DNA of 64,000 bases from an uncultured bacterium. Lineage in GTDB: Bacteria > Zixibacteria > MSB-5A5 > UBA10806. The stretch is taken from NCBI GenBank assembly GCA_965541585.1, contig CBEUCH010000004.1, forward strand, positions 64,001 through 128,000, given 5' to 3'. This document shows positions 1 to 64,000 of the stretch, in pieces. The position numbers and the translations under genes are program-made. The first letter of the stretch is position 1; the number at the start of each line of letters is the position of its first letter. The notes under the pieces are model-generated. The model did no database searches. It was not told the origin of the DNA and saw only the letters and a list, made by a program, of their open reading frames with translations.

Positions 1-286
1 CAGCGTTCAAGCCTTTGATACATTGGACGCCCTTGTTGGTTGGATGTTGTTTATCGGGTATCACTCCGAGGATCCGCCCGGTCTTGTCCGCCTTGATTAT
101 AGTGCCGCAACCTACCCCGCAATAAGGACACTGGCTGATCAAGCTCTGGGCGACCGGTGAGAGCTCGCCTACTTCCGCCAGCAGTTTCTCCGGAGCGAAA
201 ATAGCCGAACCCAGTCCCAGAGCGGTCGCGCCGGCAACCGAACCCCTCAAGAAATTTCTTCTGGTAACTGATCCCTTTTTCGGCAT
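1..286 (-). CDS. Tat-exported molybdopterin oxidoreductase catalytic subunit (NapA/FdhA-like), 5' part only; not in ORF track
   Basis: Manual translation from ATG at 286: MPKKGSVTRRNFLRGSVAGATALGLG... (twin-arginine signal), then CPYCGVGC and HPTNKGVQCIKG, the N-terminal [4Fe-4S] motif of nitrate reductase/formate dehydrogenase. Frame is open to the window edge. Confidence 0.85.
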   Translation of the reverse strand, partial: MPKKGSVTRRNFLRGSVAGATALGLGSAIFAPEKLLAEVGELSPVAQSLISQCPYCGVGCGTIIKADKTGRILGVIPDKQHPTNKGVQCIKGLNA

Positions 287-293
287 GGCAGAA

Positions 294-2816
294 CTACTCC
301 TTCCCTTGCTTTATAAATGCAATAACATCATTGACCTCTTTGCCAGTGAATTCAGTGAGACCACCGCCACCCCTCATCATCGAACGCATAGCCGACTCAT
401 GCCGTCCCAATGACATTGTCGCCTGCAAGTACCCCACAGACGCCGCCTTGACAAAATCCGGCCTCAGCAGATCCGGGGCAAAAGAGCCACTGTGATGGCA
501 TTGGCTGCACTGCCTTTCATATACCTCCGCGCCTATTTGCGGCGTGCCGACAACGTATTTGGGGCCTATTTCATCCTCATCTTTAGTGCGAAGATAGTTT
601 ACTATTCCCATGGCGGTATTCATATCGATTTCAACGAAACCGCCCCTGCCGAATTTTTTCATCTCGCTTCCGTCGCGACCCGACATCATCATGGCAATTA
701 TGAAACCGTCGGAGGTCATCTCCAGGAAGCCCGGGCGGCCTATGCCGGGACCGTTACCACCGCCACCCCCGGGACCGTGACATTGCGCGCAAAAACGATT
801 GAAATCGTCTCGTCCGTTAATACTCTCGCCCGGTATGGTGCTGATTCCGACGAAAACCGGAGGATTATCTTCGAATGTTCTTATATAAGCGACAATATCA
901 TTTATCTCTTTCCTGGTGAGATCGACTGTACCGTCCCGCCCTTTTAGATTTCCTTTCATCGGAGATCCGGTACGTCCGTATGCAATCATCTCCCATATAA
1001 ATTCGTCGGATGCCGTCTTGAGAAAATCATGTGAGGTTATAGACGGTCCAACGTAGCCTCGACCTGATTCCCCATGGCACTGCGCACAGATTCTATCGAA
1101 CAGTTTCCTGCCGTTGAATTCAGAGCCATTGATTTTCATACTTGTTGTGCCGGTAACCGGTCCTCGATATCCGGAACGTAAAAACGAGACGATATCGCCA
1201 AGCGACTTTGCTCCCAGATAATTATAGCTCCCCATCGCCGTCCCGCGTCTGCCTCCGGTTAATGTCGCATGCAGGAACCTGCTATTGGCGAAGCGCAGGA
1301 ATTCGGGAGAATTCAAGGACGGCCCTATACCTCCCTCGGCGTTATCGCCATGGCAGGATGCACAATTTTCAGAGTAGACTTTTTGTCCCGTTCTCGCGGA
1401 GCCGTTTTGAATAGCGCGTCGGAACGAGGCGTAACTAATAACAGGATAGCGCCAGGAATCCATATATTCCAGCAGGTCGGCCAGGTCATATCTGGAGAGG
1501 AAGTTCCAGGCGGGCATGGCGGTGCCGGCTCGGCCTTTGATAATCGTTTCGTAAAGCAGCCGGTTATTCATAAGGGAAAGAAGCTGCGGCGATAGGAGCG
1601 TCGGCCCGATCATGTCCGTCTCATAATCGCCGTCGATTCCGTGACAACCGGCACAATTAGAATTGAAAATAACCCGCCCGTAGCCGACCTCACCTTTCGT
1701 CTCAACTACTTCTTTATAAGCAGGAGCTTTTTTTCTAAGAGACAACACATATGATGCTATCTTGTCGATTTCAGGATTCGATAATCCTCCACCCCGCCCC
1801 CAGGCCGGCATGATCGCAGATCCGGACCCCGAAATTATGGCGCTCAAAAACGCCTGGTCAGCAATCGCCAAAAACTGCGGGTTGCCAAGAGCCGGTCCCA
1901 TCTTGCCGAGTTCCGTGTAATTTGTTCCGCCGCCTTCCTTGCCGTGACAGGCGGAGCAATAGCTCATATAGAGATCGCGTTTTGTCTCCTCTATTGTTCC
2001 GGACGAGGCTATCATGCCTTCGGGGATAGAGAATTCCTGAAACGACTTCATGTAGACTGTCAGGTTTAATGCTTCCTGTTCGGAAAAGCCATAATCTATC
2101 ATTCCCGATGAATCCGGCTGGATTTTCGGTTGATATACCGACTCGAAAATAAAAGCCATGTTAACATTGCCGTCAAAGCGATCTATATATTCATCCGCGT
2201 TATCGGGATGAGGACGTTTCAGATGGAATGACGCCTGGCCGATTGTGGTAAGATCAGGCCCCAGAGAACCACCTCGTCCACGCACTTTATGACATCCCTG
2301 GCAGCCGTTTTCTTTAAAAAGCCGTTCACCTCTCTGGTACGCGCCGGAGAGTTCCGGCATATCCGATCTATGGCAGCGGGCGCAATTGGCCTCCAAAAAC
2401 GGCGGCATTAATACCGGTTCTTCCCAGAATTCGATAAAATGGCTGACAGCGTGCTCGAAATCGGTGGCGCGCCCCTGTCCGTCGTGACAGATCGTACATC
2501 CGAAAATATTCAGATCGTGTTTTTCGAGATAGTCACCCGGATGGGTTTTTAACGGGTTATCGAGCTCGACAGCGCGCGGGTCGGTTATGGAGACGTGACA
2601 GATTACGCAACGGTCGATCTTATCTATTTCCGGCAAGACCAGTTGACGATAATCTATTTTGAACTCAGATCCCGAATCTGTATCTGACACGAAATCGGAG
2701 TATTGACGCTGATAACTTTTCCATTCCGGGGTGAGAAACTCGGCGGCGGCCCCGATCAGAAGTAACACAATTACCAGGGAACTGGCCCAGAACATCAGTT
2801 TTTTTGTCGCGTTCAT
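294..2816 (-). CDS. Membrane-anchored decaheme cytochrome c
   Basis: N-terminal hydrophobic helix and ten CxxCH motifs (CVICH, CTICH, CARCH, CQGCH, CSACH, CAGCH, CASCH, CAQCH x2, CSQCH). The C-terminal ones lie in repeated class-I-like domains with GP.L and MP motifs. Confidence 0.92.
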   Translation of the reverse strand: MNATKKLMFWASSLVIVLLLIGAAAEFLTPEWKSYQRQYSDFVSDTDSGSEFKIDYRQLVLPEIDKIDRCVICHVSITDPRAVELDNPLKTHPGDYLEKHDLNIFGCTICHDGQGRATDFEHAVSHFIEFWEEPVLMPPFLEANCARCHRSDMPELSGAYQRGERLFKENGCQGCHKVRGRGGSLGPDLTTIGQASFHLKRPHPDNADEYIDRFDGNVNMAFIFESVYQPKIQPDSSGMIDYGFSEQEALNLTVYMKSFQEFSIPEGMIASSGTIEETKRDLYMSYCSACHGKEGGGTNYTELGKMGPALGNPQFLAIADQAFLSAIISGSGSAIMPAWGRGGGLSNPEIDKIASYVLSLRKKAPAYKEVVETKGEVGYGRVIFNSNCAGCHGIDGDYETDMIGPTLLSPQLLSLMNNRLLYETIIKGRAGTAMPAWNFLSRYDLADLLEYMDSWRYPVISYASFRRAIQNGSARTGQKVYSENCASCHGDNAEGGIGPSLNSPEFLRFANSRFLHATLTGGRRGTAMGSYNYLGAKSLGDIVSFLRSGYRGPVTGTTSMKINGSEFNGRKLFDRICAQCHGESGRGYVGPSITSHDFLKTASDEFIWEMIAYGRTGSPMKGNLKGRDGTVDLTRKEINDIVAYIRTFEDNPPVFVGISTIPGESINGRDDFNRFCAQCHGPGGGGGNGPGIGRPGFLEMTSDGFIIAMMMSGRDGSEMKKFGRGGFVEIDMNTAMGIVNYLRTKDEDEIGPKYVVGTPQIGAEVYERQCSQCHHSGSFAPDLLRPDFVKAASVGYLQATMSLGRHESAMRSMMRGGGGLTEFTGKEVNDVIAFIKQGKE

Positions 2817-2831
2817 TCCCGATTACTCCGC

Positions 2832-4400
2832 TTAATGGACCGGCCATAGCGATGGCCACCAGTAAAAATCCCAGTTCGGGCCTCGATGGACAGTTGCGAA
2901 ATACGTTAAAATCATAAACCCGACAATAAAACAGGTAAATATGGCAACGGCACCGAGGCGGGTTGAGCCGGATCGATTGAGGATCCGAAGAGACCACCAG
3001 ACGAAAGCCCCGGTCAATATGGTTCCGGGATTGATCGCAATAATTATTATCTGCGGAATATTCGGGAACCAGTTGCGCAGCCAGCCGAAAATGATAGTGA
3101 ACGCAAGCATAACGACAATGCAAATCGACGAGAATATAAGAGAATCTCTGAATATTTTTTTCTCGCTCTTATCGGGGAACCACAATCCCGATTCGCCCCG
3201 TGTCCTGTCCAGAAACGGAATAAGGATTATGCCCAATACTGCTATTCCGGGAATTGCCATTCCGCCAATAAATGCCGAATACGATACCAGTTCCTGAAGC
3301 CCCAGAAAATACCATGGGGCCTTGGCAGGATTTTCCGGCACCAGCGGGTTGGCAGCCTCTTTCAAAGGTGCATTGGAAATGAATGACAAAGTAATCACGG
3401 CCGCCAGCATGATGGCGAAAACCGCCATTTCCGCATGGAACAGATGCGGCCATGAGGCTACTGTTTTATTCGGGCCATTATTGACGTTGTTACCGGAGCC
3501 CTTGATAATAGCCATCAGACCATACGTTTTCCCCTCTGTGGGGAATGCCATCTCCGCTTTTTCATCCCTTGGGGTGTTTATCAACATATCTTCAGAGATA
3601 ACCGAGGGGCGCGACAGCCCGCCGTCTTTTCTGATTCGCCAGAAATGAACGCCGATCAAGGCTGTCATGGTTAGCGGCAGGAAAACGCAATGCAGGAAAT
3701 AAAATCTGATAAGCGCCTCCTCCCCCACGACATCGGCGCCAAGCAGAAGAAGCTTTTGCAATCGTCCTATATCAAAAATGCCTGTGATTCCCAGTGCATC
3801 TGTAAGTTCGGTGGGCGAGGCCGCTATCTGAGTCCCGATAGTAGTTGCCCAGTAGGCCAACTGGTCCCATGGCAAAAGATAACCTGTAAATGAAAGAGCA
3901 AGAGTCAACGTGAACAACAGCATACCGATCATCCAGTTGAATTGCCGGGGGAACCTGTATGATCCTGTATAGAAAACTCTTACCATATGAAGGATCACCG
4001 CTATTACCATTCCGTGTGCCGCCCAGCGGTGAACGTTTCTCATCAGCCTGCCACCCGGAACCGCGAAATGAATATCCTTAATGGAATTGTAGGCGCCTGC
4101 TGCGGACGGCTTATAATATATCATCAATAATACACCGGTAACGGCAAGAATAATAAACAAAGCCGCGGTGGCTACTCCAAGGCCCAGCGTAAAAGTTTTC
4201 TTCAGACTATATCTGTGGGTCCGAACCGAATGAATGTGCAAAAACAGATTCCCGAACACCGACTGGGAAACCGCCCGGGCAGATGTTCTTGGCCCGTGGC
4301 GAATTGTCGATTCTTTAAACGACTTCGGGAGCCTCTTTATATTGGCTTTAAATTTCTCAAAGCCACTGATCGAATTTGCCGGCGTCGTTTTATCAGGCAT
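2832..4400 (-). CDS. Cytochrome b of a Rieske/cytb complex (b6-like domain fused to subunit IV)
   Basis: Heme ligands in RNVHRWAAH...ILHMVR and FLH-x14-HFWR; GYLLPWDQ motif; Qo motif variant KAPWYF. Start placed at ATG 4400, overlapping the Rieske stop. Confidence 0.92.
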   Translation of the reverse strand: MPDKTTPANSISGFEKFKANIKRLPKSFKESTIRHGPRTSARAVSQSVFGNLFLHIHSVRTHRYSLKKTFTLGLGVATAALFIILAVTGVLLMIYYKPSAAGAYNSIKDIHFAVPGGRLMRNVHRWAAHGMVIAVILHMVRVFYTGSYRFPRQFNWMIGMLLFTLTLALSFTGYLLPWDQLAYWATTIGTQIAASPTELTDALGITGIFDIGRLQKLLLLGADVVGEEALIRFYFLHCVFLPLTMTALIGVHFWRIRKDGGLSRPSVISEDMLINTPRDEKAEMAFPTEGKTYGLMAIIKGSGNNVNNGPNKTVASWPHLFHAEMAVFAIMLAAVITLSFISNAPLKEAANPLVPENPAKAPWYFLGLQELVSYSAFIGGMAIPGIAVLGIILIPFLDRTRGESGLWFPDKSEKKIFRDSLIFSSICIVVMLAFTIIFGWLRNWFPNIPQIIIIAINPGTILTGAFVWWSLRILNRSGSTRLGAVAIFTCFIVGFMILTYFATVHRGPNWDFYWWPSLWPVH

Positions 4401-4854
4401 GGAAAACCCCTTTTGTTCCGGGTTTGACATAGGAGTTCAGATCGATCTCCACCTGGCCCGAAGGAAGCTGCACTACTTTATGCCAGTTCAAGCCTTTCGG
4501 CGCCGGGCCCTTAGTCACATTTCCTCTACCTCCAAACCTGGAACCGTGACATGGGCAATCAAATCCGCTTCCGGTCCAGGCAACAACGCATCCCAAATGG
4601 GTGCATGTCGTTGATATAGCGTAAATCCCTTCATCATCGGAGAAAACGATTACTCTTTCCTTTTCGAAAGGTTTTACTGTCCCGGCCGGGTAATCCGATG
4701 CCGGTCCCAGTTTAATCTTCTTCGTCTCCTGCGGCAATAGTGTGGGAAGAGTAAACCTGGCCAGCGATGCTATCCAGATTCCGATAGCCCCGATAAACGT
4801 TGCGGGCGCGAATTTCGACAAGAAATCGCGTCTTGATTTCCTTTTTCCCTCCAT
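4393..4854 (-). CDS. Rieske [2Fe-2S] subunit
   Basis: Tat motif SRRDFL, transmembrane helix, CTHLGC and CPCHGS boxes. Confidence 0.95.
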   Translation of the reverse strand: MEGKRKSRRDFLSKFAPATFIGAIGIWIASLARFTLPTLLPQETKKIKLGPASDYPAGTVKPFEKERVIVFSDDEGIYAISTTCTHLGCVVAWTGSGFDCPCHGSRFGGRGNVTKGPAPKGLNWHKVVQLPSGQVEIDLNSYVKPGTKGVFHA

Positions 4855-6693
4855 TTATGGACCCACCTCGCAAAAGGTTACTCTTTCCATAGTCACGGCC
4901 CCGACAGGGCACCGTTCCGCGCAACAGGCGCATCTGATACACGACGTTTCATCCTTAATAATGGCAGAATCATTTTCGGCAAAGCCAATATCCGCCAGCT
5001 TTACCGCGTCGCCGTTTATCTCCAGATCTTCTAAGGATACAATCTTCAAACAGAACTCAGGACAGACGTCCACACAGCCTCCACAGAGAACGCAGGCCTC
5101 TCCGTTGAAAATCGTATTTACGCCGCAATCGAGACATCGGCTCGCCTCGGTAAGTGCCTCCCTGTCGGAATAGCCAATCTCAACAACGGGGTATCCGGAT
5201 TTCAAACGTTCCGAAGGTTCAATTGTGGGGATGTTTTGACGCTGGATCTCTTCGTAGGATGCTTCGCGGGCGTAGTTTTCGATTTCCGTATGATCGATTT
5301 CAAGTTCCGGCTCGAAATCTCTTTCCGGAAGTCCAGCGGCGATGGTTCTGGCTACCTTCTTGCCGTGGGCTACGGCATCAATAACCAACCTTGCACCGTA
5401 GGCGCAGTCGCCTGCGAAAAATAACCACGGCCACTCCGTGCTGCCGTCCTCATTAACATCGACGAAGCCTCTTTCATTTAATTCCACCCCGTCGCGCTCC
5501 GGTCTGATAAACGATAGATCTATTTGCTGGCCTACTGAGAGGACTACGGTATCGCAGCGGATTTCACTGATCTCCTTTTCATCAAAGGTCGGCGCGAAAC
5601 GGCCCTTATCGTCAAGTACAGAAACGCATTTTTTGAATTTAACGCCTGCTATTTTGTCATTTTCAATGATAATTTCGCTTGGCCCGATTGAAATATGTCG
5701 GATAATCCCTTCCTCTTCTCCCTCGAGAATCTCCATCTCGTCAGCAGGCATCTCTTCTAAGGATTCCAGACAGCAAAGGTGGACTTCCCTGACGCCCCTG
5801 ACTCGTTTTGCCTGCCGGGAAACATCGAACGGCTCGTTGCGCAGGATGGTTCTTCCCACATCGTAAGCAACCGACCCTCCGCCTATAACAACAACCTTCT
5901 CTCCCAGTCTAACGTTTTCTCCGAGGCTCACGGCGCGAAGAAATTCAACGCCTCCCAGTATATCATGATGATCCGCTCCCGGCATAGGCAGTTTCCTTGA
6001 GCGCTTGGCTCCAACGGCAACAACAACAGCGTCATACTCCGTGGCGAGCTCGTTCAATTGAATATCTTTGCCAACTGTGATACCGGTTTTGAATTCCACT
6101 CCCAAGGTCTCTATAATTTCAATCTCCGCGGAAATAGTATCGCGTGGAAGACGGTAATCCGGAATACCGATAGCCAGCATGCCGCCCTTAACGTTTTCAG
6201 CTTCGTAAACTGTGGGAGTAAAGCCTAATAACGCCAGGTCATGTGCACAGGCAAGCCCTGCCGGCCCCGAGCCGATTATCGCCACCTTAATAGCGTTCTT
6301 TTTGCCCGGATAATCATAAGCGGTAAGCTCTTCTCTGCTTATGTTTTCGCGGTTTGTTACGTATTGGCGGATGTTTTCCAAAAGCTTTGACCTCTCCTCG
6401 TTACCGTGCCCCTGGAAATATTTTTCGGCCGCAAAACGTTTCAAGGCTCTTATTGAAATAGGCTTATCTATATCCCCTCGCCTGCAATTGACCTCACAAG
6501 GGGCGGCGCATATTCTGCCGCAAATCGACGCCAGGGGATTCGGTCCCCTGGCTATCAAATAAGCGTTTTCAAAATTGCCATTGGCGACAGCACGAACATA
6601 ACCCCTGGCATCCGTACAGACTGGGCAAGCGTCCTGACATTTTATCTGTTTCTGCCAATAGCCGTTATCCGGTATTTCAACACGGTAACTCAT
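4855..6693 (-). CDS. FAD/NAD(P)-dependent Fe-S oxidoreductase (GltD/NfnB/SudA family) with C-terminal 2x[4Fe-4S] ferredoxin
   Basis: CQDACP and ICGRICAAPCEVNC clusters; GSGPAG and GGGSVA dinucleotide motifs; CVLCGGCVDVCP and CIRCACCAERCP. Confidence 0.9.
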   Translation of the reverse strand: MSYRVEIPDNGYWQKQIKCQDACPVCTDARGYVRAVANGNFENAYLIARGPNPLASICGRICAAPCEVNCRRGDIDKPISIRALKRFAAEKYFQGHGNEERSKLLENIRQYVTNRENISREELTAYDYPGKKNAIKVAIIGSGPAGLACAHDLALLGFTPTVYEAENVKGGMLAIGIPDYRLPRDTISAEIEIIETLGVEFKTGITVGKDIQLNELATEYDAVVVAVGAKRSRKLPMPGADHHDILGGVEFLRAVSLGENVRLGEKVVVIGGGSVAYDVGRTILRNEPFDVSRQAKRVRGVREVHLCCLESLEEMPADEMEILEGEEEGIIRHISIGPSEIIIENDKIAGVKFKKCVSVLDDKGRFAPTFDEKEISEIRCDTVVLSVGQQIDLSFIRPERDGVELNERGFVDVNEDGSTEWPWLFFAGDCAYGARLVIDAVAHGKKVARTIAAGLPERDFEPELEIDHTEIENYAREASYEEIQRQNIPTIEPSERLKSGYPVVEIGYSDREALTEASRCLDCGVNTIFNGEACVLCGGCVDVCPEFCLKIVSLEDLEINGDAVKLADIGFAENDSAIIKDETSCIRCACCAERCPVGAVTMERVTFCEVGP

Positions 6694-7118
6694 TTCCTCT
6701 TGCCTTTGGCATTTGAGGGAGTGGATAGGTCGGCAAGAGTCATTTTTTTTGACCTGGTCAGTATCTCTTTTCTAAAACTGCCCCAGGATTCGTGAAAAAT
6801 ACACGAATCTTGCCCTGAACAGCTTTTCAATCCCAAAACACATTCTTCCTTCAGGTTTGTAACGCCGCCAAGAACTTTCAAAATATTATACAGGGTTACC
6901 TTTCCGGGGTCAATCGAGAGTGTCACCCCGCCATTTGGCCCTTTGGTGGAGGTAATGAGCCTTTTTCTCCCCAGATCCGTCAGAACCTTAGCCAGAAAAT
7001 GCGCCGGAATATCAAGTTCACTCGCCACTTCCTTTGCTTTTACAATAGTACCCCTGGGAAGGCCGGCGAGATATCGCAGAGATTCAAGGGCGTAGACGAT
7101 TGACTGAGGATAGATCAT
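6690..7118 (-). CDS. Rrf2-family transcriptional regulator with three C-terminal Cys
   Basis: wHTH with IPAHFLAKVL and STKGPNGG; C-x6-C-x5-C; first gene of the operon. Confidence 0.9.
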   Translation of the reverse strand: MIYPQSIVYALESLRYLAGLPRGTIVKAKEVASELDIPAHFLAKVLTDLGRKRLITSTKGPNGGVTLSIDPGKVTLYNILKVLGGVTNLKEECVLGLKSCSGQDSCIFHESWGSFRKEILTRSKKMTLADLSTPSNAKGKRK

Positions 7119-7197
7119 TTCAGAAAACCCACCTTTAATATCAGACCCGGGTCATCAAATCCAGGCCGGAATCCGAATTTCGGACCCTCAATTCGCA

Positions 7198-7226
7198 AAT
7201 TAACAACTATATGTTTCGCCTGTCAA
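7198..7226 (-). promoter_or_regulatory. Putative sigma70 promoter of the Rrf2 operon
   Basis: Minus strand TTGACA-17 bp-TTAATT. A palindrome TCCGAA-T-TTCGGA near 7172-7184 could be an operator. Confidence 0.45.
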
Positions 7227-7301
7227 GTATTTTCCGATTTCGCATGATCGTTCGGTATTTATTCTGATGAAAGGGCTACACGGGAGGATTCCAGCTTTAG
7301 G

Positions 7302-9200
7302 CTAATCCTCCTCAAGCAGTGTTTCCAGTTCATCAACCAGGCTGCTGAAAAGCTGAATAGTATGTAAAATCGGCTCCGGCTTCGTCATATCAACGCCGGC
7401 GTCCTTTAAGATATCGACCGGATATTTGGAGGAGCCGGTGGAAAGGAATTTCATATAAGTATCAAGATACCCCTGGTCACCATCGACAATCTTCTGCGAC
7501 ATCAGCTGTGCAGCGGCATAACATGTAGCGTATTGATAAACATAGTACTGCCAGTAGAAATGCGGTATGACCATTCCCAGGTTCCCGCTTAATTCATCCA
7601 CCGACAAAGCCTCGCCCCAGTATTTCATGTATATGTCTGAAAACGTTTTCCGGAAATAATCCGCTGAGAAAGCCCCTCCGTTTTCCATATGCGTATGAAT
7701 GGCCAGCTCAAATTCGGCAAACATCGTCTGTCGGAAAAATGTCGTTCGGATCTCCTGAATATAGAAATTCAGCAAAAACATTCTTTGTTTTTTGTCTTTG
7801 GCGCTCTGCAAAAGGTCTTTCAAGAGAACTGCCTCGGCGCAGGTTGAGGCCACTTCCGCAACAAAGATCGAATAACCCGAATAAATGTACGGCTCGGTTT
7901 GATTGACATAAAATGATTGCATAGAGTGACCCATCTCATGAGCAAGCGTAAAGACTCGATCGATCGTACCGTTGTAATTAAGCAGAATGTACGGTGGAGA
8001 AGTATAACTTCCGCCGGAGGACGCGCCGGATCTTTTACCCTCGGTTTCGAAAACATCAATCCAGCCGGAATTGAGCCCGCTTTTGAAATCGCTGATATAT
8101 GGCTCGCCCATCGGCTCCAGACCTTCGATGACCATTTCCATCGCCTGCTCGTAGCTATATTCCGTATTCTGATCGGGTATCAGGGAGACATAAAGATCAT
8201 ACGGATAGAGTGTGTCGTATCCGAGAACTTTCTTTTTGAGCGATGCCCATTTGTGAAGCGGCTCCAGATTGGCATTGACCGTTTCGATTAGATTATGATA
8301 GACGGATAAAGGAATATTATTGTTCGCCAGAGCCATTCCAAGACAGCTTTCATACCCACGGGCTTTCATGTAGAAATTGTCCTTGTTAAGTGCTCCGCCC
8401 AGCGAAGTCGCAATAGTATTGGCATACTTTTCGTACGTACCATAGAAAGCTATATGCGTGTCGTGTCGTACCCGGCGGTCGGTCGATTTGCGTAATTTAT
8501 TGTAACGCTCCTTGGTCAACTCGACCAGACTGCTGTCTTCGTCATATACCGTCCCGAATGACATATCGGCGTTGGTGAGCATTGAATATATCCGGCCGGG
8601 AGAATAAGCGATCGACCCCGACAGCGCCAGGATAGCCTCTTCCGGTGGTGACAGAATATGCTCCTGCTGGCGAATCAGATCTTCAATGTAAAAACGATAT
8701 ATATCCAGTTCTTTCTTTTCGGCCAGAAAAGTCTTTAGCTTTTTGGAATCGATACTGAGCAGTTCCGATTCCATAAATGATGAGGCGTGGCGAAACTTCG
8801 ACCCGAGCGCCCTTATCCTACCGGATAATTCCTGCCAGGAGTTAACACGAGTATCCTCGCTCAATTTCCGCCCGGCGTACGTGGAAAGATTGTCTGCAAT
8901 TATACTTATTTCTTCATTTAGTTTGAGACATTCATACAGAATATCTCCGGATTCCCCTAAACGGCCTTTGTAGCTTTCCAGACGCGCATAATTATTTTCG
9001 ACAAAACTAAAATCATTTTCCCAAGCCTCGAGATTCGGGTACATTAGTTCCAGATTCCATTTGTATTTATCATCGATATCCGAACGCTGCGGAATCTTTT
9101 TGGTTTCAGCCATAAGGCGGGCAGGCGATGTTATCATCACCGTCAGCAGAATAATTGAAATTATTCCGATACGAAATGACCTTGGTTGGTTCATGAGCAT
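7302..9200 (-). CDS. pepF: Oligoendopeptidase F (M3B) with signal peptide
   Basis: KYKWNL start motif, WIDVFETEGKRSGA, HEMGH zinc motif, AEVAST, PHFY, YVYQYA. Start codon uncertain. Confidence 0.92.
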   Translation of the reverse strand: MLMNQPRSFRIGIISIILLTVMITSPARLMAETKKIPQRSDIDDKYKWNLELMYPNLEAWENDFSFVENNYARLESYKGRLGESGDILYECLKLNEEISIIADNLSTYAGRKLSEDTRVNSWQELSGRIRALGSKFRHASSFMESELLSIDSKKLKTFLAEKKELDIYRFYIEDLIRQQEHILSPPEEAILALSGSIAYSPGRIYSMLTNADMSFGTVYDEDSSLVELTKERYNKLRKSTDRRVRHDTHIAFYGTYEKYANTIATSLGGALNKDNFYMKARGYESCLGMALANNNIPLSVYHNLIETVNANLEPLHKWASLKKKVLGYDTLYPYDLYVSLIPDQNTEYSYEQAMEMVIEGLEPMGEPYISDFKSGLNSGWIDVFETEGKRSGASSGGSYTSPPYILLNYNGTIDRVFTLAHEMGHSMQSFYVNQTEPYIYSGYSIFVAEVASTCAEAVLLKDLLQSAKDKKQRMFLLNFYIQEIRTTFFRQTMFAEFELAIHTHMENGGAFSADYFRKTFSDIYMKYWGEALSVDELSGNLGMVIPHFYWQYYVYQYATCYAAAQLMSQKIVDGDQGYLDTYMKFLSTGSSKYPVDILKDAGVDMTKPEPILHTIQLFSSLVDELETLLEED

Positions 9201-9343
9201 GCTTCCTTTGCTTGAATGTTGTTTGATTCCAATCATGATGTCGATAATATATGAAAATCCCGGCTATAATAAAAAGTGTTTATTAGCATTAAATCTCATC
9301 TGACCCAGCTGCCACCAGCGGGGACACCAGGTATTGGGGGCGA

Positions 9344-10015
9344 TCATCTCCGTTTTTCCTTCAGACGCCGAGCTTCATTCAGATGCAGAAAGCAATGCCG
9401 GGTGGGTGGCATTAAGAGCAGGCCCGCAATATCGCGCCCGCCCCAGTAGTCGACTATGCTTTTACCTTCCTTCAGCATAGCTTTTTCATCCCATATCCTT
9501 TTCAGGCGGGAAGGCTCAACTCTGTGCTTTAAATCCCCGGGCTTTAATTTTCTGACTAATTTTCTCGTACTCAAGGCTACTGCTATACGATACGCCTTTA
9601 GCGCCTCTATATCGATTCCGGCGCTAAGCCCGGCTATTTCTTTGTCATACATTCCGTTGCCGGTATGACGGTTCCTGGTCTTCATCTGCTTCAACCAGTC
9701 ACCCATATTGATGACCTGCTGATTATCAGCTATCAGCAGATTCATAGTGACATCTTCGATACGGGCCAGATGCCAGATTATCCAGGCGATGGAGTGGTTA
9801 TAGTTACGGGGGATTCGTCGAATAATCCCTTCCGATATATCCTGCAAAACTTCGTCTTCGAATGAATACAATCCAGACCTCGACATCCCGGCCGAATGTA
9901 CCATGGCGTGTTGACTCAAGAATAATTCAATTGCCTCTTGATGATTATCCGAGCTTGAAAGGGCGTGCCTTAATGCTTTCTGTTGTGGATTCCATAATTT
10001 TCGATTAGATTCCAT
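9344..10015 (-). CDS. DinB/YfiT-like metal-binding protein
   Basis: SIAWIIWHLARIED and C-terminal H-x3-H pattern. Confidence 0.7.
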   Translation of the reverse strand: MESNRKLWNPQQKALRHALSSSDNHQEAIELFLSQHAMVHSAGMSRSGLYSFEDEVLQDISEGIIRRIPRNYNHSIAWIIWHLARIEDVTMNLLIADNQQVINMGDWLKQMKTRNRHTGNGMYDKEIAGLSAGIDIEALKAYRIAVALSTRKLVRKLKPGDLKHRVEPSRLKRIWDEKAMLKEGKSIVDYWGGRDIAGLLLMPPTRHCFLHLNEARRLKEKRR

Positions 10016-10398
10016 ATTAATCTCATCCTATCCCTATTTATTTCACGACTATCTAAACTAGTCAGGCTACGGCAAAAGTCAAGTTTTCTTGAAGGCGAAT
10101 GGCATATCTATAGTATCGAAAAGACTATGTCAGGATAGCGGTGATTCCTCGCTTGCCAGCGTAATAGACTTTTTCCCAGAAGGTTAACATAAGGGCGGCC
10201 AATGTGATCTGCCGTCAAACGGACCGCCACCCATGATATCTAAGTTCATGGCATCTTTGTCATTTTGGCAGTGCGTATTACTATATATGTAAAATATACT
10301 CATTTTTTTCGTATTGACAACAAGGAATATTGCGCACATTAAGGGCCAGCCGCTGGAGGAGTGACCATAATCTCATTAAATTGCGAAAGGTGAACCAA

Positions 10399-10947
10399 AT
10401 GACAAAGCTTTGCGCTTTGGTAATAGGCCATAAAAAGGCCAGCTCGGGGGCGAGAAATGAGACCCGGGATCTCGGCGAATTCGATTTTAACGACGATTTA
10501 GCGCATCGGATTGAAAAGAAAACCGAGCATACCGAGATCCAGAGGGTATACCGGAGGACCTACGGCCAGTTGCCGGAGGATATAAACCAGCTAAATCCGG
10601 ATTTCATCGTGAGCCTGCACTGCAATTCCTTCAACAGGGAGGTATCCGGTACGGAAGTTCTCTATCATCACAGGTCGCAAAAGGGCCAGCAAATCGCCGA
10701 AATCATGTTGAGACATTTAGTCGGTTGTCTCAATCTTCCGAGCCGGGGGCTAAAACCGAAAACCACTGAAGACCGTGGCGGCTTACTTCTTAGATACACA
10801 AACGCTCCATGCATCATCGCCGAACCGTTTTTTATCGACAATGATGAGGATCTTAACAGGGCACAGGAAGATTTAGGCGGATTGGCGGAAGCCTACGCTA
10901 AAGCGATCGATGAAATATCAGAGGTTGTTGAGAAGCGTGATACATAA
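10399..10947 (+). CDS. N-acetylmuramoyl-L-alanine amidase (Amidase_3), single domain
   Basis: VIGH...E, VSLHCN, GTEVLY and IIAEPFFIDN motifs; ATG 10399 follows an AAGGTG RBS. Confidence 0.88.
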   Translation: MTKLCALVIGHKKASSGARNETRDLGEFDFNDDLAHRIEKKTEHTEIQRVYRRTYGQLPEDINQLNPDFIVSLHCNSFNREVSGTEVLYHHRSQKGQQIAEIMLRHLVGCLNLPSRGLKPKTTEDRGGLLLRYTNAPCIIAEPFFIDNDEDLNRAQEDLGGLAEAYAKAIDEISEVVEKRDT

Positions 10948-11021
10948 TACTGGCCTGCTTTTTTAACTTTGATCCGGCCAACCACGCCTGCGGCGTGGGC
11001 GTGAGTGAAATCCACACAACA

Positions 11022-11168
11022 GAGCAAAACCGTCAGATGCGGATAGCGGCTGAAAAGGATGATGCATCCGGGCCGCCCTTAGAGGATATTACCTGACGTC
11101 ACAAAGATCAGGTGGTTCCCCGGAGAATTAATTCTCAGAGGGCGCAGGTCACTCCTGACGTTTTCTGC
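11022..11168 (+). ncRNA. Candidate structured RNA of unknown family
   Basis: Closing stem (AAAAC/CGTCAG with CTGACG/TTTT) enclosing several hairpins, followed directly by an intrinsic terminator. Confidence 0.35.
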
Positions 11169-11175
11169 CGAAATG

Positions 11176-11204
11176 GGGCTCTCCAGCCAAAGAGCCCTTT
11201 TTTT
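11176..11204 (+). terminator. Intrinsic terminator
   Basis: GGGCTCT-8 nt-AGAGCCC followed by T7. Confidence 0.8.
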
Positions 11205-11469
11205 ACCCCGTGTCAAGAATACGACAACACGCAATGCCTGTTGTGCGAACATATCTATAAGGATCTTATGTTGTTGAAATATCAGTTTTTGAGGTAGCCG
11301 ACGATTATTCGCCGGTGAAAAGTCCTTTGAAGAAATAAAAAATTGGTCTATATACTAATAGCTTGAGAACCGTAAAATGAGGTAAACCTGCCGTGGAAAT
11401 TACGAATCTTGACTTTAGTATTAGTGAAAATCACATGGGGGAGAGAACTGGATATCCTTTCAACCAGGC

Positions 11470-12993
11470 ATGAATAATAACATCCTAGAATCAAAAACAG
11501 TCATCTCCGGTATCCGCTGGAGTGGAGCGATCCAGTTTGTGGGGGAGAGTATCCGTATAGTGGTCTCCGTAATACTGGCCCGGCTTCTGGCTCCGGAAGA
11601 TTTTGGTCTCCTGGCGATGGCCTCCGTTGTCACGGGTTTCCTGGTGCTCTTTCAATATTTAGGGACGCGCGGAGTTATTATCCAGAGAAAGGAAATCCCG
11701 CCGGAGCTTGTAAACAGCCTGTTCGTTCTCAATCTGGCGTTAGGTTTCATAATAGCCCTGGTTTTACTTTTGGGCGCTTCCTATTTTGCGATTCTCTTCA
11801 AAACCAGCCAGGTAGCTCCGGTCATCCGGATTCTGGGGATAGCATTTATTATAACATCAATCGGGATTGTGCCCGGTTCTCTGCTTGCGCGAAATATGCG
11901 TTTCGACCTCATTGCCAGAGTCAGATTCATCGAAGTTATTGTTTACGGCGGTGTTGCTATTATTCTCGCATATTCAGGATGGGGAGTATGGGCCCTTGTT
12001 GCCGCTAGCCTGATCAGTTCCGTCGTCTCGACCGTCGGTCTGTGGATGGTATCTCGCTGGCGCCCAGGCTGGACCTTCAATTGGACAGAGGTAAAAACTG
12101 TAGCCGGTTTTAGCCTGAATTTGACCGGTTCCAGCATCATCGAATACGCCACCCGCAATGTGGACAGATTTATAATCGGGCGCTGGCTCGGGTCTGCGCC
12201 ATTAGGGTATTACTCAATTGCCAACAGATTCTGCCTGCTCCCAATGGACACGATCGCCCCCGTGCTAATGAGGGTCTTGTTTCCTGCGCTGTCACGTCTT
12301 CAGGATGATTTAGCCCGGCTTCAAAAAATCTTTCTGCGGGCATGCGGCGGAATTGCATTCATTACCTTACCATTAATGACCGGATTGTGCATCCTCGCCG
12401 GTCCCTTCGTCATGGCGGCGCTGGGAGCTAAGTGGAAACCTGTAATCCCGCTTATTATGTTGCTTTCTCCTATCGGCGTATTGCGGTCGGTCTCCGCGCC
12501 GGCCAACGGCATACTGCTGGCTATGGGAAGAAGCGACTGGTTATTCCGAGTGATGCTCATAACGGGCATAGCCGTCACGGCCGGCATTCTCTGTGGCCTT
12601 AAATGGGGAATACTCGGAGTGGCATCGGCTTACGCTATAGCAATGGTCCCGTTGACGTATTTGCGCTTCGCAGTCTCGTTTCGCTTGATCAAACTTAAAT
12701 TCTCCGACCTCTGGCGCAGTTTGCGACCATACATATTAGCAACTGCGATAATGGCGGGATTCGTACTGGCATGCAGGATCATGCTCGGCAATATGGGCTT
12801 CGAGTCATATCTGGTGTTGGGTATATCTGTTTTGCTGGGAATTGTTGTCTACGCATCCTTGATGCTATTTATGCGTCCACCCGCAGTTGCTGATATTCTG
12901 AAGATCCTGCCGGGGGATCATCAATGGCTGGAACGTTTGCTCGATACTACCGCAGGACGCCAAAAATCGAAAACCAGGGAGCATGATCTTTAA
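11470..12993 (+). CDS. Polysaccharide flippase (Wzx/WzxC, MOP superfamily)
   Basis: ILARLLAPEDFGL, GWGVWALV, D.FIIGRWLG...LGYYS; many transmembrane helices. Confidence 0.9.
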   Translation: MNNNILESKTVISGIRWSGAIQFVGESIRIVVSVILARLLAPEDFGLLAMASVVTGFLVLFQYLGTRGVIIQRKEIPPELVNSLFVLNLALGFIIALVLLLGASYFAILFKTSQVAPVIRILGIAFIITSIGIVPGSLLARNMRFDLIARVRFIEVIVYGGVAIILAYSGWGVWALVAASLISSVVSTVGLWMVSRWRPGWTFNWTEVKTVAGFSLNLTGSSIIEYATRNVDRFIIGRWLGSAPLGYYSIANRFCLLPMDTIAPVLMRVLFPALSRLQDDLARLQKIFLRACGGIAFITLPLMTGLCILAGPFVMAALGAKWKPVIPLIMLLSPIGVLRSVSAPANGILLAMGRSDWLFRVMLITGIAVTAGILCGLKWGILGVASAYAIAMVPLTYLRFAVSFRLIKLKFSDLWRSLRPYILATAIMAGFVLACRIMLGNMGFESYLVLGISVLLGIVVYASLMLFMRPPAVADILKILPGDHQWLERLLDTTAGRQKSKTREHDL

Positions 12994-13016
12994 TGGATCG
13001 CCACCCCGGGTAGCCA

Positions 13017-14420
13017 ATGAAAAAAGTCTTAATAATTGACTATGATTTTCCTCCCGCACGTACGAGCGGCGTCTACCGGCCGTTGAAGTTCGCAAAATAT
13101 CTTCCGGAGTTTGGATGGCAACCTATCATCCTGACGGTCAAAAACTATCCCCGTGAATTCATGGATGAAACGCTGCTTGATCAACTTCCTCCCGATACTG
13201 TTATAAGGCGTGCCTACTCATGGGAGTTGGTAAGATTCGAAAAGGCGCTTTTCACCAGACTTTTTAAAAGAACACCTCAACCGGCCTCGTCTGCGGGAGA
13301 CTCGGATCCGGAGAAACGCAAATCGAGAGCGACGCTGCTCTCCTTAATAAGGAAGTATATTCTCTCTCCTTTGAGCTGGTTCACCAACAGTTTTCTTTAC
13401 GTTCCCGATGATAAGATAGGTTGGCTGCCTCTGGCGGCTTATGAGGGATTTAAAACCATCCGCAGAGAAAAGATAGACCTGATTTTTTCGACTTCACCGC
13501 CGGAAACCAACCACATGGTCGCCTTATTTCTAAAACTCATAACTGGCAAACCCTGGGTAGCCGAAGTTCGCGATCCCTGGACCGATAATTCCATCAGGCC
13601 GGATTTCCCTGGAGTCAGGGTCAAATTTGAGAATTGGCTTGAACGTACTGTAATTCGCAAAGCAGATGCAATTCTGCATGACGGGTATGGAATGGCCCGG
13701 ATGGCGAGAGAAAAATTTACAGATATCTCTCCCGGAAAATTCCATGCCATCACAAACGGCTTTGATGAAGCTGATTTTGAAGGATTGAATGCCGGCGAAA
13801 TCTATGCAGAAAACAAAACGACATACCTCAATCTGGTTAATGTCGGCACTATTTATGAGCGCTCCGCGTTCGAGCACTTTCTGAAGGGATTTGCAAAAGC
13901 GCTTGCCAGCCAGGAATGCGGTAATAATATGCGTATCACTCTCATCGGGGATGTGATTCCCATGTGGCGGCAGATATTGGCAAAAAAGCCGTTCAAAGAC
14001 CATGTAGACTTAATAGGTTTCAAACCTCATGGAGAAATGATCCGGCTGATAATGGAGGCTGATGTACTATTGTCGATTTCTTTCGCCGCTGATGAGCGAA
14101 CAAGAGACAAGATTATCCCCGGGAAGATATTTGAACTGATACGGACAGGCAGACCGATTTTTATGATAGGCTGGGAGGGCGAATGCTCTGAAATCGTCGA
14201 AAAAAGCGGATTAGGGAAGTTTGTTCCCTCGCATAACGTAGATCTCATTTCAGAGACCATAATAGAATATTATAACAGGAAAGTGAATGACGAACTGGGA
14301 ACAACACCCAACTGGGATTACATTAACCGGTTCGAGAGAAAGAATCTCACGGGAACTCTGGCGGAATTTTTTGAGTCGGTCCTGGAAAAATGCCCCCGAT
14401 ATTCCGACGAGAATTCCTGA
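13017..14420 (+). CDS. Glycosyltransferase family 4 (GT-B)
   Basis: YDFPP...R.LKFAKYL, STSPP, RDPW, ITNGFD, PGKIFE motifs. Confidence 0.88.
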   Translation: MKKVLIIDYDFPPARTSGVYRPLKFAKYLPEFGWQPIILTVKNYPREFMDETLLDQLPPDTVIRRAYSWELVRFEKALFTRLFKRTPQPASSAGDSDPEKRKSRATLLSLIRKYILSPLSWFTNSFLYVPDDKIGWLPLAAYEGFKTIRREKIDLIFSTSPPETNHMVALFLKLITGKPWVAEVRDPWTDNSIRPDFPGVRVKFENWLERTVIRKADAILHDGYGMARMAREKFTDISPGKFHAITNGFDEADFEGLNAGEIYAENKTTYLNLVNVGTIYERSAFEHFLKGFAKALASQECGNNMRITLIGDVIPMWRQILAKKPFKDHVDLIGFKPHGEMIRLIMEADVLLSISFAADERTRDKIIPGKIFELIRTGRPIFMIGWEGECSEIVEKSGLGKFVPSHNVDLISETIIEYYNRKVNDELGTTPNWDYINRFERKNLTGTLAEFFESVLEKCPRYSDENS

Positions 14421-16027
14421 GTAATTTTATTTTCTATTCTGAACAGATTCCCCAATCCCCAGACTCCACCGGAAACCGGGATGGTTCTATGATCTTGCCT
14501 GATTAAATCCAGTATTCTTTGTTGTTGCTGAATTGAATTTCCATAAAGGATAACACTGACATAAGCGCTTTTAAGGCCTAATTCAGTTTGCCATATTTCA
14601 GGGTGGTCCAACAGATATCGTTGATCGGCGGCAAACATGAGCTTATCATCCGGGATGTGCCAGAAGATACCCGGCAGAACGCCCCTTCTGACATTGTCCA
14701 CCAAAACCATATCGAAACTTCCCAACAGTGCGATTTGATCCATTTTCTTACCTTCCAGGGAATTCAAATACAGCATATCCATGCTACCGAACAATGTTTG
14801 TAGAAAACACAAGCTTATAAAGAGGATTACTTTAAACCTTCCAAAAATCCGTATGATAAGGACCGGCAGGAAAGCAAAGAACGGCCAGGCCATAACCAGG
14901 TATCTCGGAGCCATGGCGTGCAAGGGGCTCAAGAAGCAGAGATAACTGAGAACGGTAATTCCAGCCGTCCATAGAAGGAAATATAGAACATAATATCCGG
15001 TAAAGTTTATTTTTCGGAAATGGTCGGCCATATCCGGACGTTTCTTGAAATAGATAACAGACAGGCCGACAAGAAGGGATATCATGAGCAGGGGGTATAC
15101 ATACTTGTATATGATCGCAGGGGAGAATATGAATATGAACGGCATACCATGCCAGAAGAAAGTACCGAATGTCAATACGACCGCTTTTAACCTTGTTATG
15201 ATTTCTGCATATTGAAATGTCTGGGCCTGCGCCGTCTGTAATTTAGCGGATAGCAGAAAATCCGGATGAACTAAGAAAAATATAACCAGCCCTGCTGCCA
15301 CAGAAATAAGCCCGGAAGCCAGCCTGCGTCTGTCTATTTTGATAAGTCTGGCAATCAAGAATAGAACGCATCCGAGTATAATGAATGAGAAATGGTAATG
15401 TGTCAGCGCACCGGCCGCCGTCGATACCGATAAGAGTATGAATTGTAACAATCGGAAATTGCGCGTCATATCAGCGCACCTGACAACCTGCAAAACCAGG
15501 AGTATGGTACAAAATGCGAGAAGATCATATTGCCTTGCCTGGCCGGAAACCAGCATCACGGTAGGGCTCAGGGCCCAGATGAACGCTACTACGGCGGATT
15601 CAGCAGGATTTTTTAGAATGCTATTTGCCAGAGAATATAGCAATGGAATTGCGATTATAGAAATCAGGATGTTTAACGAGGGGCCGGTCCAGAGGTGAAT
15701 TCCTAAAAGAATAGACCAGAGGTGAAGCAGCCAGAAATACAGAGGGGGGTGGATATCATGCCGGGCAAGATCGGAGCCAATTTGGCTGAAACAAAATATT
15801 TCTTCTATTTGTAAAAATCTCTTCCATTCGGAGGCTTCGACCCAGGCGCCGAAGGGACTATTTCCATCAATGCGGGAATAATCGCCCTGGTGACCTGTGG
15901 CGGATAGGTAGGAAATTCCCTCGTCGTGATCCAACGTTTTTTTCCCCGCGGTTGCTACAATGCGCAACGCCGTGCTGAATATCATACCAAGCGCAAGAAT
16001 CAGAATAACCGATCGGGCCTGGCTCAC
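14318..16027 (-). CDS. Polytopic GT-C glycosyltransferase (GT39/ArnT-like)
   Basis: DHDE after the first TM helix, DIHPPLYF, ARQY and LTHY motifs. The 3' end overlaps the convergent GT4 gene. Confidence 0.8.
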   Translation of the reverse strand: MSQARSVILILALGMIFSTALRIVATAGKKTLDHDEGISYLSATGHQGDYSRIDGNSPFGAWVEASEWKRFLQIEEIFCFSQIGSDLARHDIHPPLYFWLLHLWSILLGIHLWTGPSLNILISIIAIPLLYSLANSILKNPAESAVVAFIWALSPTVMLVSGQARQYDLLAFCTILLVLQVVRCADMTRNFRLLQFILLSVSTAAGALTHYHFSFIILGCVLFLIARLIKIDRRRLASGLISVAAGLVIFFLVHPDFLLSAKLQTAQAQTFQYAEIITRLKAVVLTFGTFFWHGMPFIFIFSPAIIYKYVYPLLMISLLVGLSVIYFKKRPDMADHFRKINFTGYYVLYFLLWTAGITVLSYLCFLSPLHAMAPRYLVMAWPFFAFLPVLIIRIFGRFKVILFISLCFLQTLFGSMDMLYLNSLEGKKMDQIALLGSFDMVLVDNVRRGVLPGIFWHIPDDKLMFAADQRYLLDHPEIWQTELGLKSAYVSVILYGNSIQQQQRILDLIRQDHRTIPVSGGVWGLGNLFRIENKITQEFSSEYRGHFSRTDSKNSARVPVRFFLSNRLM

Positions 16028-16061
16028 AAATCCACCTTAGAGAAGTATACGATTCTCATAA

Positions 16062-17204
16062 TCAGTGAATCATATCTTTAAATAGTGCAATCAATTTTTC
16101 GGCAGAATTTCTCACATCGAAACGCCTCGCAGCCTCCTCTCGAAACGAGGTAAACTTATCCCTCAATTCAGGTTCTGAAATGACCAGAGACATGGCATCA
16201 GCCAGTGCCTTTGAATCGTGAGAACGGATGCGGATTGTAGGCGTATTTTCAATCGTTTCCCGCAGCCCTACGCAATCTGTGGCTATCAAAGGGATACCGG
16301 AGCACAAGGCTTCGCAAGCCACCAGACCCCAGGCCTCGATGGTGGAAGGCATCAGAATTGCATCACAGCCCTTCATTATATCTGCTATATCAGGATTGAA
16401 AGGCAGGAACCGAAACGATCCGGCCAATCCCCTGCGTTCAACGTCTGCTTTGTATTCTTTCTCAAATCTTCCGGAGCTCATCGCCAGGACGATGATTTTT
16501 TTAATATGCTTCTCCCTCGTTTTTAATATCTCAACAGCATCTATAACATAGTTAAATCCTTTCTCCGGCTCGAACCTGCCGAAAAAGCCGAAAATGAACG
16601 TATCCTCATTGCATTGAAGCCTGTCGCGCAACCGATCGCCCGCCCCGGGCAAGTCATTCAAAAAGCGTTCCGGCTCTATACCGCTTCGTATGGCCACCCA
16701 TTTTGCCCTGGATTTTTCCAGACCGGGAAACAACGTTTTAGAATATTCGAGAATATCGTTTCCGACGCCATGAAAAACTGTTACGGTTTTCAATGAATTC
16801 CTGAATATGAATCGCTTCAATTTACCCAGCTTGCCCTGAAGATATATCTCCATCAGAATGCCATGTATGGTGAAAACGTGGGGAATACGAAACAGCCAGC
16901 TAACCAATGAGACATGAAAAGCCGATATGAATCCATTGCTGTGAACAAGATCGAATTTTCTCGTCAGTAACATCCATGCTGTCCAGAAAAATAAAGCGTT
17001 CTTACCCAGAAATGGCCTGGCCCATATCACCTTTATATTCTCAGCCTTCATATCTTCTTCCAGATACTGTCTTTCGACGGTGGGATTGGCCAATAGCGTG
17101 ATTTCGAACTCATCCTTCGGGAAATGATGATAATTATACTTTAGATAGGTCCTGATCCCGCCCCAGGGCCACATACATACAATAAGTACTCTGATCCTTG
17201 TCAT
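16062..17204 (-). CDS. Glycosyltransferase family 4
   Basis: GGIRTY, FFGRFEPEKG, EAWGLVACEA (E-x7-E). Confidence 0.9.
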   Translation of the reverse strand: MTRIRVLIVCMWPWGGIRTYLKYNYHHFPKDEFEITLLANPTVERQYLEEDMKAENIKVIWARPFLGKNALFFWTAWMLLTRKFDLVHSNGFISAFHVSLVSWLFRIPHVFTIHGILMEIYLQGKLGKLKRFIFRNSLKTVTVFHGVGNDILEYSKTLFPGLEKSRAKWVAIRSGIEPERFLNDLPGAGDRLRDRLQCNEDTFIFGFFGRFEPEKGFNYVIDAVEILKTREKHIKKIIVLAMSSGRFEKEYKADVERRGLAGSFRFLPFNPDIADIMKGCDAILMPSTIEAWGLVACEALCSGIPLIATDCVGLRETIENTPTIRIRSHDSKALADAMSLVISEPELRDKFTSFREEAARRFDVRNSAEKLIALFKDMIH

Positions 17205-17346
17205 GTTCGTTACCGCTTGTTGAAGGATCTTAAGGAGGAATTATCCGATATCTCAAAATTATCCTTTATCATCCAAAATCCAGTCTGAAAACTATAAGGC
17301 ATTTATCTGATTCGCAAGCCTTTTATAATTTTCACCATGAAAGCCG

Positions 17347-17374
17347 TTGACTTCAGAAAAAAATGAAGTAAATT
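17347..17374 (+). promoter_or_regulatory. Putative sigma70 promoter of hdrCB
   Basis: TTGACT-16 bp-TAAATT, overlapped by a CTTCA...TGAAG inverted repeat. Confidence 0.4.
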
Positions 17375-17457
17375 ATCTGCCGAAGATGTCAGGCACGGGA
17401 GTTGTTCTGCCTTAATCCTCACGTCCCTCCTGCCGACCGCATCATTCGAGGTGGCCA

Positions 17458-17955
17458 TTGGGTGACGATAAGCAAGTGCAAGCACCGGCGAAGTACAAAA
17501 TTAATTTCGCCTTCCGGGAAAAGTTAAATACCATACCCGAGGGATTCAGGCATAACTACTGTTATCAATGCGGCGCCTGTGTGGCCGATTGCCCGGCGGG
17601 CAACTATTCGGAAAAGTTCAACCCCAGGCTGATTCTTCTTAAAGCCATTCTTGGTTTCGAGGATGAGTTAATCAGCCCGGATTCCGAAATCTGGGATTGC
17701 ACCAATTGCTATACCTGCTCCGAGAGGTGTCCGCAGGACGTCCGTCCGGTCGATGTCATAATAGCTCTGAAAAATCTCTGCGCCAGGGAGGGCAAAGCAC
17801 CTCCCGTAATCGGCAATATCTACAACGCCGTTCTGGCAACGGGAATTACGACGAAGATATCATCGCTTGTGGAGAGGCGCCGACAGGAGTTCGGCCTGCC
17901 GCCGTTAAAGGAATTCCCGGTTGACGATTTGAAGAAAATTTCCGAGGCTGACTAG
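17458..17955 (+). CDS. hdrC: Heterodisulfide reductase subunit C-like
   Basis: CYQCGACVADCP and CTNCYTCSERCP; immediately upstream of hdrB. Confidence 0.9.
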   Translation: MGDDKQVQAPAKYKINFAFREKLNTIPEGFRHNYCYQCGACVADCPAGNYSEKFNPRLILLKAILGFEDELISPDSEIWDCTNCYTCSERCPQDVRPVDVIIALKNLCAREGKAPPVIGNIYNAVLATGITTKISSLVERRRQEFGLPPLKEFPVDDLKKISEAD

Positions 17956-17956
17956 C

Positions 17957-18853
17957 ATGCCCGATGAATCCTTAAAAAAATATATCCCGTTTTTCGGCTG
18001 CATGATGGTCACCAAATATCCGCAATTCGAGTCGGCCGTGCGCAAAACTGTGGCTAAGATCGGAATGGAACTCGTGGACGTTGACGGTTTTACCTGTTGC
18101 CCCGATCCCATCTACTTCCAGGCGCGGGATAAGATGGAATGGTATACAATTGCCGCCCGCAACATATCGCTGGCCGAGGATCTGGGGTATGATATCATCA
18201 CGACCTGCTCGGGCTGCACCGCCACCCTTTCAGAGGTCAATCTGGCCCTGAAGGAAGATCCGGATCTAAAAGAGAATATTAATAAGCGCCTGATGAAAAT
18301 CGGCAGGCAATTCAAAGGTTCGATAAATGTCCGGCACGCCGTCACCGTCCTGCGGGATGATTTCGGTATCGACCGGATAACCAAAACCGTTACTCGGCCC
18401 CTTGAGGGATTGAAGGCAGCCGTCCATTATGGTTGTCATCTTTTAAAACCGTCGCGGGTGATGAGAGTGGACGACCCGGACCGCCCGACGATTCTCGAGA
18501 GCTTTTTGAAGGCTATCGGCGTGGAGCCGGTTTATCATGACAGAACTCTTTTATGCTGCGGTAAGGCCTGCACGACCGATACGATTCCGGATCGGATGGT
18601 TATTGATATCCTGGAGTCAATACGGGCTAAAGGCGCCGACTGCATGGGCCTGATTTGCCCGACCTGTTTCGACCAGTTCGATGTCAAGCAGATCATTTTG
18701 AATCGAAAATATAAAAAGAATTTCGAAATACCGGTCATCTACTATTTTCAGCTTCTCGGCCTGGCGCAGGGACTGAAGCCGGAAGAGCTCGGGCTCCATC
18801 TGCACAAGATCAAAGTCGATCGCATACTTAATACGGTAGCGGTGGCATCATAG
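17957..18853 (+). CDS. hdrB: Heterodisulfide reductase subunit B-like
   Basis: FFGC, TCCP, CSGC, HYGCH, CCG, CPTC: two CCG domains. Confidence 0.92.
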   Translation: MPDESLKKYIPFFGCMMVTKYPQFESAVRKTVAKIGMELVDVDGFTCCPDPIYFQARDKMEWYTIAARNISLAEDLGYDIITTCSGCTATLSEVNLALKEDPDLKENINKRLMKIGRQFKGSINVRHAVTVLRDDFGIDRITKTVTRPLEGLKAAVHYGCHLLKPSRVMRVDDPDRPTILESFLKAIGVEPVYHDRTLLCCGKACTTDTIPDRMVIDILESIRAKGADCMGLICPTCFDQFDVKQIILNRKYKKNFEIPVIYYFQLLGLAQGLKPEELGLHLHKIKVDRILNTVAVAS

Positions 18854-18924
18854 AGATCCGCGGTCATCATACAGATCCGCAGGAAAATATATTATTTCAC
18901 ACGACAGGGGGGACGATCACCCCT

Positions 18925-21876
18925 CTAAACTCTGATCCTCTCCACCAGCGTCTCAATGACCCTGGCTGCATCCGCCGTGCGTTTCAGGAAATCGTCATAT
19001 AGCTTCCCTGCGGCCTCGGCGCTGTCGCCGTATCCCATGCTCTCGGCTACCGGCTGGAGGTGCTCCTGCTCGATAACGTTGTGGGCGGCAACCTTTAATC
19101 GATAAGTATCTCGAAGCTTCTTTATAAAGTCCAGATGCTGTCCAATTTGCTTGAATTCCTTTGCATGGGCAGGTTCGATTTCCACCAGCCTCTGCAGAAA
19201 CTTTCTGGATAAGGGATCGCGCACCCTGTGCTTGGCCTTATATATCAGAAGCAACATTTCGATGTCGCGCAGCCCCCCGGGGCATTCCTTGATGTCCCGG
19301 AAATGATCGTCATCTTTCTGCGCGTGACGTGCCGTGAGTTCATTCTTCATCTGCTCTATGTACCGGGAGGCGCGGGCGAATATCAGCGGGCTGATAATCT
19401 CATCCTGGAGCTGGTTTTCCAGTTTTCTACTCCCCACCAGCATCCTCGAACTCAATATTTGCGACTGATCTATGAAAATGCTCTCTCCGGGATTTTCAAG
19501 GTGATTGGCCAGTTGATCGAAACTGATAACATAGCTGCCAAAGTGATCGGCGAAACGATGATGCGGCAGAATCCCCCGTTTTAGTATCTCGGAATTCATT
19601 TTGCCAACAATCTTATTGCAGTATTCAATCTCATCTTCCTCGGAGGAGTCGAGGATAACGATCATGTCGTAATCGTCATCGAAACCCTGCTCGCGGGCAT
19701 GACCTCCGGTTGCATACAACGCGAAAAGATCGTGGGTACGCTGAGAATATCCGAGCGATAGATGTATATCCTCATGGCAGAGCTCATATAACGTAAGAGT
19801 GTAGTTGTCTGTAAACTCGATAAATTCCGCATCGGTCTGCTCACAGGCAGCGCCCGACATGGCAAGTATACTAACCCGCACGAATTCCAGATCATAATAA
19901 TCTCCAAGCTGTTCGATACGTTCCCCCACGGGCGACAGCGATGTCAGGTCGCTGTAAAAACCGCTGGTGATCTCTTTCAGTTTTTCGTTATTATGGAGAT
20001 TCTTGATAAACATCGGGTATTTGTTCAGAATGCTGTGGAAATGCCGCTTGAAGAATTGACTGCTCTGGTAGTGCAGATTACATAACGCCAGAAGCTGTCC
20101 GTATATATGTTGCAGTTCGGGCAACGGCTGCTCCCTGTGAGAAAGCTCTGTGAATCTGGACAGACAGTCTTTATCGATAAGGGCCAGAAATTTGTTCAAC
20201 ATCACAGGATAGGCGTAAACCAGATGTGTCAAAAGAGCTGAGGCGTCCCGAAGAAGGCCGAGTTCATCGATAAAGAGATAACTTATGAGATTGAAAAGGC
20301 TTTTCTGCTCATCGGTCTTGGCCCTTTCTCCGAGAATCACGAGAAACCTGACGACTGAGCCAGGGTCATACCTGGCGCCGTTTATATAGCCATAGGCGAC
20401 TTTGCGCCGCAGCCTTTCAGGCAATTTGTTGAGACTTTCAATAAACTCGTTTAGGAAGAGACTATTTTCAACAGCCAGCTCCTCCAGAAAATCGTCCCAG
20501 TAAGTGATCCCCTTAAAGAAATCGGAGGCCCGGATAAAATCGATTGCCAGGTTACCTTTGAATCCCGGTTTTTTGTGAATCTCTCCGGAAAAGATCGGAT
20601 TGAAGACGCTTATTTTTCGGAGATGTTTTCTTAAATCGCCGGTCAGGACTTCGATAGCATTATTACTCTTATTCAGGAATTCATAGTAGTTGACCAGCAT
20701 GAAATCCTCAGCGGAGACTACGCCCTTCTTTTCAAAACCAAGCATCCCTGCTATCCCGGCTACCATGGCTTCGATGCCGGGATCGCTCAGACTGATATCT
20801 TCATCCTGGGCAACCATTATCTGGTAGAGATGACGGAACAGTTCGAGGAAGCTCAAAGCCTGTTCCAGATCGTTGTACTGGGATTCCCGCTGAGGATTTT
20901 TCAATTTGAGTTCATCTATGATGTACCAGGAGTTGGCCTTATCCACGCCATGGACAAGCTTGAGGGCCGATAGCAGGCTTTTCATGGGCCGCAAGCCGTC
21001 ATCCTTGGGGTAGATAATTTCGGATGGCTTGGCAGAGGTCAGAAGAGAACGAATTTCACCCAGTATACCCCGGAGATAACCCTCATGATAGCGATTTTCC
21101 TTGAGACCGGGATCGAAGAAGAAACGATTGGTCACCCTTACCTTGAATTCGTCGAAGAGCTCGTAGCTTCCCAGAATCGATGCCGCACCCAGCATCTCCG
21201 TAATGATTACGAAATCATAAACACTTTTTGCGAGTATATCCTCGTATTCTTCGATGGCTGCGGCCAGGCTGTGCCGGCCGACATGTTCCGAGAGGTGGAA
21301 ATGAAGACGTGTGGCCTTTTTCAACATCTCGCCCGATAACCGTCCGATAGCCCGATTGAGGAGTTCTGAATTTTCAGTTTGGCGGTAAACTATCCCGAGA
21401 TCTATATCGTCCTGGTCGGCTCTGGTGCCGACACCCATCATAACGAATTCCGGTACTTTTTCATCATCGAGAAATATCCCCAGCAATCGCTCCATATAGC
21501 ATTTTGTCAGATAACGAAACATCCGCCCTGCTTCAAGCATCAGTTTTCTGCCAGACAACCAGCGCCGGCCACCGGCGGCTAATTCGAGTTTGACGATATC
21601 CACCATGCGCAAATTCAACGATAGAAACTGCAGGGCGTAGTAACATCCGAGGAAATTCAATTTCTCTTTTGTATCCGGTGCCGCCTGCAGCACCGTATCC
21701 ATCTCGCCCGGGATTTCCGTCGAGTAACTCCAGAGGTGCACCCTGTCACGCATCCCCTTCAACTCTAAAGATGACGTTAAGGCTTCGATATTGGCAGATA
21801 TGATATGAAGATATTTACGGTGATAATTGCCCAGGGCAGCGGTTCTTTCAGAGAGGCGTACCAACTGGTCTTTCAT
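18925..21876 (-). CDS. GlnE/GlnD-like protein with two nucleotidyltransferase modules
   Basis: GVGTRADQDDIDL and TGGHAREQGFDDDYDM NTase-like motifs; DIKECPGGLRDIE resembles GlnD/GlnE. Confidence 0.65.
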   Translation of the reverse strand: MKDQLVRLSERTAALGNYHRKYLHIISANIEALTSSLELKGMRDRVHLWSYSTEIPGEMDTVLQAAPDTKEKLNFLGCYYALQFLSLNLRMVDIVKLELAAGGRRWLSGRKLMLEAGRMFRYLTKCYMERLLGIFLDDEKVPEFVMMGVGTRADQDDIDLGIVYRQTENSELLNRAIGRLSGEMLKKATRLHFHLSEHVGRHSLAAAIEEYEDILAKSVYDFVIITEMLGAASILGSYELFDEFKVRVTNRFFFDPGLKENRYHEGYLRGILGEIRSLLTSAKPSEIIYPKDDGLRPMKSLLSALKLVHGVDKANSWYIIDELKLKNPQRESQYNDLEQALSFLELFRHLYQIMVAQDEDISLSDPGIEAMVAGIAGMLGFEKKGVVSAEDFMLVNYYEFLNKSNNAIEVLTGDLRKHLRKISVFNPIFSGEIHKKPGFKGNLAIDFIRASDFFKGITYWDDFLEELAVENSLFLNEFIESLNKLPERLRRKVAYGYINGARYDPGSVVRFLVILGERAKTDEQKSLFNLISYLFIDELGLLRDASALLTHLVYAYPVMLNKFLALIDKDCLSRFTELSHREQPLPELQHIYGQLLALCNLHYQSSQFFKRHFHSILNKYPMFIKNLHNNEKLKEITSGFYSDLTSLSPVGERIEQLGDYYDLEFVRVSILAMSGAACEQTDAEFIEFTDNYTLTLYELCHEDIHLSLGYSQRTHDLFALYATGGHAREQGFDDDYDMIVILDSSEEDEIEYCNKIVGKMNSEILKRGILPHHRFADHFGSYVISFDQLANHLENPGESIFIDQSQILSSRMLVGSRKLENQLQDEIISPLIFARASRYIEQMKNELTARHAQKDDDHFRDIKECPGGLRDIEMLLLIYKAKHRVRDPLSRKFLQRLVEIEPAHAKEFKQIGQHLDFIKKLRDTYRLKVAAHNVIEQEHLQPVAESMGYGDSAEAAGKLYDDFLKRTADAARVIETLVERIRV

Positions 21877-21945
21877 TTGATCCAGCCCTTAGATTTGCAA
21901 TATAGGTCGGTCATCGGAAAATGATCGGGATCTTCCCCCTGTTGG

Positions 21946-22482
21946 TCAGCCGGCGGCATCCAAACCGGCATCATACGCCTTGATATAGATATCCTCGGAG
22001 TTTTTGGGAATACGGGCCAGAATCGCCTGCTGAATTGATTTCTCGCCGACTACGTCGTTTACACCGGCAAAGAAACCCAGGGCTACGATATTGGTCATGG
22101 CGGGCTTGCCGCATTCCTTTTCGGCAATTTCCATAAAAGGTATCGAATATACTTTCCGGTCTTTATTCTCACCCGATATCTTTACATGCGAATCTACTGC
22201 AACAATCCCGTCCGGACGGAGATCATCTATATGCTTATCGAAAGCCTGTTGAGTCAGCGCCACCAGGAAATCGATGGTCTCGGCCCTGGGGTAATCGATG
22301 GCCTCATCGGAGATGATTATCTCGGCGCGGCTGGCGCTACCCCTGGCCTCCGGACCATAGGAGCAGCTTTCAGCGGCGTTGTTGTTATCATAGATAGCGG
22401 CCGCCTCCGCTATTATTCTGGCGGCCTGGATGAGCCCGGCCCCCCCGCCGCCGCTCAATCTTATGCTATATCTGAAAGCCAT
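21946..22482 (-). CDS. 2-oxoacid:ferredoxin oxidoreductase gamma subunit (orphan)
   Basis: IRLSGGGGAG, SYGPEARGSAS, NIVALG; paralogous to 31286..31858. Confidence 0.88.
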   Translation of the reverse strand: MAFRYSIRLSGGGGAGLIQAARIIAEAAAIYDNNNAAESCSYGPEARGSASRAEIIISDEAIDYPRAETIDFLVALTQQAFDKHIDDLRPDGIVAVDSHVKISGENKDRKVYSIPFMEIAEKECGKPAMTNIVALGFFAGVNDVVGEKSIQQAILARIPKNSEDIYIKAYDAGLDAAG

Positions 22483-22524
22483 TTCAATCGCCTACATCCC
22501 GTGCTCTGCAGCTTTGGAAGCGCC

Positions 22525-22579
22525 GTCGGGAACCCCTTCCCGACGGGACCAAGGCTGTCAGGAAAGGGTTCCTGACAGC
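22525..22579. repeat. Pair of inverted palindromes (REP/REPIN-like)
   Basis: GTCGGGAA-CCCC-TTCCCGAC and GTCAGGAA-AGGG-TTCCTGAC. Confidence 0.55.
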
Positions 22580-22698
22580 TTTACCAAATCCCATATAGTC
22601 AATATATGACCAATGAAGCCTTTATTCAATGGCTAAAAAAGATCAGCGAGGCGGGTCAGAAATATATACGCTGGTGCGCGAGGATGTGCGCTAACAAC

Positions 22699-22731
22699 AA
22701 AAAGAAAGCGCCAGGTGCAAAGACCTGGCGC
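22699..22731 (-). terminator. Intrinsic terminator of cassette copy 1
   Basis: Minus strand GCGCCAGGT-6 nt-ACCTGGCGC followed by TTTCTTTTT. Confidence 0.8.
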
Positions 22732-22766
22732 CATAATTGACCGGACAGGCCGATCAGCCCACAACT

Positions 22767-23336
22767 TTATTGCGATACTTTTCTTACAGCCTTGGCCTTC
22801 AAGCTTGGCATGACCAGCGGCCGATCTCCACCGCCCGGCAGCAATCTACCTTCACCCGGACAATCCACACAGCCGGCAAGCGGCTCGGGGCCTCTGTAGG
22901 CCGCGATCGACTTGACAACGTCGGTAAGCTCAAAGCTCGTGCAGTTTCCATCCGCATCGGCCGAAGGCTTATACTCGGGATTCGCCTCCGTGCAAAAGCA
23001 GACGTAACCGGGTTGATCATAGCCTCTATAGTAAGCGATCATCTTGACAACGTCCGTAAGCTGCCGCGCGCTGCCGTCTTCGTCGCTGTCGCCAGGTTCG
23101 TAGATGCAGTCGCCGCCACCGGAGGGCAGACCGACCCAGTAACCGGCATCGACGGTATAGTTTTCCGATGACGACCGTCCCACTATGGCCTGCCCGATAG
23201 TGCCATCAGCCTGATGGCTCTCCGATTCCGCATGCCCTCCGCCGGAGGCGATTACAGACCAGTCGATCTGGTAATTCTGGGCACTGGCTAATGATGCTAT
23301 GAACGATAACAAGATTAATATCTTCAAAACATTCAT
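22767..23336 (-). CDS. Secreted protein with dockerin-like repeats, copy 1
   Basis: Signal peptide, YQIDWSVIASGGG domain, then GDSDEDG..LTDVVK and ADADGNC..LTDVVK repeats. Confidence 0.75.
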   Translation of the reverse strand: MNVLKILILLSFIASLASAQNYQIDWSVIASGGGHAESESHQADGTIGQAIVGRSSSENYTVDAGYWVGLPSGGGDCIYEPGDSDEDGSARQLTDVVKMIAYYRGYDQPGYVCFCTEANPEYKPSADADGNCTSFELTDVVKSIAAYRGPEPLAGCVDCPGEGRLLPGGGDRPLVMPSLKAKAVRKVSQ

Positions 23337-23400
23337 CTGTCCCTCCTGTTAACCGGGCATTTGTTGCCCCCAAGAGGTGTCCGTGACGAACAAGGTGTAT

Positions 23401-25137
23401 TCATTTTGTCACCCAGGCACTGTTTTCGTAGAAGTTGAACTGGTTGTTCGTCGTATTGTAAATGATCATGCCGTTAACCGCAGTCAGGGCGTTCCTCTGG
23501 GCGGTGGTCATCCTGGGCAGGATAAACGCTCCTGTAGTCGAGCTGACATCCAATGCACCCTGGGGGCTTGCAGTCCCGATGCCTACATTGCCGTCCTGCC
23601 GTAAAACCATCACCTCATTATTGGCCTCATTTCGGAAATATAGCTGGGAGATTCCGGGTAAGCCAATGAACCATTTCTGGGTTCCGCCGGCCATCAATTT
23701 ATAGCCCGACATGCCGCCAGTTTGCCCATTAACTGCGATATACCGAGTCCCAAAACCATCTCCTACCTCAAGTGTATGGCTCGGCGTGGTCGTTCCGATG
23801 CCAACCCCTCCCGAAGCGCGGATGAGGAACTGATCCGCACCGGTGGAGACGAAATCGGCGTCGGTCTGGTCGGCCCAGACGAAAGCACCGTTGTGGTTGG
23901 CTTGGGCCCGGCGCCCCGCGGCAAAGGAGTAAGTGCCACCCGCTATATTTCGGGTTCCTCCGGGAACCATAGAGTGATTCCCAATGGCCGAGTTGGAATC
24001 GGCTTCAACGTCGCCACCCCCACCGCTTACAACCGAGTAATTTCCGCGTGCCTTGTTGTAGGCGCCGCCGCCGACTGTACTCTTCCATACGCTGGCATCA
24101 TTAAAAGTTCCACCGGCGACCGTGCTGCCGTCATTAGCGGCAGTGTTTTCATAGCCGCCGCCGACCGCACTGCGATTGCCGCTGGCGGTGTTGTTGGCGC
24201 CGCCGCTGACTGCTGAAGCAAAGCCGGAAGCGGTGTTACCATTCCCGCCACTGATAGTGGAGTTATCCCCGCTGGCAATATTGCTGACACCACCGCTTAC
24301 CGACGTGTAGATGGCGGTAGCCGAGTTTCCCTGGCCGGCTACGAAGGCGCTGGTGCCCGTATTTGTATTACTTGGCCCGATAGTCGCTTTGCCGGTTACA
24401 AGAATATTACCGGCAACATCCAGTTTCTCTGCCGGTGTGGCTGTCCCGATGCCTACCGAATCTGTGCTTGTCTCCAGCCTGACAACCGTGCCGTCATCAA
24501 TCCAGCCACCGCCAGCCTCCGCCTCGTTGGCTAACGGAACCCACTCGCCAGCATGGGCATAAAATGCTCTTCCCTCGAGGTGAACATGGGCGAACATGCC
24601 GTGGTAAGCTATCGGGTCAGGCAAATCCCCGAGTGTGTTGTAAAAGAATCTTATCTTGCTCTCAATGCCGGTGGCGTCGATGGCGCCGTCAACCGTCAGG
24701 TCGCTTTGAATAGTCACGTCACCGGAGATAATACCCCCGGTCGCGCCGTCAACCGTGCTGATTCGATTGGCATAGGCGACCGAGACGATTCTGGTGCGAG
24801 GCACAAGTTCGGCATCGCCCTCGACCTGCACACCGAGCCAGCGGACAGGATCGCTAAAAACGTCATCGCTGATGGGAGTAGTTTCTCCCAATGAAACATC
24901 GAACCGGCCGTCGTCATCGAACTCCACCAACTGCGTTTCCTGCCACGCATTAGGGTCTCCCGACGGCGACAGATAGATTGTGAAGGTTATATTGACCGGT
25001 TCCGTCACCGGATCTCCCTCGGAATCCGTCAATATCCCCTGGTAGCCGATCAGGGTCGGCACGTCAGCCACGACGGCTGGCGCTTTCATGAAAACTGCTA
25101 ATGCCATGATGAGAATCATTAAGAGTCTGTCTCTCAT
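23401..25137 (-). CDS. Secreted fibre/adhesin-like protein, copy 1 (no S74 domain)
   Basis: Signal peptide, VPTLIGYQG domain, GGxxNxAxG repeats, VGIGT repeats, C-terminal LPRMTTAQRNAL. Confidence 0.75.
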   Translation of the reverse strand: MRDRLLMILIMALAVFMKAPAVVADVPTLIGYQGILTDSEGDPVTEPVNITFTIYLSPSGDPNAWQETQLVEFDDDGRFDVSLGETTPISDDVFSDPVRWLGVQVEGDAELVPRTRIVSVAYANRISTVDGATGGIISGDVTIQSDLTVDGAIDATGIESKIRFFYNTLGDLPDPIAYHGMFAHVHLEGRAFYAHAGEWVPLANEAEAGGGWIDDGTVVRLETSTDSVGIGTATPAEKLDVAGNILVTGKATIGPSNTNTGTSAFVAGQGNSATAIYTSVSGGVSNIASGDNSTISGGNGNTASGFASAVSGGANNTASGNRSAVGGGYENTAANDGSTVAGGTFNDASVWKSTVGGGAYNKARGNYSVVSGGGGDVEADSNSAIGNHSMVPGGTRNIAGGTYSFAAGRRAQANHNGAFVWADQTDADFVSTGADQFLIRASGGVGIGTTTPSHTLEVGDGFGTRYIAVNGQTGGMSGYKLMAGGTQKWFIGLPGISQLYFRNEANNEVMVLRQDGNVGIGTASPQGALDVSSTTGAFILPRMTTAQRNALTAVNGMIIYNTTNNQFNFYENSAWVTK

Positions 25138-25320
25138 GTTTCTCCTCCTTCAATATATGGTTATAAAGTCTAAAAACCGCACCAGGACATTCCTCGTAAA
25201 CCTGCCTTCTTCAAAACAAAGCGGGGGGAGCAACGTTTCGGCAAGTAGAGCCGCCGCTACGTTTCTTTACTGAAGAAAATGAGAGAAGTCGTTTCAGCCG
25301 CTGCCAGTAATGTCAGAGTC

Positions 25321-25349
25321 ATAATAAGCATTATTATTGATTCCGTCAA
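25321..25349 (-). promoter_or_regulatory. sigma70 promoter of cassette copy 1
   Basis: TTGACG-17 bp-TATTAT, conserved in copy 2. Confidence 0.65.
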
Positions 25350-25402
25350 GGGAAAACGGCGGTCTGCTAGATGAGATTCGTGCACGCGGACAAATGTCGA
25401 CC

Positions 25403-25438
25403 ATAATAAGGAGGCGCCAGTATATAAACCTGACGCCT
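25403..25438 (-). terminator. Probable terminator of cassette copy 2
   Basis: AGGCGTCAG...CTGGCGCCT stem, homologous to the copy 1 terminator but with a weak U tract. Confidence 0.5.
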
Positions 25439-25464
25439 GCCAGAAAATCCTTCAGCCCATAGGC

Positions 25465-26031
25465 CTATTGCGATCTCTTTTTAATAGCTCTGGCCTTCAA
25501 GCTTGGCATGACCAGCGGCTGGTCTCCAACGCCCGGCAGTAATCTACCCTGACCCGGACAATCCACACAGCCAGCAAGCGGCTCGGGGCCTCTGTAGGCT
25601 GCGATCGACTTGACAACGTCGGTAAGCTCAAAACTCGTGCAGTTTCCATCCGCATCGGCGGAAGGCTTATACTCGGGATTCGCCTCCGTGCAAAAGCAGA
25701 CGTAACCGGGTTGATCATAGCCTCTATAGTAAGCGATCATCTTGACAACGTCCGTAAGCTGCCGCGCGCTGCCGTCTTCGTCGCTGTCGCCGGGGGTGTA
25801 GACGCAGTCGCCGCCAGAGGGCAGACCGACCCAGTAACCGGCATCGACGGTATAGTTTTCCGATGACGACTGTCCCACTATGGGCTGCCCGATAGTGCCG
25901 TCGGCTTGGTGGTCAGCCGATTCGGCGTGCCCACCGCCGGAGGCGATGACGTGCCAGTCGATCTGGTAGGATTGAGCCGAGGCAGCCGACGTAGCCAGAA
26001 GTATGATGACTATCGCTTTTAAGATGTTCAT
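25465..26031 (-). CDS. Secreted protein with dockerin-like repeats, copy 2
   Basis: Near-identical to 22767..23336; start at MNILK inferred by homology. Confidence 0.75.
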   Translation of the reverse strand: MNILKAIVIILLATSAASAQSYQIDWHVIASGGGHAESADHQADGTIGQPIVGQSSSENYTVDAGYWVGLPSGGDCVYTPGDSDEDGSARQLTDVVKMIAYYRGYDQPGYVCFCTEANPEYKPSADADGNCTSFELTDVVKSIAAYRGPEPLAGCVDCPGQGRLLPGVGDQPLVMPSLKARAIKKRSQ

Positions 26032-26044
26032 ATATGGCCCCCCT

Positions 26045-28387
26045 TTACCTTCTCTCGCCTTCAAGCTCCGCTATACGAGTTTCAAGTGCGGCGTTTTGCC
26101 GTTTTAATTCCTCAATATCGTTGATTAACTCTTTTACTCCTGCCAGGGCTACCCCTGCTACATCGGTCATGGATATACTTTCTATTACGGGTGTGCCATC
26201 CTCTGCGATAGCACCGGTATCAAATGCTTCATTGAATTCTTCCGCATAGGGACCGACATGTCTTTCGGTTGAGCCCTTATACTGCCATGTTTCTATGTCC
26301 AGGTTCGAGATTTTCCTAAATAAATCGTCGCGATTGAACGGTTGGAAATTCTCCTTGTATTTGCGGCTTGAAATGCTAAACCAAACACCGGTGAACGTTA
26401 AATAAGCTCCGTTGCCATTGGCCGGGTGTGTCCCGATATGGAGAGGCCAATTTACGCCGCCGTTGTTGTCATCTCTATTTACACCCAGGCGGCCAAAATT
26501 CCCGCCATCATAAAAAATAGTTTTTCTCGGAGAATTAACATTAACATTGCTACCGAAGGCCATTGACTCATAAGCTCCGTTGGCAATAACATTCGAGCTG
26601 CCGCCCAGGATAACTGAGTGTGAACCGCCATTTGTGTTTAGATCACCCCCCAGGACTATGGCACGGTCAGCCGACACGGTGTTACCTGCTCCTCCGCAAA
26701 TTACGCCGGCATTTGCCATAGCCTTATTAAGAGCTCCGCCACTTACGGTACTCCATTCATTTCTGGCTAAATTCTGATATCCTCCTGCGACGGTTGTTCC
26801 ATATTCATTTGCTGCGTTTCCATAACCGCCGCCGACCGTGCAAGCATAATATTCGGCACCGGCAAAGCCAGTAGTGCAGGCTACGCCGAGATTTATCATT
26901 GTATGGATACTATCACCGATTAAAATATTATCAGCCCCGCCCCGTGCAATGCCCCAATAATTACTGGTATATAGCACGCTGTCAGTGACTGTCCAGTTGG
27001 CTGCAGGAGGATATTGCCAATTCAATTGGCCGTTTCCATCAGTCGTCATTGCCTGTCCGATTGCTCCATCTGATGTCGGAAACTCATACCCATCGGTCTC
27101 ATCGCCAAAGCGAATATGCGGCATGTCAACCATAAATGTGGAACCCTGAGTAAGTATGCTATTGATGCCAAATAGGTAAGAATTATCTCCTGTTTCGGTA
27201 ATAGCGTTTGAAGATCCTCCAAGGATCGCAGAATAATCGCCGCCGGCGATATTGCTATTCCCCCCCGCGACCGTGGCGTGATTACCGCTGGCTATGTTGT
27301 CAAGTCCCCCGCCAACGGTGCCATGATCACCACCCACATAATTTCCTTCGCCTCCGCCGATAGTAGGAGCAATACTAACTGAAACCGTATCGCCCGACGT
27401 GTTCTCAATCCCTCCGCCAACTGTGCCGTAAGTGCCTATTGATCTGTTCTGCCTACCGCCGCTAATCGCAGCATATTCTCCGGACGGGATATTTGCGTAT
27501 CCTCCGCCGACAAAACTGTTTTCTCCGATTGCCAGGTTGATGTTTCCCCCCGCGACTGTCGAATGCCATGATGTAGCGTTGTTCCACTTACCTCCGCCAA
27601 TGGTGCTGAAGTCACCGCTAGCGATGTTGCCGGTTCCGCCACCCACAACGGCATTCTCGCCGTCTGCAGTATTAGTGTTTCCGCCACCGATAGCGCTTCT
27701 ATATCCGCCGGCTGAGTTGTCATCCCCGCCGCAAACCGCGCTGACATCACCGCCGGCATTGTTCGAATATCCGCCACTAATCGTGCTACTTGTTCCGCCG
27801 GCAATGTTCCCGGATCCTCCCCCGACGGTACTAGCTGTCCCGTTAGCTGTATTATTGCTGCCAGCCACGAAAGCGTTGCCTCCGGAATTGGTGTTGCCGG
27901 GGCCGATGGTCGCTTTGCCGGTCACCCGGATATCACCATCAACGTCCAGGTCGCTTTGAATGGCTACATCACCTGAAATCGTTCCGCCGCTTGCCCCGTC
28001 TACCGTACTTATGCGGTTGGCGTAAGCGACCGAGACGATTCTGGTGCGCGGCACAAGTTCGTCATCGCCTTCGACCTGAACGCCGAGCCACCGGACCGGG
28101 TCGTTGAAGACGTCATCAGTGATGGGAGTGCTTTCTCCCAATGAAACATCGAACCGGCCGCTCTCATCGAACTCCACTAGTTGCGTTTCCTGCCAGCTAG
28201 TAGTCCCGTCAGATGGGGAGTCGTAGATAGTGAAAGTAACATTGACCGGTTCTGTGACCGGATCACCCTCGGAATCCAAAAGGACTCCCTGGTAGCCGAT
28301 CAGCGTCGGCACGTCAGCCACGACGGCAGACACTGTCATAAAAACTACTGCCGCCATGATGAGAATCATTAAGAGTCTGTCTCTCAT
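26045..28387 (-). CDS. Secreted fibre-like protein, copy 2, with C-terminal peptidase S74-like chaperone domain
   Basis: Same N-terminus as copy 1; many GGxxN repeats; SSRKYKENF...WQYK...HVGPYAEEF followed by a coiled coil. Confidence 0.78.
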   Translation of the reverse strand: MRDRLLMILIMAAVVFMTVSAVVADVPTLIGYQGVLLDSEGDPVTEPVNVTFTIYDSPSDGTTSWQETQLVEFDESGRFDVSLGESTPITDDVFNDPVRWLGVQVEGDDELVPRTRIVSVAYANRISTVDGASGGTISGDVAIQSDLDVDGDIRVTGKATIGPGNTNSGGNAFVAGSNNTANGTASTVGGGSGNIAGGTSSTISGGYSNNAGGDVSAVCGGDDNSAGGYRSAIGGGNTNTADGENAVVGGGTGNIASGDFSTIGGGKWNNATSWHSTVAGGNINLAIGENSFVGGGYANIPSGEYAAISGGRQNRSIGTYGTVGGGIENTSGDTVSVSIAPTIGGGEGNYVGGDHGTVGGGLDNIASGNHATVAGGNSNIAGGDYSAILGGSSNAITETGDNSYLFGINSILTQGSTFMVDMPHIRFGDETDGYEFPTSDGAIGQAMTTDGNGQLNWQYPPAANWTVTDSVLYTSNYWGIARGGADNILIGDSIHTMINLGVACTTGFAGAEYYACTVGGGYGNAANEYGTTVAGGYQNLARNEWSTVSGGALNKAMANAGVICGGAGNTVSADRAIVLGGDLNTNGGSHSVILGGSSNVIANGAYESMAFGSNVNVNSPRKTIFYDGGNFGRLGVNRDDNNGGVNWPLHIGTHPANGNGAYLTFTGVWFSISSRKYKENFQPFNRDDLFRKISNLDIETWQYKGSTERHVGPYAEEFNEAFDTGAIAEDGTPVIESISMTDVAGVALAGVKELINDIEELKRQNAALETRIAELEGERR

Positions 28388-28576
28388 GTTTCTCCTCCTT
28401 CAATATATGGTTATGAGGTTTATAAACCGCACCAGGACATTCCTTGTAAACCTGTCTTCTTCAAAGCACGATTGGGGAACAACGTTTCGGCATGTAGAGC
28501 CGACGCTGCGTTTATTTAGCGAAGTACTATGATGGGTGTCGCATCATTCGTTGTCAGTCAATTTCAATGTCAATGA

Positions 28577-28605
28577 AAAATAGGCATTATTATCGACTCT
28601 GTCAA
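28577..28605 (-). promoter_or_regulatory. sigma70 promoter of cassette copy 2
   Basis: TTGACA-17 bp-TATTTT at the position homologous to copy 1. Confidence 0.6.
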
Positions 28606-28952
28606 GAGAAAACGGCGGCTCTTTTCAAACGCATCTCTATTGCTGGGGGAGGGTGAGTCCACCGACTCATTTGCTTATGCATATCAAATCCACGCCATAG
28701 ATCCATGTTTCTTTCATTGGACAATAACTCTATTTTCCTATAGACTTATCTTACTGATTTTGTTAAATTGCAGCCGGGAACGTAGTCTGGTTTTAGGCAA
28801 CGAAGGTTACGAGATAGGTTAAAAGCCTTTTGATAGATAAAAAATCTCATAGACAAGATGGCCTGGTTGCCGGTTGGTAAAATTATTAGACGTTTTGAGA
28901 AAGAATTCACAAACATAGTGATGGTGATCTTTATTAAAATGATTTCCAGGCA

Positions 28953-29255
28953 ATGTTAAATGCGGAGAGTTCTATGAAATACTGGAGGACTCCGTTGGAT
29001 ATCGACAAGCTCAAGATCCCCAGGGGCGAACTTCATATTATCAAAGAGCGATGCAAGGGCTGTGCCTTCTGCGTGGAATATTGCCCCAAGGACGTTCTGG
29101 TGCTTTCGGAGGAGTTTAATGCCAAGGGGTACCATCCACCGGTAGCTGTCAAACCGGAGAACTGCGTCAATTGTGATCTTTGCGAGATGCTCTGTCCGGA
29201 TTTCGCCATTTATTGCCTGCGAATTGAAGACGAAAAGAAGGGGGTGCCTGAATGA
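28953..29255 (+). CDS. korD: OFOR delta subunit (2x[4Fe-4S] ferredoxin)
   Basis: CKGCAFCVEYCP and CVNCDLCEMLCPDFAI; FNAKGYHP. Confidence 0.85.
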   Translation: MLNAESSMKYWRTPLDIDKLKIPRGELHIIKERCKGCAFCVEYCPKDVLVLSEEFNAKGYHPPVAVKPENCVNCDLCEMLCPDFAIYCLRIEDEKKGVPE

Positions 29256-30409
29256 AAGCTAACCCTGAAGATGTTCTCACCGGTTCTCATTATCTCGACG
29301 GCAACCATGCCTGCGCCGAGGGAGGCATAGCTGCGGGATGTAAGTTTTTCGCCGGTTACCCCATCACGCCATCCACCGAGATTGCCGAGAGGGTTTCCAG
29401 ACGGTTTCCCCTGATCGGCGGTGTCTTCGTCCAGATGGAGGATGAGCTGGCCAGCATGGCGGCCATACTGGGGGCATCATCGGGCGGTGTAAAATCGATG
29501 AGTTGTACATCCGGACCCGGATTTTCATTGATGATGGAAAATTTCGGTCTGGGGATAATGACGGAGGTCCCCTGTGTGCTGGTCAACGTCCAGCGCGGCG
29601 GCCCCTCTACCGGTCTGCCCACCCTTCCCGGTCAGGCCGATATGATGCAGGCTCGCTGGGGATCACACGGAGACTACGAGGTGATAGCCCTGGCGCCGGA
29701 TTCGCCCCAGGAATCGTTCGAGTTGACTATTCACGCTTTTAACCTCTCCGAGAAATACCGGATGCCGGTTTTGATCATGTCCGATGAGTGTGTCGGACAT
29801 ATGACCGAGAAGGTAATCATACCCCCCGCGGAAGAGATCGATCTGATAGAACGTCGATACACCGATAAGAAACCCGGAGAAGCCTGGCCTTATCACGAAA
29901 ATGGGGATCAAATAGCGCCGATGCTGCCGGTCGGGGAAGGATACAAGTTTCATATTACGGGGCTTACCCACGATCACAGAGGTTATCCTGTTATCAATGC
30001 AGAGGCTCATGAAAAGAACGTTCGCCACCTGATTGATAAGGTTAATAAGCATACCGAGGATATAATCTGGCTAGAGGAGGAAGATGTCGAGGGGGCGGAG
30101 ATAGTGGTCATGGCCTACGGAATATCATCGCGAGTGGTTCGCCCGGCAATTGCAAGGGCCAGAAAAGAAGGCATCAAAGTCGGCCTGGTAAAAATGGTCA
30201 CCGTCTGGCCTTTCCCCGAAAAGCGAGTGAGGGAGCTTGCAAATCAAGTGAAATCTCTGATAATGGTAGAGATGAACTATGGCCAGGTTTACCTGGATAT
30301 GGAACGTTGCGCCGCCGAAAAATGCCGCTGTTACCTTATGGGGCATGCCGGCGGAACTGTGCATAACCCCGATGACATTTACAAAACCATAAAGGAAGCT
30401 GCCAAATGA
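29252..30409 (+). CDS. korA: 2-oxoacid:ferredoxin oxidoreductase alpha subunit
   Basis: FAGYPITPSTE, TSGPGFSLM, VQRGGPSTGLPT. Substrate not determinable. Confidence 0.92.
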   Translation: MKANPEDVLTGSHYLDGNHACAEGGIAAGCKFFAGYPITPSTEIAERVSRRFPLIGGVFVQMEDELASMAAILGASSGGVKSMSCTSGPGFSLMMENFGLGIMTEVPCVLVNVQRGGPSTGLPTLPGQADMMQARWGSHGDYEVIALAPDSPQESFELTIHAFNLSEKYRMPVLIMSDECVGHMTEKVIIPPAEEIDLIERRYTDKKPGEAWPYHENGDQIAPMLPVGEGYKFHITGLTHDHRGYPVINAEAHEKNVRHLIDKVNKHTEDIIWLEEEDVEGAEIVVMAYGISSRVVRPAIARARKEGIKVGLVKMVTVWPFPEKRVRELANQVKSLIMVEMNYGQVYLDMERCAAEKCRCYLMGHAGGTVHNPDDIYKTIKEAAK

Positions 30410-31299
30410 GCACAAAAGTAAATAACGTTGAGACTCAGGCCGAAAAAGAGCATCCGATGGAGAAACTATTGCGGATGGACCGTATTCCGCACATCTGGTG
30501 TCCCACGTGCGGAATCGGGACAACGGTGACGGCTCTGGCGGTTGCCCTGGAACAGCTTCAGCTGGACTTAAACAACGTGGCCATTGTTTCCGGGATAGGT
30601 TGCACCGGCCGGGTGGCTGGATATATGAAACTGGATTCATTCCATACAACTCATGGCCGTCCAATTCCATTTGCCATGGGCCTGCATATCGCCCGACCGG
30701 ATATGAAGATAATCGTCTTTTCGGGCGATGGCGATTTGATTTCCATAGGCGGCAACCATTTCATACACACGGCCAGGCGAAACGCCAATATTACGGTAAT
30801 TTGCGTGAACAATTTCATCTATGCAATGACCGGGGGACAGGTTGCCCCGACAACTCCGATTACCGCGCGCACCGCCACGTCGCCCCACGGCTGTCACGAA
30901 CATCCCTTCAATCTGCCTTTACTCGCAGCCTCATCAGGGGCCACTTACGTAGCTCGCTGGACGGCACTGCATATCCGCAGGTTGACCACGGCCCTGAAGG
31001 AGGCTATCAGTAAAAGAGGCTTCTCATTTGTAGAGGTTATCGCTCCCTGCTCGACCCTCTATGCTCGTCTCAACCGACTTGGCGACGGTCTGGATTTGAT
31101 GAAGTTCTACCATGATAACAGTGTTATCAGGCACGGGGCTGACCTCAACGATATAGACATCGATTATCAGTCGAAAATCACCGTAGGAAAGTTCGTCGAT
31201 ATTGAGAAGCCAACCTATATAGATTGCTTAAACGACGGAAACAAGAGGGCATTCGGCGACAAATTCAAACCCTACGGAGGCGGCGATGGCAACGTCTGA
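30406..31299 (+). CDS. korB: 2-oxoacid:ferredoxin oxidoreductase beta subunit
   Basis: WCPTCG, SGIGC, HTTHGR, GDGD TPP motif, MTGGQ. Confidence 0.92.
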   Translation: MSTKVNNVETQAEKEHPMEKLLRMDRIPHIWCPTCGIGTTVTALAVALEQLQLDLNNVAIVSGIGCTGRVAGYMKLDSFHTTHGRPIPFAMGLHIARPDMKIIVFSGDGDLISIGGNHFIHTARRNANITVICVNNFIYAMTGGQVAPTTPITARTATSPHGCHEHPFNLPLLAASSGATYVARWTALHIRRLTTALKEAISKRGFSFVEVIAPCSTLYARLNRLGDGLDLMKFYHDNSVIRHGADLNDIDIDYQSKITVGKFVDIEKPTYIDCLNDGNKRAFGDKFKPYGGGDGNV

Positions 31300-31858
31300 A
31301 ATTAGAATCACCGGCTTCGGAGGACAGGGGATAATTCTCTGCGGCTATATCATAGGTAAGGCCGCGTCCATCTTTAATGACCAGCATGCCACGCTAACCC
31401 AGAGTTTCGGACCTGAGGCTCGGGGTTCGGCCTGCAGCGCCCAGGTTGTAGTCTCCGATAGCCGTGTGTTATACCCGTATGTTACAACCCCCAATATTCT
31501 CATGGCCTTATCCCATGACGGTTACATGACTCATAAAGATGACCTTACCGATGATTGTATCATTGTTTATGAAAGAGAATTGGTTAAGCTGAAGAAACAC
31601 GGGCCGAAGGCTAAGGCTCATGGTGTACCCGCCACCCGTTTCGCCGAGGAACTGGGACGGAAAATCGTATCGAATATAGTGATGTTAGGATTCTTTGCGG
31701 CAGTAACAGCCCTGATGCCCCCGGAGGCATTGCGAAAAGCCGTTGAAAGCTCCGTGCCGGCTGGAACCGAAGAGTTGAACCTTAAAGCTTTCGATAAGGG
31801 ATATGATTACGGCCGGGAATTGGTCGATAAGGTCGAAGCGAAAGCCAGCGCGGGTTAA
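31286..31858 (+). CDS. korC: 2-oxoacid:ferredoxin oxidoreductase gamma subunit
   Basis: GFGGQG, SFGPEARGSACSA, NIVMLG. Confidence 0.9.
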   Translation: MATSEIRITGFGGQGIILCGYIIGKAASIFNDQHATLTQSFGPEARGSACSAQVVVSDSRVLYPYVTTPNILMALSHDGYMTHKDDLTDDCIIVYERELVKLKKHGPKAKAHGVPATRFAEELGRKIVSNIVMLGFFAAVTALMPPEALRKAVESSVPAGTEELNLKAFDKGYDYGRELVDKVEAKASAG

Positions 31859-31895
31859 ACAAGAAAAGTAAAGGCTTGCATCGAAAGGACGAGGT

Positions 31896-34800
31896 ATGTC
31901 CTCGCAGGGGATAAGAGAAAAAGGTGTCCTGGTAGTTGGCGGCGGTATCGCGGGGATTCAGGCGGCGCTCGATCTGGCCGCCTCCCGGGTGAAGGTGTAT
32001 CTTGTCGAGAAATCTCCGTCCCTGGGCGGACGGATGGCCCAGCTCGATAAAACCTTCCCTACCATGGACTGCTCTATATGAATACTGGGACCCCGGATGA
32101 TGGATGCCGGTCGGCATCCTAATATCAAGCTCCTCACGAATTCAATATTGGTTGGATTGGAGGGTCAGGCTGGAGATTTTGAGGCCAGGGTAAAAAGGCT
32201 TCCCCGTTATGTCAGCGAGGAACTCTGCACGGCCTGTGGCCTTTGCGCCAAAAATTGCCCCGTGGAGGTTCCCAGTGAATTCGATTGTGGGATAGGGAAA
32301 CGTAAAGCTATTTATTCTCCATTTCCTCAGGCTGTTCCGAATACCTACATCATAGATAAAGAAAATTGCTCTGATTGTGGGGTATGCGCCGAGAAATGTT
32401 CGAGCAAGGCCATAAACTTCGATGATCCCGGGGAGGAGATTGACGTTGGAGTGGGGGCCGTTATCGTGGCCACCGGGTTTGACGTTTATGATGCCTCGAG
32501 AATCCCCAGCTACGGATATGGCCATTTCGATAACGTGCTGACAAATATGGAGCTGGAAAGAGTTTTAAACGCTTCCGGCCCTACTCGCGGCCATGTAACC
32601 AGGCCTTCTGATGGCAAAGTACCGAAAAAGATTGCGTTTATTCAGTGTGTAGGTTCCAGAGGTGAAGGAGGAGAGTTCGGTTGCCAGTACTGTTCGCGCT
32701 TCTGCTGCATGAATGCCGTCAAAGACGCCATGCTGCTGAAACAACATGAGCAGGATATCGAGGAGTTGACGATTTTTTATATTGATATTCGAGCAGCAGG
32801 TAAGGGCTTTGAGGAATTCTACCAGCGGTCGCTCGACATGCCGGAGTTGAGGTATGTGCGCGGGCGACCTTCTAAAATAATGGAGGACCCGAAGACAAAG
32901 GAACTGATCATCTATGTCGAGAACGGTGAAACCGGCGAGGTGAGCACATTCAGGGTCGACATGGCCATCCTCTCGGCAGGGGCAGTGGCTGCCGAGGCAA
33001 ACATGGGTTTGGCTGGTGTTCTCGGTATCGACCTCGATGAAAACGGATTTTTCGAAATCGAAACCAAATACGGCTCACCGCTTCATACGGCCAAAGAGGG
33101 TGTTTACGTCTGCGGCTGCGCCGCCGGGGTCAACGATATCTCCGATTCGGTGGCCCAGGGTTCGGGTGCGGCAGCTGAAGCTGAAAGATATGTTGCGAAA
33201 TCCAGAATCGCCGAGGTCAAAGAGGAGATCGTCCCGCTGGATGTTAGCGGCCCACCGCGAATCGGGGTTTTCGTTTGCAAATGTGGCACAAATATCGCCG
33301 GGGTTATAGACACTGCGGATCTGAAAAAATATGCCCGGGATTTACCTAACGTTGTGTTTGCACGAGAAAGCCTGTTTCTATGTTCTGACGATGGTCAGAA
33401 GCGTCTGCAGGAGACGATTCTCAAAAGGAAACTCAACCGGGTAGTCGCCGCTGCCTGTACGCCTCGCACTCATGAACCGATCTTCCGTGAAAGCTGCGAG
33501 CAGGTTGGCCTGAACCCTTATCTTTTCGAGATGACAAACATCCGCGATCAGTGCTCTTGGGTGCACAGTACTATCCCGGAGACGGCAACCCAAAAGGCCA
33601 AGGATTTGATGAGAATGGGCGTGGCTAAAGCCCGGCATTTAAAGCCGCTCGATATGAAAACTATTCCTGTCGACCAGAGCGTGCTGGTTATCGGCGCCGG
33701 CGTGGCCGGAATGCGTGCGGCCCTGGATCTCGAAGCCCAGGGATTTAAGGTATATCTTATTGAGAAAGATGGTCGTCTTGGCGGAGTCCTGAATAATCTG
33801 ACCAGGGTTTACCCCGCCGATCTGCAGGCGGTTGAGCTGGCGCGCACCATGGTGGAAAAAATACGCGGTAGCCGGGTGGAGGTAATGGCCTCAACCGAGA
33901 TAAATTCCGTTTTGGGATTCGTGGGAAATTTCGACGTCTCCACTACCAGTGGTAATTTCATAGTCGGAACCATAGTCGTAGCCACCGGTGCAGATCTTTA
34001 TAAGCCCGATGGGGAATTCGGATACGGAAAGTTTGAGAATGTCATTACCAACCAGGAGCTCGAGAATATTTTACACGATGCAAAGGGTGAAATCAAAATA
34101 AAGGGCGAATCGCCGAATACGGTGGTTTTTATCCAGTGTGTCGGCTCTCGAAACCCTGAGAAAAACGCTGCCTGTTCCCGCTTTTGTTGTCCGACAACCA
34201 TCAAACAGGCCATCCGCTTGCGGGAAGGCGGCATAAACGTGATGGTTCTGTATCGTGACATGCGCACCGTTGGCGCCAAAGCCGAGGAACATTATCGTCG
34301 CGCCAGGGCGCTGGGAGTGAAGTTTATACGATATACCCCCGAGAGACTTCCAACGGTATCGGGCAACCGTAACCGCGCTGAAGGCGTCGAAATCCTCGAG
34401 TTGGCCCTGGATCGATGCCTGGAGATCCCCACGGACTATGTTGTACTGGCTGCCGGTATGGTTCCTAACGAAGCCAGCACTGATAAGATCCACGAAATTC
34501 TCAAGGTGCCGAGGGGAGTTGATGGCTTTTTCATGGAGCGCCACGCCAAGCTCGGCCCGGTGGAGACCACCACGGAGGGGGTTTTTCTGGCCGGCTGTGT
34601 CAGTGGCCCCAAAGATATAGCCGATTCGATTGCGCAGGGCTCGGCTGCCGCAGCCAAGGTGGCCTCATTTATCGCGCGCGATACGGTATCGCTGGAGCCG
34701 ACGACCTGTGTTGTGGAACCGGCGTTATGCCGGGCATGCGGCAAGTGTGTGGAGATTTGCGAATACCATGCTCCATCCCTGGTGGAGAGCACCCCCGGGA

Positions 34801-34952
34801 TTATGGTTGCGGAGATCAATCAGGCCTTGTGCAAAGGTTGCGGCACCTGCGCCAGTTGGTGTCCCACCGGCGCTATATCGGCTCAGCATTTTACGGATCG
34901 TCAGATCGACTCAATGCTGGAAGCATTGTTCGCAAGCGAGGCCCAGGCATGA
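31896..34952 (+). CDS. hdrA: Selenocysteine-containing HdrA-like flavoprotein with two fused FAD modules (1018 aa with TGA 32079-81 as Sec)
   Basis: The two track ORFs are in frame and joined by [22 protein letters not shown], matching the HdrA DCxxCIL motif; SECIS-like hairpin downstream. Confidence 0.9.
32102..32119 (+). promoter_or_regulatory. Putative bacterial SECIS hairpin 1
   Basis: GGATGCC-GGTC-GGCATCC starting 21 nt after the TGA; loop begins with G. Confidence 0.75.
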
Positions 34953-35419
34953 CCGTTAAAGCAGCCGTGACAAAAAAGAAGAAAACTCCCACAAAGTTCG
35001 TTCCCAACATCGTCGCCTTTGCCTGCACCTGGTGCAGCTATGCAGGGGCAGACACGGCGGGAATCAACCGTATTCAGCACTCCCCTAATTTCAGGATCAT
35101 TCGGACGTTATGTTCGGGTCGTGTTACACCTGGATTTGTGTTGAAAGCGCTCAAACTGGGGGCGGATGGGGTTCTGGTCTCGGGGTGTCATTTCGGCGAT
35201 TGCCATTATATTTTCGGTAATTACCGGGCCGTGGAACAATTCGATAAAACCAAGGCTCTGGTAAAAACCCTGGGGCTCGATGAGAAACGGGTTCGCTTGG
35301 AATGGGTCTCCGCGGCGGAAGGCCCGCGCTGGGCGGAGGTCATCGATGAGTTTATTGAGCAGATTACAGAATTAGGGCCCAGTCCGCTGAATAGCAAAAA
35401 GAAGGCGAAGAAAAAATAG
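34949..35419 (+). CDS. mvhD: MvhD/FlpD-type [2Fe-2S] subunit
   Basis: FACTWCSYAGAD, LCSGRV, GCHFGDCHY, EWVSAAEG; ATGA overlap with the hdrA stop. Confidence 0.92.
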   Translation: MTVKAAVTKKKKTPTKFVPNIVAFACTWCSYAGADTAGINRIQHSPNFRIIRTLCSGRVTPGFVLKALKLGADGVLVSGCHFGDCHYIFGNYRAVEQFDKTKALVKTLGLDEKRVRLEWVSAAEGPRWAEVIDEFIEQITELGPSPLNSKKKAKKK

Positions 35420-35425
35420 GAGATC

Positions 35426-36583
35426 GTGGAAGCGACACTTAAAGACCTTAAGAAAAGCCGTGCCACATTCTGTCTGGAGTGCGGTAAATGCACTGCCGTA
35501 TGTCCTATCTCCAATTCCAACAGCGACTACTCGCCCCGGAGGCTGATCGCCGAAGGTCTCTTTTACGGGCTGGATGAACTGGTGGACAACCGTCTTTTGT
35601 GGTCTTGCCTGACCTGCCAGCTCTGCTCGGAACGCTGCCCGGTCGATGTTAAATATTCGGAATATATGCGTGATATCAGGGCTACGGCTTACCGTCTGGG
35701 AAAATGGGGTAATCCGTCACATGGCGGAGCACTGCATCATATTATGGAGCTGGCCGCCTCACCGAAGTTGAAACAGAATCGCACCGGCTGGATCAGTTCA
35801 CCGGATAAGCCCGATAACGGATTGAAGGTAAAGAAAAAAGGGGACATACTCTATTTCGTAGGCTGTCTGCCATACTATCAGGATTTTTTCGCCAGGGATT
35901 TCGATTTCTCCCCTATCTCTATTGCGGAGGATACCGTTAGAATTCTAAACCATATCGGCATAGAACCCGTGGTGATGGACAACGAGCGATGTTGCGGCCA
36001 CGATCTCTACTGGTTGGGCCAACTCGCACAGTTCGATGAATTGAGCAAGCTGAACTTAAAGGAGATAGAGAAAACCGGCGCCAAGACAGTGGTTACCGCC
36101 TGCGCGGAATGTGCGCTATCGCTGAAAAAACTTTATCTTGAAAGATCCGGCGAAATCTCCTTTGAGGTTAAGCATATCAGCGAGTTGGTGGCGGAAAACA
36201 TAAATAAGTTCTCGTTTGATCGGCTCGAGAAGGAAATTACTTTCCAGGACCCTTGCCGTCTGGGAAGATATCTGGGCGTCTATGATCAGCCCCGAGAGAC
36301 CATTTCATCGATACCGGGGGTAGAGTTTCGAGAGATGCCGAATAATAGGAATGCCGCAATCTGCTGCGGCACCACCAACTGGATGAATTGCGACGCTACC
36401 TCAAAGCAGATACAGTATCGCAGGCTGAGGGAGGCCAAATCAACCGGCGCACGCACGCTGGTGACCGCCTGCCCGAAGTGCCAGATTCATTTTCGGTGCT
36501 CCGAATGCGGCGACGATTCCCAGAAGGTGGATATAGAATTGTTAGACTATGTGAACTTAGTGGCTAAAGCTCTTAAGGGTTGA
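35426..36583 (+). CDS. HdrD-like protein (2x[4Fe-4S] plus two CCG domains)
   Basis: [27 protein letters not shown] twice, QDPCRLGR. Confidence 0.88.
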
Positions 36584-36626
36584 CGCCCTTGGAATAAATT
36601 TGCCTCAGGCATTTGGGGAGATAAAA

Positions 36627-39098
36627 ATGGCGAGTGAATCAAAGAAATCCGGAGAATTGCGCATCGGTGTCTTCGTCTGTGAATGCGGCCTCAATATCGC
36701 CGGTACTGTGGATTGTTCTGCAGTCAGTAAATACGCTGAGACCTTTGACGATGTTGTGGCCGTCATCCAGAACAAATATACCTGTGCCGATCCGGGGCAA
36801 AACGAGATCAAAAAGGCTATCGCGGAACATAAGCTCAACCGGGTTGTAGTGGCATCGTGCACGCCCAAGATCCATGAGCCGACTTTCAGGCAGTGCGTGG
36901 CCGATGCCGGATTGAATCCATACCTGTTTGAGATGGTTAACATCCGCGAGCATTGTAGCTGGGTTCACCAGAGCGAGAAGGAAGCGGCCACCGAAAAGGC
37001 GAAAGATCTGGTTCGCAGCGGGGTGGCCAGGGCGCGGGTGCTGGAGCCGCAGATTGAGACGGAGGTTCCGGTAACGAAAGCGGCGCTGGTAATCGGAGGC
37101 GGCGTGGCAGGTATCCAGGCGGCTCTGGATCTGGCCGATGGCGGGCATAAAGTCTATCTGGTTGAAAAAGAACCGACCGTCGGCGGGATCATGGCGGCAC
37201 TGGACAAGACCTACCCGACCATGGATTGCTCTATATGAATACTCGGACCGAAAATGATGGATGTCGGTCGACATCCCAACGTCGAAATGATGACCTACAG
37301 CGAGGTCGAATCGGTTGCCGGGTTCGTGGGTAATTTCAATGTCACGATCCGAAAAAAGGCTCGCTATGTAGACCCCGCTGAATGCATATCCTGCGCAGAT
37401 TGCGCCGCTGTCTGCCCCGTGGCGGTTCCCGATGAATATCAGCAGGGGTTCTCATCCCGCAAGGCGATTTATATACCATTTCCCCAGGCGGTACCGTCCT
37501 CCTATATCCTGGATATGAAGAACTGCCTGGGAAATAACCCCATTGCCTGCGGCAAATGCGCCGATGCCTGTGATAAAAAATGTATCAATTACGACGACCA
37601 GGACGAACTGGTGAATATCGAAGTCGGCGTGGTTATCGTTGCCACCGGCATGGACGTTTACGATCCGACCGAATACGACGAATACGGTTACACCCGTTAC
37701 GAGAACGTTATAACCAGTATGGAGTTCGAACGGCTGATCTGCGCCGGCGGCCCCACCGACGGTCATTTCATTCGCCCCACCGACCGCAAGATTCCGCAAT
37801 CGATAGGATTCATCCAGTGTGTCGGCTCCCGTTCCCGCAACGGTCGGGGAAACCCTTATTGCAGCAATATCTGCTGCATGAATACGATAAAAGATACTCT
37901 TTTGCTCTCAGACCACTATCCCGGTGTCGAGGCCAAGGTGTTCTATATGGACATCCGCGCTTTCGGCAAGGGCTTCGAGGATCTCTATATGCGCAGCAAG
38001 GAGGAGGGAGTCAAATATATAAGAGGCATCCCCGGGGAGGTCGTCGAAGATCCCGAGACCAATAATATAGTCCTGACCGTTGAAAACACCACCACCGGCA
38101 AACTCGAAAAGCACGAGCTCGAGATGCTGATTCTGTCGCAGGGAGTGATCCCGAGACAGGATGGCGACCAGATCAAGAAACTTCTGACTCTATCGACCAC
38201 GTCCGACGGCTTCATTATGGAATCTCACCCCAAGCTCAAACCGGTGGATGCGCCGACGAGAGGCGTTTATATCGCTGGCTGCGTGGAGTCGCCCAAGGAT
38301 GTCAAAGACAGCGTTACCCAGGCCGGCGCCGCCGCTGCCCGGGCCAGTATTCTGCTCAATGCCGGCAAGACCAGCGTGGAGGCCATCACCTCGCAAATCG
38401 ACGGCGAAAAATGTAACTATTGCGCGCTTTGCTCAAAAGTGTGTCCTTACAATGCTATTCTATCATCGGATAAGAAAACTAAAAAACTGCCGATCGTTAT
38501 TCAGGCTGCCTGCGCCGGCTGTGGAGCCTGCGCGGCAGAATGCCCGCAGGATGCTATCATCATGAGGCACTTTACCGACGAGCAGATCATGGCCCAGATC
38601 GAGGCTATTCTGGCAGTCGAGCCTCACAAGCACCTGTTGACCTTCGCCTGCAACTGGTGCAGTTACGCCGGCGGCGATATGGCCGGGACCTCGAGATTAC
38701 AGTATCCCACAACCAGCAGATTGATAAGAACCATGTGTTCCGGGAGAGTCGATGAGAAATTCGTGATCCACGCCTTCAAACTGGGCGCGCCGATGGTTCT
38801 TGTGTCCGGCTGTCATTTTGCCGATTGCCATTATATCGACGCCGTACACTGGACCCAGAAACGGATGGATAAGCTTTGGAATAAACTGGACAAGCTGGGT
38901 ATACGTGTCGACAGGCTGCAGTTGGAATGGATATCCGCCGCCGAGGGGCAGAAATTCGCCAGGGTAATGCGCGACCTCGAAAGCATGGTTAAAGCCGTCA
39001 CAAAAGAGGAGATCGAATACACAATGAAAGTCCTCAAAGAAGAAGAGGCAAAAAAGAAGAAAAAGGCGGTGGAGACCGGTGCGGAGGTGAGTGTCTGA
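36627..39098 (+). CDS. hdrA: Selenocysteine-containing HdrA fused to C-terminal MvhD (823 aa with TGA 37236-38 as Sec)
   Basis: [11 protein letters not shown]-domain; [22 protein letters not shown] in frame; IQCVGSR and CSNICC; C-terminal FACNWCSY...CSGRV...GCHFADCHY. Confidence 0.9.
37259..37276 (+). promoter_or_regulatory. Putative bacterial SECIS hairpin 2
   Basis: GGATGTC-GGTC-GACATCC at the same distance from TGA as hairpin 1, with a compensatory pair change. Confidence 0.75.
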
Positions 39099-39247
39099 TG
39101 GCGGCCAGGGAAACCAGATTCAAATGCCTCCACTGCGGGCATGAGTATATGGGCACTTACGATCCCAAAAATGTCACCGAGCGGACATGCCCGCAATGCC
39201 GCTCGAACAGCATACGCCGGCTGCCTGTACAAAAGCAGAAAAAATAG
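39098..39247 (+). CDS. 49-aa Zn-ribbon/rubredoxin-like protein; not in ORF track
   Basis: [54 protein letters not shown] overlap with the hdrA stop and a GGAGGTG RBS. Confidence 0.8.
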   Translation: MAARETRFKCLHCGHEYMGTYDPKNVTERTCPQCRSNSIRRLPVQKQKK

Positions 39248-39403
39248 CAAAGCAGCTCTCACCAGTATCCGCGACCGGTTACAACATTACCTCATTACAT
39301 AATTATCGATTGATATTCTGTTATTAAGCTGTTATCCTGCATCTCCATTTGAGGAGTGTTGATTGAAAGCAAAATCGAATTGTCTCTAACCGCCGACTGA
39401 TAA

Positions 39404-40798
39404 ATGGGAAAATTGACTTTCTACGGGGCCACCGGCACGACCACCGGTTCCAGATTTCTACTGGAACTGCATGGCAAGAAGATACTCGTTGATTGCGGGA
39501 TGTTTCAAGGGCCCAAAGCGAACCGATTGAAAAACTGGGATGAGTTTCCGGTACCGCCATCAGAAATAGACAAAATTCTCCTGACCCACGCGCATATCGA
39601 TCACTCCGGATATCTGCCACGCCTGTGCAGAGAGGGATTTTCGGGCTCTATACATTGCACCGATGCTACTCACGATCTCTGTGAGATCCTCTTAAAGGAC
39701 AGCGCTCATATTCAGGAAGAGGACGCCTACTGGGCGAATAAGAAGGGTTATTCCAAACATAAACAGGCGCAACCTCTTTACACCGTAAAAGACGCCAAAA
39801 AAACTCTTTCGCTTTTTTCTCCCTTACATTACGGAGAGGATTTTTACGATGACGATGTGGTGCGATTCAAGTTCAAAGATGCCGGTCATATACTGGGCTC
39901 CGCATTGATCGACATCAAGACAGGCGATAGCAATCAAGGCAAAAAGATTCTTTTCAGCGGGGATATCGGCAGACCCGACAAACAACTCTTAAGAGATCCC
40001 GTCCAGGTCTTCAATGTCGATTACCTGATCCTCGAATCCACCTACGGGGATCGACTGCACGCTGAGAGTTCGCCCGTCGACGAGCTTGCGAGAGTGATCC
40101 GGGAAAGTGTGGAACGAGGCGGTGTGTTGGTTATACCATCGTTTGCCGTGGGACGAACCCAGACGCTTCTTTATTTGATCAGGGAGCTGGAGGATCAGGG
40201 GAAAATTCCCTCGCTGCCGGTATATGTAGATTCTCCAATGGCCATAGATGTCACCGATATCTTCAGCAAGAGGATTTCGGATTTTGATATAACCAGCAGG
40301 GTCTTGACGCTGAAAGGGGTAAAGATATTTCATCCTGAGCAACTTCGTCTCTGCAAAACCAGGGAACAATCCAAAAACATAAATAAAATAGTAAGTCCGG
40401 CTATAATAATCTCCTCCAGCGGCATGGTCACCGGAGGCCGGATTCTTCACCATATGGTGCAGCGTCTGCCGCAATCGGAGAATACGATTTTGTTCATAGG
40501 TTATCAGGCATCCGGTACCCGCGGGCGGACAATTCTTGAAGGTCAACCGTCGGTGAAGATTCATGGACGTCAGATCCCTATCAAGGCAAGGGTGGAGAAG
40601 ATATCGGGATTCTCCGGTCATGCCGATTATAACGAGATCATGGCCTGGCTCATCGGTTTCGACAGGCCGCCGGAGAAAACGTTTATAGTCCATGGGGAGC
40701 CGGAGGCGTCGGCATCGCTGGCGGAGAAGATTAGAGATAAACTCGGCTGGGAGGTTGTTATACCGAAGTTTGGGGATAGTTTCGATCTGGAGATCTAA
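39404..40798 (+). CDS. Metallo-beta-lactamase/beta-CASP family nuclease
   Basis: THAHIDHSG, AGHILGS, ESTYG, FAVGRTQ, FSGHAD, VHGE. Confidence 0.92.
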   Translation: MGKLTFYGATGTTTGSRFLLELHGKKILVDCGMFQGPKANRLKNWDEFPVPPSEIDKILLTHAHIDHSGYLPRLCREGFSGSIHCTDATHDLCEILLKDSAHIQEEDAYWANKKGYSKHKQAQPLYTVKDAKKTLSLFSPLHYGEDFYDDDVVRFKFKDAGHILGSALIDIKTGDSNQGKKILFSGDIGRPDKQLLRDPVQVFNVDYLILESTYGDRLHAESSPVDELARVIRESVERGGVLVIPSFAVGRTQTLLYLIRELEDQGKIPSLPVYVDSPMAIDVTDIFSKRISDFDITSRVLTLKGVKIFHPEQLRLCKTREQSKNINKIVSPAIIISSSGMVTGGRILHHMVQRLPQSENTILFIGYQASGTRGRTILEGQPSVKIHGRQIPIKARVEKISGFSGHADYNEIMAWLIGFDRPPEKTFIVHGEPEASASLAEKIRDKLGWEVVIPKFGDSFDLEI

Positions 40799-40939
40799 TT
40801 TTTTGCCTTACTATTTTTCAAAGACGGTCATCATAGAAAAAAGATCCATTAACGCCGATTTTCTGGAACTCGATTGTCTTTCAAGGAGTATCATACAAAA
40901 GACCTGCAGGCAGGTTTTTTTTGATGCCGACACGAAAGG

Positions 40940-41281
40940 ATGACTTTCAGGAGGATTTTTGTGAATTTCAAAATGTATCTTTCCGCCGCACTCATCTTAC
41001 TGATTGCGATAGGCTGCGCGTCGACGACGAAATTACAGAAACAAGAGACCTGGGCCGATCTCGAGGTCAGAGTATATGAAGTTTACGGAATGAATTGTCC
41101 CGGCTGTCACGGCGGCGTGGAGAAACTCGTCAATAAAATCCCGTCAGTCTACGATTCGGAGGCCAACTGGGAGAAAAAGGAACTGAGAATAGCGGTTCGT
41201 CCGAATTCGACGCTCGATGACGAGGAAATTTTCGAGGCTATCCGGCGGGCGAATTTCACCGGCGGCGAAAGGATAATGTAG
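40940..41281 (+). CDS. Heavy-metal-associated (HMA) domain lipoprotein
   Basis: Lipobox-like IAIGC; GMNCPGC metal-binding motif. Start uncertain. Confidence 0.75.
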   Translation: MTFRRIFVNFKMYLSAALILLIAIGCASTTKLQKQETWADLEVRVYEVYGMNCPGCHGGVEKLVNKIPSVYDSEANWEKKELRIAVRPNSTLDDEEIFEAIRRANFTGGERIM

Positions 41282-41304
41282 TTATCCATTAGCTGCAATT
41301 AAGA

Positions 41305-42159
41305 ATGAGAACATACTTATTTATCATATTAACTGCTGCGATTGCGCTGAATACATCTCCCGATGTTATCCAGGCCGCCGGAATAAGCGTCGACGCGGGC
41401 CTGACCCCTTCGGAAGACCGATGGATATTCCGGCTACAGACCAGATATATGCATTCGACCGCACAAGCCCCGGGGATCAACCGCGAAATGAAGATGTATG
41501 TCGTCCCGGTAGTCGCCGTTTACGGGTTGCGCAATTACTTAACGTTGATGGCGAGGCAGACAATAGTCAGCCGAGAGATGTCGATGTCGGGTTCGAGCGA
41601 ACGGGAAAACGGTTTCGGCGATTTCTTCTTTCTGTTGAAATACAAGGCCTTCAGGGTGAATACGCCCGATTACACGTTGGGCATCTCTCCTACCATGGGG
41701 ATATCCGTTCCCACGGGAAATCAGGCTTTTACATCAGAGACCTGGGACCTAAACATGGGCGTATATGGTTCAGGCCGACGAGGGCGCTGGGCGACGGACT
41801 TGAATCTGGGCTATCGGGCGAACGGAGTTGCGGGCGAGCGCGCGGACAATATCGAAACGGGCGATGAGTTTTCGGCTGACTGGGCAGGGGCGTATCAGTT
41901 CAGTTATAATTCGACTTCGGAAACAACCGTGACTCCTGTCCTGGAGTTTTCCTTCAGGCGGGTCATGCCCGATGCTTTAAATGGTGTCGAGGTTACCGAT
42001 ACCGGTGAGAGGTTGTTTTATATATCGCCGGGCGCGAAGATATCCACCTCTTCGGTAATAGGGGAAGCACTCATCCTGATACCGGTCTGGCAGAATCAAG
42101 TCGGCGTCCAGCTTGAAAAAGAAATCGGTTTTATTGCCGGGATCAGGCTGCTTTTCTAA
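41305..42159 (+). CDS. Outer-membrane beta-barrel channel (MetA-pathway/phenol-degradation-like)
   Basis: Signal peptide, GFGD, SVPTG motifs, amphipathic strands, terminal Phe. Confidence 0.65.
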   Translation: MRTYLFIILTAAIALNTSPDVIQAAGISVDAGLTPSEDRWIFRLQTRYMHSTAQAPGINREMKMYVVPVVAVYGLRNYLTLMARQTIVSREMSMSGSSERENGFGDFFFLLKYKAFRVNTPDYTLGISPTMGISVPTGNQAFTSETWDLNMGVYGSGRRGRWATDLNLGYRANGVAGERADNIETGDEFSADWAGAYQFSYNSTSETTVTPVLEFSFRRVMPDALNGVEVTDTGERLFYISPGAKISTSSVIGEALILIPVWQNQVGVQLEKEIGFIAGIRLLF

Positions 42160-42362
42160 CGAGGATTATCAAAAGTAAGAAATTTCCTATAAGCCTAATA
42201 GTTCGTGAAGCATCACCACCATACCTGACGGCCGTCGGTATATCATTAGTTTGATTATAACATTGTCCTTGACACTCATATAATTTTTATATTATTTTAC
42301 TGAGTACTTGAAATATTACTCTCATCAGGTTTAGAGACGCCAAATGAATACAGGGGAATTAA

Positions 42363-42926
42363 ATGTATCACGAAATTAAATCTTTTTGTACGGCTTTACC
42401 GCTTATCATCGTTATAGCGACATTAAGTTGTAGCGATTCCGAGAATGGGCAGCTCGTGAATTCGCTTTACATGTATACACCGCATGTTTCTGATATCATG
42501 TTTACGGATAATATTGGAAACGAAATCGGCGAATGGGGCAATCCATCTGACGAAGTTGTAGCCTACCCTAATCCATTTGATTCATCCACGACAATCGGTT
42601 TCTACCTTTCTGAGGCGTCAGAGGTAAAGGTCTGGATTGTACACGCCATAGGACCGGGGGAAACCGATTGGAATATTGCCAGTTTGATGGGTGCTCAAAT
42701 ATTTGTGCTCGGCGGGGCACCCGTGGTCACGCTCTTTGATTCAGTACTGCCAGCTGGAGGGCATGATCTTGAGTGGGATGGGAGAAATAATCTTGGACGT
42801 CGCCTACAAAGCGGCTTTTATCGGATCTACGTTTTGGCGGGTTATGAGTTTGCGTGGGCAGACATACTGCTAATGCGTGACTGCTCAGAAATTGTTTCCG
42901 CTCCAATGATACCAGGATGCGATTAG
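42363..42926 (+). CDS. Lipoprotein with FlgD-Ig/T9SS-CTD-like domain
   Basis: LSC lipobox; AYPNPF...TTIGFYL and WDGRNNLGRRLQSGFY. Confidence 0.65.
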   Translation: MYHEIKSFCTALPLIIVIATLSCSDSENGQLVNSLYMYTPHVSDIMFTDNIGNEIGEWGNPSDEVVAYPNPFDSSTTIGFYLSEASEVKVWIVHAIGPGETDWNIASLMGAQIFVLGGAPVVTLFDSVLPAGGHDLEWDGRNNLGRRLQSGFYRIYVLAGYEFAWADILLMRDCSEIVSAPMIPGCD

Positions 42927-42966
42927 ATTATTCCGTAAGAACTCTCTATTCAAAAAGGAGGATCTT

Positions 42967-43485
42967 TTGAATTATTTGAGAATTTTCGCTAAAAAACCGG
43001 TCATCCTTCTTGTGGTGTTGCTTACTGCTTTTGCTACTGCAATAGCGGATGATGTTATTGAACATGGCCGAATAGGTCTTAGCGCCTCACTGCAGGGAGG
43101 CCAGCTCGACATACTCTTGCCATCTTGGCTCAGTAACGAATTTGTAATAATACCTGCATTTGGTTTGACACATGTCGCTGATGCGGCCGATGATATTCGC
43201 GTAGGTGTCGCATTTCGCTATAACTTCCGAAAGGGAACATCCGTTCCTTATCTGGGGGCTCGTTTTGCTTTCTTAATGCTGCTACCCGAGAGTGGAGACA
43301 GCCAGACTGATATTGTTGCAGGGCCATTCTTTGGTGGAGAATATTTTATAAACAAGCATTTCAGCTTCGGTGTGGAGGGTCAGATAAATGCAGCAAAGTC
43401 GGCTGAAGATTCTTTTCGTTTCAATAACCCCAATAAAACAAACATCAACACAGCTGCCGCTATATTTGGCACCTTTTACTTTTAA
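42967..43485 (+). CDS. Small outer-membrane beta-barrel protein
   Basis: Signal peptide, PYLG, GGEYF..HFSFGVE, terminal FYF. Confidence 0.7.
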   Translation: MNYLRIFAKKPVILLVVLLTAFATAIADDVIEHGRIGLSASLQGGQLDILLPSWLSNEFVIIPAFGLTHVADAADDIRVGVAFRYNFRKGTSVPYLGARFAFLMLLPESGDSQTDIVAGPFFGGEYFINKHFSFGVEGQINAAKSAEDSFRFNNPNKTNINTAAAIFGTFYF

Positions 43486-43533
43486 TTCTCGAACCAGTTC
43501 CCAATACCTGAATTGGGTCAAATTGTTGAAACT

Positions 43534-45114
43534 CTACCACCATACCTGCCTGCCGTCTTCTATTGTAAAGATCCGCTCCTCTTTATCGGAATCTGTGGCC
43601 ACCAGCCAGTAGAGACATCCGGCGGGGATACTATCGAACACCAAAGGCTTATTTTCGGCGACAGATTTCGCCAGTGTCTGCCAGCCATCGCTCCAGTAAA
43701 ATAGTTCATACTCCTGCCCGGTAGTCAGGAAAGTCTCTACAATGCCATCGGTCGAGATCTCCTGTTTGCGCCGGGTGGTGGAGATCAGCTGAACAGGTTG
43801 CTTATTTGAATCATCCGGCTCTAATTCGGCAAGAATACCATCTATATCGAGAATGAATGGCGATCCGAATGGCATGATCTCCTCATTGATATAAAGCGCC
43901 GGCAGATAGGCGATATCCCTGCCCATATCGGTGAAGGTCGCAGAACCGTTTTCGATTTTGCCCCAATGGATCGGTTTCCATTCACCGGTGTTGAATACGC
44001 ACAGGTATGCGATATCGACCGAGTCCGGAATCTCTCGTTTGAATTCCAACGTAACATCGAGGGCATCTGTATAATCCGCGGTCACGTCAATATAACTCTT
44101 GCGGGCAAGCCAGCGTGGTATCTTCTCCTGTTTCCTCTCCTGAAAAACGAGATTGTTCATTTGTATGCTGAATGTCTTGCGATAGACCTTGGCCAGTTTG
44201 TTGGCCAGGCGATACTGTCCCGGGTTACTCTCAGCCCCCATAAACGGAATCACCTTGCCGTCGGGCGTAACGATGGCGTTCCAGGCATGGTTATTCCCGG
44301 AGTTGGCCCAGTAGGGCGTATAATCGCTGGTGACCGCCAGACCGTTGGCACGCATGGCGTAGATAGCCAGGTTGGTCATATCCTCGCATCGCCCCAGCTT
44401 ATTCTCGATCATCTCTGACAGCCCCTGGTCGGTGGGATGATAGTAAAATCGAGGGTCGAACCCAAACCAGGATTTGACATCGTCATTGATCAACGCCGCC
44501 GCCTCGATCGGATCGGACTGGTCGGTCATCTTTGTAGCTATATCTTTATATTTTTCCAAAAAAGTCTCGCGCCAATCTTCCAAGGGCTCGTTGCTGCCGC
44601 GATACGGCAGGATGTATTCACAGAATTGTTCGAATGAAAAATCTCTTGACCATGGTCTCTGACGCCAGGCCGCGAATGCGAAATCTATCTGGTTGATTAG
44701 AAATTCACCGGTGATGATGTTGAAATCGTACATCATTTCCTTTTTTTCAAAATCGAGTTCCCCGTGCCTGGATTCCAGGGTGTCCACGGCTGCTTTCAAG
44801 GCCTCGTAATCGGAATAATCGAGCACATTGAAATCGACCTTTGCCCCCGCTGAGTCGATCATATCGTATATTACGTAGCCGTGGCCTTCCATGTTGGCAA
44901 TCAGATAATATGCTGCTTCCAGTTTCAGTGAATCACCGCCGGATGAGTAGTGGGACAGGACTTTCTCCAACTCGCCACGATTCTCGCCCGCCGCCTCCAG
45001 AGCCTCGACCACCGGCTGCGGATACGCGCCTGCCTGAGCAAAGACCGATACATACAAAAAAGTCATTAACAGCGAAAAAATAATACCATATTCTCTGAGC
45101 ATCCTTACCTCCAT
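43534..45114 (-). CDS. Secreted transglutaminase-like domain protein
   Basis: Signal peptide; AGENRGEL, YILPYR..EPL, GRCED (Cys) and HAWN (His). Confidence 0.75.
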   Translation of the reverse strand: MEVRMLREYGIIFSLLMTFLYVSVFAQAGAYPQPVVEALEAAGENRGELEKVLSHYSSGGDSLKLEAAYYLIANMEGHGYVIYDMIDSAGAKVDFNVLDYSDYEALKAAVDTLESRHGELDFEKKEMMYDFNIITGEFLINQIDFAFAAWRQRPWSRDFSFEQFCEYILPYRGSNEPLEDWRETFLEKYKDIATKMTDQSDPIEAAALINDDVKSWFGFDPRFYYHPTDQGLSEMIENKLGRCEDMTNLAIYAMRANGLAVTSDYTPYWANSGNNHAWNAIVTPDGKVIPFMGAESNPGQYRLANKLAKVYRKTFSIQMNNLVFQERKQEKIPRWLARKSYIDVTADYTDALDVTLEFKREIPDSVDIAYLCVFNTGEWKPIHWGKIENGSATFTDMGRDIAYLPALYINEEIMPFGSPFILDIDGILAELEPDDSNKQPVQLISTTRRKQEISTDGIVETFLTTGQEYELFYWSDGWQTLAKSVAENKPLVFDSIPAGCLYWLVATDSDKEERIFTIEDGRQVWW

Positions 45115-45151
45115 ATTATCTGAAAAATATCATGGTCAGCGTCATTAAAAG

Positions 45152-46312
45152 CTATTCGCCCTCTCCATAAGTTCCAAGCGTTTTCCCTGCCGAAGCTTTT
45201 TCGCCGGTTGTCTCGAATGAAAAAAGTAAAAATGGAAGCGCAAAAGAGAAATAGGAAATATCGAATCTATCTCCCAGAACCGATTCGGTCAGGCCGAAAT
45301 TGATTATCGAGATAACAAACGCAACAAACACAACGCCAAAAAGCATCACCGAAATTGCCGTATAGATACCTTTGAGGGATTTAATACCTAATCCGCATGC
45401 GACCGAAGCAATGATCGCCAGAATGAAAACCCAAACCGGTATATATGATAATTGAATGACGAACGGCCCCGATTCGACAAAACGCTTCGCATCCCATATC
45501 AGAAAAGGCGCCAGAGTGAGAACGAAGCCGGCCAGCATCGAAACAATAAAAAAACCGTATCTGAATCGATCTCTTCTGATCGCAAATAAAAAGAAGATAA
45601 TATAAATAAGAAACACAACTCCCCTGGTGGAGAGCAATAATCCTCCTGCTATCCCCAACAATATGGGAGAAATATATTCTCTTTTGCGGTTGTATAACTG
45701 GAAAATCGTAAGATACAGCATAATCATAACCATGTTACTGAAAAGATCGCTGCGGACGACAATTTCAAACAGGAATATCGGCGCAGCCATCAGCAAAAGG
45801 ATAATACGAAATCTGGAGAGATCGCTTTCCCTGTGCCCGAGATGAACGATAATAGCAAAAACCAAAAAGCTGAATATCTGGAAAAATCCAATATCCCCGA
45901 GAATATAGAAGGGAACTGCCAGTATAAAAAGGAATGGGAAACCGGAAGGATTGACACCGGACGCATACGGAAATTCACCGCTCAGCAACCTTGTTATCCA
46001 TTCGTACATGGCCGGGTATCGTCCCACGGCGATCTTCGCAGGGTCGAATTGCAGCATAATTACGGTCAGAACGCATGCGGAAAAGAAAACCAGCGAGAAG
46101 TAAATTCTATTCTGAACGTTTGCGGATAGATTTATCTCATTGTCTCTTAGCGAAAAATACAAAACCGTAATTATGATCCCGAGGTAGATCAAGGCTGATA
46201 TAACCGGGTATGGCAGATAATCGGAGGCATACTTCCATACGAATAATATGTTCATGAAAATATAAATGCACGCTCTAATAAGGTTGGCGGTTGAGATCTT
46301 TCCGATTGTCAT
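45152..46312 (-). CDS. Polytopic membrane protein, possibly GT-C fold
   Basis: About ten hydrophobic segments; GEFPY..PSGFP loop. Confidence 0.55.
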   Translation of the reverse strand: MTIGKISTANLIRACIYIFMNILFVWKYASDYLPYPVISALIYLGIIITVLYFSLRDNEINLSANVQNRIYFSLVFFSACVLTVIMLQFDPAKIAVGRYPAMYEWITRLLSGEFPYASGVNPSGFPFLFILAVPFYILGDIGFFQIFSFLVFAIIVHLGHRESDLSRFRIILLLMAAPIFLFEIVVRSDLFSNMVMIMLYLTIFQLYNRKREYISPILLGIAGGLLLSTRGVVFLIYIIFFLFAIRRDRFRYGFFIVSMLAGFVLTLAPFLIWDAKRFVESGPFVIQLSYIPVWVFILAIIASVACGLGIKSLKGIYTAISVMLFGVVFVAFVISIINFGLTESVLGDRFDISYFSFALPFLLFSFETTGEKASAGKTLGTYGEGE

Positions 46313-46589
46313 GCCTTAATTCAATCCGGTCGAGTTCTCCTTCCCCGGCAATCTAACGGAAATACCAGGGCTCTACAAGGGCTTTATGCGGTATAATTTC
46401 CGGAGGGTCTTTTCTCTGGTGATGTGGCTTATAACCGGGAAACATCTCATTCAAAAGAGGCGTTTTAGATCTGTAAATCAAATCGCACGCTGTGGGAGAT
46501 TCAGGAGGAGCTGAGTTCGGGATTGCTAAAAGATCGGTCTTGTTATAAATAACAACGGAAGTTTGATAATTTGAGCTATGAGAGGTGAC

Positions 46590-48242
46590 ATGAAAGTATC
46601 TGATCTGGTTATAAGCTGTCTGGAAGCCGAGGGGGTCAAATATGTCTTTGGGCTTCCCGGTGAGGAGACGGAGGATCTGCTTTTTTCGCTGGAGAAATCG
46701 CCGATAAAATTCGTTCCAGTTCGGTTGGAGTTGGGAGCTTCGTTCATGGCCAATGTCTACGGCCGGATCACCGGCAAAGCGGGGGTCTGCCTTTCCACGC
46801 TGGGCCCGGGGGCTACTAATATGATAACGGGGACGGCGGATGCTCATCTCGACAAGGCCCCGCTGGTGGCCATTACGGGGCAAGGTAGTTCAGCCCGTGT
46901 TCATAAGGAGAGCCATCAGAATATTGATATCATCTCCATGTTCAAGCCGATTACCAAGTGGAACGCCAGTATCCAGAATCCGCATGTAGTGACCGAGGTT
47001 GTGCGCAAAGCCTTCAAGCTGGCCGAGATGGAAAAGCCGGGAGCCACTCAATTCGAGTTGCCGGAGGATGTGGCCAAGATGGAGTGTATGCATGAACCGA
47101 TTCCGCCAAGGCGGCTGAGAAGGGCAGCGCCCGACTATAAGGCATTAGATGAAGCTTACAGATTGTTGAAAAAATGTAAATTCCCTCTTATCCTGGCGGG
47201 CAACGGTGCCATCCGTAAAATGGCCTCGCGGCATCTAAGGCAATTCGTTGCGGACACTCATATCCCGGTCGTCTCGACTTATATGGGGAAAGGAGCTATA
47301 TCCGACAAGGACGACCATTCCCTTTTCACTGTGGGCCTGCAGGCCAGGGATTTTGTCATGCATGCTTTCGATAAGGCAGATCTGATCATAACGGTCGGAT
47401 ATGATATTGCGGAGTACGCGCCGGAGTTCTGGAACCCCGGCAAGGATAATAAAATTATCCATATCGATTTTCTGCCGGCCGAGGTCTATGAATTTTACCA
47501 GCCCGAGGTGGAGATAGTCTCAGACGTATCGGGCGCTCTATGGGCGTTAAATAAGAGAGTCTCCGAGGAGAATCTCGTCTTCGACGGGGAATGGTATCAG
47601 CCGCTTAGAAAACATATCTTAGACGATTTCAAATCATACAGGCTGAAGGAGGGCGACGATTTCACAGTCCCGGGGACGCTGCATATAATCCGGGAATTCA
47701 TGAATCCCGGGGATATTCTGATCTCGGATGTCGGTAGTCATAAGATCTGGGTAGGACGAAACTACCCGGTGTATGAGCCGAATTCGGTTTTGATATCCAA
47801 CGGTCTGGCCAGCATGGGGATCGCTCTGCCGGGAGGAATTGCAGCAAAGCTGGCCAAGCCGAATAAGCAGGTCGTGACGGTTATGGGCGACGGTGGCTTC
47901 CTCATGAATTCCCAGGAAATAGAAACCGCCAAGAGAATAGGCGTAGGTTTTACCATTGTAGTCTTTAATGACAATGATTATGGCTTGATCTCATGGAAAC
48001 AAACCGGCCATACCGGCAAAACTTTCGGGACCGGTCTGACAAATCCGGATTTTAAAAAATACGCGGAAAGTTTCGGGATCAAAGGTTATGCTCCCAAGAC
48101 TCTCGGGGAGTTGAGGAATAATCTGAAGGAGGCGATCACCAGCCAGGAGTTGTGTCTGGTGGAGATTCCGATTCAGCCGGAGGTTAATTATCAACTGAGC
48201 AAAAAACTCAAAAGCGATAGATTCGAATTTGGTGAAACATAG
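46590..48242 (+). CDS. TPP-dependent acetolactate-synthase-like enzyme, probable 2-oxoglutarate decarboxylase
   Basis: FGLPGEE, STLGPGATN, HKESHQ, GDGGFLMNSQE; followed by an aldehyde dehydrogenase rather than ilvN. Confidence 0.8.
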   Translation: MKVSDLVISCLEAEGVKYVFGLPGEETEDLLFSLEKSPIKFVPVRLELGASFMANVYGRITGKAGVCLSTLGPGATNMITGTADAHLDKAPLVAITGQGSSARVHKESHQNIDIISMFKPITKWNASIQNPHVVTEVVRKAFKLAEMEKPGATQFELPEDVAKMECMHEPIPPRRLRRAAPDYKALDEAYRLLKKCKFPLILAGNGAIRKMASRHLRQFVADTHIPVVSTYMGKGAISDKDDHSLFTVGLQARDFVMHAFDKADLIITVGYDIAEYAPEFWNPGKDNKIIHIDFLPAEVYEFYQPEVEIVSDVSGALWALNKRVSEENLVFDGEWYQPLRKHILDDFKSYRLKEGDDFTVPGTLHIIREFMNPGDILISDVGSHKIWVGRNYPVYEPNSVLISNGLASMGIALPGGIAAKLAKPNKQVVTVMGDGGFLMNSQEIETAKRIGVGFTIVVFNDNDYGLISWKQTGHTGKTFGTGLTNPDFKKYAESFGIKGYAPKTLGELRNNLKEAITSQELCLVEIPIQPEVNYQLSKKLKSDRFEFGET

Positions 48243-48257
48243 GATGGCGAGGTTTCT

Positions 48258-49616
48258 ATGAGGGCGATAAATCCTGCGACGGATGAACTGATAAAAGATT
48301 ATAAGGAGCATACACCGAAGGAAGTCGAGCGGATAATCGAAACAACCGAAAAAGACTATCTGAGGTGGCGCGAGGTATCTTTCGCCGAACGCAGCGGTTT
48401 GATGCTGAAGGCTGCCGAAATCCTGAGAGTGAAAAAGGACGATTACGCTCGCACCATTACAACTGAAATGGGCAAAGTTATTACCGAATCCCGGGCCGAG
48501 GTTGAGAAGTGCGCCTCGGTTTGCGAGTATTACGCCGAAAACGCCGAGAGATTCCTGGCAGACGAGACAATAGAAAGCGACGCCGGCAGGAGTTTCGTGG
48601 CTTTTCAGCCGCTGGGAATAATCCTGGCGGTCATGCCCTGGAATTTTCCGTTCTGGCAGGTATTTCGTTTCGCCGCCCCGACACTGATGGCCGGCAATGC
48701 CGGTGTCCTGAAGCACGCCTCCAACGTGCCCGGATCGGCTCTGGCTATAGAGGAGGTTTTCAGAGAGGCCGGGTTCCCGCAAAACATTTTCAGAACGTTG
48801 TTGATTCCCGCAGCTCAGGTAGAGGATGTCATAAAAAACGTGAATATAAAAGCGGTCACCCTTACGGGGAGCGAATCGGCGGGGAGCCAGGTGGCTTCCA
48901 TAGCCGGCCGTGAGCTTAAGAAAACCCTCTTAGAACTGGGAGGATCGGACCCGTATATCGTTCTCGACGATGCTGATATCGAAGCCTGTGTGAATACTTC
49001 CGTAAAGGCCAGGATGATCAACGTCGGGCAGAGCTGTATCGCCGCTAAAAGGTTTATCGTGGTGGCACCGTTGGTGGAAAAATTCGAAAAAGAGCAGACC
49101 CGTATCATGAAAGCTTTGAAAATCGGCGATCCCCTTTTGGAGGATACCCAGGTGGGCTCCATGGCCCGCATGGATCTGCTGGAGGAACTGGACGACCAGG
49201 TTCAGAGATCGATTAAATCCGGCGCCAGGCTTCTCTGCGGCGGAAAAAAGGCCGATAGAAAGGGAGCATTCTATCTGCCCACCGTGCTGACTGATGTGAA
49301 AAAGGGCATGGCTGCTTACGAGCAGGAGACGTTCGGCCCGGTTTCCGCGATTATTCCGGTTAAAGACGCCGACGAAGCCGTGGCCGTGGCCAATGATTCC
49401 GAGTTCGGGCTGGGGGGATCCGTCTGGTCCCGCGATATCGAAAAGGCGGAATCCGTAGCACGCAGGATAGAATCCGGAGCTGTGTTTATCAACGGTATGA
49501 CCAAGTCCGATCCGCGTCTACCGTTTGGCGGCGTGAAAAGATCCGGCTACGGACGGGAGCTCTCCCACTATGGTATCAAGGAGTTTGTCAACGTAAAGAC
49601 CATCTGGATCGCTTAG
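48258..49616 (+). CDS. NAD(P)-dependent succinate-semialdehyde dehydrogenase-type ALDH
   Basis: MPWNFPFWQ, LKHASN, TLTGS, LELGGSD, GQSCIAAKR, ETFGP. Confidence 0.88.
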   Translation: MRAINPATDELIKDYKEHTPKEVERIIETTEKDYLRWREVSFAERSGLMLKAAEILRVKKDDYARTITTEMGKVITESRAEVEKCASVCEYYAENAERFLADETIESDAGRSFVAFQPLGIILAVMPWNFPFWQVFRFAAPTLMAGNAGVLKHASNVPGSALAIEEVFREAGFPQNIFRTLLIPAAQVEDVIKNVNIKAVTLTGSESAGSQVASIAGRELKKTLLELGGSDPYIVLDDADIEACVNTSVKARMINVGQSCIAAKRFIVVAPLVEKFEKEQTRIMKALKIGDPLLEDTQVGSMARMDLLEELDDQVQRSIKSGARLLCGGKKADRKGAFYLPTVLTDVKKGMAAYEQETFGPVSAIIPVKDADEAVAVANDSEFGLGGSVWSRDIEKAESVARRIESGAVFINGMTKSDPRLPFGGVKRSGYGRELSHYGIKEFVNVKTIWIA

Positions 49617-49729
49617 GCGACAGGTTTTCGATGCATTTTAAGCTGCTCGCGTAGAAGAAACCATTGTCAGGTGAGAAACATCATTATTGAATTCCCGCCA
49701 TATCTCTTTAAATTAGTATCGAACCGTTC

Positions 49730-50446
49730 TTGACAAACAGCGGTCTTTACCCCGAAATATCTATCGTGCCAAGACAACGTATAGAATACCCGGGTCTGAC
49801 AATCACCAACGGCGATGCCGAAAAGCATTTCGATTTCTACGATATCAGGATGCGCGGCTATTATATCGATGCTATAGAGAGTCTCTTTGGACAGAAGAAC
49901 ATCGAGGGTAAAGTGCTTGATATCGGCGGCGGGCCGGGAGTCTTCGGAATGATGCTTTGCGATAAGGCGGAGTTCGCCACAGCGGTCGAGCTGGAGCAAT
50001 CGTCGCTGCTGGTGCGGATCGGCGAGGCCATATCTTCGCGTAACGGTTACGGCAGTAGAATTTCTTTTAAAATCTGGGACGGCAATACGCTTCCCTTTGC
50101 GGATGACACGTTCGATGCCGTTGTCAGCCTTCTTTCGCTTCACCGCTGGAAAAATCCACAGGCGATCTTCCCCGAGATCGAGCGGGTTCGCAAAAAAGAC
50201 AGTCTGGCGCTGATCCGTGATTTCCGCCGGGACCAGTCCTTCCTGCCGTTTTATACGTTCGTTCAAAAAACCAGATTGGCCATGGGCAAAGAGGTAGCTC
50301 TCAACCTCCTGAATTCGTTTAAAGCGTCGTATACCGTAGAAGAAATCGAAGAGATTATAAAAAGGGCGGGCCTGTCAGGTTGGCAAATGGAGAAAAACGG
50401 ACGATTATTGACCGCAAAATCTCCAGCGGATAAAACGGGAGTTTAG
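49730..50446 (+). CDS. Class I SAM-dependent methyltransferase
   Basis: VLDIGGGPG and LPFADDTFDAVVS..SLHRW. Start may be GTG 49766. Confidence 0.8.
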   Translation: MTNSGLYPEISIVPRQRIEYPGLTITNGDAEKHFDFYDIRMRGYYIDAIESLFGQKNIEGKVLDIGGGPGVFGMMLCDKAEFATAVELEQSSLLVRIGEAISSRNGYGSRISFKIWDGNTLPFADDTFDAVVSLLSLHRWKNPQAIFPEIERVRKKDSLALIRDFRRDQSFLPFYTFVQKTRLAMGKEVALNLLNSFKASYTVEEIEEIIKRAGLSGWQMEKNGRLLTAKSPADKTGV

Positions 50447-50504
50447 CGAACGTAAGCAGAACTGAACGGTCCTGGATGTTGATTTCGCAGTTAAGAGGTA
50501 TAGT

Positions 50505-51503
50505 ATGAGGATTCAGCCGCCGCCTCGTTTTTCTCTGGCGCAGTTGCCGACGCCACTGGAGATCTTTCCGCTCTCGCCCGATCCCGGATCGCGGATAGAG
50601 ATTTTTATAAAAAGGGACGATATGACGGGCTCGATCCTGTCCGGGAATAAGATCCGCAAGCTGGAGTTCCTTTTTTACGATCTCATTTCCAAGAAAAAGA
50701 ATATGGTCATAACCTGTGGAGGAGTGCAATCCAACCATTGCCGCGCTGTGGCGGCTCTGTGTGCCGCATCCGGCATCGAATGTCGATTGGTGCTGAAAGG
50801 CAGAGAACCCGGAACGCCGGACGGCAATTATTTTCTCTGCAGGCTTTTCGGAGCGAAGGCTAAATTTATCGCCTCCAAGGAATACGAAGAAAGAGTGGAT
50901 GATATCATGCGGGGTATGGCTCGACGCTTCAAGGCCAGGGGCAAAAGGCCGTATGTTATATCGGAGGGCGGCTCGGATCCTCTCGGCGTCTGGGGGTATA
51001 TCAAGGCGCTGGAGGAAATCAAAAAACAGATCGAAAAGGCGAAAATAGAAATCGATACCATCGCCTGTGCCGTGGGATCCGGGGGCACCTACGCCGGATT
51101 ATATCTCGGAAGCAAAATCACCGGCTGGGATATCAGAATCCTGGGCTTTGCGGTTTCGCGCAGATCGGTATATTCTCAGAAACAGATTTTCGATATATGC
51201 CTCGCCGTGGAAAATGACCTCGGTAGGAATTTGAATATTAATCCTGAAGAATTCGAAATAGACGACCGATTCATCGGACCCGGCTACGGCAAAATCGGCC
51301 CGGTGGAAACCGATTTTATAAAGAAAGTGGCCAGGAACTCAGGCCTAGTACTGGATCCGGCCTACACCTCCAAGGCGCTGCTGGGATTGTTCAGCAGTAT
51401 CACCGAGGGCAGATTTCGCAAGGGCTCCAATATAATTTTCATTCATACCGGCGGGCAATGGGGCTTGCTTCCTTTTCGGGGACGACTTACCGGGAAAAGA
51501 TAA
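50505..51503 (+). CDS. D-cysteine desulfhydrase/ACC deaminase family PLP enzyme
   Basis: KRDD, SGNKIRKLEF, GGVQSNH, GSGGT, LDPAYT.K, HTGG. Confidence 0.9.
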   Translation: MRIQPPPRFSLAQLPTPLEIFPLSPDPGSRIEIFIKRDDMTGSILSGNKIRKLEFLFYDLISKKKNMVITCGGVQSNHCRAVAALCAASGIECRLVLKGREPGTPDGNYFLCRLFGAKAKFIASKEYEERVDDIMRGMARRFKARGKRPYVISEGGSDPLGVWGYIKALEEIKKQIEKAKIEIDTIACAVGSGGTYAGLYLGSKITGWDIRILGFAVSRRSVYSQKQIFDICLAVENDLGRNLNINPEEFEIDDRFIGPGYGKIGPVETDFIKKVARNSGLVLDPAYTSKALLGLFSSITEGRFRKGSNIIFIHTGGQWGLLPFRGRLTGKR

Positions 51504-51718
51504 ATAAAAAAGGTTAAAAATAGAGCCATAATCACTTCATCGACTGCAACAAATAGGCAATTCCATTCATAATATTGTAGTTTTGGCTTGCACAAAAAGC
51601 CATGCCGCAGTATATTGACTTAAAGGCCATGATAAACCTCATTGTGAGGGGTTAATTGCTTGTGGTATAATAAATTACATTTCCTGAAAGACTGCCGGAA
51701 AAGCCGGAAATGCCGGCT

Positions 51719-51736
51719 GGGGCATGAGGTTTGCTT
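51719..51736 (+). promoter_or_regulatory. Putative sigma54 promoter
   Basis: GGCATGAGGTTTGCT has exact GG-N10-GC spacing, about 40 nt upstream of ATG 51776. Confidence 0.5.
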
Positions 51737-51775
51737 TATTCCGGGTGGAAGCGAAAAGTCAAACTCGGGGGATGA

Positions 51776-52396
51776 ATGTTAAGGAATGGTCTTGAAAGAG
51801 GTTTTACAGAGAGAAATCTTCCTCTAACGAAAAATCCTAAGGTGGGAAGGGATAAACTCGGATGGTACATATACACCACCAGCGAAAACGTAAAAGTATA
51901 TTTCGATGATTTCTACAGTTTCCTGGAGAATACCGAGACCAACGGCCTGAGGGAACTCAGAGAGCTTACCGATAAGATTGAATCGACTCAGGAAGAACAG
52001 GAAGAATCCCTGGCCTTCTATCGCGCTAAAAAGATCATATTGGAGCGTCTCTTAAAACATCTCTACCTTTGCTACGCAGACTCCAAGAATCTATCATCCA
52101 TTATGACTCCCTGGTGTTTCGGCACGGTTGTTCTGGAGAAGATCGAGATATACCGCGACCGGATTTCCAAGGGCCTGGTGCAGGACGCCAACATACCGGA
52201 ATACCCGTTTTATGTCCTGCAGTATATCGATGAGATCTACAAGAGGACCCTGCTCGATCTGCTCAAGTTTCCGGAGAAGGCGCTTTCCATGCGCTGGCAG
52301 TATTCGGAGCTATTGAAGCGCTACAGCAAGGTGCTTTCGAATGTAACAAACTCGCTTCAAAGCGTTTTGACCATGATAAAAAGCTACGGACGATAA
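51776..52396 (+). CDS. Hypothetical helical protein
   Basis: 206-aa ORF with a purine-rich RBS and its own terminator; no family recognised. Confidence 0.75.
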   Translation: MLRNGLERGFTERNLPLTKNPKVGRDKLGWYIYTTSENVKVYFDDFYSFLENTETNGLRELRELTDKIESTQEEQEESLAFYRAKKIILERLLKHLYLCYADSKNLSSIMTPWCFGTVVLEKIEIYRDRISKGLVQDANIPEYPFYVLQYIDEIYKRTLLDLLKFPEKALSMRWQYSELLKRYSKVLSNVTNSLQSVLTMIKSYGR

Positions 52397-52426
52397 ATTT
52401 TCTCTTCCCCCTCTGGTTTTTGGGTT

Positions 52427-52457
52427 GCCCCGCTGCATGATGTGGCGGGGCTTTTTT
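52427..52457 (+). terminator. Intrinsic terminator
   Basis: GCCCCGCTGCA-TGA-TGTGGCGGGGC followed by T6. Confidence 0.85.
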
Positions 52458-52541
52458 ATGTGATACCGGTTACCGCGTGCCCGGCGTGATTCACACTTTC
52501 AATCATACTATTTCGTTTCTGTCGCGGGCACATGCGCAGTT

Positions 52542-52994
52542 TTACACAAGCCGATCGCTATGAGATTTGCGGCGGACGGTTCCGCCGACTACCAGGGCGG
52601 CGCTGATGAGGATCAGATTTTTTATGATATACTGACCCTCGAGCGTCAACCCCAGGGGAAATTGCGCAAAACAAACGTCCGGTAGAAGTATCAAGGGCAG
52701 CATAGTGCCCGGCATCTGCAAAAAAAGCAGCAGGATAGAAACGCGGATCAGCGGTCTGATCAATAGCCCGATACCGATAGCTACCTCCCACCACCCCAGC
52801 ACAGGAACGAAAATTTCAGGCTGGAACCAGTAAACGGTTCGTCTCACCAGTTCTTCGGCCGGACTCATGCCCAGAAATTTCAAAGCGCCAAACCAGATAA
52901 ATATAACCGCCAGCGAAATTCTGAGAAAGAGACGGCCGTATTTATCCATAAAGCCGGAAATGCGCCGGTCTATACTGTTGAGTGGTTCAATCAT
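52542..52994 (-). CDS. DoxX-family membrane protein
   Basis: LRISLAVIFIWFGALKF and GQYIIKN motifs. Confidence 0.8.
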   Translation of the reverse strand: MIEPLNSIDRRISGFMDKYGRLFLRISLAVIFIWFGALKFLGMSPAEELVRRTVYWFQPEIFVPVLGWWEVAIGIGLLIRPLIRVSILLLFLQMPGTMLPLILLPDVCFAQFPLGLTLEGQYIIKNLILISAALVVGGTVRRKSHSDRLV

Positions 52995-53029
52995 CTACTG
53001 CTGTCCCCGATTTTGGAGGAGCGGCTTTT

Positions 53030-56000
53030 TTATTTTATCGGCCAGCCACCATGTTTGTCGATTGTTTTATCTATTGCAGCCATGATGCGGATGGTTTCTG
53101 ATAAAGCTGAAACTATGTTTTGATAGTGCTTAATATCGTCGTACGACAATTTTCGCCCTTTGCGATCTTTCAACCACTTCCGGCAAACCTGATAACCGCC
53201 TATATGGAAACCCCAAACTTCAAGCGGGACATTTACGAAATATTGTTCGTTGTTTATCCATACTCGCCCTTTATCGGCACCCTGGCCAGGTTCAGTGTAT
53301 CGAACTTTTTCTACCTGATGCTCGCCTTTAATCGGATATGATGTCATTTCAGGCCCATAGTTTTCAATGAGGTGCAACCCAACCAATTGACCCCCTAATT
53401 TGCAAAGAGCACGAAACAGGGCCGGTTTTGAAGTCGGCGGCAAACGAGGAAAATCTATCTTCAAGAATTCCGCGTATCTTTTTCTGTATGTTGGCGAATG
53501 AAAAACCGCATAAATATAATTAAATACGTCCTCAGGGCCAAAAGTCTTTTTCAAATCGCCTTTACCATCTTGAACAAATTTCATTTTTATTTTCTTTGAT
53601 AATTCACCAGTAAATTCCGGCGCAAGATTCGGCTTGCGGCCCCCTAGAGAATCGTCTTGCGTATCTGAAATAAATAAATCATTCTTTGAAGGATCGGGAT
53701 ATATGTATAGTGGAAAGATATATGATTGCGTTGTCCGTTCGCCGCATTTTGCCTCTGTAATTCTATTTGTGCAAAAAAAATGGTTGGCTTCTGTCGATTT
53801 ATTAGATCTTGCTGAAATTAGGGCTATATTTTTAGCGCCTAGTATATGCCGCATTACTTTAAGCCTACGACGAGTAACTAGTATTTTATCATACAATACA
53901 TATCTGTTATCAAATGGTCTGAAAAGAAGTTCCTTTATATTGATGTTCGCCAATTCAAGATCTTTGGCGATTCTCCTTGACTCCTCAATCTTAAATTGGA
54001 TTGCTTTTTCGTCATTCCCTGTAACGATTCCTACCGATTTCACTTTTAGTATTCTATTAATCTGCAAGTATATTCTAAACTCATCTTCAAGCCTATCATC
54101 TTTCGCAGTAAATGTATAGAAAGGCGTTTTGGGATTAATGATGTTAAATGCGTCGATTGCTGTATTATTTTCAAAAAGCCAAAAATATTTACCGCCGATA
54201 AGTATCTTATCAGTATTAGAGTTTTCAGCAAATTTCTCCCGAACACCCCATAGATCAGCCTTTTTAACTGAACATTTATTTTGATCCGCTGATAGCTTTT
54301 TTACATAAATGGCTATAGCAACGCCTTGCTTTATATCAAAAACATTTTCGTCTTTCGTCCCATCGGGGCATTTTTCTTTCTTCTGGGCATTTCCATGTAG
54401 ATCCAAAATATAAGCATCATCAAAGGTTCTCATTAAGCTCTGCCGCATACCCCTGAAAGTAGGATTGTCAAGATATCCATGATTTGTGATAAAAGCTAAA
54501 ATACCATAACCAGTCTGCTCTATTCGCCATTGAGCGAATCTTATAAATTTGACATAATCGTCTTGAAGCCATTTTGGGTTTTTCTCTTCAATCCAATCAC
54601 CATCGCAAATAAAATAATCTTTTATAAGTCTCCCGATAAATGTAGGATGTATTCTGTTCCTTAAGTTCCTTTTCGCTATTTTAGTTATTGGGATCGCGTA
54701 GGAAGCATTCTTTATGCCCCAATCATCTATATACTTTTCTCCCTTAGTGATTTCCTTTGAGATATAACTCATGTTCATTGAATGTTTTTTATATGGCGGG
54801 TTACCTAAAATAACCATTACGGGAGCTTCGCTCTTAATCTTACCCGCTTCGTTCGCCTCTTCGGCAATCCAATTAGCAAAAGGCAAATGACCCGCCTCGA
54901 ACGATTCTTCAAGTGTGTTAGTTAAATAAATCCGCAAACGTTCTTTTGCTTTAAAATCATATCCCAATTCTTTCAACTGCAGGTCTAATTTCATATGCGC
55001 AACGGCATAGGGGGCAATCAATAATTCGAACCCAAAAAGACGAGGGAGCAAATGTTCGGAAACATAGCTGCACCAGATACCGCTTTGACCTTTATCTACA
55101 ATATGTTCGTGTATGTGGTCTATAACCCCATGCAAAAAGGTGCCGGTGCCGACAGCGGGATCTAGAATAAGAACCCTATGGCATTCCCCTTTTTTAATCT
55201 TTTTCTTTATACCGTTATGGTCTTTTTTGTTTTCGTAAATAGGAATTTTGGATGTGTCCGCCAGACCGTCTTTTAAGCCAAAATCTTTCTTGAGAATATG
55301 ATCAACGCTTCTAACAATAAAAGACACAACCGGCTCAGGCGTATAATAAACGCCTCTGGACACCCTCATATTAGGGTTATAAGCGGCGAGGAAAGATTCA
55401 TAAAAATGAACGACTGGATCTTCTCTCCGTGTTCTTTTGCCGAAATCCCTGACAATTGCCTCAATATCGGCTTTATCCAATATTCTAGCCAGGTCATCAA
55501 CCGCCCAGGTAATTCTATTGTCTAACTCCGGCCCGGCAATGTGCCCAAACATCTTTCTCAGAAATGGATTTGTTTTAGGTAATTCAAAGGTAGCTTTTTC
55601 TCTGGTAAAAGGCTCTTTTCCTTTGTGATTACATACCGCGGCGAACAATCCGTAGCATATCGTCTGCGCATACATATCCGCGAATTGGTCTCCGGAAAGA
55701 TCATGGATCAAGACCTTTTTAAAACCTTCCATTTGCTCGCGAAGATTCCCCCCCTTGTCATCGTCGCTCAACGCTTTCAAAATAATATCATGAATTAACT
55801 GAGCAATAGAGGCCATCTTTTTGGCTAGGGCGATGGGGCTATCAACAGAAACTGTTTCTGTTTCTAAAAACGCCGAAATTAGCTTAAAAAATTCGTCGCC
55901 TTTTTCTTTTTCAAACCTGATTTTACCGCTATCCGTCTCTTGGGCTATCCGAACCACCAGCCTTTTTTCGCCGTTATAGAACCACCTGAATTCGAGATAA

Positions 56001-56332
56001 TCGGTGAAAATAAGATTCGATAAACTGCCGAGATACCGCTTAAGCTGTTTGCCATCGGCAGTTTTTGGATTGGCTTTTTTCGCGTCCGCTTCTATTGCCT
56101 GTAATGATTTTCCTATATCCTTTGTCTCAATATATCCTAGCGGCACAATCCCTTTAGTAATAATAAAATCAGGCGCCCCGCATTTTATTCTCTTAGGCTC
56201 GTTGGTTGCCGTAATATCATCACCTAGAGCCTCAATAAGTTTTTCCAGCGTGGATCTATAAGTGTGTTCAGAGGCATCGCCCCTTGCCAACTTCGTTGCA
56301 ATAGATTTCAGGTAAGTTCTTATGACATCCAT
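53030..56332 (-). CDS. Single-chain restriction-modification enzyme (type IIG/ISP-like: nuclease, N6-adenine MTase, specificity domain)
   Basis: PDF...YIETK nuclease motif; GVYYTP; LDPAVGTGTF; GNPPY; C-terminal DFPRLP and IGGYQV..KWLKDR; visibly AT-richer than flanks. Confidence 0.88.
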   Translation of the reverse strand: MDVIRTYLKSIATKLARGDASEHTYRSTLEKLIEALGDDITATNEPKRIKCGAPDFIITKGIVPLGYIETKDIGKSLQAIEADAKKANPKTADGKQLKRYLGSLSNLIFTDYLEFRWFYNGEKRLVVRIAQETDSGKIRFEKEKGDEFFKLISAFLETETVSVDSPIALAKKMASIAQLIHDIILKALSDDDKGGNLREQMEGFKKVLIHDLSGDQFADMYAQTICYGLFAAVCNHKGKEPFTREKATFELPKTNPFLRKMFGHIAGPELDNRITWAVDDLARILDKADIEAIVRDFGKRTRREDPVVHFYESFLAAYNPNMRVSRGVYYTPEPVVSFIVRSVDHILKKDFGLKDGLADTSKIPIYENKKDHNGIKKKIKKGECHRVLILDPAVGTGTFLHGVIDHIHEHIVDKGQSGIWCSYVSEHLLPRLFGFELLIAPYAVAHMKLDLQLKELGYDFKAKERLRIYLTNTLEESFEAGHLPFANWIAEEANEAGKIKSEAPVMVILGNPPYKKHSMNMSYISKEITKGEKYIDDWGIKNASYAIPITKIAKRNLRNRIHPTFIGRLIKDYFICDGDWIEEKNPKWLQDDYVKFIRFAQWRIEQTGYGILAFITNHGYLDNPTFRGMRQSLMRTFDDAYILDLHGNAQKKEKCPDGTKDENVFDIKQGVAIAIYVKKLSADQNKCSVKKADLWGVREKFAENSNTDKILIGGKYFWLFENNTAIDAFNIINPKTPFYTFTAKDDRLEDEFRIYLQINRILKVKSVGIVTGNDEKAIQFKIEESRRIAKDLELANINIKELLFRPFDNRYVLYDKILVTRRRLKVMRHILGAKNIALISARSNKSTEANHFFCTNRITEAKCGERTTQSYIFPLYIYPDPSKNDLFISDTQDDSLGGRKPNLAPEFTGELSKKIKMKFVQDGKGDLKKTFGPEDVFNYIYAVFHSPTYRKRYAEFLKIDFPRLPPTSKPALFRALCKLGGQLVGLHLIENYGPEMTSYPIKGEHQVEKVRYTEPGQGADKGRVWINNEQYFVNVPLEVWGFHIGGYQVCRKWLKDRKGRKLSYDDIKHYQNIVSALSETIRIMAAIDKTIDKHGGWPIK

Positions 56333-56400
56333 AATTATAATAGCATCATAAGCTTTAGAAGCTAAAAGTTCAAGCTATATTTATGCTTCGCCTATTCCCA

Positions 56401-56429
56401 TTGACGTCCCCAATTTCATCCGCTATCTT
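56401..56429 (+). promoter_or_regulatory. Putative sigma70 promoter of cobB
   Basis: TTGACG-17 bp-TATCTT ending 9 nt before the ATG. Confidence 0.55.
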
Positions 56430-56438
56430 TCAATTCGC

Positions 56439-57185
56439 ATGGAGATCGAATTCTCAGAGAAGTTTTTGCGGGTTCTAAAGGATGCCAGATCGGTGGCCGT
56501 CTCCACCGGCGCGGGGGTCTCCGCCGAATCGGGAGTGCCGACATTCCGTGGCGAGGACGGCCTCTGGAAGAAATTCCGGGCTGAGGAGCTGGCGACCTTC
56601 GACGCTTTCCAGGCCAATCCCGACCTGGTCTGGGAGTGGTATCAATACCGGCGGGAGATAATAAATAAAATCAAACCGAACCCCGGCCATCATGCCATCG
56701 CCGAACTGAAAAACCTCTTCGATAACTTCCAGCTTATTACACAGAACGTTGACGGTCTCCATCGGGCCGCCGGTTCTGAGGATATCATAGAGCTTCACGG
56801 TAATATCAAGCGCAACCGCTGCTTGGAATGTGGCGAAATCAACTACGACGAGGAGTTCGATCAGTTTCCGCCTCTATGTAATTGCGGCGGACGGCTTCGC
56901 CCGGATGTCGTCTGGTTCGGCGAACTTCTGCCGGCGGGCGCGCTGGAAAAGGCATACGACGCCGCAAAAAACTGCGACCTGTTTTTCACCGTGGGAACCT
57001 CGGGAGTTGTTCAGCCGGCGGCGTCATTGCCTCCCACTGCCAGACAGCACGGCGCTTTCGTGGTGGAAATAAATATCGAAGCTACCGAGCTGACTTTCAT
57101 AGTCGATCAGCACTTTCGCGGTAAATCGGGGGAGGTTTTACCAGCCATAGTCAATAAAATCAAAGAATTGAGGGGTCTGAAATGA
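56439..57185 (+). CDS. cobB: NAD-dependent protein deacylase (class III sirtuin)
   Basis: GAGVSAESGVPTFRG, TQNVDGLH, LHG, RPDVVWFGE, GTSG; Y-x2-R motif in WYQYRR. Confidence 0.93.
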   Translation: MEIEFSEKFLRVLKDARSVAVSTGAGVSAESGVPTFRGEDGLWKKFRAEELATFDAFQANPDLVWEWYQYRREIINKIKPNPGHHAIAELKNLFDNFQLITQNVDGLHRAAGSEDIIELHGNIKRNRCLECGEINYDEEFDQFPPLCNCGGRLRPDVVWFGELLPAGALEKAYDAAKNCDLFFTVGTSGVVQPAASLPPTARQHGAFVVEINIEATELTFIVDQHFRGKSGEVLPAIVNKIKELRGLK

Positions 57186-57928
57186 ATCCGGATATATTAA
57201 AAAAACTCTCGCATCTGCCAGATAAGAGCCGGGATACGGTGGCGACCTTTGCAGATAAGATCGCAAAGGCCTTTGGAGAGCAGTTATATTCCATGATATT
57301 ATTCGGCTCGGCCGCCGGGCATGACTATATCGAGGCCAAATCCGATATCAACACCATGATAATCCTGACCTCGGTGCGTGTGGCGGACCTGGAGATAATT
57401 ATGGAGATTGGCCAGAAACATGCACGCAAGGGGTTGGCCGTTCCGTTGGTGTTTGAGAAGGGCCACGTTGTATCATCGCTCGATACGTTTCCCATTGAGT
57501 TTTCCGATATGAAACAGCGGCATATATTGCTTTATGGTGAAGACCCACTCGAAAAGGCCACCATAGAGAAAAAGAACCTTCGCTACCAGTGCGAGAGAGA
57601 GTTAAAATCGATTCTGGTTAACCTGCGGCGCGGTTTTCTGAGAACCGAAGCTAAACGAGAGCATATCGAGAATCTCCTGGAGGATTCGTTATCGTCGGTG
57701 CTGGCAGCCTGCCGCGGGATGATCTGGATGGCGGACAAGATCCCCCATAACGATGCCTCCGAACTGTTAGGCGATATCCGCAGCATATACAATTGCGATA
57801 CCACAGCTATCGACCGTGTCTGGCGTCTGCGCAAGGGGCAATCCGGCGCCACCGCCATGCTGGAGGCTCTATTCGAGGATTACATTGTCAATATCGCAGA
57901 TCTGGCGACGGTGGTGGATAAGCATTGA
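57182..57928 (+). CDS. Nucleotidyltransferase-domain protein
   Basis: LFGSAAG.DY...SDIN motif; DTFPIEF; ATGA overlap with cobB. Confidence 0.75.
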   Translation: MNPDILKKLSHLPDKSRDTVATFADKIAKAFGEQLYSMILFGSAAGHDYIEAKSDINTMIILTSVRVADLEIIMEIGQKHARKGLAVPLVFEKGHVVSSLDTFPIEFSDMKQRHILLYGEDPLEKATIEKKNLRYQCERELKSILVNLRRGFLRTEAKREHIENLLEDSLSSVLAACRGMIWMADKIPHNDASELLGDIRSIYNCDTTAIDRVWRLRKGQSGATAMLEALFEDYIVNIADLATVVDKH

Positions 57929-57932
57929 GAGA

Positions 57933-58324
57933 GTAGGTCGGGTTCCGAAGGTTTTTTGTAGGTCGGCATTTTAATGCCGACACCGGGATGCGGGCAATAA
58001 ATTACCCGCCTACAGATTTTGTCATGCCGTACTTGTCCGAACGGATCCGTAGGAATCCGGCATCCATTCTTGCCTGAAATATAGATTCTTTCCCTTCGGG
58101 AATCTTCTATTACGCAGTATTTGTAGGTCAAGACCCCTGCGGTCTTGACTACCTGTTGTCAAATCCCAGAGGATTTGACCTACCATCGCTAAAGATACTT
58201 AACAAGCAATATCAGATACCGCCTGCGAAGGATGTGTATCTGGACGAGATTAGAATATAGGTTTTTTGTAGGTCGGCATTTTAATGCCGACACCCTGGAT
58301 GCGGGCAATAAATTACCCGCCTAC
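57933..58324. repeat. Cluster of GTAG-type REP/REPIN-like palindromes
   Basis: About 65-bp direct repeat at 57949-58013 and 58259-58324, and a different GTAGG...CCTAC doublet at 58123-58183. Confidence 0.8.
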
Positions 58325-58378
58325 TTTCCTGTTAGGTGCGTCTTTACGAATTACATATAAGTATGTATATTTGGTAAT

Positions 58379-59293
58379 ATGAAAGTACTTTCCCCCGAAT
58401 CCAAGATCTCCCTCCTCGAAGAGCGCACGCCCGGCGCCCTCGAGCTTTTGAAAAGCTGCACGGTCTGCCCGCGAAACTGCGAGATCGATCGCATTCAGGG
58501 CGAGACCAGCCATTGCGGTGTCGATGCCCGGTTAAAGGTGTCATCGATTAACCTTCATTTCGGCGAGGAGCCGCCCGTATCCGGCGTCCACGGCTCGGGG
58601 ACGATATTTCTTTCCGGATGCAACCTAAAATGCGTCTACTGCCAGAACTACCCCATCAGCCAGCTTCGTCACGGTGAATATGTTACAACAGAACAGTTGG
58701 CCGACGGTATGCTGGAGCTGGAGAAAGGCGGCGCGCATAATATCAATTTCGTGACGCCCACCCATTATGTGCCGCAGCTTATGGAGGCGATGCTTCTGGC
58801 CTACAAGCGCGGGCTGACTTTGCCGATAGTCTATAATTCATCCGGCTATGATAAGGTCGAAACGTTGAAACTGCTCGATGGCATAGTCGAGATATATATG
58901 CCGGATATGCGCTATTCCAGCGAGGAATCGGCGCAATGCTACTCCAGCGCCGATAATTATCCCGAAATCAACCGGGCTGCTATCAGTGAGATGGATCGGC
59001 AGGTCGGGGATCTCATTCTCGACGATCACGGTGTCGCCGTGCAGGGCCTTCTGGTGCGACATCTGGTATTGCCGCATGGCATATCCGGATCGGAGGCGAT
59101 CTTTAGGTTCCTGGCGGAAAAAATCTCTAAGAATACTTACGTTTCTTTAATGAGCCAGTATTTTCCGGCCCATAAGGCGACATCGCTGGAAAAGCTGAAC
59201 CGTCGGTTACTTAGGGACGAGTACAGGACAGTGCTTGAGGCCTTCGACCGGGCCGGGCTCCATAGCGGCTATGCCCAGCCGTCTCCCCGGTGA
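58379..59293 (+). CDS. pflX: Radical SAM protein, PflX family
   Basis: CTVCPRNC, HFGEEP, GSGTIF, CNLKCVYCQN, VRHLVLP. Confidence 0.88.
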   Translation: MKVLSPESKISLLEERTPGALELLKSCTVCPRNCEIDRIQGETSHCGVDARLKVSSINLHFGEEPPVSGVHGSGTIFLSGCNLKCVYCQNYPISQLRHGEYVTTEQLADGMLELEKGGAHNINFVTPTHYVPQLMEAMLLAYKRGLTLPIVYNSSGYDKVETLKLLDGIVEIYMPDMRYSSEESAQCYSSADNYPEINRAAISEMDRQVGDLILDDHGVAVQGLLVRHLVLPHGISGSEAIFRFLAEKISKNTYVSLMSQYFPAHKATSLEKLNRRLLRDEYRTVLEAFDRAGLHSGYAQPSPR

Positions 59294-59332
59294 TTCATAT
59301 CTATAATCGAAAACCGTATTGAAATTATTAGA

Positions 59333-60328
59333 TCACAATTCCAGGTGCGGAATCGCATTCAGGTCCAGATCGCTGGTTTCACCCTTCTCCAGATGAAAGG
59401 CGCCGCAGGCGGCTATCATGGCGCCGTTATCGGTGCAGAGCTCCGGGCCGGGGAAGAAGATCTTTAGATTTCGTGATTTTCGCTCCTCAAAGATATCCCT
59501 GAGTCTCTTATTTCGGGCGACTCCACCGCTAACTGAAATCCGATCGATCCCCAGCTTATCGGCGGCTTTTATGGCCTTTATGGCCAGTATTTCAACGATC
59601 GCCTCCTGAAACGATGCCGCCAGATCGGCGAGATGTTGCCGAATAAACTCGGGATTTTTTTCCCGCAGATATACCGAAACGGCAGTTTTCAATCCCGAGA
59701 AAGAAAACTCGAAGCTCTCTTTTCCCATACGGGCCCGGGGGAAATGAACGAATGCTCTGTCCCCGGATGCGGCGGCACTTTCGATTGCAGGACCTCCCGG
59801 GTACCCCAGACCGAGGAGTTTGGCGACTTTATCGAACGCTTCGCCGGGCGCATCGTCCCTAGTTGCCCCCAAGAGCTTATACCGGCCCCAATCCTCCACC
59901 AGGAATAGACTGGAATGGCCTCCCGATGCCACCAGAGCTATATGCGGTGTTCGCAGATCTTTATGATCCAATTTCCCGGCAAATATATGACCCTCCAGGT
60001 GATTGACCCCGAAGAACGGTATTCCTCTGGCGAGGTGAACCGATTTGACAAATGACAGTCCAACCAGAAGGCAGCCCACGAGGCCCGGACCATGAGTAAC
60101 CGCCAGCCCGTCGATATCCGCAAGCGTCACGCCAGCCTTAGCGAGCGCCTTATCGGTGATCCCCACCAACTCGGTTATGTGAATCCGGGAAGCGATCTCC
60201 GGCACCACGCCGCCGTATATCTCATGGATCTCCTGCGATAGAATAATATTGGAGAGAATCTCCCTGCCGTCTTTGACAATCCCGACCGAGGTCTCGTCGC
60301 AGGAGGTTTCAACCCCAAGCACCAGCAT
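59333..60328 (-). CDS. tsaD: tRNA t6A37 threonylcarbamoyltransferase
   Basis: GVETSCDET, GGVVPEIASR, HLEGH, SGGH, DDAPGEAFDK, CTDNGAMI. Confidence 0.97.
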   Translation of the reverse strand: MLVLGVETSCDETSVGIVKDGREILSNIILSQEIHEIYGGVVPEIASRIHITELVGITDKALAKAGVTLADIDGLAVTHGPGLVGCLLVGLSFVKSVHLARGIPFFGVNHLEGHIFAGKLDHKDLRTPHIALVASGGHSSLFLVEDWGRYKLLGATRDDAPGEAFDKVAKLLGLGYPGGPAIESAAASGDRAFVHFPRARMGKESFEFSFSGLKTAVSVYLREKNPEFIRQHLADLAASFQEAIVEILAIKAIKAADKLGIDRISVSGGVARNKRLRDIFEERKSRNLKIFFPGPELCTDNGAMIAACGAFHLEKGETSDLDLNAIPHLEL

Positions 60329-60335
60329 TATGGTT

Positions 60336-60734
60336 TTAAGTTTTTTCGACTATGGAAATTCTATATCGGTCAAACCTTGAGAAGGATATATTTCTGAAGG
60401 CTGAGGTATCGATTGGACGAATATCTATCATGTTAAAATTATCCTCATAAACGCCAGGCCCATTAATACCGCTGAGATCTACTAAAATCTTCAAATCGTC
60501 GGAAAAGGCCAGTCTCAGAAGCTGTTTACCGGTTCCGGTTATAGCGATTTCAGCAGATTCTGGTTTGATCCCATCGATTCGGAGATTTTCCGCCAAGCCG
60601 GTAACCTCGATTTCTACGGTGAAGTTTTTCTCGTAGATCTTTTCGGTAGCCAGGTGAAGCCACAGGATCACAGCCATGACCAGGCCGCCGATTTTCCAGC
60701 CTATGTTTTTTGTGAATATCGTTCTTAGTCCCAC
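60336..60734 (-). CDS. YbbR/CdaR-like membrane-anchored protein
   Basis: N..WKI..L.MAVILW N-terminal anchor followed by a beta-rich domain. Confidence 0.6.
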   Translation of the reverse strand: MGLRTIFTKNIGWKIGGLVMAVILWLHLATEKIYEKNFTVEIEVTGLAENLRIDGIKPESAEIAITGTGKQLLRLAFSDDLKILVDLSGINGPGVYEDNFNMIDIRPIDTSAFRNISFSRFDRYRISIVEKT

Positions 60735-60736
60735 GG

Positions 60737-60937
60737 CTACTTATCGGAATGTTTAATTATTTTCCCCATGGAAACTTCACCGTTGTCAATCCTGATGTTA
60801 AAGCCGCATTCCGGATTGGTGCAAACCCAGGCCTTATACCTGATCTCCGAACCCTCCCGCCCGTAATCCGAGAGCGGCAACAGCACTCCCTTGGAACACT
60901 TCAGACATTCTGGAAACCTGTCCACATCAACCTCCAT
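60737..60937 (-). CDS. Small Zn-ribbon protein
   Basis: CLKC...CTNPEC; co-oriented and abutting the next gene. Confidence 0.65.
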   Translation of the reverse strand: MEVDVDRFPECLKCSKGVLLPLSDYGREGSEIRYKAWVCTNPECGFNIRIDNGEVSMGKIIKHSDK

Positions 60938-61207
60938 TGGCTTCGTTATATACTAAGATTAAGCAAACATCGGTTTCCTGTCAATTAGGAATTACCCTCA
61001 AAGGCATAAATTCCAGCCCCCCGATATCCCGTTATTTCCTTGATTTATCTACTAGTGCGACGACCGGAACGACGGCAGACACCCTCTACCACAGCCCGAG
61101 AGGTCTTTTCGAGGTGTAAAAAGACCCATATTTCAGGGGAATCGATAATTCTGGGAAGGGCCACGCCCGATCGATCGTCATGAGTCTGATGGCAGATCTA
61201 TAATCTA

Positions 61208-62044
61208 TTATATTAAAAACATCGCAGCCACTACCGCCGCCGCGAACAGGGTGCCTATGAAATTCACCATATCGTTGTTTACAATCCGCCAGCCGCTGAT
61301 ATGATTCGTCGGCGCTCCGCAGTGTTGTTTTTTCTCGGTGATCCGCTCGCAGGCTTTGCATCGGTACATGGCCTGGATCGATCCCCCCATTATGGAATCG
61401 AGAATCGCACCGGCCAAACCGGCGTTGACTGCAGCCAGCCAGAATTTGAATTGATACTGCTGCAATCCGAATTCCACTGCCATGACGCTGTAGCCGGAAA
61501 GCATGGTTGCCAGAGATCCGGCAACGGCGGCTAGCGTGCCTATGACGGTCACTCCGCCGGAACGCCCCGGCTCTACCCTCTTGAGCGTCGTGATCGATAC
61601 TGGATACGTTTTCGAGAGAGTCCCCAGTTCGGTCGCCCAGGTGTCGGAGGTCGCCTCGCAGAGAGCCGCCAGATATGGAAAGAACCAGATGAATTTACCC
61701 GTTATAAAATACAATATCACGCAGATTGCTCCCACTCCACCGTTAGCCAGAACCTGCCAGATATCACGTGGCCCGGTCTTGTCGAAAGTGATCATGGCCT
61801 GCCGTTTGGACGGTGTTATTATCAATGATATCAGGCTCGACGATATGAAAAAGAAAACCAGCGGCACTGCGAAAATCAAGCCGCCGAGGCCAAATACAAT
61901 TGTCCCGACAATAATCATTCCAACCGCTCCGGACCGGGATAGAGCATTAAATCTATAGGATCCGTATGCCAGGAAGAAAGCGGTCAGAAAACCTATAATC
62001 ATCTGCATAAGATCTAGACGCTCAATGACCAGCTCGGCAGGCAT
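61208..62044 (-). CDS. DUF92/TMEM19 family membrane protein
   Basis: R...QVLANG, SDTWATELG, G.SGGVT..GT, DS.MG..IQ, NND.VNF. Confidence 0.9.
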   Translation of the reverse strand: MPAELVIERLDLMQMIIGFLTAFFLAYGSYRFNALSRSGAVGMIIVGTIVFGLGGLIFAVPLVFFFISSSLISLIITPSKRQAMITFDKTGPRDIWQVLANGGVGAICVILYFITGKFIWFFPYLAALCEATSDTWATELGTLSKTYPVSITTLKRVEPGRSGGVTVIGTLAAVAGSLATMLSGYSVMAVEFGLQQYQFKFWLAAVNAGLAGAILDSIMGGSIQAMYRCKACERITEKKQHCGAPTNHISGWRIVNNDMVNFIGTLFAAAVVAAMFLI

Positions 62045-62103
62045 GGATAGATTATATGATCGGAATTACATCATGCGAAAGTCAAAAATCGAGCTTCAAT
62101 AAT

Positions 62104-62835
62104 CTATCGATTATTCGGCTGCGTATCAAATTTCAGGGGCAACTCGCCGATCCGGAAATTTTCAGTCTTGATTCCATTGGATATGTTCCGCAGGCCGGTG
62201 ATCCTCAAAGCGGTATCGAACAGGAATTCCCCAAAATCATCGGGCGCCGACTCCAGATCCGGTTTTTTCGCACCGGAGACTTCGCCTTTTAACCACGATT
62301 CCACTTCTCTGAAATTCGAGAGGGTCATGATCTTTATAGAGAGTTTTCCCACGAGATAAAAGCTTCCCGAAGTATCATCCAGAGGAATTGACACACGACT
62401 GGTGGTGGTGACCAGATCAAGAACCTCACGGTTTCTGGAAAGAATATGCTCTATCGTCAGATCGGGTCTTATTTGCACGACCGTATAATTCTTTTCCCAG
62501 GTATCGTAGCGGACCCTGAATGTTAGCTCTCTGTCCGCAATATGCTCGTCGAACCACCCCCGCCTGGTTCTCCAGACTTCGACTTCGTATTCGAATGCAG
62601 CGGGCACACCCTTGTTTATATATTCAATAAGTCGAGCCGGCAGGGAATCTACGACGGCCAGATCAGTAAGAATCAAACCCTGGTTATATTCCAGGTATCG
62701 AAATTCAATACCACTACTTCGCGTAGACGTGGTTGCGACTATGGAAAACAATAAGGCCGGATATATCGGTCGGACGAGGATTGTTAAGAGATTCCTTGAA
62801 GGCTCGGAATTCTTATTAAGCGATCTATTCTTCAC
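62104..62835 (-). CDS. DUF4390-like exported protein
   Basis: GVP..F.Y.VEVWRTRRGWFDE and VRYDTWEKNY pattern. Start uncertain. Confidence 0.55.
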   Translation of the reverse strand: MKNRSLNKNSEPSRNLLTILVRPIYPALLFSIVATTSTRSSGIEFRYLEYNQGLILTDLAVVDSLPARLIEYINKGVPAAFEYEVEVWRTRRGWFDEHIADRELTFRVRYDTWEKNYTVVQIRPDLTIEHILSRNREVLDLVTTTSRVSIPLDDTSGSFYLVGKLSIKIMTLSNFREVESWLKGEVSGAKKPDLESAPDDFGEFLFDTALRITGLRNISNGIKTENFRIGELPLKFDTQPNNR

Positions 62836-62948
62836 AAATTATTTATAATTGCCGGTCTCCATTTTTGCAACCAATTCCCGTTTGATCAGACGGAAACGCT
62901 GCGGGCCTCACCGGTTCTGTGACGGCAGGAAATCCGGACATCCCCATT

Positions 62949-64000
62949 CTAAAACAGGACATGTGCCCTGGCGGATAGCACCGGAGACTTATCAATATCG
63001 TCAAGCCGTTGGGCCAGGTTCAATCGCAGAAAATCGCCGATGAGAAGCGCGATTCCGGCGTCAGTCTTAAACTCGGCCGATTCGAAATCGCTTCCCGAGA
63101 AAGCCGCCTTGCCGCCGTCGAAGAAGACACCGGCGCCAAAATTGCTATCGAAGAAACTCCAGATGTAATCGACATTGAATAACATATACCTGTTGCCCTC
63201 GAACTCTTTATACTTATATCCCCTGAGGGATCCTATGCCACCCAGAAAATATCTTCTGAAAAGCGGCAGGTTATCATCGGAGTAACCGCCGCGGAAGCGG
63301 AAGAAAAAAGTCTGGTCGGATGTCATCGGGTAGTACGCCTTGAATTCAGCGTCGACCTTCCGGTAATCGAAACCCCCGGAGTCGGAATCAACCGTTTGCG
63401 CGTACGAGACCAGGGCCAGAATCCCGGAGTTGGCTTCATATTCGTCGTCGCGCGTATCGAAGGTTCCACTCAAGCCGAATTCTTTAAGATCGCCTTCCAT
63501 TCCGAGAATAGCGGTCGAATCGGGCAGAACCGTGGACCAATTCTCTCTGAATTTCTTCTTACCGCCGAACAGGGCCTTCTCGGCGGTTTTTTCGAGCGTC
63601 TCTATTTTTGCCCCGGTATATTGCGCGCCGAACTCAAGATAATCGTCATACCATATTCCTACGCCGCCTGAGAATCCTCTCATCCAGTAGAAATCGTAAA
63701 AATCCTCCTTTAAGAAAATACCGGCGATCGAATTCTCCGCCTCCCAGGGCATGAGCCAGCGATCCGAGGTTTCCGCCACACGATACATCCTGCCGAAGAA
63801 AGATGGCCCCCACACCCCGCCCACCTTTTGTTCGATCTGCAGATCGTATTCCCATCTTTTCAGTGTAAAGGCATAGAGCGCCTCAAATTCCAGAGTAGGA
63901 TAATCGCCGTATTTGCTCTCATACCGCATGCTCGGCCCGAGCGTGAATCCTTCCACGCGGTTGAAACGAGCTCCGACACCGAAACTTCCCTTATGCTTCT
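62949..64000 (-). CDS. BamA/TamA (Omp85) family outer-membrane protein, 5'-truncated
   Basis: FLGGIGSLRGY motif, FFDGG, terminal Phe; frame is open to the window edge (...RFNRVEG). Confidence 0.8.
   Translation of the reverse strand, partial: KHKGSFGVGARFNRVEGFTLGPSMRYESKYGDYPTLEFEALYAFTLKRWEYDLQIEQKVGGVWGPSFFGRMYRVAETSDRWLMPWEAENSIAGIFLKEDFYDFYWMRGFSGGVGIWYDDYLEFGAQYTGAKIETLEKTAEKALFGGKKKFRENWSTVLPDSTAILGMEGDLKEFGLSGTFDTRDDEYEANSGILALVSYAQTVDSDSGGFDYRKVDAEFKAYYPMTSDQTFFFRFRGGYSDDNLPLFRRYFLGGIGSLRGYKYKEFEGNRYMLFNVDYIWSFFDSNFGAGVFFDGGKAAFSGSDFESAEFKTDAGIALLIGDFLRLNLAQRLDDIDKSPVLSARAHVLF

Follow-up and report, generated by a model that had tools for sequence, protein, structure and literature searches.

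The operon at the left end of the window, the 64,000-nucleotide stretch of an uncultured member of the Zixibacteria analysed here, raises the question of where electrons go when a Rieske/cytochrome b complex is encoded together with a cytoplasmic flavoprotein, a ten-haem cytochrome c and an exported molybdoenzyme. The cluster comprises ten same-strand genes, from rrf2 through a polyferredoxin gene, with six in the window, all on the minus strand as first described, and four beyond its left edge (Table 1). The rrf2 and flavoprotein genes overlap by 4 bp, the gap between the flavoprotein and Rieske genes is 0 bp, and gaps of 15 bp and 7 bp separate cytochrome c from cytochrome b and the molybdoenzyme from cytochrome c. 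For cytochrome b, a start at 4400 is likelier than one at 4430, with a purine-rich stretch upstream, and gives an 8-bp overlap with the Rieske gene. Pfam and NCBIfam profiles confirm the families of the window genes, and the six tightly coupled genes of the earlier note are thus borne out in reading frame, strand, spacing and family. The composition (GC 49.6% vs 48.7%) carries no sign of a recent foreign origin, which was set aside as an idea, and a promoter and terminator scan of the 3' half found nothing usable. The regulator gene is a variable rather than a constant member: rrf2 lies upstream in L015, L016, L018, L326 and L327, and no match stands beside the flavoprotein gene in 5/5 same-phylum loci that have one (L339-L343).

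Table 1. Genes of the cluster in the order rrf2 to polyferredoxin; plain positions are those of the window, and positions marked C4 are those of the contig in the host genome (G000).
Feature	Position	Strand	Remarks
Rrf2-family regulator, 142 aa	6690..7118	-	PF02082, TIGR00738 above cut-off
FAD/FeS flavoprotein, 612 aa	4855..6693	-	Pfam/NCBIfam
Rieske [2Fe-2S] protein, 153 aa	4393..4854	-	Pfam/NCBIfam
Cytochrome b6 + subunit-IV fusion	2832..4430	-	Pfam/NCBIfam; start probably 4400
Membrane-anchored ten-haem cytochrome c, 840 aa	294..2816	-	Pfam/NCBIfam
Tat-exported molybdoenzyme, 886 aa	1..286	-	5' end in window; full gene at C4:61626-64286
napG-like gene	C4:60977-61597	same strand	outside window
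napH-like gene	C4:60082-60993	same strand	outside window
Exported His-His/YtkA-like protein, 196 aa	C4:59529-60119	same strand	outside window
Polyferredoxin membrane protein, NapH-related FeS, 518 aa	C4:57972-59528	same strand	outside window

The gene order is more than chance, since the succession flavoprotein, Rieske, cytochrome b, cytochrome c, molybdoenzyme recurs in other phyla, namely Planctomycetota, Calditrichota and Gemmatimonadota besides that of the host. Conservation of the gene set, on which the first reading depended, is upheld: the 285 genomes of the host's phylum contain six further carriers, five of which have the full order, the remaining one being split over contig pieces; the order is also present in the three carriers checked, out of four among 151 genomes of the phylum of a Calditrichaceae genome, and in 4/17 molybdoenzyme-clade loci among the matches listed. 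A same-strand flavoprotein gene lies near 34/35 fused close cytochrome b genes with enough flank, and a molybdoenzyme follows in 23/26; the flavoprotein gene is absent beside two of the 17 members of the cytochrome b clade (L169, L170) and on the opposite strand in L238. Among the matches listed, the module is missing from 13/17 molybdoenzyme loci, and it is missing from 9/14 Planctomycetota carriers, two of them on short contigs. The genes downstream of the molybdoenzyme recur beside it in other genomes. The same Rieske/cytochrome b-flavoprotein module also precedes NxrA-like enzymes, and a sister cytochrome b clade, whose flavoprotein is of the same kind, stands upstream of clade II nosZ. 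A PilJ-like fusion in L013 was left out, as it resembles a join made during assembly.

With the adjacent sequence added, the molybdoenzyme is intact and carries an RRNFL twin-arginine motif, an N-terminal [4Fe-4S] motif, a Cys ligand followed by Met at Mo, a GQP motif and the channel Arg and Asp. The Tat signal is common to it and NapA (PDB 2nya, 2jio, 9pxt), and the other features to it, NapA and Nas/NarB, at about 30% identity. Against the curated NapA HMMs it scores 336 and 315 bits (cut-offs 904 and 931), where monomeric NapA-type controls also stay below the cut-off at 685-711 bits. In the tree it forms its own clade (100/100, stem 0.88) outside the NapA and Nas clades; the tree gives it no firm place among NapA, Nas and FdhH. 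A sister relation to Nas is unsupported (56/22), and the AU test rejects neither a sister position to NapA nor one to Nas and establishes neither (AU p 0.46-0.48). By its sequence the enzyme represents a third, unstudied lineage alongside NapA and Nas, and its best 120 database matches are 62-100% identical. Unlike the cytoplasmic Nas/NarB it has a Tat signal, and its acidic residue precedes the channel Arg, whereas in NapA and Nas it follows. The channel residues of Campylobacter jejuni NapA are Arg174, Asp191, Glu192, Arg463, Arg471 and His715 (PMC12769810); four of the five alignable ones are kept (R195, D212, R418, R426), Glu192 corresponds to Thr213, and His715 falls outside the aligned stretches. 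The positions of Glu192, Met417 and Glu464 hold Thr, Ile and Leu.

The neighbours of this lineage bear on its donor. The genes napB and napC are absent from the operon and napD was not found in the host genome, while napG and napH are present, which removes the contrast with NapGH-fed Nap that had been drawn before. Elsewhere, a NapC/NirT gene (Pfam) adjoins the lineage at L005 and L006, the latter being the copy of the cultured carrier Photobacterium frigidiphilum, and actA/actB-like genes lie beside it in 3/14 Planctomycetota carriers. Because the lineage thus adjoins NapC-like or alternative complex III genes, the molybdoenzyme is likely a quinol-fed reductase, and its substrate is probably nitrate. 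At L012 a NarX/NarL-like pair, with a likeness in the P-box, lies divergently upstream. Canonical NapA also occurs in 3/5 proteobacterial carriers of the lineage, and the molybdoenzyme was not found in 13/13 other genomes of the host's family.

The flavoprotein is cytoplasmic and combines a GltD/NfnB fold with a C-terminal 2x[4Fe-4S] ferredoxin domain. In its tree it groups with cytochrome b-linked homologues and apart from stand-alone GltD/NfnB, in agreement with the first reading, and falls in its own clade (14 rows, SH-aLRT 100), whose members sit with the matching cytochrome b clade and which is separate from the Kuenenia-type proteins; the cytochrome b-linked flavoproteins taken together are not a single clade and require three changes in the tree. 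At the dinucleotide site the alignment gives CLE, predicted to be of NAD(H) type, where Kuenenia-type proteins and stand-alone GltD/NfnB have YRR, of NADP(H) type; the NAD(H)-type motif is present in 64/80 cytochrome b-linked flavoproteins. Stand-alone GltD/NfnB also have a gltB or nfnA partner gene, and none is found in the operon, so that the supposed link to NADPH and ferredoxin pools is not sustained. Arg594 aligns with Kustd1483 Arg550, and Kuste4570 Arg511 aligns with Gly539 here.

The Rieske protein carries RRDFL in its anchor, and after the second cluster motif Ser is kept and Tyr is replaced by Phe, as in Kustd1480, for which +335 mV has been measured (PMC12954380). Cytochrome b has four haem His at b6 spacing and a Qo motif of APWY (KAPWY at the expected PEWY position). 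The CxGG cysteine is replaced by Gly, so that haem cN, which b6f-type complexes normally carry on the side where quinone is reduced, is lacking. In the 532-aa numbering, His65 aligns with His43/His62, and Arg267/Lys268 with Arg247 and Arg266/Lys267, of the Kuenenia models; these residues match the extra-haem site predicted under the flavoprotein in those complexes. His65 is kept in 129/132 cytochrome b rows (the exceptions being two truncated and one unrelated PEWY type) and occurs also where no flavoprotein gene is near, for example in the C25 cluster of the host; it is universal in the subfamily and was therefore rejected as an indicator of the flavoprotein. The KTYGLM linker motif was likewise discarded as a docking marker (44/68 with flavoprotein vs 7/16 without, no clean correlation). 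In the tree this cytochrome b belongs to a separate 17-row clade (100/100), apart from the Kuenenia type. The cytochrome c has the ten CxxCH motifs expected of the ten-haem wire first described, but it is not of MtrA type, consisting of a membrane-anchored tri-haem head and seven class-I/CcoP-like domains with conserved Met.

The closest described systems are the Kuenenia stuttgartiensis complexes Kuste4569-4574 and Kustd1480-1485 (PMC12954380; PDB 9rk3, 9rk4), and the kinship proposed in the earlier note stands: a related cytochrome b6 with an extended subunit IV, a cytoplasmic GltD-fold FAD/FeS oxidoreductase, a multihaem c partner, the APWY motif, the Rieske Ser and the aligned residues of the predicted extra-haem site are shared. 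In Kuenenia, however, b6 and subunit IV are split and haem cN (CxGG) is present, whereas here they are fused without the cysteine; the flavoprotein motif differs, as does the cytochrome, here ten-haem with class-I repeats; and the terminal partner is a HAO-like octahaem protein there and a molybdoenzyme here. Both trees place the proteins in different clades. The pairing of a Rieske/cytochrome b complex with an NAD(P)H oxidoreductase had been called characteristic of anammox bacteria; it is widespread outside them, and PMC5600118 has it 'in many other cases'. Cytochrome b subfamily G/clade G' (PMC5600118) and the APWY clade (PMC4122944) share the motif with the present protein, and subfamily G also has a long cytochrome b in a large conserved operon, a neighbouring NAD(P)-binding oxidoreductase and multiple copies per genome; the passages concerned assign it no function or cofactor preference and mention no NapA-like partner. 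Molybdopterin domains are listed among the neighbours in the legend of Fig. S1 of Dibrova 2017 (PMC5600118).

Feeding of a Nap-type enzyme by a Rieske/cytochrome b complex has precedents as well. In Caldithrix abyssi the order is napM-napA-napG-napH-Rieske-cytochrome b-eHao (PMC5317091), which, as here, unites a Nap-type enzyme, NapGH and Rieske/cytochrome b without NapB or NapC. Identity with that cluster was rejected: one Calditrichaceae genome carries both systems separately, and in its Caldithrix-order cluster (L328) the NapA is of conventional type (752 aa), the flavoprotein is missing, and cytochrome b comes nearest to the PEWY type of the host. In C. jejuni, feeding of Nap by QcrABC is shown experimentally (PMC6195509); there a canonical NapA draws on a shared respiratory Qcr, whereas here a dedicated complex, an NAD-linked flavoprotein gene and another enzyme lineage are found. 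Both halves are therefore of published kind, the core being an APWY/subfamily-G cytochrome b with a cytoplasmic oxidoreductase, and the label 'undescribed system' has to be narrowed. Specific to the locus are the third molybdoenzyme lineage, the fused cytochrome b, without the haem-cN cysteine yet with the His/Arg of the predicted extra haem, and the putative NAD(H)-type motif. No description of the operon or the lineage was found in the literature searched; similar operons may already be depicted in ten Brink 2013, Kartal 2013 and de Almeida 2016.

In the host genome, which is 98% complete, the hydrazine synthase alpha domain was not found, which agrees with the host being a non-anammox bacterium, unlike Kuenenia. 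Its description as an anaerobe is not supported, since the genome has genes for an aa3 oxidase, accompanied by alternative complex III, as well as for a complex I that includes NuoF. A bzd-type benzoyl-CoA reductase is encoded, and the host looks organotrophic. It also encodes an NxrA/NarG-like enzyme and four cytochrome b clusters; among menaquinone synthesis genes, menA alone was found.

In the preferred reading, the Rieske/cytochrome b complex would oxidise menaquinol, with one electron per quinol going by way of Rieske and the ten-haem cytochrome into the exported molybdoenzyme, which probably reduces nitrate, and the other crossing the membrane to the likely attached flavoprotein to reduce NAD+. 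The low-potential path, drawn by homology only from the Kuenenia models, would run from haem bP through bN, an extra haem at the cytochrome b dimer interface (His65), the FeS chain and FAD to NAD+. NapGH would provide a second, non-bifurcating route, and the resulting NADH would go to complex I for reoxidation or into biosynthesis. The wiring from quinol through Rieske and cytochrome c to the Mo enzyme is likely. Its forward direction is indicated fairly strongly, because in other genomes this enzyme lineage is accompanied by NapC-like or alternative complex III genes, and both kinds of module oxidise quinol. For the flavoprotein branch, operation toward NAD+ has a nearly even chance, and bifurcation as a whole, although the best explanation, is held tentatively. 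Taking menaquinone at about -75 mV and nitrate at about +420 mV (values from PMC6195509), the Rieske protein at about +335 mV by analogy and an assumed membrane potential of 150-180 mV, bifurcation with nitrate is estimated to be marginal, near what thermodynamics allows. Nor does an organotroph that has complex I obviously run short of NADH. The two loci without a flavoprotein gene, the opposite-strand copy in L238, the scatter of cytochrome b-linked flavoproteins over more than one clade, the many molybdoenzyme carriers without the module and the solitary menA also count against it, as does the reverse operation proposed for APWY complexes in PMC4122944.

The most serious alternative, which we nevertheless consider unlikely, turns the flavoprotein around: NADH would be oxidised and its electrons would enter cytochrome b and the quinone pool through the interface haem, giving a self-contained NADH-to-nitrate chain or a redox valve that bypasses complex I. 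Such a flow would be downhill and make very low-potential haems unnecessary; it suits the prevalence of the NAD(H)-type motif and the organotrophic appearance of the host, and an input role toward menaquinone has been raised for Kuenenia in a passage of PMC5600118 citing de Almeida 2016. It would, however, forfeit the energy that the complex I present would conserve (the argument of PMC12954380), while loss of the haem-cN cysteine weakens a cytoplasmic-side quinone-reducing site and the high-potential-type Rieske motif fits bifurcation.

Improbable is a molybdoenzyme acting on a different oxyanion, such as chlorate, selenate or iodate, or running in reverse with a periplasmic donor driving uphill NAD+ reduction via the APWY complex. 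Scores far below the NapA cut-offs, changed second-shell residues in a separate lineage, and co-occurrence with NapA and, in the host, with the NxrA/NarG-like enzyme mean that the substrate may differ, and the module's place before NxrA-like enzymes and the proposal in PMC4122944 suit reversal; yet the enzyme retains the Cys-Met pair and the channel arginines that nitrate reductases have, neighbours of the NapC, alternative complex III and NapGH types suggest that quinol is the donor, the NarX/L-like neighbour in L012 argues for nitrate, and the nosZ partners of the sister clade fit the forward direction alone. More improbable still is a flavoprotein that is only co-regulated, with the Rieske/cytochrome b complex supplying the molybdoenzyme by an ordinary Q cycle, as in Campylobacter QcrABC-Nap or the Caldithrix proposal: these precedents, the loci without flavoprotein and the presence of His65 regardless of it are outweighed by the near-constant same-strand neighbour, the dedicated flavoprotein clade matched to a cytochrome b clade, and the co-migration of the Kuenenia subunits cited in PMC12954380.

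A wider form of the bifurcation reading, rather unlikely as it stands, would see a plug-in module (NAD-type flavoprotein, interface haem, haem cN lacking), spread widely among non-anammox bacteria and joined to varied high-potential periplasmic enzymes (the third Nap/Nas lineage, NxrA-like, DMSO-reductase type II, NosZ), which would exchange the Qi site for NAD+ reduction and with complex I form a higher-yield Q cycle; the enzyme lineage here may have its own substrate. NAD(P)+ reduction by Rieske/cytochrome b has been proposed for anammox since 2013, and its basis is still made up of models and of redox potentials from Rieske domains studied in isolation (PMC12954380). A system paired with an assayable periplasmic reductase outside anammox would offer a direct test of this debated bifurcation. 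The molybdoenzyme lineage is large and below NapA/Nas cut-offs, and has likely been overlooked in nitrogen-cycle surveys. If bifurcation is true, more energy would be conserved per nitrate than via NapC or a plain Q cycle, because the NADH would be reoxidised by complex I or spent on biosynthesis, and the energy yield assumed for periplasmic nitrate (and N2O) respiration would rise.

The six genes at the left end of the window (C4:64001-128000 of the host genome, G000) lie on the minus strand where the earlier note placed them, separated by slight overlaps or by gaps of at most 15 bp; the cytochrome b start is probably at window position 4400. Retrieval of the adjacent sequence, which that note had suggested, shows that the cut molybdopterin gene encodes an intact 886-aa molybdoenzyme. 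It is followed in order by a napG-like gene, a napH-like gene and genes for an exported protein (196 aa) and a polyferredoxin (518 aa), giving a cluster of ten genes on one strand whose far end abuts a convergent porin gene. An oligopeptidase F (M3) gene (window 7302-9236, minus strand), 183 bp upstream of rrf2, shows no sign of operon membership.

The module following rrf2 consists of a flavoprotein, a Rieske protein, a cytochrome b and a cytochrome c. The flavoprotein has a GltD/NfnB fold, to which a ferredoxin domain is added at the C-terminus. Within this fold, YRR at the dinucleotide site is of the NADP(H) type and an acidic motif of the NAD(H) type. The window's protein carries CLE, whereas the two best relatives of known structure (9bov, 9n5u) carry YRR, a motif shared by E. 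coli GltD and an NfnB-type protein; E. coli PreT, annotated as NAD-dependent, has VARE. Among 80 flavoproteins linked to cytochrome b and 500 aa or longer, LE occurs in 64, YRR in 15 and neither in one, and all 15 YRR proteins adjoin a split cytochrome b with CxGG, the haem-cN cysteine motif. In a quick-search tree of the window's flavoprotein, 39 linked rows chosen from the 80 and 11 others, it belongs to a 14-row clade (SH-aLRT 100) within a 32-row cytochrome b-linked group, away from AegA, PreT, NfnB and GltD, the last a grouping that the earlier note had named as refuting its reading. The linked flavoproteins overall do not form one clade in this tree, three changes being needed. Loci L255-L257, an anammox-like cluster type with six- and eight-haem partners and CxGG, have a flavoprotein with the LE motif that groups with the non-anammox clade.

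The Rieske protein retains the Ser and has Phe in place of Tyr, like Kustd1480, for which a potential of +335 mV is given (PMC12954380, in part). The cytochrome b displays the b6 spacing of its four haem His, a fused subunit IV and APWY, without the CxGG cysteine. The cytochrome c comprises a single membrane anchor, three clustered haems and seven class-I-like domains with a conserved Met; its best matches among solved structures are domains of CcoP and of the QcrC type, and its relatives in like operons bear 8 or 10 haems.

In Kuenenia, an extra haem is predicted at the cytochrome b dimer interface of the anammox Rieske/cytochrome b complexes, held by His43/Arg247/Arg511 in Kuste4569-74 and His62/Arg266/Lys267/Arg550 in Kustd1480-85 (PMC12954380, in part). 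The Kuenenia-type loci L258 and L265 match the gene orders and residue numbers in the accessible text of that paper, and the L265 Rieske matches PDB 9rk3 across the aligned stretch. The window's His65, Arg267 and Lys268, together with flavoprotein Arg594, align with the predicted interface-haem residues, whereas Arg511 of Kuste4570 has Gly539 opposite. Unlike the Kuenenia type, the window's cytochrome b lacks the haem-cN cysteine and falls in a separate 17-row clade (100/100; tree of the window's copy and 54 rows chosen from 132). His65 occurs in 129 of the 132 rows, with a flavoprotein neighbour or none, and is thus a subfamily trait and no proof of docking. Two loci of the same clade, L169 and L170, lack the flavoprotein and have a divergently transcribed octahaem cytochrome instead, making them natural controls for the flavoprotein's role. 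The hydrazine synthase alpha domain was not found in the host genome (98% complete).

The molybdoenzyme has a Tat signal, an FeS motif and Cys197-Met198, and is about 30% identical to annotated NapA; identity is 62-100% for the best 120 of 5349 database matches. Its own clade (26 rows, 100/100, stem 0.88; 43 rows in a second tree) stands beside NapA and Nas, each monophyletic, with no supported branching order among the three in the tree. Of the channel residues of C. jejuni NapA, five can be aligned and four of these are conserved; Glu192, Met417 and Glu464 give way to other residues. Canonical NapA is also present in three of five proteobacterial carriers, and one Calditrichaceae genome holds both the window's system and a Caldithrix-order nap cluster; the molybdoenzyme is therefore possibly redundant with NapA or active on another substrate. 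A NarX/NarL-like pair lies upstream in one carrier.

The synteny survey proposed in the earlier note finds the gene order recurring in other genomes, relatives among which are not independent. In the host's phylum, 7 of 285 genomes carry the enzyme, and five of the six other carriers have the full nine-gene order (one over two contigs) and the sixth is in pieces. In Planctomycetota it occurs in 14 of 401 genomes; the 11 carriers classed include five with the module (one rearranged), three with actA/actB-like genes and three with other cytochromes. Around the Calditrichaceae genome, 4 of 151 sampled genomes carry it, with the module in all three carriers examined. Among the 80 loci listed in an enzyme-centred survey, 17 belong to the molybdoenzyme clade: the module is found at four, a dihaem cytochrome directly upstream of the enzyme at ten and a five-CxxCH NapC-like gene at six (Pfam-confirmed for two). 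A cytochrome b-centred survey covered 38 fused proteins of at least 52% identity. A flavoprotein accompanies 34 of the 35 that have 800 bp or more of upstream sequence, and a molybdoenzyme follows 23 of the 26 that have 5 kb or more of downstream sequence (12 NxrA-like, three DMSO-reductase type II and eight of the window's lineage, four of these from searches with the enzyme as query). A sister clade of the cytochrome b module stands before clade II nosZ. Module and molybdoenzyme are thus each exchangeable. The sister module, flavoprotein-Rieske-cytochrome b-pentahaem, directly precedes nosZ at L120, L121, L122, L222 and L226 (TIGR04246 above cut-off for the first three). An AioA/IdrA-like molybdoenzyme gene, with Rieske_3 and molybdopterin domains, is found upstream of the module at L248 (G064:C42, 4311-13120).

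The host encodes complex I with NuoF, a benzoyl-CoA reductase and an NxrA/NarG-like enzyme, and three further Rieske/cytochrome b clusters. It also encodes alternative complex III together with an aa3 oxidase, which speaks against the earlier description as an anaerobe; it is likely a facultative organotroph. The first of the further clusters, L115, shares 43-44% identity with that of the window, and no gene for a terminal enzyme was recognised next to it. A search of the host genome for napD found none. The only menaquinone gene found there is menA-like (C4:180280-181278), and menB, mqnC and mqnA/D gave no match over the cut-off; the naphthoquinone head group may be obtained by salvage.

Redox loci of the host genome (G000) outside the operon
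Locus	Feature	Position	Remarks
L115	second flavoprotein-Rieske-cyt b-octahaem cytochrome cluster	C4:32630-38625	about 20 kb left of operon's end
L116	third Rieske/cyt b cluster	C25:14658-20251	cyt b and subunit IV split; flavoprotein and CxGG cysteine absent
L117	fourth Rieske/cyt b cluster	C2:119760-122588	PEWY-type, nine-CxxCH partner
L321	periplasmic NxrA/NarG-like alpha-gamma-beta-delta cluster	C18:41119-47517	after rrf2 gene, then 20- and 28-CxxCH cytochromes
L318	molybdopterin oxidoreductase fused to NifS-like cysteine desulfurase	C1:4410-7943	one 1177-aa ORF

The high-potential branch would most likely run from quinol through the Rieske protein and the ten-haem chain to the molybdoenzyme, a direction suggested by the enzyme's alternative neighbours. 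Among these are genes for NapC-like proteins and for alternative complex III, and both of these modules oxidise quinol. NapGH would provide a second route. In C. jejuni, Nap can be fed by a Rieske/cytochrome bc complex (PMC6195509, in part). For the low-potential branch, a putative exit via the interface haem and an FeS chain to NAD+ is favoured by homology to the model for Kuenenia, by the absence of haem cN and by a Rieske protein of the high-potential type. Against this exit stand energetics that are marginal with nitrate, the lack of an evident demand for NADH and the reverse operation proposed for APWY complexes (PMC4122944, in part); in the main rival explanation, the flavoprotein would instead take in electrons from NADH.

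Several building blocks are published. In the accessible portions of the sources, PMC12954380 treats anammox complexes, PMC4122944 defines the APWY clade as uncharacterised, and PMC5317091 reports nap with Rieske/cytochrome b in Caldithrix. PMC5600118, likewise in part, states that cytochrome b genes neighbour such oxidoreductases 'in many other cases' and that the long cytochrome b of clade G' belong to large, conserved operons whose function is not known, a figure legend naming molybdopterin domains among the neighbours. Neither this enzyme lineage nor the operon was found in the accessible parts of PMC12769810, PMC10100899 and PMC3903129, and literature searches found no description of the combination. 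The earlier claim of an undescribed system is overstated, since both halves have published precedents. The observation in the earlier note is confirmed and its interpretation supported in part. In conclusion, published building blocks come together here in a combination whose distinctive parts are a molybdoenzyme of a third lineage beside NapA and Nas and a form of the anammox-type complex that is of the NAD type and lacks haem cN. Tentatively, and with rather less confidence, the module may be a widespread bifurcating plug-in that would reduce NAD+ while serving varied periplasmic enzymes.
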